A stretch of DNA of 11,024 bases from an uncultured Planctomycetia bacterium. GTDB lineage: Bacteria > Omnitrophota > Gorgyraeia > 2-02-FULL-51-18. Under the pieces are notes generated by a model. That model did not search any database and was not told the DNA's origin. It was given only the letters and a program-made list of their open reading frames with translations. Location of the stretch: contig CAZDBQ010000121.1 of NCBI GenBank assembly GCA_964503765.1, forward strand, positions 1 through 11,024, in the 5' to 3' direction. Positions within the stretch are counted from its first letter, which is position 1; every line of letters starts with the position of its first letter. Of the stretch, positions 1-11,024 are shown piece after piece. The translations under genes were made by a program, and so were the position numbers.

Positions 1-96
1 AGGAGAAAAAGAAAGGCAAAGCAGGGCAAAGTCATAAATTTAGCTCGTTTTGACATTTCATAACTATACTGGAAACAATAGGTTATGTCAATTCTG

Positions 97-126
97 TTGA
101 ACCTCCTAGAGGCCTTGTGCTATAGT
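97..126 (+). promoter_or_regulatory. candidate sigma70-type promoter for smpB (-35 TTGAAC 97-102, 18-nt spacer, -10 TATAGT 121-126)
   Basis: Hexamers read directly from the sequence. The -10 ends 7 nt before the ATG at 134, so the transcript would be leaderless or nearly so, and no SD precedes the start. A consensus TTGACA also occurs at 50-55 but has no properly spaced -10. Confidence 0.3.
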
Positions 127-133
127 GACCCTT

Positions 134-607
134 ATGAAGGAAAAGAGCCCAGACCCCGTTATTACCACCAATAGAGAAGCCGGCCGCGACTATTTTATCC
201 TGGAAACGCTGGAAGCTGGGATAGTGCTTGTTGGCTGCGAAGTGAAATCTCTGAGAGAAAGGCAGGCTAGTCTTTCGGGCAGCTTTGCCCGGGTCGATGG
301 AGAGGAGCTCTTTTTGTACAATCTTTTTATCGCCCCTTATGAAATGGGTAACCGCGAAAATCCCGAGCCGCTCCGCACGCGTAAGCTTTTAGTTCATCGA
401 TCTCAAATACACAAGCTGAAAGCCAAGACGATGGAAAAGGGCCTGCTGCTTGTTCCTCTTAAGATGTATTTCAATAAGGAAGGCCGGGCAAAAGTTGAGC
501 TGGCGGTGGCCAAGGGAAAGAAGCATCATGACAAACGGTCGGACCTAAAAAAGCAATCGGCCTCACGCGAGATTGACCGTGAGATAAAGAATAGAAATAG
601 GAACTAA
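134..607 (+). CDS. smpB: SsrA-binding protein SmpB
   Basis: The translation (MKEKSPDPVITTNREAGRDYFILETLEAGIVLVGCEVKSLR...) aligns with the SmpB family (E. coli ...[29 protein letters not shown]...). It is about 157 aa and carries the typical basic C-terminal tail, and tmRNA lies immediately downstream. The ORF opens at GTG 125. ATG 134 gives the N-terminal length matching homologues, but the start remains ambiguous between 125 and 134. Confidence 0.9.
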   Translation: MKEKSPDPVITTNREAGRDYFILETLEAGIVLVGCEVKSLRERQASLSGSFARVDGEELFLYNLFIAPYEMGNRENPEPLRTRKLLVHRSQIHKLKAKTMEKGLLLVPLKMYFNKEGRAKVELAVAKGKKHHDKRSDLKKQSASREIDREIKNRNRN

Positions 608-626
608 ATTGAGGTATGATTGAATT

Positions 627-1007
627 GGGGGCGACAGGAATCGATCTGGCTCTTTGATCCGATAGTGGCATGTGGAGGTTGTCGGGCGGCCTCCTTAAAC
701 ACCTGACAAAAATCAAACGCTAAAAACACGATACAGGTGCCGTTCGCGGCACCGATGGCGTTCCGCCTAGCCGCCTAAAAACGGTTAGCCGTCCGCCCAT
801 CCTCGTCTGTGGGGTGGGGCCGGGCGTCGACAACAGACTGGTCAAATCCGCGCGTCCTTGGCGTATTTGGCGAGAGCGACAGAGGGCTTGCTCTTCAGAA
901 TTGCGTTAACTCAAGTCTGAAGAGGACGCTAATAAGTTGACTAAGCATGTAGAGGCTACGGACCTCGAAGGTTAGAGACGCGAGTTCAAATCTCGCCGCC
1001 TCCACCA
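627..1007 (+). ncRNA. ssrA: transfer-messenger RNA (tmRNA, one-piece)
   Basis: The 5' GGGGGCG (627-633) pairs with the 3' CGCCUCC (994-1000), followed by discriminator A and CCA (1001-1007). The stem includes the G3:U pair that is the alanine identity element. The T-arm is GACGCGAGUUCAAAUCUCGCC. The 3' domain CUAAGCAUGUAGAGGCUACGGACCUCGAAGGUUAGAGACGCGAGUUCAAAUCUCGCCGCCUCCACCA closely resembles E. coli tmRNA (CUAAGCAUGUAGUACCGAGGAUGUAGGAAUUUCGGACGCGGGUUCAACUCCCGCCAGCUCCACCA). An internal tag reading frame ends ...RLAA-TAA, and the gene sits directly 3' of smpB. Confidence 0.88.
719..778 (+). other. predicted tmRNA tag-peptide reading frame (GCT resume codon at 719 to TAA at 776-778; tag AKNTIQVPFAAPMAFRLAA)
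   Basis: The GCT at tmRNA nt 93 matches the position of the E. coli resume codon (nt 90) and is preceded by an A-rich stretch. The frame runs 19 codons to TAA and ends in the canonical hydrophobic ...LAA. Shorter alternatives (resume at GCG 746 or GCA 749, giving AAPMAFRLAA) cannot be excluded from sequence alone. Confidence 0.4.
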
Positions 1008-1039
1008 TTAAAACCCCAGAGTTAATAGGAGGGATGATC

Positions 1040-1423
1040 ATGGCTAAGAAAGCGAAGCAGCTTCAGTTTTCCACCCCCAACCGGCCCGGTGTGCTGGCCA
1101 GCGTGACCGACGCTTTGAAAAAAGCGCGTATCAATATCGTGGACATTTGCGCGTGGGGAGAGGGTTCAAAAGCTTGTTTTGGGCTCATTACCACTCGTAA
1201 TGCGGCAGCCAAGAAGGCCTTGAAGAAATTAGGCTTCTCAGCATCCGAAAAAGAAGTCCTTCTGCTCAATCTCAAAAACAGCGTAGGCTCACTCAGCCGC
1301 GTCGCGCGAAAGCTGGCAAAGGCAAAGGTGAATATCACATGCCTGGATGCCACAACGGCCGGCAAAAGAGCGACGGTTCTGATTAATACCAGCAACAACA
1401 AGAAAGCGGCGCGTTTAGTTTAA
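1040..1423 (+). CDS. stand-alone tandem ACT-domain protein (regulatory ligand-binding fold), function unknown
   Basis: Two repeats of roughly 60 aa carry ACT-like signatures ([23 protein letters not shown]... and [24 protein letters not shown]...). A strong SD, AGGAGG, lies at 1027-1032, 7 nt before ATG 1040. The ORF also has an in-frame ATG at 1034, but its spacing to the SD is too short. Confidence 0.65.
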
Positions 1424-1455
1424 TCGTTTACCCCTGAAGTCAAAGGAGTCCCAAG

Positions 1456-2214
1456 ATGCCAGTCATCTTTTTTTTGCCTTTTATCATCATTTTAGCGTCC
1501 TTATCAATCAGGATTATCCAGCAGTACCAAAATTCCGTCGTGTTTACGCTGGGGAAATTCACTAGAATTTTGAAGCCTGGCTTCAATTTAATTATTCCCA
1601 TTATCGAATGGACGAACACGATCGATATGCGCGTTCTTACGCGTGACATCCCCAGGCAACAGGTGATCACTAAAGATAACGTGCCGGTCACGATCAATGG
1701 CGTGGTGTATTTCAGAGTTGTCAATGCCGCTACCTCTATTATTGAGGTGCAGGATTACAACTACGCGATTTCCCAGTACTCTCAGGCGGCCTTGCGTGAT
1801 GTCGTCGGAGGCATGACATTCGACGACCTCTTGGCGGAGCGGCAGAAGATCGGGGAAGAAATCGAAAAGATCGTCAGAACTGAAAGCGCCAACTGGGGTC
1901 TTGAAGTGGCGGCAATTAAGATTCAGGACGTCGATGTGCCCGAGGACTTGAAGAAGATGATGTCACGGCAAGCATCCGCCGAAAGAGAGAAACGCGCGAC
2001 GATCACGAAGGCGGAAGGGGACAAGCTGGCGGCGTTTAACCTGGCTGAGGCGGCGCACACAATGCATGAAAGCCCTGGCGCGATGCAGCTGCGTACTCTG
2101 CAGACGATTGATGGCTTAGGCCCGACGGCCTCAAACACGGTGATCCTCGCGGTTCCGGTGGAGCTTATGGAGCTGGTCAAAGCTTATACGAATAAAATAG
2201 AAAAAAAAGTTTAA
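1456..2214 (+). CDS. SPFH/band-7 family membrane protein (stomatin-like, QmcA/YbbK-type)
   Basis: The N-terminus has a transmembrane segment (MPVIFFLPFIIILASLSIRII). The SPFH core ...QQVITKDNVPVTINGVVYFRVVNAATSIIEVQDYNYAISQYSQAALRDVVGGMTFDDLLAERQKIGEEI... aligns with E. coli QmcA, and a coiled-coil C-terminus follows. SD AAGGAG at 1443-1448 lies 7 nt before the ATG. Confidence 0.85.
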   Translation: MPVIFFLPFIIILASLSIRIIQQYQNSVVFTLGKFTRILKPGFNLIIPIIEWTNTIDMRVLTRDIPRQQVITKDNVPVTINGVVYFRVVNAATSIIEVQDYNYAISQYSQAALRDVVGGMTFDDLLAERQKIGEEIEKIVRTESANWGLEVAAIKIQDVDVPEDLKKMMSRQASAEREKRATITKAEGDKLAAFNLAEAAHTMHESPGAMQLRTLQTIDGLGPTASNTVILAVPVELMELVKAYTNKIEKKV

Positions 2215-2236
2215 GTAAAATTTAGAAAGTAATTTT

Positions 2237-2806
2237 TTGAACACAAAACAAAAGAAAACAAATCTTGTCTGGGTCGACCTTGAGATGACAGGGCTGGATC
2301 CCAAAAAATGCACCATTCTTGAAATTGGGGCTATTGTCACGGATGGGGAGCTCAATGTCATCGCCGAAGGGCCTTTTTTAGCGGTCCATCACAGCGAAAA
2401 GACACTGCGCTCGATGGAGGCGTGGAGCAAACACCACCATAAACTTTCCGGTCTCACCGACGCTTGCCGCGAGTCCAAGTTTTCCCTCAAGAAGGCCGAG
2501 GACGAGGTCCTTAAGTTCGTGAAAGAACACTGCAAGGAAAAGACGGCGCCTCTCTGCGGCAATACGATCTGGCAGGACAGGCGTTTTCTCATTAAATACA
2601 TGCCTCGTCTTGAATCCTACCTGCATTATCGCGTGATTGACGTGAGTTCCGTGAAGGAGCTTGTGGTGCGCTGGTATGGCAAGGACCACAAGGTGCCCCG
2701 CCTTAAAAAGCAGACGCATCGTGTTTGTGAGGATATTCGGGAGTCCATCGAAGAGCTTAAGCACTACCGCCAAAAAGTTTTCATTCCCCTGGGCAAGTCC
2801 AACTGA
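2237..2806 (+). CDS. orn: oligoribonuclease (DEDDh 3'-5' exonuclease)
   Basis: ...[46 protein letters not shown]...[17 protein letters not shown]...[12 protein letters not shown]... is collinear with E. coli Orn ([27 protein letters not shown]...CGNSIGQDRRFLFKYMP). The only start that retains the catalytic D-x-E motif is TTG at 2237; the nearest ATG, at 2285, would delete it. No SD is present; the leader is A-rich. Confidence 0.85.
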   Translation: [189 protein letters not shown]

Positions 2807-3070
2807 GCGTCCACCAAATAATGGATACGCTGGCTGAGCCAATTTTGGAACGAGACAAGGAAAGAGGAGGAGGAATAGTGTTAACTATGCCGACGACGAG
2901 TGACGCAGTCGCAGTCCAAAATAGGCCAGCCCCTTCGGGGAAGCCCCATCTTTGGTCGTCTGCTTCGTTGCTCCTCCTCGGCGGGCTTAAAAGCACACCT
3001 CGTCGTCGCGCCTTGCATACGACACAAATCTGGGGCTTCCAGCATATCCATTATTTGGTGGACGCTCAGT
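2802..3070. repeat. 269-bp element bounded by a perfect 26-bp terminal inverted repeat (ACTGAGCGTCCACCAAATAATGGATA at 2802-2827; exact reverse complement at 3045-3070); MITE-like insertion, invertible DNA segment or structured RNA
   Basis: The inverted repeat was verified base by base and is 26/26 perfect, with mismatches immediately outside (2801/3071) and inside (2828/3044). The 217-bp interior contains three further perfect complementary block pairs: 2864-2872/2971-2979, 2891-2900/2999-3008 and 2939-2948/3031-3040. The left repeat overlaps the orn stop codon (TGA 2804-2806). None of the ORFs in the interior looks like a protein. Confidence 0.6.
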
Positions 3071-3124
3071 AAAGTGTCCGTTTTTCCAGTTTCATCCCAA
3101 AAAATCCAAGAACTACGAATCAAG

Positions 3125-3487
3125 ATGGAGAAGTTAGGCCTTAAGGAGTCTGACTTTGAGGAAAACTTTATTCGCTCCGGGGGACCAGGGGGCCAGAATG
3201 TCAACAAGGTCTCTACCTGCGTTGTTTTAAGGCATGGGCCGACAGGCTTGGAAGTGCGCTGTCAGCGGGAACGTTCGCAGGCCCTCAATCGTTACCTTGC
3301 CAGGCGCCTTTTGGTCAGCAAACTCGAAGAGCGCGTTTTAGGGATCGCCTCAGAGCGGCGAATGGCCATCGAGAAGATACGCCGCCAGAAACGAAAACGT
3401 TCGAAGAGAGCCAAAGACAAGATGCTTCAAAATAAAAAGCATCAATCCCTTAAAAAGTCCCTGCGCGCCCGGCCGTCCGATTTTTAA
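3125..3487 (+). CDS. arfB: ArfB/ICT1-family peptidyl-tRNA hydrolase (RF-1 GGQ domain protein, alternative ribosome rescue factor B-like), compact variant
   Basis: The GGQ motif sits in ...DFEENFIRSGGPGGQNVNKVSTCVVLRH..., which aligns with E. coli ArfB (...[29 protein letters not shown]...). It is followed by ...RERSQALNR... (compare EYRSQELNRE) and a Lys/Arg-rich C-terminal tail (RRQKRKRSKRAKDK...), as in ArfB. The start is uncertain. ATG 3125 has no SD, while an in-frame GTG at 3074 is preceded by GGTGGA (3057-3062). The reading frame is open back to 2900 through the inverted-repeat element. Confidence 0.72.
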   Translation: MEKLGLKESDFEENFIRSGGPGGQNVNKVSTCVVLRHGPTGLEVRCQRERSQALNRYLARRLLVSKLEERVLGIASERRMAIEKIRRQKRKRSKRAKDKMLQNKKHQSLKKSLRARPSDF

Positions 3488-4338
3488 GCCGACTGGCCGT
3501 CGAGGGCGTGAAGGCCGTTGAGCGCCAGGCCATTCTCGGAGTTGATCGACAGGGCGTCCTGAAAAGCCTCCTTGGCTTTGATAAATTCTCCCAAAATCAG
3601 GTACGCGTAACCAAGGTTTGTGTAGGCCAAATCATCCTCCGGGTTTTGGAGGACAATATTTTCATAGAACGGCGTGATTTCGTTTAGATTTTCGGGGTCA
3701 ATGTGCGCGGCGTTCTGGAAGGCGGCCTCGGCCTTTTCGTAGGAGCCAGACAAAAGATAGGTGTGGCCCATGATGATGTAGGCTTGGTCATCATCCGGAT
3801 TTGTCAGTACAATTTCCTCATAGAGCTTGGCCGCCTCGGCGAGTTTCTTTTGGGCGACGAGCTCGAGCGCCATTTCGTGCATGGCTTCAACGGAAAGCTT
3901 TGTCTGGCCCCGCACGACCGGGGGAAGTGGTTTCTCGACAGGCTCTGGCGCCTCGGGCGCGGGCCGCGGACTCTCATCCACAACTGGTAGCTCCACTGAA
4001 GCTTTTCTGATGAGCAGGTCCTTCATGATTTCATGCGCCTGTTTTTCCACGGACAGCTGCGATAAAAGTCTTGTGCGATCCGCCTCGAAGGCTAGAATCT
4101 TGTAGGTGAGGTTCTCGAGTTTTCGCTCTATTTCCTGCGTTGGCCCGATGGCTTCTCTTCTCTTTAACCGGGCGTATTCGGCCATGGAAGGGGCCAGCAG
4201 TGAGCGGTTAGCGGCTAGAGATTTTAATACGAGGGTATCCTGAGTTTGGAGGGGTGCTTCTTCCGCGAATAGCAAAGACCCGCTCACGAAAACAGACATC
4301 ATCGCGGCCAAAATAGTTAGCGGACACTTTATCTTCAT
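3484..4338 (-). CDS. secreted or periplasmic TPR-repeat protein
   Basis: An N-terminal signal peptide (MKIKCPLTILAAMMSVFVSGSLLFAEEAP) is followed by a coiled-coil region, a Pro-rich linker (PRPAPEAPEPVEKPLPPV) and two duplicated TPR-like units (YEEIVLTNPDDDQAYIIMGHTYLLSGSYEKAEAAFQNAAHIDPEN / YENIVLQNPEDDLAYTNLGYAYLILGEFIKAKEAFQDALSINSEN). The gene converges on the arfB-like gene with a 4-nt overlap. Confidence 0.78.
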   Translation of the reverse strand: MKIKCPLTILAAMMSVFVSGSLLFAEEAPLQTQDTLVLKSLAANRSLLAPSMAEYARLKRREAIGPTQEIERKLENLTYKILAFEADRTRLLSQLSVEKQAHEIMKDLLIRKASVELPVVDESPRPAPEAPEPVEKPLPPVVRGQTKLSVEAMHEMALELVAQKKLAEAAKLYEEIVLTNPDDDQAYIIMGHTYLLSGSYEKAEAAFQNAAHIDPENLNEITPFYENIVLQNPEDDLAYTNLGYAYLILGEFIKAKEAFQDALSINSENGLALNGLHALDGQSA

Positions 4339-4386
4339 TGAAATAGTTAAACCCTCTTTAAGTAAGAACTAGGGTAACATTTTAAC

Positions 4387-4415
4387 TCGACAAAAGCGCA
4401 TTAAGATAGCATAAT
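4387..4415 (+). promoter_or_regulatory. candidate promoter for pckG (-35 TCGACA 4387-4392, 17-nt spacer, -10 CATAAT 4410-4415)
   Basis: Hexamers read directly from the sequence. The -10 ends 9 nt before ATG 4425, which implies a very short or absent leader. No SD precedes the start. Confidence 0.25.
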
Positions 4416-4424
4416 TATTGACCT

Positions 4425-6200
4425 ATGAAATTAGAAGAAAAAACACTTACCCAGAATTCGCATGTCACAGGTTGGATCAATGAGATGACCTCTCTTTGCC
4501 AGCCGGATCGCATTGTTTGGTGCGACGGAAGCGAAGCGGAAAAAAAGCGCCTGACGGACGAAGCCGCCTCGACCGGCGAGATTGAGCTTTTAAATCAGGA
4601 AAAGCTTCCCGGCTGTATTTTCCATAGAACGGCCGAAAACGACGTGGCTAGAACAGAGCACCTGACTTTTATCTGTACCCGTGGCAAAGACGACGCCGGC
4701 CCTACCAACAATTGGATGGATCCCAAAGAGGCTTACGAGAAACTGACTTCAATCTTTAAGGGCTCGATGAAGGGCCGGACGATGTACGTGGTGCCTTTTA
4801 TCATGGGCCCGGCGGGCTCTCCTTTAAGCAAAGTGGGTGTTCAGCTGACGGACAGCATCTACGTGGTTTTAAATATGCGCATCATGACCCGCATGGGACT
4901 CATCGCCTTAAAACAATTAGGCCAATCAAACGATTTTACGCGCTGCCTTCACGGCAAAGAAGATTTAAATATTGATCGTCGTTACATCTGCCATTTTCCC
5001 GAGGACAATACCATTTGGAGTGTTGGTTCAGGCTACGGCGGAAACGCGCTCTTGGGCAAGAAATGTCTCGCGTTGAGAATAGGAAGCTACCTTGGCAGGA
5101 CCCAAGGGTGGATGGCTGAGCACATGCTGATCGTCGGTATCCAAAATCCGAAGGGCGAGATTCGCTATATCACCGCGGCTTTTCCCAGCCAATGCGGCAA
5201 GACAAATCTCGCCATGCTTATTCCTCCTGACAGTCTGAAGGGCTACAAGGTCTGGACAGTAGGGGATGATATTGCTTGGTTAAAAATTGGGCCCGACGGA
5301 AGGCTTTGGGCCATTAACCCGGAGGCCGGTTTTTTTGGAGTCGCGCCCGGCACCAATAAGAAATCCAACCCCAACGCGCTCGCTACGGTTCAGAAAGACA
5401 CGATTTTCACGAATGTGGTTCTTAAAAAAGACAAAACGGTATGGTGGGAAGGCCTAGAAGAGCCTCCCAGCGAGGGCCTTGATTGGAGAGGGAAACCCTG
5501 GACGCCCGCTTCAGCGGAAAAGGGCGCCCACCCGAACAGCCGTTTTACCGCGCCCGCCGCGCAGTGTCCCTCGATTTCTCCGGAATGGGAGAATCCGCAA
5601 GGCGTGCCGATCTCCGCGATTATTTTTGGCGGACGCCGCGCGAAGCTGGCGCCGCTTGTTTATGAAACTTTGAATTGGCAGCACGGGGTTTATGTGGGAG
5701 CTACGATGGCGTCTGAGACAACGGCTGCCGCGACAAGCGCTGTGGGTGTGGTGCGCCGCGACCCCATGGCGATGCTGCCTTTCTGCGGCTATCACGTAGG
5801 AGATTATTTTAGTCATTGGTTAAAAATGGGGAAAGCGGCCGCGAAGCCCCCGAAGATATTTCATGTCAACTGGTTTAGGACTAACGCGCAAGGCAAGTTT
5901 ATCTGGCCCGGTTTTGGAGAAAATCTACGGGTGCTTTTATGGATTCTAGACCGCGTGGAGGGGAAAGCCAGCGCTAAAACCACGCCCATAGGGCATGTGC
6001 CGACTCCCGATTCCCTTAATCTTTCAGGGTTGGACATCAATAAGGAAACCCTTCAGGATTTGTTGGCCGTTGATCGCAAAGAGTGGGAAACGGATATTGA
6101 AGGACAGACAGAATTTTTCAATAAAGTCGGAAGCCGTCTCCCCAAAGAAATTCTTGCCGAACAGGCTAGCCTTAGAGAGCGTCTGAAAACTCAGTCTTGA
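4425..6200 (+). CDS. pckG: phosphoenolpyruvate carboxykinase (GTP)
   Basis: The 591-aa product carries hallmark GTP-PEPCK motifs, including ...YICHFPEDNTIWSVGSGYGGNALLGKKCLALRIGS..., the kinase-1a/P-loop AAFPSQCGKTNLAML, ...WTVGDDIAWLK..., and the FGGRR nucleotide-binding segment (IIFGGRRAKLAPLV). Confidence 0.92.
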   Translation: MKLEEKTLTQNSHVTGWINEMTSLCQPDRIVWCDGSEAEKKRLTDEAASTGEIELLNQEKLPGCIFHRTAENDVARTEHLTFICTRGKDDAGPTNNWMDPKEAYEKLTSIFKGSMKGRTMYVVPFIMGPAGSPLSKVGVQLTDSIYVVLNMRIMTRMGLIALKQLGQSNDFTRCLHGKEDLNIDRRYICHFPEDNTIWSVGSGYGGNALLGKKCLALRIGSYLGRTQGWMAEHMLIVGIQNPKGEIRYITAAFPSQCGKTNLAMLIPPDSLKGYKVWTVGDDIAWLKIGPDGRLWAINPEAGFFGVAPGTNKKSNPNALATVQKDTIFTNVVLKKDKTVWWEGLEEPPSEGLDWRGKPWTPASAEKGAHPNSRFTAPAAQCPSISPEWENPQGVPISAIIFGGRRAKLAPLVYETLNWQHGVYVGATMASETTAAATSAVGVVRRDPMAMLPFCGYHVGDYFSHWLKMGKAAAKPPKIFHVNWFRTNAQGKFIWPGFGENLRVLLWILDRVEGKASAKTTPIGHVPTPDSLNLSGLDINKETLQDLLAVDRKEWETDIEGQTEFFNKVGSRLPKEILAEQASLRERLKTQS

Positions 6201-6433
6201 TCACTCCGCTTGAGGTCGAACAAATAATTTTAGCGGCGCTGCCGGATTCTACCGTTGAGGTTCGTGACATGACGGGAACGTCGGACCATTTTGACATTCT
6301 CGTGGTCTCAAAGGTTTTCGCCGGTAAGCCGCTGATGGAGCAGCATAAAATTATTTTCGCGATTCTCGATAAGGAAATGAAAGACCGCATTCACGCGGTG
6401 CAGATAAAAACAAAGGTGCCGAAAAATGACTAA
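6197..6433 (+). CDS. BolA-family protein (BolA/IbaG-like)
   Basis: MITPLEVEQIILAALPDSTVEVRDMTGTSDHFDILVVSKVFAGKPLMEQHKIIFAILDKEMKDRIHAVQIKTKVP matches the BolA pattern (LEVxDES..HF.V.VVS..F.G....RHR.V...L....IHA....T.TP). The TTG start overlaps the pckG stop codon, and the gene sits immediately upstream of a monothiol glutaredoxin, the conserved BolA-Grx pairing. Confidence 0.72.
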   Translation: MITPLEVEQIILAALPDSTVEVRDMTGTSDHFDILVVSKVFAGKPLMEQHKIIFAILDKEMKDRIHAVQIKTKVPKND

Positions 6434-6740
6434 CCCAACCATTGAACGCATTGAAAAAGAAATCAAGTCACACAAAGTCGTATTGTTCGTGAAAGGCACT
6501 CCCGAGGCCCCTCAGTGCGGTTTCTCGGCGGCCACGATGGAGCTTTTTAAGGAATTAAACGTCCCTTTTCATTCTGTGGACATTCTCGCCAGTCCGGATA
6601 TCCGGATGACGATGCCCGAATATTCTCATTGGCCGACCTTTCCCCAGATTTTTATCGATGGAAAGCTGGTGGGGGGATGCGACATCGTGCATGAGATGCG
6701 GGATAGCGGGGAACTGCAAAAACTTCTACATATTTCGTAA
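6426..6740 (+). CDS. grxD: monothiol glutaredoxin (Grx4/GrxD type, CGFS active site)
   Basis: ...KVVLFVKGTPEAPQCGFSAATMELFKELNVPFHSVDILASPDIRMTMPEYSHWPTFPQIFIDGKLVGGCDIVHEM... contains the CGFS motif. SD AAGGTG at 6413-6418 lies 7 nt before ATG 6426. The start overlaps the end of the bolA-like gene. Confidence 0.9.
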   Translation: MTNPTIERIEKEIKSHKVVLFVKGTPEAPQCGFSAATMELFKELNVPFHSVDILASPDIRMTMPEYSHWPTFPQIFIDGKLVGGCDIVHEMRDSGELQKLLHIS

Positions 6741-8702
6741 CTGTTTTTCCGCGTCAACCAAGTCGCGGTTAATTTTTTGTTGGGCGTTCTTAGCTGTCTC
6801 GCGTAGCTTTTGGGAGACTTGCGGGGCCTGTTTCAACTGCCTTAAAAGCTGTATCACCATCCTAAAGTAACGAATAATCTCGCCTTCATCAACATCCGTA
6901 TGCCGGCCCAACTCCTCGAAAGTGCAACCGCCGATCCACGCCTCAAGGGCCCTTGCCAGATGAAAATGAGATTGTTTGGTGAGAGGGTAAATTTTAAGAT
7001 TGGCCTCTTTCAGCTGTATTTTTCTTAACGTGTGGGCCGCTTTCTTTTCAATGGCCTCAAGATTGTGCGGAAGTTTTGGGCATTCCTGCTTTTTCCTGGG
7101 TTCAAACACAAGCGCCGACAGTAATACGGATAGCTTCACTTCATCCAGCGTTTCCAGATAGCCTTCTTCAAGCATTTCAGAAAGCAAGAGCTCGTAGCCA
7201 TACATCCAGGAAGCGAACTCGCCTTTTAGGGCAAGACCCTCGCTTGTCAGGTGCCCCAGATCCCTCAAAAGCGCGAGCTTCTTTTCAATCGCCGCGACCC
7301 CTTTTTCCCGGCCTTTTTTATTGGACTGAAAATAGTGAAAGGATCTTGGGTAAATGTCGATTAGTTTAGAACCGAACTGCGCGTACAGGTTGAGCAGGGT
7401 AGCGTAGCAGGAGTTGAACTGGCTCTCGATAGGTTCCGGATTTCCGTAGATCATTCGGTAGACGGCGGGAAACGGTATCTGGTGAGGATTGATTCGGGAG
7501 TATACAAAACCCACGGTATCAATGCCCCGGCGCCCGGCCCGTCCGGCCATCTGGAAGTAATCTCTTGTTCTTAAGTTGGCAAAACCGGTGCCGTAAAATT
7601 TCCGCAGTTCGTCAAACACAACGGTTTTGGCCGGCATGTTGATGCCGAGGGCAAACGTTTCCGTAGTGAAGATGAACTTGATGAGTTTTGAGGTGAAGAG
7701 CTGTTCCACGACTTCTTTTAGCGTGGGAAGCATGCCGGCATGGTGGAAGGCGATTCCATTGACAACGAGGCGCTTCATGTTCGCTGCGCTTGATTCGTTC
7801 GTAAGATCAAAACGTTCGCACAATTTTTGATAAAGAGACTCGACCTCATTTTTTTCTGCGGCGTTGAGGAAATCAAACCGTCCCACTTCCCAGGCCAGCT
7901 CCTCAGTTCTTTTTCTTCCAAATGAGAAATAAAGGCACGGGAGCTGTTTTTCCTTAACGATGTGGCGAATAAGCTCATCGGTGCGGTTGGGCTTGGCTCT
8001 GAGGAGATGGTCAAAGTTCCGTCGGGAGAAGCGGTCCCTCCGATGGCCGCCGCCGAAACGCGGGTTTCCCCCTGAGGGCCAGAGCTCGCGGTTCAAGTAG
8101 CCGTCTTTTTTTAGAGCTCGTGGGTCACTCAGAATAGTACCCTGACACTGGAAGAGATGCGTTAGGGGTACCGGCCGGTGGGTTTCAATGATCACTTCGA
8201 TGGAGTGGTGCAGAATACTCCGGATCCATTCGGCCAATTCTTCAATGTTGGGCGCGGTCTCGGACAGAGCCAGAAAGCGGACTTGTTCCGGCGAAAACAT
8301 GATGGCTTCTTCCCACACGGTTCCGCGTTCGATATCATCCAGGTAGTGGACTTCGTCAAAAATTACCCAGGAGGTGTTCTTGAGGCGTTCAGGATCCTCG
8401 AAAAGCTGGTTACGATAAATCTCTGTGGTCATGATAACGATGGGCGCGTGGGTGTTGATCGTCACGTCACCGGTTAAAAGCCCTACCTGATCGGGGTAAA
8501 GCGCTGAGAAGTCCCTGTATTTTTGATTGCTGAGCGCTTTGATGGGAGAGGTATAGATGATGCGTTCGCCCCGCGCGAGCGCTTTGTTGATGGCGTATTC
8601 GGCAATGGCGGTTTTTCCGGCGCCGGTGGGGGCGGAAACGAGAACGGACTTCTCTAAGTCGATCGCCTCAATGGCTTTTTGTTGAAATGGGTCGGATTGC
8701 AT
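6726..8702 (-). CDS. SF2 DEVH-box helicase, Ski2/HelY-like (DEAD/DEAH box helicase domain protein)
   Basis: The sequence shows the Q-motif region (FQQKAIEAI), motif I (SAPTGAGKT), motif Ia (TSPIKALSNQK), motif II (FDEVHY, DEVH box) and motif III-like LSET. The helicase C-terminal domain contains ...HHAGMLP...FTTETFALGINMPA...QMAGRAGRRG... (motif VI). At 658 aa it is shorter than actinobacterial HelY. Its 3' end overlaps grxD by 15 nt (convergent). Confidence 0.85.
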   Translation of the reverse strand: MQSDPFQQKAIEAIDLEKSVLVSAPTGAGKTAIAEYAINKALARGERIIYTSPIKALSNQKYRDFSALYPDQVGLLTGDVTINTHAPIVIMTTEIYRNQLFEDPERLKNTSWVIFDEVHYLDDIERGTVWEEAIMFSPEQVRFLALSETAPNIEELAEWIRSILHHSIEVIIETHRPVPLTHLFQCQGTILSDPRALKKDGYLNRELWPSGGNPRFGGGHRRDRFSRRNFDHLLRAKPNRTDELIRHIVKEKQLPCLYFSFGRKRTEELAWEVGRFDFLNAAEKNEVESLYQKLCERFDLTNESSAANMKRLVVNGIAFHHAGMLPTLKEVVEQLFTSKLIKFIFTTETFALGINMPAKTVVFDELRKFYGTGFANLRTRDYFQMAGRAGRRGIDTVGFVYSRINPHQIPFPAVYRMIYGNPEPIESQFNSCYATLLNLYAQFGSKLIDIYPRSFHYFQSNKKGREKGVAAIEKKLALLRDLGHLTSEGLALKGEFASWMYGYELLLSEMLEEGYLETLDEVKLSVLLSALVFEPRKKQECPKLPHNLEAIEKKAAHTLRKIQLKEANLKIYPLTKQSHFHLARALEAWIGGCTFEELGRHTDVDEGEIIRYFRMVIQLLRQLKQAPQVSQKLRETAKNAQQKINRDLVDAEKQLRNM

Positions 8703-8724
8703 CGAGGCAATTATAACGTCAGAC

Positions 8725-8756
8725 TTGTGAGTTTACTAGCTAAATATGGTATAAAT
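8725..8756 (+). promoter_or_regulatory. candidate promoter for the amidase gene with an extended -10 (TGgTATAAA 8747-8755; possible -35 TTGTGA 8725-8730)
   Basis: The TGn-TATAAA extended -10 was read directly. The spacing to TTGTGA is 19 nt, which is long. The site lies in a 62-bp divergent intergenic region between the helicase start (8702, minus strand) and the amidase start (8765, plus strand). No SD precedes ATG 8765. Confidence 0.3.
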
Positions 8757-8764
8757 ACTGATTA

Positions 8765-9802
8765 ATGAAAAAAATCTACGTTCTAATCCTGATTTTACTT
8801 TTGGTATCCGCGTTTCCAGCCGCGGCTGCCGGGGGTCCGCCCACTGTCCTGATCCAGGGAGTCGCTTATATCCCGATCAATTCCTTTTCACAGGTGAGGG
8901 GATTCCAATACCAGTGGGACCCGCTGCTTAAAAACGTGACGGTCAGTGGCTCCGGCGGGTCTGTCAAATTTCATGTCGGAAGTGAGTATATTTTGACCCA
9001 GGGAAGAATGTTTAAGTTGAAAGAGAAGGTGCGCTATTTTGAGGGATCCGTGGTGGCCCCCGCGTCAGCCACGGAACATTTAAATAGACTCACGCCGGTC
9101 AGGGATTTAATGGCTCCGACGCGGTATCTAACCCCCCGAGTTTTTAGTAAATTTTTTAAGGTCGTGATAGACCCGGGCCACGGGGGCAGGGATTTTGGCG
9201 CGATTAGCCCATGGGGTACCCAAGAAAAGGATCTTGTGCTTGCCGTGTCAAAGCTCGTCCAGAGACGGTTCCAGCAGTACGGGATAGAAGTGATCATGAC
9301 ACGAAGCTCCGATGTGTTTATTCCGCTTGAGGGCCGTTCGTACATCGCCAACGACAAAGAAGCGGATCTATTTGTCAGTATCCACGCGAACGCCTCGACT
9401 AGCGATTCCCTTCAGGGTTTTGAGGTTTATTACTTGTCAGCGGCCGCCGACAGTGAGGCCGGCGCTTTTGGGCGCGGCGGAAATTCTATGGGAGAGGCTA
9501 TTTATTGGGATATGCGAAATTCTGAAAATCGGAGAGAATCGGCACGGATGGCGAATTTTATTACGGATTCCGTTGAGAAATCAGTTGAGATTTCAAACCG
9601 TCGTATCAAGGCCGCTGGTTTCCAGGTTCTTAAAAGGACGGAGTGTCCGGCGGTGTTGGTGGAGATGGGGTATCTCACCAACGTCGAAGATGAGGAAAAA
9701 TTAAAAAGCCCCCTCTATCAGGATAAGCTAGCTCGGGCGATTGTAGACGGGGTGTTAAATTACAGGGCCGCGTTTGAGAAAAAGGACGAGGTTCCTCAAT
9801 GA
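8765..9802 (+). CDS. N-acetylmuramoyl-L-alanine amidase (Amidase_3 family, AmiA/AmiC-like) with a signal peptide and an N-terminal beta-rich domain
   Basis: A signal peptide (MKKIYVLILILLLVSAFPAAAAG) is followed by Amidase_3 signatures (VVIDPGHGGRDFGA ... DLFVSIHANAS ... FQVLKRTECPAVLVEMGYLTN). The 345-aa length is in the usual range. Confidence 0.85.
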   Translation: MKKIYVLILILLLVSAFPAAAAGGPPTVLIQGVAYIPINSFSQVRGFQYQWDPLLKNVTVSGSGGSVKFHVGSEYILTQGRMFKLKEKVRYFEGSVVAPASATEHLNRLTPVRDLMAPTRYLTPRVFSKFFKVVIDPGHGGRDFGAISPWGTQEKDLVLAVSKLVQRRFQQYGIEVIMTRSSDVFIPLEGRSYIANDKEADLFVSIHANASTSDSLQGFEVYYLSAAADSEAGAFGRGGNSMGEAIYWDMRNSENRRESARMANFITDSVEKSVEISNRRIKAAGFQVLKRTECPAVLVEMGYLTNVEDEEKLKSPLYQDKLARAIVDGVLNYRAAFEKKDEVPQ

Positions 9803-10608
9803 ATCAGCCGATCGGTATATTTGATTCGGGCATCGGGGGCCTCACGGTCTTAAAGGAAATCCGGCGCGAAGTTCCCCAGGAAGATATTGTTTATTTCGGC
9901 GATACCGCGCATCTTCCCTATGGCACAAAATCCAAAGAGACGATCACTAAATTTTCCATAGACAACGTCAAGTTTCTCCAGGATTTTGACACCAAGATTG
10001 TCGTGGTGGCCTGCAATACAGCTTCATCGCTGAGCCTGGACGCGCTGAAAGAAACTTTTTCGATGCCTATCATCGGCGTCATCGAGCCGGGCGCCAAACA
10101 GGCGCTGGCCAAAACCAAAAATGGGCGGATCGGAGTGATTGGAACCAAGGCTACGATTGGGAGTGGTTCTTACGAAGCTGTTTTAAAGCGCCTGGACGCG
10201 GGCGTTAAGGTTTACAGTGAGGCGTGCCCCTTGTTTGTCCCTTTTGTTGAAGAAGGCTGGCTCGACGGCGATGTAGTCTCCAAGGTGGCCCACGTTTATC
10301 TGGATAATCTTAAGTCCTTCGGAATTGACACGCTGATCTTGGGTTGCACGCACTACCCGCTTTTAAACCATGTCATCCAGAAAACTATCGGGGATAAAGT
10401 GGCGCTTGTTAATTCCGCTGAAGAAACCGCCAAGGAGGCGCGTTCGCTTCTTCAACGGCTTGAGCTTGTGTCCAGCAAATCCAGCGATGATCAGGAAACA
10501 AGGTTTTACGTTTCGGATGAGCCAGAACAGTTTCGGGTCCTGGGAGAACGGTTCCTTGGCCGCTCGATCCATTCAGTGGCGAAGGTGGGGGACCATGTAC
10601 GAAGTTGA
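9799..10608 (+). CDS. murI: glutamate racemase
   Basis: IGIFDSGIGGLTVLKEI...VYFGDTAHLPYGTKS...VVVACNTAS...ILGCTHYPLL are canonical MurI motifs. The ATG overlaps the amidase stop (ATGA), and SD-like AGGACGAGG lies upstream. Confidence 0.92.
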   Translation: MNQPIGIFDSGIGGLTVLKEIRREVPQEDIVYFGDTAHLPYGTKSKETITKFSIDNVKFLQDFDTKIVVVACNTASSLSLDALKETFSMPIIGVIEPGAKQALAKTKNGRIGVIGTKATIGSGSYEAVLKRLDAGVKVYSEACPLFVPFVEEGWLDGDVVSKVAHVYLDNLKSFGIDTLILGCTHYPLLNHVIQKTIGDKVALVNSAEETAKEARSLLQRLELVSSKSSDDQETRFYVSDEPEQFRVLGERFLGRSIHSVAKVGDHVRS

Positions 10609-10969
10609 AGTGCAGGACGAATTTTCAGCCGCCCACTTTCTGAAACTCTACGATGGCTCCTGGGAGAATCGTCACGGACATAATTGGAAAGTGGCTGTGG
10701 TGATGCGGTCGGAGAAGCTAGACTCGATGGGCGTGGTGGTCGATTTCGAAGCCCTTAAGCCTTCTCTTAAAAAAGTGTTAGCCGAATTTCACCACACCTC
10801 CTTTAACGATCATCCCGATTTTAAAAACGGAAAACTCAATCCCTCAACTGAAAATATCGCTAAGACCATCTGTGAGCGCCTTAGCCAGCATCTTAAATCA
10901 AGCAACGCCAAAATCGTCAAGGTGACGGTTTGGGAAACTGCGGACGCGAGCGCTACTTATTATGCCTAA
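10595..10969 (+). CDS. 6-pyruvoyl-tetrahydropterin synthase / QueD-family protein, probably the PTPS-III type (Glu-x-x-His-Gly-His motif)
   Basis: MYEVEVQDEFSAAHFLKLYDGSWENRHGHNWKVAVVMRSEKLDSMGVVVDFEALK... carries the family signatures (F.AAH.L, HGHN, VV.DF..LK) in a 124-aa product. The ATG is preceded by AGGTGGGGG, and the gene overlaps the murI 3' end by 14 nt. The zinc-ligand motif reads E-N-R-H-G-H rather than the C-x3-HGH of QueD. The ORF track's longer form, starting at 10370, lies in another frame relative to murI and was not used. Confidence 0.8.
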   Translation: MYEVEVQDEFSAAHFLKLYDGSWENRHGHNWKVAVVMRSEKLDSMGVVVDFEALKPSLKKVLAEFHHTSFNDHPDFKNGKLNPSTENIAKTICERLSQHLKSSNAKIVKVTVWETADASATYYA

Positions 10970-11024
10970 GCTGACAGACAAACACATAGAAACAGAGATT
11001 AGTGAGATTTTTTCATCGCTTCAG

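Follow-up and report, generated by a model that had tools for sequence, protein, structure and literature searches.

A putative mobile, dyad-symmetric non-coding element between orn and an arfB-like gene in an uncultured Omnitrophota bacterium

Organization of the orn–arfB Region

The window analysed here is the whole 11,024-nt stretch of contig CAZDBQ010000121.1 (assembly GCA_964503765.1), which belongs to an uncultured bacterium of the GTDB lineage Omnitrophota. An oligoribonuclease gene (orn) is followed on the same strand by a gene for an ArfB-like peptidyl-tRNA hydrolase, and a palindromic element with a higher GC content than its flanks lies between them. The features of the region are given below.

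2237..2806, + strand: orn (oligoribonuclease; Pfam RNase_T, 3.4e-29); the present stop TGA (2804-2806) comes from the 5′ arm of the element
2801..3066, + strand: putative inserted DNA, 266 nt, as judged against the empty allele ...AAG TCC | CAG TAA A GTG...; without target-site duplication
2802..3070, + strand: full palindromic element as folded, 269 nt (nhmmer with the family profile, score 283, E 1e-85)
2802..2827, + strand: P1 5′ arm (left repeat); ACTGAG conserved, CGTCCACC variable and covarying, AAATAATGG conserved
2821..3072, + strand: 83-codon ORF across the element, not a gene; it served as a handle for finding relatives
2832..2851, + strand: P2 5′ strand, closing the left arm domain (2832-2931); pairs with 2914-2931
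2863..2900, + strand: purine-rich core segments A (AGAGGAGGAGG) and B (CGACGACGAG), highly conserved, on either side of hpA
2873..2890, + strand: hairpin hpA in the left domain (AUAGU-GUUA-ACUAU); other hairpins take its place in other copies
2914..2931, + strand: P2 3′ strand, partner of 2832-2851
2932..2938, + strand: dyad centre or apical linker, 7-27 nt long among copies (alignment A2, columns 177-196)
2939..2956, + strand: P3 5′ strand; with its partner 3022-3040 (inverted repeat I23) it closes the right arm domain (2939-3040)
2971..3008, + strand: pyrimidine-rich core segments A′ (CTCCTCCTCG, 2971-2980) and B′ (CTCGTCGTCG, 2999-3008), conserved, on either side of hpB
2980..2998, + strand: hairpin hpB in the right domain, strong in other copies but weak in this one; covarying pairs 244/257, 247/254 and 248/256
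3022..3040, + strand: P3 3′ strand, partner of 2939-2956
3045..3070, + strand: P1 3′ arm (right repeat); CCATTATTT, then variable GGTGGACG, then CTCAGT
3067..3072, + strand: CAGTAA, the probable pre-existing host target (a Gln codon and the original orn stop TAA)
3074..3487, + strand: ArfB-like peptidyl-tRNA hydrolase gene with the GGQ motif (Pfam RF-1, 2.9e-24), start GTG 3074

The perfect inverted repeat described in the original prediction was confirmed: ACTGAGCGTCCACCAAATAATGGATA at 2802-2827 is the exact reverse complement of 3045-3070 (26 of 26), and 217 nt separate the two arms. No other inverted repeat in the window comes near it in strength, all of them being at most 30 nt long at 70-88%. 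Its boundaries had been called sharp, which holds for the outer ones only; on the inner side imperfect pairing runs on to 46 nt (85%, 2802-2847/3025-3070). The 217-nt interior is itself significantly self-complementary, with a self-reverse-complement score of 82 versus −5 ± 17 for shuffled sequences (z of about 5). As had been claimed, the orn stop codon lies inside the left arm. The arfB start, placed at GTG 3074 because the N-terminus M..(Y/F)PVS..K..EL is conserved in an N-terminal alignment, is found 3 nt past the right arm, and therefore the entire gap between orn and arfB consists of the element. The only match to Rfam 15 families above the gathering threshold in the window was a tmRNA at 627-1007.

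Distribution of the Family

Searches with the translation of the 83-codon ORF gave about 50 relatives in one search, 62 representatives in the full library and about 100 "protein" relatives altogether, and led to six more DNA copies at other gene junctions. The resulting seven distinct DNA copies occupy seven different junctions, including murF|mraY, ftsQ-like|ftsA and aminotransferase|tatD; the family thus sits at many unrelated gene junctions. At five of the seven loci the element fits precisely into the space from a stop codon to a start codon. Each of the seven copies has the same orientation as the two host genes beside it, a count that carries the ascertainment of a set found via ORF calls on one strand. 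Two copies at unrelated loci (L020 and L021) are 97.4% identical and have the variable stem in common, at targets that differ. Two family members (P0257 and P0292) each map to a contig of 266,447 bp.

A family profile search of 183 kb of retrieved loci gave no further copies. Exact 18-mer scans of GTDB genomes, JGI metagenomes and IMG/VR with the window stem GCGTCCACCAAATAATGG gave single-arm chance matches only, in collections of which the source MAG is not a part; this query is the part of the stem that varies between copies, and the conserved core would be a far more informative one. Viral contigs scanned with core motifs, and phages and plasmids searched by distant BLAST, likewise gave only chance matches. 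The original prediction had found no recombinase or transposase in the window, and we agree: no HUH transposase, RAYT or other mobilising gene was found within ±6 kb of any of the seven copies, nor did our searches reveal a parent IS with matching ends. The Rfam search with the window copy and with L024 and L029, which belong to another subfamily, gave no match at the gathering threshold or at E ≤ 10.

Non-Coding Nature of the Element

An element-wide ORF was called in about 100 sequences, often with 83 codons, and its start and stop overlap the neighbouring genes, as is seen with coupled genes. These features would suit a real small protein gene of 83 aa with a structured mRNA. It should be noted, however, that an open frame in the copies is guaranteed by ascertainment, because the copies were selected by their ORF. 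The internal frame changes in relatives while the nucleotides are kept (SRRRALH/SSSSRLAS; KPHLWPSAALLLL/EARLLAVCGVAPP), so that the frame is not conserved among homologues, and entire peptide stretches are rewritten by hairpin swaps. The Pfam search of the 83-codon ORF gave no match. We consider a protein product highly improbable, and the alignment of homologues shows the element to be, as judged by its pattern of nucleotide conservation, non-coding.

Secondary Structure and Covariation

Three helices were recognized, namely P1 and the two helices P2 and P3 that close the arm domains. Across the copies 96.5% of their cells are paired, compared with 29-45% in slid controls, and double-sided changes affect 21 pairs compared with 1-3 in the controls, a level reached in none of 500 shuffles. 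In P1, 10 of 23 pairs have double-sided changes and 98% of the cells are paired. Only the stem ends, ACTGA(G) and (A)AATAATGG, are conserved, and the middle 8-12 bp differ between copies yet stay complementary, so that each copy has a near-perfect stem with a middle sequence of its own. Back-translated sequences were added to the covariation test (992 matches and 3 mismatches in validation), and in this set the pairs 40/169, 97/112 and 206/296 covary across 46-73 sequences. Pair 40/169 of P2 was CG 45, UA 12, UG 13 and CA 1 over 91 sequences, pair 97/112 of hpA was AU 43 and GC 22, and pair 206/296 of P3 was CG 18, GC 13, AU 5 and GU 3. Hairpin swaps and insertions were observed in L022, L026 and L027.

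Taken over the copies, the alignments show that the predicted fold is kept by compensatory changes and that the stem ends and an internal core are conserved in sequence. The original prediction had argued that a repeat this perfect points to DNA and not to a structural role. As to a DNA-level constraint, the near-exclusive Watson-Crick pairing makes this a reasonable suggestion; the exclusion of a structural role is contradicted by the compensatory changes. Such changes had been named as the sign that would favour a structured RNA, and they were found across paralogous copies, not at the orthologous locus.

Among the core segments A, B, A′ and B′ no covariation was detected, their sequences being conserved. 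Watson-Crick pairing amounts to 84% for A:A′, 78% for B:B′, 82% for B:A′ and 31% for A:B′. Thus A and B would be complementary to A′ and B′ in more than one register, which would allow either inter-domain pseudoknots (A:A′, B:B′) or a full-length rod (A:B′, B:A′).

The window element was also matched on its reverse strand over the full length (E 1e-25), and the plus-strand profile matches the minus strand of every copy, again over the full length (E 1e-21 to 1e-32). Such a match implies dyad symmetry. Based on these results, the element is described as a closing stem with two arm domains of about 110-145 nt, and its halves appear to be diverged inverted copies.

Departures from Watson-Crick pairing are rare both ways (42 G.U versus 30 A.C) with no strong overall bias. 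On the sense strand, P2 has 16 G.U and 1 A.C and P1 has 9 and 4, respectively; in P3 and hpA, A.C is as frequent as G.U. Both strands fold well, the antisense strand slightly better (consensus −114.3 versus −107.6 kcal/mol, 6 of 7 copies). For strand assignment, the energy and the G.U/A.C counts conflict.

Two candidate functions were rejected. For a programmable guide of the bridge-RNA or EBS-like kind, complementarity between the variable segment and the flanks was not above chance, a shared 7-mer being expected by chance 32% of the time; the common variable stem of L020 and L021 at different targets also opposes this idea. For a Shine-Dalgarno sequence provided to the downstream gene by the 3′ arm, a clear GGAG or AAGG core was seen by eye in only two of the seven copies.

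Insertion Site and Empty Alleles

Comparison of the orn–arfB junction in relatives, a check proposed with the original prediction, yielded empty sites. In L008, whose ArfB is 88% identical, the DNA reads cct CAG TAA ATG and the element is absent; the syntenic relatives L001, L002 and L004 also do not have it. The Orn protein of the window ends in ...IPLGKSN* followed by the element, that of P0121 in ...IPLGKSQ*, and those of P0294 and L008 in ...IPQ*. Since P0121 Orn is 98% identical to the window Orn and its KSQ* end needs TCC CAR and a stop codon, these comparisons show the element to be an evident insertion missing from near-identical alleles.

By comparison with the empty alleles, we infer a 266-nt insertion (2801-3066) with zero duplicated bases at the single resolved junction, a result from one filled/empty pair in which the best empty allele, P0121, was deduced from the protein C-terminus and not read as DNA. 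No shift of these boundaries is possible, the flanking bases being different. In the original prediction, too, no clean target-site duplication could be identified. It is suggested that the final 4-5 nt of the right arm (CAGTA, 3067-3071) are pre-existing host sequence. The same CAGTA adjoins the 3′ end in all seven copies and is already present in the empty site of L008. Host CAGT would now base-pair with ACTG at the 5′ end of the element, completing the last pairs of the stem, and removal of 2801-3066 would restore ...TCC CAG TAA A GTG..., judging from the L008 and P0121 alleles.

Comparison with Known Elements

The element has much in common with REPINs, which depend on RAYT (TnpA-REP HUH) enzymes. 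Both are non-autonomous and non-coding and consist of two inverted units that can form a long hairpin or a clover. In REPINs compensatory changes are common, alternative clover and hairpin folds occur, and an asymmetric intermediate leaves behind ~6 bp at the end of the right arm and has a 5′ tail that is complementary to the 3′ end (PMC3116915). The element resembles them in a hairpin kept by compensatory changes, in the absence of target duplication and in an asymmetric mobile unit that would use the last right-arm bases and whose 5′ tail would pair with the 3′ end (PMC3116915). The differences are also considerable. With 270-300 bp, the element is 3-4 times larger than a REPIN (~70-110 bp); its half is a structured domain of ~110-145 nt with a highly conserved core, whereas the REPIN unit is a 20-40-nt REP; its head is ACTGAG instead of GTAG/CGTC, which is absent from the element; and its interior greatly exceeds the REPIN spacer in conservation and complexity. 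Furthermore, the element is located within operons exactly between stop and start codons, and its 6-kb flanks contain no RAYT. In REPIN systems the RAYT (HUH Y1) gene is present in the same genome and is usually REP-flanked.

Insertion by a short specific motif without duplication, here beside the conserved CAGTA, is shared with IS200/IS605, PATEs and IS91-type HUH elements. IS200/IS605 transposases recognize folded single-stranded DNA and rely on base pairing between the element, the cleavage site and the target, as established for IS608 (cited in PMC3116915), and a similar process is proposed for the element. However, IS200/IS605 ends are separate subterminal hairpins that are bound by TnpA and are not mutually complementary, while the ends of the element form one 23-30-bp helix; neither TnpA nor TnpB is found near it, and no Rfam match to IS605-orfB or HEARO was obtained.

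MITEs that are co-transcribed with host genes include Correia/CREE, ERIC, RUP and the Coxiella and Acinetobacter MITEs. Like the element, they are small, have terminal inverted repeats of ~26 bp, vary in insertion between strains, add a long RNA stem to host transcripts and give stop and start codons to their neighbours. The claim that the region is MITE-like stands in so far as the element looks inserted, non-coding, non-autonomous and mobile, given the empty sites, the many loci and the 97.4% identical pair; it fails for the classical transposon terminus. No fixed-length direct duplication was found at the sole filled/empty pair, no parent IS sharing its terminal repeats was found, and these repeats are conserved at their two ends only, with the middle and the internal helices covarying. 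For the same reasons the suggested IS3-like TG...CA ends are not supported: the 3-4-bp target duplication is absent, and the middle of the presumed terminal repeat covaries instead of being conserved.

Group I and II introns share with the element the sense orientation, the lack of target duplication, element-flank pairing, a conserved core surrounded by peripheral hairpins that vary, and a sporadic distribution. Unlike them, the element lies between ORFs rather than inside, its ends form one long perfect helix, and it has dyad symmetry; the window copy, L024 and L029 gave no match to a group I or II intron core (Rfam RF00028, RF00029 and related) at E ≤ 10. Finally, an invertible promoter-type switch for arfB had been proposed. 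The geometry suits such an inverton, whose inverted repeats of 10-40 bp surround a few hundred base pairs upstream of a gene, and here 26-bp repeats flank 217 bp just upstream of arfB. Nevertheless, it is very unlikely. A recombinase is absent from the window and all seven loci, no promoter-like site was found inside the element, and the internal orientation is identical at all seven loci, two of which are represented by three independent assemblies apiece. Besides, the same dispersed element precedes unrelated genes elsewhere, and close relatives are wholly without it.

Alternative Explanations and Proposed Mechanism

Based on the above results, we suggest that the region represents a recent insertion of one copy of an undescribed family of non-coding, dyad-symmetric mobile elements of ~270-300 bp, REPIN/MITE-like, recognized by structure and probably moving as a single strand; we give this reading a probability of about 0.5. 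Each copy would consist of two diverged inverted repeats of a ~130-nt unit, folding as a clover with two arm domains on a closing stem of 23-30 bp, P1; a 16-20-bp helix of its own would close each domain. Such an element would be non-autonomous and recognized by shape, with no fixed terminal sequence. It would most likely move as a single strand by means of a trans-acting HUH-type enzyme (IS200/IS605- or RAYT-like), as proposed for REPINs, because this mechanism inserts beside a short specific motif without duplication and with pairing between element tail and target. The rare departures from Watson-Crick pairing in both directions and the good folding of both strands were counted in favour of a DNA hairpin. 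Against the HUH/REPIN reading stands the lack of a mobilising gene near all seven copies. IS608 has its target motif upstream (5′) of the left end, as read on the active strand; a target of this type would make the antisense strand the active one here, which is not predicted by lagging-strand targeting of co-directional genes. The co-orientation of all seven copies and the G.U excess in P2 also fit an RNA stage better.

The likeliest of the alternatives, which on the whole we still regard as rather improbable, is that the sense transcript acts as a structured RNA that is mobile or multi-copy. Such an RNA could be intron-like, ribozyme-like, retro-mobile or a cis-acting intercistronic RNA module, expressed by read-through of the host operon and recognizing its target by pairing of 5′ ACUG with downstream CAGU. 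The orientation of the seven copies together with the absence of an internal promoter speaks for it, though the former may be an artefact of finding copies via ORF calls on this strand. The G.U counts of P2 and P1 on the sense strand agree, but they are offset by P3 and hpA, where A.C equals G.U, and by the slightly better antisense fold. A conserved unpaired or ambiguous core with swappable peripheral hairpins recalls ribozymes and protein-binding RNAs, while the proposed inter-domain pairings are without covariation, and two subfamilies gave no Rfam match even at E ≤ 10. Insertion without duplication beside a complement of the 5′ end resembles intron–exon pairing, and the exact placement between stop and start codon at five of seven loci would also suit an RNA; group I or II core motifs were, however, not recognized, no reverse transcriptase lies nearby, and full-length dyad symmetry is typical for DNA palindromes and untypical for ribozymes. 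In its most specific form, a compact, protein-free ribozyme- or intron-like element of ~270 nt, expressed solely by read-through of the host operon, choosing cistron junctions through pairing of its 5′ ACUG with CAGU(A) in the target and inserting or excising without duplication, this idea is doubtful; if true, uncultivated bacteria would harbour selfish RNA elements of a new class.

A conventional MITE with terminal inverted repeats, moved by an IS630/Tc1-like DDE transposase that duplicates a TA target (cf. RUP, Correia) and read as TA-CTGAG...CTCAG-TA, would agree with the element in size, in the lack of coding capacity, in the inverted repeats at the termini and in the position between genes. 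TA follows CTCAG in all seven copies and precedes CTGAG in four of them. At the one resolved and very recent insertion, however, the left junction is TCC-AA-CTGAG, and its derivation from TCC CAG TA-CTGAG needs a 3-nt deletion and a substitution. The middle of the repeat, different between copies and complementary within each, is unlike transposase-binding terminal repeats; the covariation of P2 and P3 is not required by a DDE mechanism; and no transposase was found. We therefore consider this origin quite unlikely.

To return to the single-strand mobile element, it probably survives at cistron junctions because gene-dense operons would offer no other neutral sites. Stop codons would come from its 5′ arm (TGA in ACTGAG, TAA in AAATAATGG), while its 3′ arm would run up to the start codon of the following gene. 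Ribosomes that terminate within the 5′ arm would melt P1, so that translational coupling could be preserved. The long perfect stem in the mRNA is also a candidate RNase III site.

If this reading is correct, Omnitrophota-type genomes carry a dispersed repeat unlike textbook MITEs, defined by a conserved three-helix fold and a strongly conserved core, which inserts between translationally coupled genes, without duplication, beside a short motif that completes its own stem. The affected genes include essential ones (murF|mraY, ftsQ-like|ftsA) and, in the window, the ribosome-rescue gene arfB. Gene callers label such elements as hypothetical proteins of 80-90 aa, which would account for about 100 false proteins in public databases. 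The element is a strain-level insertion polymorphism and could be used as a marker, and it would offer a natural system for the effects of long perfect intercistronic stems on coupling and mRNA processing. The family would then add to the REPIN-type hairpin elements a new relative of far greater size and elaboration, or it may be a mobile element based on RNA.

Gene Neighborhood and the Inverted Repeat

The window is a whole contig (11,024 bp) from a Candidatus Omnitrophota MAG and carries in order smpB, tmRNA, an ACT-domain ORF, an SPFH gene, orn, the element, an ArfB-like gene, a TPR gene (opposite strand), PEPCK and onward. The features of interest were as follows:

627-1007: tmRNA, tag peptide AKNTIQVPFAAPMAFRLAA
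2237-2806: orn, stop codon TGA at 2804-2806, within the left arm of the element
2802-2827/3045-3070: P1, the closing stem of the element
3074: GTG start of the ArfB-like gene, preferred to ATG 3125 by N-terminal alignment

The GTG start adds 17 residues, which match the conserved M..(Y/F)PVS..K..EL N-terminus of the 137-138-aa homologues. Since the TGA lies in the left arm and the right arm ends 3 nt before the GTG, the element occupies the entire gap between the orn stop and the arfB start, in agreement with the original prediction, which had placed the orn stop codon inside the left repeat and the element in the 5′ region of the ArfB-like gene. It should be noted that smpB, tmRNA, orn and the ArfB-like rescue factor gene are clustered in 3.4 kb (125-3487) in an order conserved among relatives; the genes for trans-translation and ArfB-type ribosome rescue are thus genetically linked here.

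The arms 2802-2827 (ACTGAGCGTCCACCAAATAATGGATA) and 3045-3070 are fully reverse-complementary across a 217-nt spacer, exactly as had been noted. Their boundaries, described earlier as sharp, are so at the outer edge, but at the inner edge imperfect pairing runs on to 46 nt. The remaining inverted repeats of the window are at most 30 nt long at 70-88%, and none approaches P1 in strength. The interior of the element is self-complementary far above chance (score 82 vs. -5 ± 17 for shuffles), and both strands fold much more stably than shuffled controls (z = -8.9 and -10.4).

Copies at Other Gene Junctions

Exact 18-mer stem scans of GTDB genomes, JGI metagenomes and IMG/VR returned chance single-arm matches only; the query came from a stem part that varies between copies and was unsuited to detecting them. 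Relatives were located by the translation of ORF 2821-3072, which spans the element. This search yielded about 50 relatives with 44-80% identity, and in a library of 1.8 billion proteins it yielded 62 cluster representatives, 29 of them at E ≤ 1e-10. As a result, six more distinct DNA copies were found, each at its own gene junction.

Element copies outside the window and their gene junctions
Locus; junction
L022 (also L023, L024); murF / mraY
L027 (also L028, L029); ftsQ-like / ftsA
L021; class-V aminotransferase / tatD
L020; adenine glycosylase / hypothetical
L026; lptC-like / unknown
L025; hypothetical / glycosyltransferase

Any two copies show 71-97% identity, and the value for L020 and L021, which lie at unrelated loci, is 97.4%. 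A 266,447-bp contig, to which the database proteins P0257 and P0292 both map, probably carries two copies. The GC content of the elements is 0.51-0.57 vs. 0.44-0.51 for the flanks. No similar sequence was found in phage, plasmid and viral collections, no Rfam family matched the element, and a literature search gave no description of such an element.

The 83-codon ORF was rejected as a protein gene, since its relatives switch frame internally (SRRRALH vs. SSSSRLAS; KPHLWPSAALLLL vs. EARLLAVCGVAPP) while the nucleotides are conserved. Whole hairpins are exchanged between relatives, and ORF 2821-3072 had no Pfam match. Translations of the non-coding element account for about 100 entries of 77-115 aa (P0241-P0348) listed as "hypothetical proteins" in public collections. 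In some of them the translation is fused to a real gene end, as in P0308 (3-methyladenine glycosylase). These entries are annotation artefacts. In P0341, known as a protein, the element translation runs in frame into the apparent C-terminal third of a class-II aminotransferase (HPIVGLMIRD...IRFQISADHT); judging from this sequence, the copy may lie inside a coding region, recalling Rickettsia palindromic elements.

A Conserved Fold Supported by Covariation

Every copy has a near-perfect closing helix of 23-30 bp whose middle sequence differs: CGTCCACC/GGTGGACG in the window, CCTTCACT/AGTGAAGG in L021 and ACTCCGGGC/GCCGGAGT in L022, while L025 has a perfect 26-bp stem of its own sequence. The stem ends, ACTGA(G) and (A)AATAATGG, are conserved. 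Based on RNAalifold analysis of the seven copies, P1 encloses two domains, closed by the following helices:

2832-2851/2914-2931: P2, left domain, GGCUG-A-GCCGAUUUUGG/CCAAAAUCGGC-CAGCC
2939-2956/3022-3040: P3, right domain, GGAAGCCCC.../...GGGGCUUCC

In the helices judged supported, to which the pairing statistics were restricted, standard pairs fill 96.5% of cells, compared with 29-45% after shifting the partners by 1-3 columns. Double-sided changes occur at 21 of 65 pairs (1-3 in these shifted controls), and none of 500 shuffles matched the observed pairing values. Compensatory changes, named in the original prediction as the sign of a structured RNA, were thus found across copies at different loci. 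The ORF "proteins" were also back-translated to unambiguous nucleotides (checked on the seven known DNAs: 992 matches, 3 mismatches), and in this set of 91 sequences the pairs were CG45, UA12, UG13 and CA1 (40/169), AU43 and GC22 (97/112), and CG18, GC13, AU5 and GU3 (206/296). The conserved fold has the perfect 26-bp repeat as its closing helix. Strong conservation marks the purine- and pyrimidine-rich segments of the core (GAGGAGGAGG, CGACGACGAG, CUCCUCCUC, CUCGUCGUCG), for which alternative pairing registers are available; none of these pairings showed covariation.

The peripheral hairpins differ in sequence and length, with additional ones in L021 and L027. One extra GC-rich hairpin (GCCTGCCTGCCGG(A)CAGGCAGG) is shared by L021 (alignment columns 59-79) and L027 (115-135) at different positions, and its motif also appears in the P0265, P0289 and P0314 translations (…LPACRTGR…, …LPAGRQGR…); this hairpin may be a small mobile unit nested in the element.

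With a plus-strand profile, the minus strand of each copy is hit from end to end (E 1e-21 to 1e-32), and therefore the element is built from a ~130-nt unit present twice, in inverted and diverged form. As P2 and P3 are intra-unit helices, their covariation favors a clover over a single rod.

Insertion and Empty Alleles

Comparison of the orn-arfB gap in relatives revealed alleles lacking the element. In the syntenic relatives L001 and L004, orn and arfB abut or overlap, and the closest relative with DNA, L008 (ArfB 88% identical), reads ...ttc att cct CAG TAA ATG ttg.... Within the 90% cluster of the window Orn (C-terminus ...IPLGKSN), P0121 (98% identical) ends in ...IPLGKSQ and P0294 in ...IPQ. 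TCC CAG TAA, encoding (Ser-)Gln-stop, is what remains after deleting 2801-3066 from the window. Based on one DNA empty site and two protein C-termini, we infer a 266-nt insertion (2801-3066) between TCC and CAGTAA with zero duplicated bases. Its boundaries are fixed and cannot slide because the flanking bases on the two sides differ. The old orn stop TAA is retained at 3070-3072, and the present TGA is supplied by the element. It follows that the last four pairs of the 26-bp repeat are formed by the element 5′ ACTG with host CAGT; CAGTA adjoins all seven copies and was already present in the empty target site.

Orn alleles of this cluster also differ by a 12-nt indel, CTGGGCAAGTCC (encoding LGKS), directly 5′ of CAGTAA (window 2789-2800 vs. 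L008 36-50, plus P0121 and P0294), which coincides with the insertion point. This could be a coincidence or a hotspot; alternatively, an earlier insertion may have left a footprint or a transduced flank.

At the same junction in a sister lineage, L002 (4666-4741; also L003) has a different "mini-clover" of ~76 nt, in which a ~20-bp closing stem surrounds two small hairpins (MFE -55 kcal/mol, z = -9.4), with GTGAC...GTGAC flanks and the arfB GTG start within the 3′ arm. It may represent a second family of junction-seeking hairpin elements.

Nature of the Element

The original suggestion of a mobile non-autonomous element was right in kind, as the insertion is absent from relatives and the family occupies several loci. 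Its IS3-like ends did not hold, and a standard TIR MITE was rejected: the resolved junction, window vs. empty alleles, has no direct duplication (no clean target-site duplications had been seen earlier either), and conservation of the "TIR" is confined to its ends. TA flanks 4 of 7 copies on the left and 7 of 7 on the right, so a TA...TA reading is possible for some copies; given the window vs. empty-allele junction, a strain-level polymorphism, it would need an extra deletion and substitution for the window. The proposed inverton was rejected on the lack of a recombinase in any locus and of a promoter-like site, and on the single internal orientation of all copies, including three independent assemblies for each of two loci. 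A programmable-guide element was also rejected, as matches between the variable segments and the flanks did not exceed chance, and one and the same variable stem occurs in L020 and L021 at different targets.

By analogy, the closest precedent is the REPIN, whose two inverted units can adopt a long hairpin or a clover, commonly with compensatory changes (PMC3116915). The excised REPIN intermediate is asymmetric: the right arm leaves its last ~6 bp in the chromosome, and its 5′ tail is complementary to the right-arm 3′ end left behind (PMC3116915). Similarly, the inserted DNA here comprises the whole left arm and ends 4 nt before the right-arm end; the residual CAGT(A), which pairs with the element 5′ ACTG, belonged to the target beforehand. 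Because of this REPIN-like geometry, the best explanation is a non-autonomous element recognized by its fold, which would move as a single strand by means of an enzyme encoded elsewhere. REPINs are thought to be mobilized by an IS200-like HUH transposase with single-stranded DNA as its substrate (PMC3116915), and a similar enzyme class and single-strand intermediate may be presumed here. The main rival, in which the activity resides in the sense transcript, in an intron- or ribozyme-like manner, is less probable but is retained. It is favored by the conserved core, by the P2 wobble bias (sense-strand G·U : A·C counts of 16:1, with 9:4 in P1 and the opposite trend in P3, 15:18, and in hpA, a hairpin of the left domain, 2:5) and by the co-orientation of copies with both neighbor genes (7 of 7, p about 0.008 at face value, with possible ascertainment bias, as copies were found via same-strand ORF calls). 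The P1 stop and start features are the same in either orientation because the arms are perfect inverted repeats, and therefore host selection on P1 cannot explain a real orientation bias. Folding energy is slightly better for the antisense strand (consensus -114.3 vs. -107.6 kcal/mol; 6 of 7 copies). We rate the element as a variant of REPIN/MITE-like hairpin elements; a categorically new, RNA-based mobile element is a still less probable assignment.

At five of the seven loci, the upstream stop lies in the 5′ arm or 3 nt before it, and the downstream start lies inside the 3′ arm or at most 4 nt from it. Where an in-frame stop is lacking, the host ORF reads into the element (P0308, P0327, P0332). 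The placement of stop and start at the five loci suggests that the element is tolerated at cistron junctions, where a ribosome terminating at the upstream stop would unwind P1, and coupling to the downstream gene could thereby be preserved.

Follow-up and report, generated by a model that had tools for sequence, protein, structure and literature searches.

Positions 2803-3069 of the 11,024-nt window (the whole stretch of DNA analysed here, from contig CAZDBQ010000121.1) lie between the oligoribonuclease gene orn and a gene for an RF-1-domain protein. A preliminary description took this region to be the interior of an inverted-repeat element, which the family alignment bears out, and read its complementary blocks, SD-like purine tract and small open frame as parts of an RNA that switches conformation. 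The question raised by this locus is whether the segment is such a regulatory RNA, a small protein gene, or a mobile element with a relation of its own to the genes on both sides. On balance, and with rather more confidence than doubt, we favour the explanation that it belongs, as a single copy, to a family of non-autonomous, MITE-like mobile repeats in Omnitrophota-type genomes, and that the element would relay translation from the upstream to the downstream gene.

Insertion of the element between orn and the RF-1 gene

The element, its ends and its neighbours are arranged as follows:

2237-2806, plus strand: orn (oligoribonuclease), the upstream gene, whose TGA stop is now provided by the element
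2801-2802: degenerate left TA, reading AA
2802-2831, plus strand: P1 left arm (terminal inverted repeat), with the orn stop TGA (2804-2806), a TAA (2819-2821) and an ATG (2821-2823) inside
2803-3069, plus strand: the mobile element proper, CTGAG...CTCAG, 267 bp, delimited by nhmmer and the family alignment
2821-3072, plus strand: through-ORF of 83 codons, from the left-arm ATG to a TAA made of the right TA plus A
3041-3070, plus strand: P1 right arm (terminal inverted repeat)
3070-3071: right TA
3074-3487, plus strand: gene for an RF-1-domain (ArfB-like) protein, the downstream gene, with a GTG start

The element is an insertion at the junction of the orn stop and the start of the RF-1 gene. 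It is missing at this junction in six relatives (L003, L004, L005, L131, L132 and L133), in which Orn is 80-98% identical and orn abuts the RF-1 gene directly, giving filled and empty versions of one site. An exact look-up of the Orn protein encoded in the window returned no entry. The GTG start of the RF-1 gene lies 1 nt past the through-ORF stop (TAA 3070-3072), in a start context that the relatives share. It counts against our explanation that the empty site in L003 reads GTC-TCAG-TAA rather than a clean single TA, and that the left TA of the window copy appears as CAA. The window/L003 pair was the only one found when other empty sites were sought among the collected loci. As is usual for a MITE, the element is small and without a transposase gene, and its sole ORF has no Pfam match at E ≤10.

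The terminal ends of the element follow the pattern CTGAG-N9-AAATAATGG, and the terminal inverted repeats, which are present in every full-length copy of the family, are perfect over 25 nt and match at 85% over 46 nt. The family occupies at least 120 metagenome loci, between unrelated gene pairs and mostly with TA flanks, which is the dispersal at unrelated loci that is expected of a MITE. The nhmmer search yielded 131 matches that reduced to 59 unique full-length copies of about 270-330 bp; contig ends cut many copies, and two copies lie on L064. Fifty ORF calls were found on other contigs, with neighbours such as murF and mraY or an aminotransferase gene and tatD, and a profile of the ORF calls gathered 59 clusters at 50% identity. 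We found no prior description of this repeat family in the literature, and it is apparently undescribed. Viral contigs, plasmids and phages were without copies, and the exact 19-mer of the terminal repeat gave two single chance matches only against the GTDB representative genomes.

The copy ends read N-TA/CTGAG...CTCAG/TA-N, with TA at both sides in most copies. Of the 16 copies in which TA occupies codon positions 1-2, 15 recover the original stop of the upstream gene when a single TA is kept. The left neighbour is in sense orientation in 46 copies and antisense in 3, the right neighbour in 37 and 3, so that the copies nearly always sit between co-directional genes; furthermore, a long co-directional ORF begins within 13 nt of the right end in 41 of the 59. 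The TA flanks are consistent with a MITE mobilised by an IS630/Tc1-mariner enzyme. No autonomous partner or transposase with matching terminal repeats was found in the 786 kb of collected locus sequence, and three partial internal copies (L086, L068 and L084), where a transposase between the two domains was sought, showed lpxD, skp, a GGDEF protein and a pterin-binding enzyme as neighbours. The termini are wholly different in distant subfamilies (CTGAG, CAGGC, GGGTC, TTGAC, GTGTT and others) and the core is conserved; this is the opposite of an ordinary MITE and weighs against the explanation that we favour.

Fold of the element and its complementary blocks

Compensatory changes in the alignment of the 59 copies show that the family retains a predicted nested cloverleaf, in which P1 forms the terminal stem, P2 closes domain I, P3 (the block pair C/C') closes domain II, and a hairpin stands in the centre. 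The parts inside P1 are:

2832-2851, plus strand: P2 5' strand, closing domain I, with its partner at 2914-2931
2863-2875, plus strand: block A, the purine SD-like tract, in an unpaired junction of domain I and near-invariant in the family
2872-2891, plus strand: hairpin H1, with ATG 2887 in its 3' arm
2891-2900, plus strand: block B, CGACGACGAG, in a junction of domain I
2900-2912, plus strand: hairpin H2, GYGAC-GCA-GTCGC
2914-2931, plus strand: P2 3' strand
2930-2940, plus strand: central hairpin, CCCC-loop-GGGG, at the dyad centre, with a 2-nt overlap with the ends of P2 and of P3
2939-2963, plus strand: P3 5' strand, block C and its extension, closing domain II
2971-2979, plus strand: block A', CTCCTCCTC, in a junction of domain II
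2980-2998, plus strand: hairpin H3, imperfect in the window copy
2999-3008, plus strand: block B', CTCGTCGTCG, in a junction of domain II
3015-3040, plus strand: P3 3' strand, including block C' (3031-3040)

Compensatory changes are seen in 24 of the 28 pairs of P1, where 95.6% of cells are paired. For the internal helices the figures are 55 pairs, 26 with compensatory changes and 93% of cells paired; none of 500 shuffles scored as high, and slid controls stayed at or below 0.053 compared with 0.168. Within this set, P2 shows compensatory changes in 7 of 17 pairs with 98% of cells paired, P3 (helices 4 and 5) in 12 of 23, H1 in 4 of 6 and H3 in 3 of 4, and H2 shows one-sided changes only (U-G to C-G). 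The central hairpin has a conserved stem and a variable loop across the family; CCCC-TTCG-GGG is present at 2930-2940 in the window copy, the stem reaches 7-10 bp in the distant subfamilies L041, L050 and L115, and the main subfamily carries an AT-rich insertion here. A terminator-like hairpin on the minus strand (2945-2928) was not above the shuffle expectation.

The preliminary description had listed three perfectly complementary block pairs, and a check of the sequence confirmed all of them on the plus strand: A/A' (GAGGAGGAG at 2864-2872 with CTCCTCCTC at 2971-2979), B/B' (CGACGACGAG at 2891-2900 with CTCGTCGTCG at 2999-3008) and C/C' (GGAAGCCCCA at 2939-2948 with TGGGGCTTCC at 3031-3040). 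The purine tract at 2863-2875 is likewise there. In the region interior to the perfect terminal repeat (2828-3044), three perfect inverted pairs of at least 9 nt stand against 0.08 expected, and none of 1000 dinucleotide-preserving shuffles reached three, so the complementarity is not due to chance. The C/C' pairing lengthens to 16 nt at 88% and is a genuine helix, with compensatory changes in the family. A fourth strong pairing, between 2832-2851 and 2914-2931, had been overlooked; this one and C/C' are the pairings that covary family-wide.

The element is strongly structured, with z-scores of -8.9 and -10.4, and it has two alternative overall folds. The mutually exclusive conformations envisaged at the outset survive to the extent that a rod fold, at -131.1 kcal/mol, is almost equal in energy to the cloverleaf, at -128.0 kcal/mol; the rod has 88% of its cells paired, and its helices, like A/A' and B/B', lack covariation. 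The whole element is a degenerate palindrome in which domain II resembles the reverse complement of domain I, and its reverse strand aligns to the family HMM from end to end, with a score about a third as high as that of the forward strand. We also considered assigning the functional strand from the counts of G-U and A-C mismatches in the stems and discarded it as uninformative, the counts being symmetric (43 and 40 in P1). That symmetry gives no sign of stem selection in a sense RNA rather than in DNA, which speaks against our explanation.

The open frame and the proposed translation relay

The through-ORF is annotated on the NCBI contig as hypothetical protein P0121. The 61-codon frame from ATG 2887 to TAA 3070-3072 that had been pointed out earlier is real, and it is the tail of this 83-codon frame, whose start in the left terminal repeat, ATG 2821, had been missed and is the family-wide one. 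Among the 59 copies, which are related and non-independent and on which all the relay statistics rest, the frame from the ATG is without a stop in 46; each of the five remaining frames contains 2.0-4.2 stops on average, and shuffling leaves the frame open in 3% of cases. In 36 of the copies the frame terminates precisely at the right TA, in the form TA(A/G); thus the ending of the frame exactly at the right repeat is a genuine property of the family as a whole. The core length is a multiple of three in 44 of the 59 copies. Two findings count against our explanation here: just 10 of the 18 distinct length classes are multiples of three, and 13 of the 59 copies have a stop in frame or no ATG.

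Conserved nucleotides are shared among the subfamilies but read in different frames, and these nevertheless stay open. Of the 15 copies in the 287-nt class, 14 are open, compared with 6.9 expected under random substitution in a per-class simulation. This simulation supersedes a pooled test of stop-creating variants, which mixes reading frames and gave 11 observed against 12.6 expected, a lack of depletion that does not favour our explanation. In addition, 8 of 12 distant subfamilies with unrelated termini are open through to the right end. Variation is flat across codon positions (97/100/90), and synonymous variants make up 25% compared with 27% expected; judged from the aligned copies, the through-ORF peptide is not conserved. 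Each of the three frames meets a stop codon in the left arm, where upstream frames end at +1, +12 and +17 or +32.

From this arrangement we infer that the through-ORF probably relays translation to the downstream gene. The element would insert at a TA, often that of an upstream TAA or TAG stop in a tight TAATG-type junction, mobilised in trans by a TA-duplicating DDE transposase that we presume to be of the IS630/Tc1-mariner type. Whichever of the three phases the upstream frame is in, the left arm would halt it within 1-35 nt, and ribosomes would restart at the left-arm ATG (TAATG) and traverse a frame kept open by selection, with its amino acids unconserved and the structure melted en route, before terminating at the regenerated TA(A/G) beside the downstream start codon. 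By this succession of stop, restart, read-through and stop, the genes would remain translationally coupled and protected from polarity. SD-like motifs occur in 25 of 59 right arms and 21 of 59 left flanks, compared with a 17% background. Bridging of an SD across P1, or an SD borne by the right arm, was rejected as the general mechanism since the motifs are in a minority and bridging would be independent of orientation; either may contribute in some subfamilies.

A further suggestion is tentative, and we would expect it to fail somewhat more often than to succeed: the selected unit may be the cloverleaf core and not the termini, forming a mobile 'translational relay' cassette for operon stop codons that combines a stop in any phase, a TAATG restart, an open meaningless frame and a regenerated stop. 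On this view the GA and CT blocks, which are invariant and unpaired, would serve an additional function, for example in ribosome or protein binding or in recognition of the folded strand during mobilisation.

The strongest competitor, which we nevertheless regard as unlikely, is a plain selfish MITE with no role as RNA. The frame and the stems would derive from a master copy or from processes at the DNA level (palindrome homogenisation, transposition requirements), and the orientation bias from the insertion mechanism, for example coupling to replication. The symmetric G-U and A-C counts, the dyad symmetry of the whole element, the missing depletion of stop variants in the pooled test and the 13 broken frames all suit it. 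It is opposed by the orientation bias itself, given that the TA target is palindromic and that ordinary leading-strand gene bias is expected to lie below 46:3. The frame that stays open across subfamilies with different core frames and with unrelated termini, the excess of open copies in the 287-nt class, and the exact placement of the stop at the right TA are further points against it.

Other readings of the blocks and the core

A pseudoknotted or switching cis-regulatory RNA is quite improbable. It would use A:A' and B:B' as tertiary or alternative helices, with CUCCUCCUC hiding the SD-like tract and so controlling translation. The blocks are perfect in the window copy and non-random, near-invariant in the family, and free to interact since they are single-stranded in the covariation-supported fold; the near-equal energies of rod and cloverleaf, and the A:A' matches of 8-11 bp in a shifted register in L050 and L063, point the same way. 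Against this, the check across the 59 copies gave no covariation of A:A' or B:B', and no pair with a clear compensatory change was seen in A:A', B:B', A:B' or B:A'. A:B' and B:A' pair about equally well, and the duplex energies give no advantage to the cognate over the non-cognate combinations. Subfamily L115 has its two CT blocks swapped, one-sided changes occur in L007, L061, L093 and L114, and the main subfamily retains just 6-7 bp.

The supposed start at ATG 2887 fares no better, as neither it nor its spacing to the SD-like tract is conserved (L006 has ATA in its place, and the main subfamily lacks it). Rfam, searched with gathering cutoffs and at E ≤10, gave nothing relevant: window positions 2700-3200 had no match at E ≤10, and a main-subfamily copy had two chance snoRNA matches only. 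The riboswitch or attenuator reading also finds no support in the position of the element, an insertion between a stop and a start rather than a 5' leader, absent in relatives and lying beside unrelated genes elsewhere; being mobile and placed among genes that have no relation to one another, it cannot serve as a sensor for any particular gene. We conclude that A/A' and B/B' consist of invariant GAN/CTN triplets whose partners are ambiguous, a remnant of the dyad symmetry of the whole element. The GA-rich A and B face the CT-rich A' and B' because domain II resembles the reverse complement of domain I, and the blocks match both interleaved and nested because A resembles B and A' resembles B'. 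This resemblance explains the A B C A' B' C' order, and a pseudoknot is unneeded. The near-invariance of the unpaired junction sequences is a separate observation for which the relay explanation gives no account, and it counts against that explanation.

Decidedly improbable, too, is a mobile element recognised by its structure, in which a recombinase or HUH-type enzyme, rather than a transposase reading terminal repeats, would act on the cloverleaf core and its covarying terminal helix as folded single-stranded DNA (or RNA). The conserved core with wholly different termini among subfamilies, the compensatory changes that maintain pairing in P1, P2 and P3, the symmetric mismatch counts that fit DNA, and the failure to find a transposase partner agree with it. 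However, TA at both sides and restoration of the stop by a single TA fit TA duplication, no candidate enzyme gene adjoins any copy, and the idea by itself leaves the ORF and the orientation bias unexplained. An IS200/IS605-type insertion was rejected in view of the long terminal repeats and the TA at both sides, and a group I intron or IStron-like self-splicing element in view of avoided coding sequence, variable termini and no Rfam intron match.

A real small protein gene (83-89 aa) on a mobile cassette is very improbable indeed: an ORF of similar length is present in most copies and annotated by gene callers, with the N-terminal ~18 residues in the same frame across all subfamilies, but the frames then differ between subfamilies (RRRALH/SSSRLA/VVAPCI; TTSDAVAV/RVTQSQ), codon-position variation is flat with a synonymous fraction at the neutral expectation, conservation is at the nucleotide level with third positions included, and Pfam at E ≤10 gave no match to the ORF products.

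Known repeat families and significance

By analogy, the MIRUs of Mycobacterium are the closest functional precedent for the putative relay ORF. Their ORFs are reportedly oriented like the flanking genes, and Supply et al. are said to have proposed translational coupling in 1997. MIRUs are described as intergenic repeats in polycistronic operons, with small ORFs that overlap the adjacent genes at their ends (PMC3184786). The element shares this trait in that its small ORF is oriented as the flanking genes are and ends at their stop and start codons. MIRUs are 40-100 bp long, often tandem and mycobacterial, without long terminal repeats or a cloverleaf, whereas the element, from an Omnitrophota-like host, stands as one 267-bp unit, has long terminal repeats and shows no sequence similarity to them; we do not claim it as a MIRU.

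In the case of Correia/NEMIS in Neisseria and RUP in Streptococcus pneumoniae, the repeats are MITEs with TA at both ends, co-transcribed with their neighbours as long stem-loops, and RUP is linked to IS630-Spn1 (Delihas reviews PMC2229807, PMC3184786). They resemble the element in being small, non-autonomous and dispersed, with terminal inverted repeats and TA ends (PMC2229807, PMC3184786). However, they are simple hairpins of 100-155 bp in families defined by the terminal repeats, and the element is 270-330 bp long in its family, with a conserved cloverleaf core, variable termini, a strong sense bias and an end-to-end open frame. ERIC/IRU and YPAL/RU-2 of enterobacteria and Yersinia are palindromic, 127-168 bp in length and co-transcribed with flanking genes, and, like the element, they have contiguous ORFs and known empty and filled sites (PMC2229807). 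Their ORFs are described chiefly as being fused in frame with chromosomal ORFs, they fold into one stem-loop, and the stop-restart-stop geometry is not reported for them. Rickettsia palindromic elements are also palindromic mobile repeats with an open frame that leads to host tolerance (PMC2229807), but they enter coding sequences in frame and are incorporated into the encoded protein; the left arm of the element has stops in three frames, and the copies lie at gene junctions. Riboswitches, attenuators and other Rfam RNAs share strong structure and covarying helices with the element, which differs in being mobile, outside a leader and among unrelated neighbours, without an Rfam match at E ≤10 and without covariation in the proposed switching helices.

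The family has practical consequences. It breaks metagenome assemblies, gives rise to ~59 clusters (at 50% identity) of a spurious 'hypothetical protein', and misleads start calls downstream, as with the 195-codon ORF at 2900-3487, which continues through the element and on into the RF-1 gene. With a conserved core and a terminal helix that covaries freely, the family raises the question of what recognises the element. If the relay is true, a transposable element would have colonised the few non-coding bases in the tight operons of a small-genome phylum, and it would rebuild the translational coupling that it breaks, an adaptation in translation rather than in transcription or splicing.

Insertion site and repeat family

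The element occupies window positions 2803-3069 (267 bp), in an Omnitrophota-like genome; the named Orn homologues are nearly all from 'Candidatus Omnitrophica', with one from 'Candidatus Eisenbacteria'.

Features around the element
125-607, smpB, ribosome-rescue component
627-1007, tmRNA (Rfam, 156.9 bits), tag peptide AKNTIQVPFAAPMAFRLAA
between tmRNA and orn, an ACT-domain gene, then a band-7 gene
2237-2806, orn, TGA stop at 2804-2806
3074-3487, RF-1-domain (ArfB-like) gene, GTG start at 3074, directly after the element
after the RF-1-domain gene, a TPR gene (minus strand), then PEPCK

Three ribosome-rescue components (smpB, tmRNA, and the RF-1-domain ArfB-like gene) lie within a stretch of 3.4 kb. 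Two relatives, L004 and L132, keep the order ACT, band-7, orn, RF-1, TPR, PEPCK, and a third, L005, keeps part of it, the band-7 gene being absent there. No Rfam family matched 2700-3200, even at E ≤ 10. The element is absent in six of six relatives with Orn proteins 80-98% identical (L003, L004, L005, L131, L132, and L133), where the orn stop codon is followed after 0-12 nt by the RF-1 gene start. These comparisons show that the element is an insertion at the orn/RF-1 gene junction. The only empty site (L003 1330-1345) was compared with window 2795-2807 and 3060-3076; the L003 DNA is 91-94% identical to the window, and the alignment runs to window position 2799 and resumes at 3065. The junction there reads AAGTC-TCAG-TAA-GTG, in which the four bases TCAG are identical to the right tip of the element and lengthen orn by a Gln codon. 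Such a site may represent a secondary loss, with the footprint of an excision or deletion, or else a target resembling the right tip.

The 83-aa ORF of the element, used as a protein query to catch spurious gene calls, returned 50 relatives, and on their contigs the element again sits between co-directional genes that are unrelated from site to site (murF and mraY; an aminotransferase gene and tatD); another copy lies downstream of an adenine glycosylase gene. At least 120 metagenome loci carry the conserved core 21-mer, which was not found in viral contigs. The nhmmer search gave 131 separate matches, 69 of them full length and 59 of these unique, and among 1.84 billion representatives a profile of the ORF calls matched 59 clusters at 50% identity. 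Two copies lie on some contigs, and many matches are truncated at contig ends, a usual mark of assembly-breaking repeats. These matches place the element in a large dispersed repeat family. No transposase partner was found in the loci searched.

Consensus fold and complementary blocks

The preliminary description had listed three perfect complementary block pairs in the interleaved order A B C A' B' C', a small hairpin (2930-2940), a purine tract (2863-2875), and a 61-codon frame from ATG 2887 to TAA 3070-3072. All these sequence features were confirmed; the frame is the tail of the 83-codon frame from ATG 2821, inside the left terminal repeat.

Complementary block pairs
2864-2872, block A, GAGGAGGAG; partner A', 2971-2979, CTCCTCCTC
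2891-2900, block B, CGACGACGAG; partner B', 2999-3008, CTCGTCGTCG
2939-2948, block C, GGAAGCCCCA; partner C', 3031-3040, TGGGGCTTCC

Three perfect inverted pairs of at least 9 nt lie inside 2828-3044 compared with 0.08 in dinucleotide shuffles (0/1000 reach three), and on either strand the segment folds far more stably than shuffled sequence (z = -8.9 and -10.4). From the alignment of the 59 copies, RNAalifold gave a nested cloverleaf as the consensus fold of the family.

Helices of the cloverleaf
2802-2831 with 3041-3070, P1
2832-2851 with 2914-2931, P2, closing domain I
2872-2891, H1, hairpin in domain I
2900-2912, H2, hairpin in domain I
2930-2940, central hairpin
2939-2963 with 3015-3040, P3, closing domain II; its outer part is C/C'
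2980-2998, H3, hairpin in domain II

Among the 55 pairs of the internal helices, both sides were changed in 26 versus 13.0 in shuffles (0/500 reach the observed number); 93.3% of cells were paired, and the covariation score was 0.168 versus at most 0.053 with the partners slid. The compensatory pairs in P1 numbered 24 of 28. P1, P2, P3, H1, and H3 show compensatory changes, C/C' being part of P3, whereas A:A' and B:B' do not covary among the 59 copies, and the pseudoknot or riboswitch proposed for the blocks is mostly without support.

The unconstrained minimum-energy fold of the window copy is a rod (-131.1 kcal/mol) with A:B' and B:A' pairing; the cloverleaf (-128.0 kcal/mol) is only 3 kcal/mol above it. 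Family-wide, the rod-specific pairs are 88% pairable and show no covariation. The rod is a consequence of the degenerate palindromy of the element, whose reverse strand gives a full-length match to the family HMM with roughly one third of the forward score. Counts of G-U and A-C mismatches within stems are symmetric, and maintenance of the stems may operate on the DNA.

A and B are located in unpaired junctions of domain I, and A' and B' in those of domain II; these alignment columns are almost invariant. A:A', B:B', B:A', and A:B' are each 77-86% pairable, with both-side changes in zero pairs or a single cell. Perfect matches of 9 and 10 bp exist only in the window subfamily, the main subfamily having 6-7 bp. 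One-sided changes occur in four copies (L007, L061, L093, and L114); in distant subfamilies, the register is shifted by three, and L063 has 11 bp. In the L115 subfamily, the two CT blocks are swapped, so that the nested partners match perfectly. Cognate and non-cognate duplexes are equal in energy (-17.7 vs -17.2, and -13.7 vs -13.3 kcal/mol). Because the blocks lack covariation, these energies are equal, and L115 carries the swap, the interleaved order is best explained by dyad symmetry, added to which the two GAN blocks are alike, as are the two CTN blocks. Neither the 59-copy alignment nor the duplex energies gave support for a possible invariant tertiary contact between the blocks.

Two half-elements of one domain only (HMM positions about 13-156), L086 1671-1802 and L068 2238-2356, are not cut by contig ends, and one of them is antisense between skp and lpxD. 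Larger nested insertions were also observed in some copies, of ~42 nt after CGCGCCT (L096 and L044) and of ~50 nt in the central hairpin (L023 and L116); their places in the cloverleaf are fixed, being the central hairpin and the junction that precedes the 3' strand of P3. Two element copies contain, at differing positions and each time after AAG, a hairpin of 20-21 nt, CCTGCCTGCCGG(A)CAGGCAGG, whose 21-nt length maintains the element frame.

Occurrences of the small hairpin
in element copies, L007 10040-10060; L052 350-369
elsewhere, L007 near 14870; L014 1541-1560; L103 4944-4964; L107 (minus strand); ORF call P0145

This hairpin looks like a separate tiny REP-like mobile palindrome. At L014 1515-1590, it lies between inverted TTGATTTAC...GTAAATCAA, like the termini of the L123 subfamily, and this stretch may be a much-reduced derivative of the element.

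Orientation, open frame, and junction geometry

Flanking genes mostly share the strand of the element ORF: on the left, 46 copies have a sense and 3 an antisense neighbour, and on the right 37 and 3. Such a bias is not expected from the TA target, which is palindromic. The minus strand carries a terminator-like hairpin (2945-2928) followed by TATTTT, which is not above shuffle expectation; it could add to selection against antisense insertions.

In 46/59 copies, the ATG of AAATAATGG, at element position +18, opens a frame that reaches the element end uninterrupted by a stop. Stops in the other five frames average 2.0-4.2, and an open frame occurs in only 3% of shuffled cores. In the 287-nt class, 14/15 copies are open versus 6.9 expected with the observed number of substitutions placed at random. 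The core length is a multiple of three in 44/59 copies and 10/18 distinct length classes. Indels of +2, +11, and +2 separate the window subfamily from the main one, so that the two read conserved nucleotides in different frames; even so, neither contains a stop trinucleotide in its frame. Of twelve distant subfamilies whose termini are unrelated, eight have the frame open as far as the right end, and two of these stop exactly at TAA. There was no sign of peptide-level selection: unique variants numbered 97/100/90 over the three codon positions, synonymous variants were not in excess (25% vs 27% expected), and the ORF products had no Pfam match. Two annotation traps were observed, the 83-codon ORF (2821-3072, +), annotated as a protein on the NCBI contig (P0121), and a 195-codon ORF (2900-3487, +) that begins within the element and, stop codons being few there, continues into the RF-1 gene.

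Full-length copies begin with CTGAG directly after N-TA and end with CTCAG directly before TA-N. Each site was rebuilt with a single TA, and 36 copies have an upstream ORF reaching it. The TA falls at codon positions 1-2 in 16/36, and in 15 of these 16 the TA and the base after it make up the native TAA or TAG stop of the upstream gene; rebuilt junctions are typically TAATG or TAA-N-ATG. In filled sites, the upstream frame stops in the left arm at +1 (TAC TGA), +12, or +17/+32, depending on phase. The element frame stops exactly at the right TA plus A or G in 36 copies, and a long co-directional ORF begins within 13 nt of the right end in 41/59. The window copy has TGA 2804-2806 ending orn, TAA 3070-3072 ending the through-ORF, and GTG 3074 starting the RF-1 gene. 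SD-like motifs occur in the right arm of 25/59 copies and the left flank of 21/59, against a 17% background, and may help in some subfamilies.

Known elements and a probable translational relay

Literature searches gave no earlier description of this repeat family. In anatomy, the element is nearest to TA-flanked bacterial MITEs, for example Correia/NEMIS and RUP with IS630-Spn1, and the ORF-carrying palindromic repeats that it resembles are ERIC, YPAL, and RPE (Delihas reviews PMC2229807, PMC3184786). Mycobacterial MIRUs carry small ORFs that overlap their neighbouring genes within a polycistron (PMC3184786). MIRUs are the nearest in proposed function. Their ORFs reportedly have the orientation of the flanking genes, and translational coupling is said to have been proposed by Supply et al. 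in 1997. The element differs from all these repeats in its size, its cloverleaf core, and its layout of three-phase stop, restart, and stop at the TA. Its distant subfamilies have the core in common with completely different terminal helices; this conserved core with variable termini also sets it apart from them and is the opposite of ordinary MITEs.

In the proposed relay, a ribosome ending the upstream gene would enter the left arm and open P1, terminate within a few codons in any phase, and restart at the nearby ATG (TAATG). It would then translate the whole element and terminate at the regenerated stop codon, which would keep the original position relative to the next start, where reinitiation would be possible. 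Such a relay would account for the bias in orientation, for the placing of starts and stops, and for a frame preserved despite its meaningless peptide. The element is an operon-junction MITE whose ORF is probably a relay; translation of this stretch would also avoid polarity.
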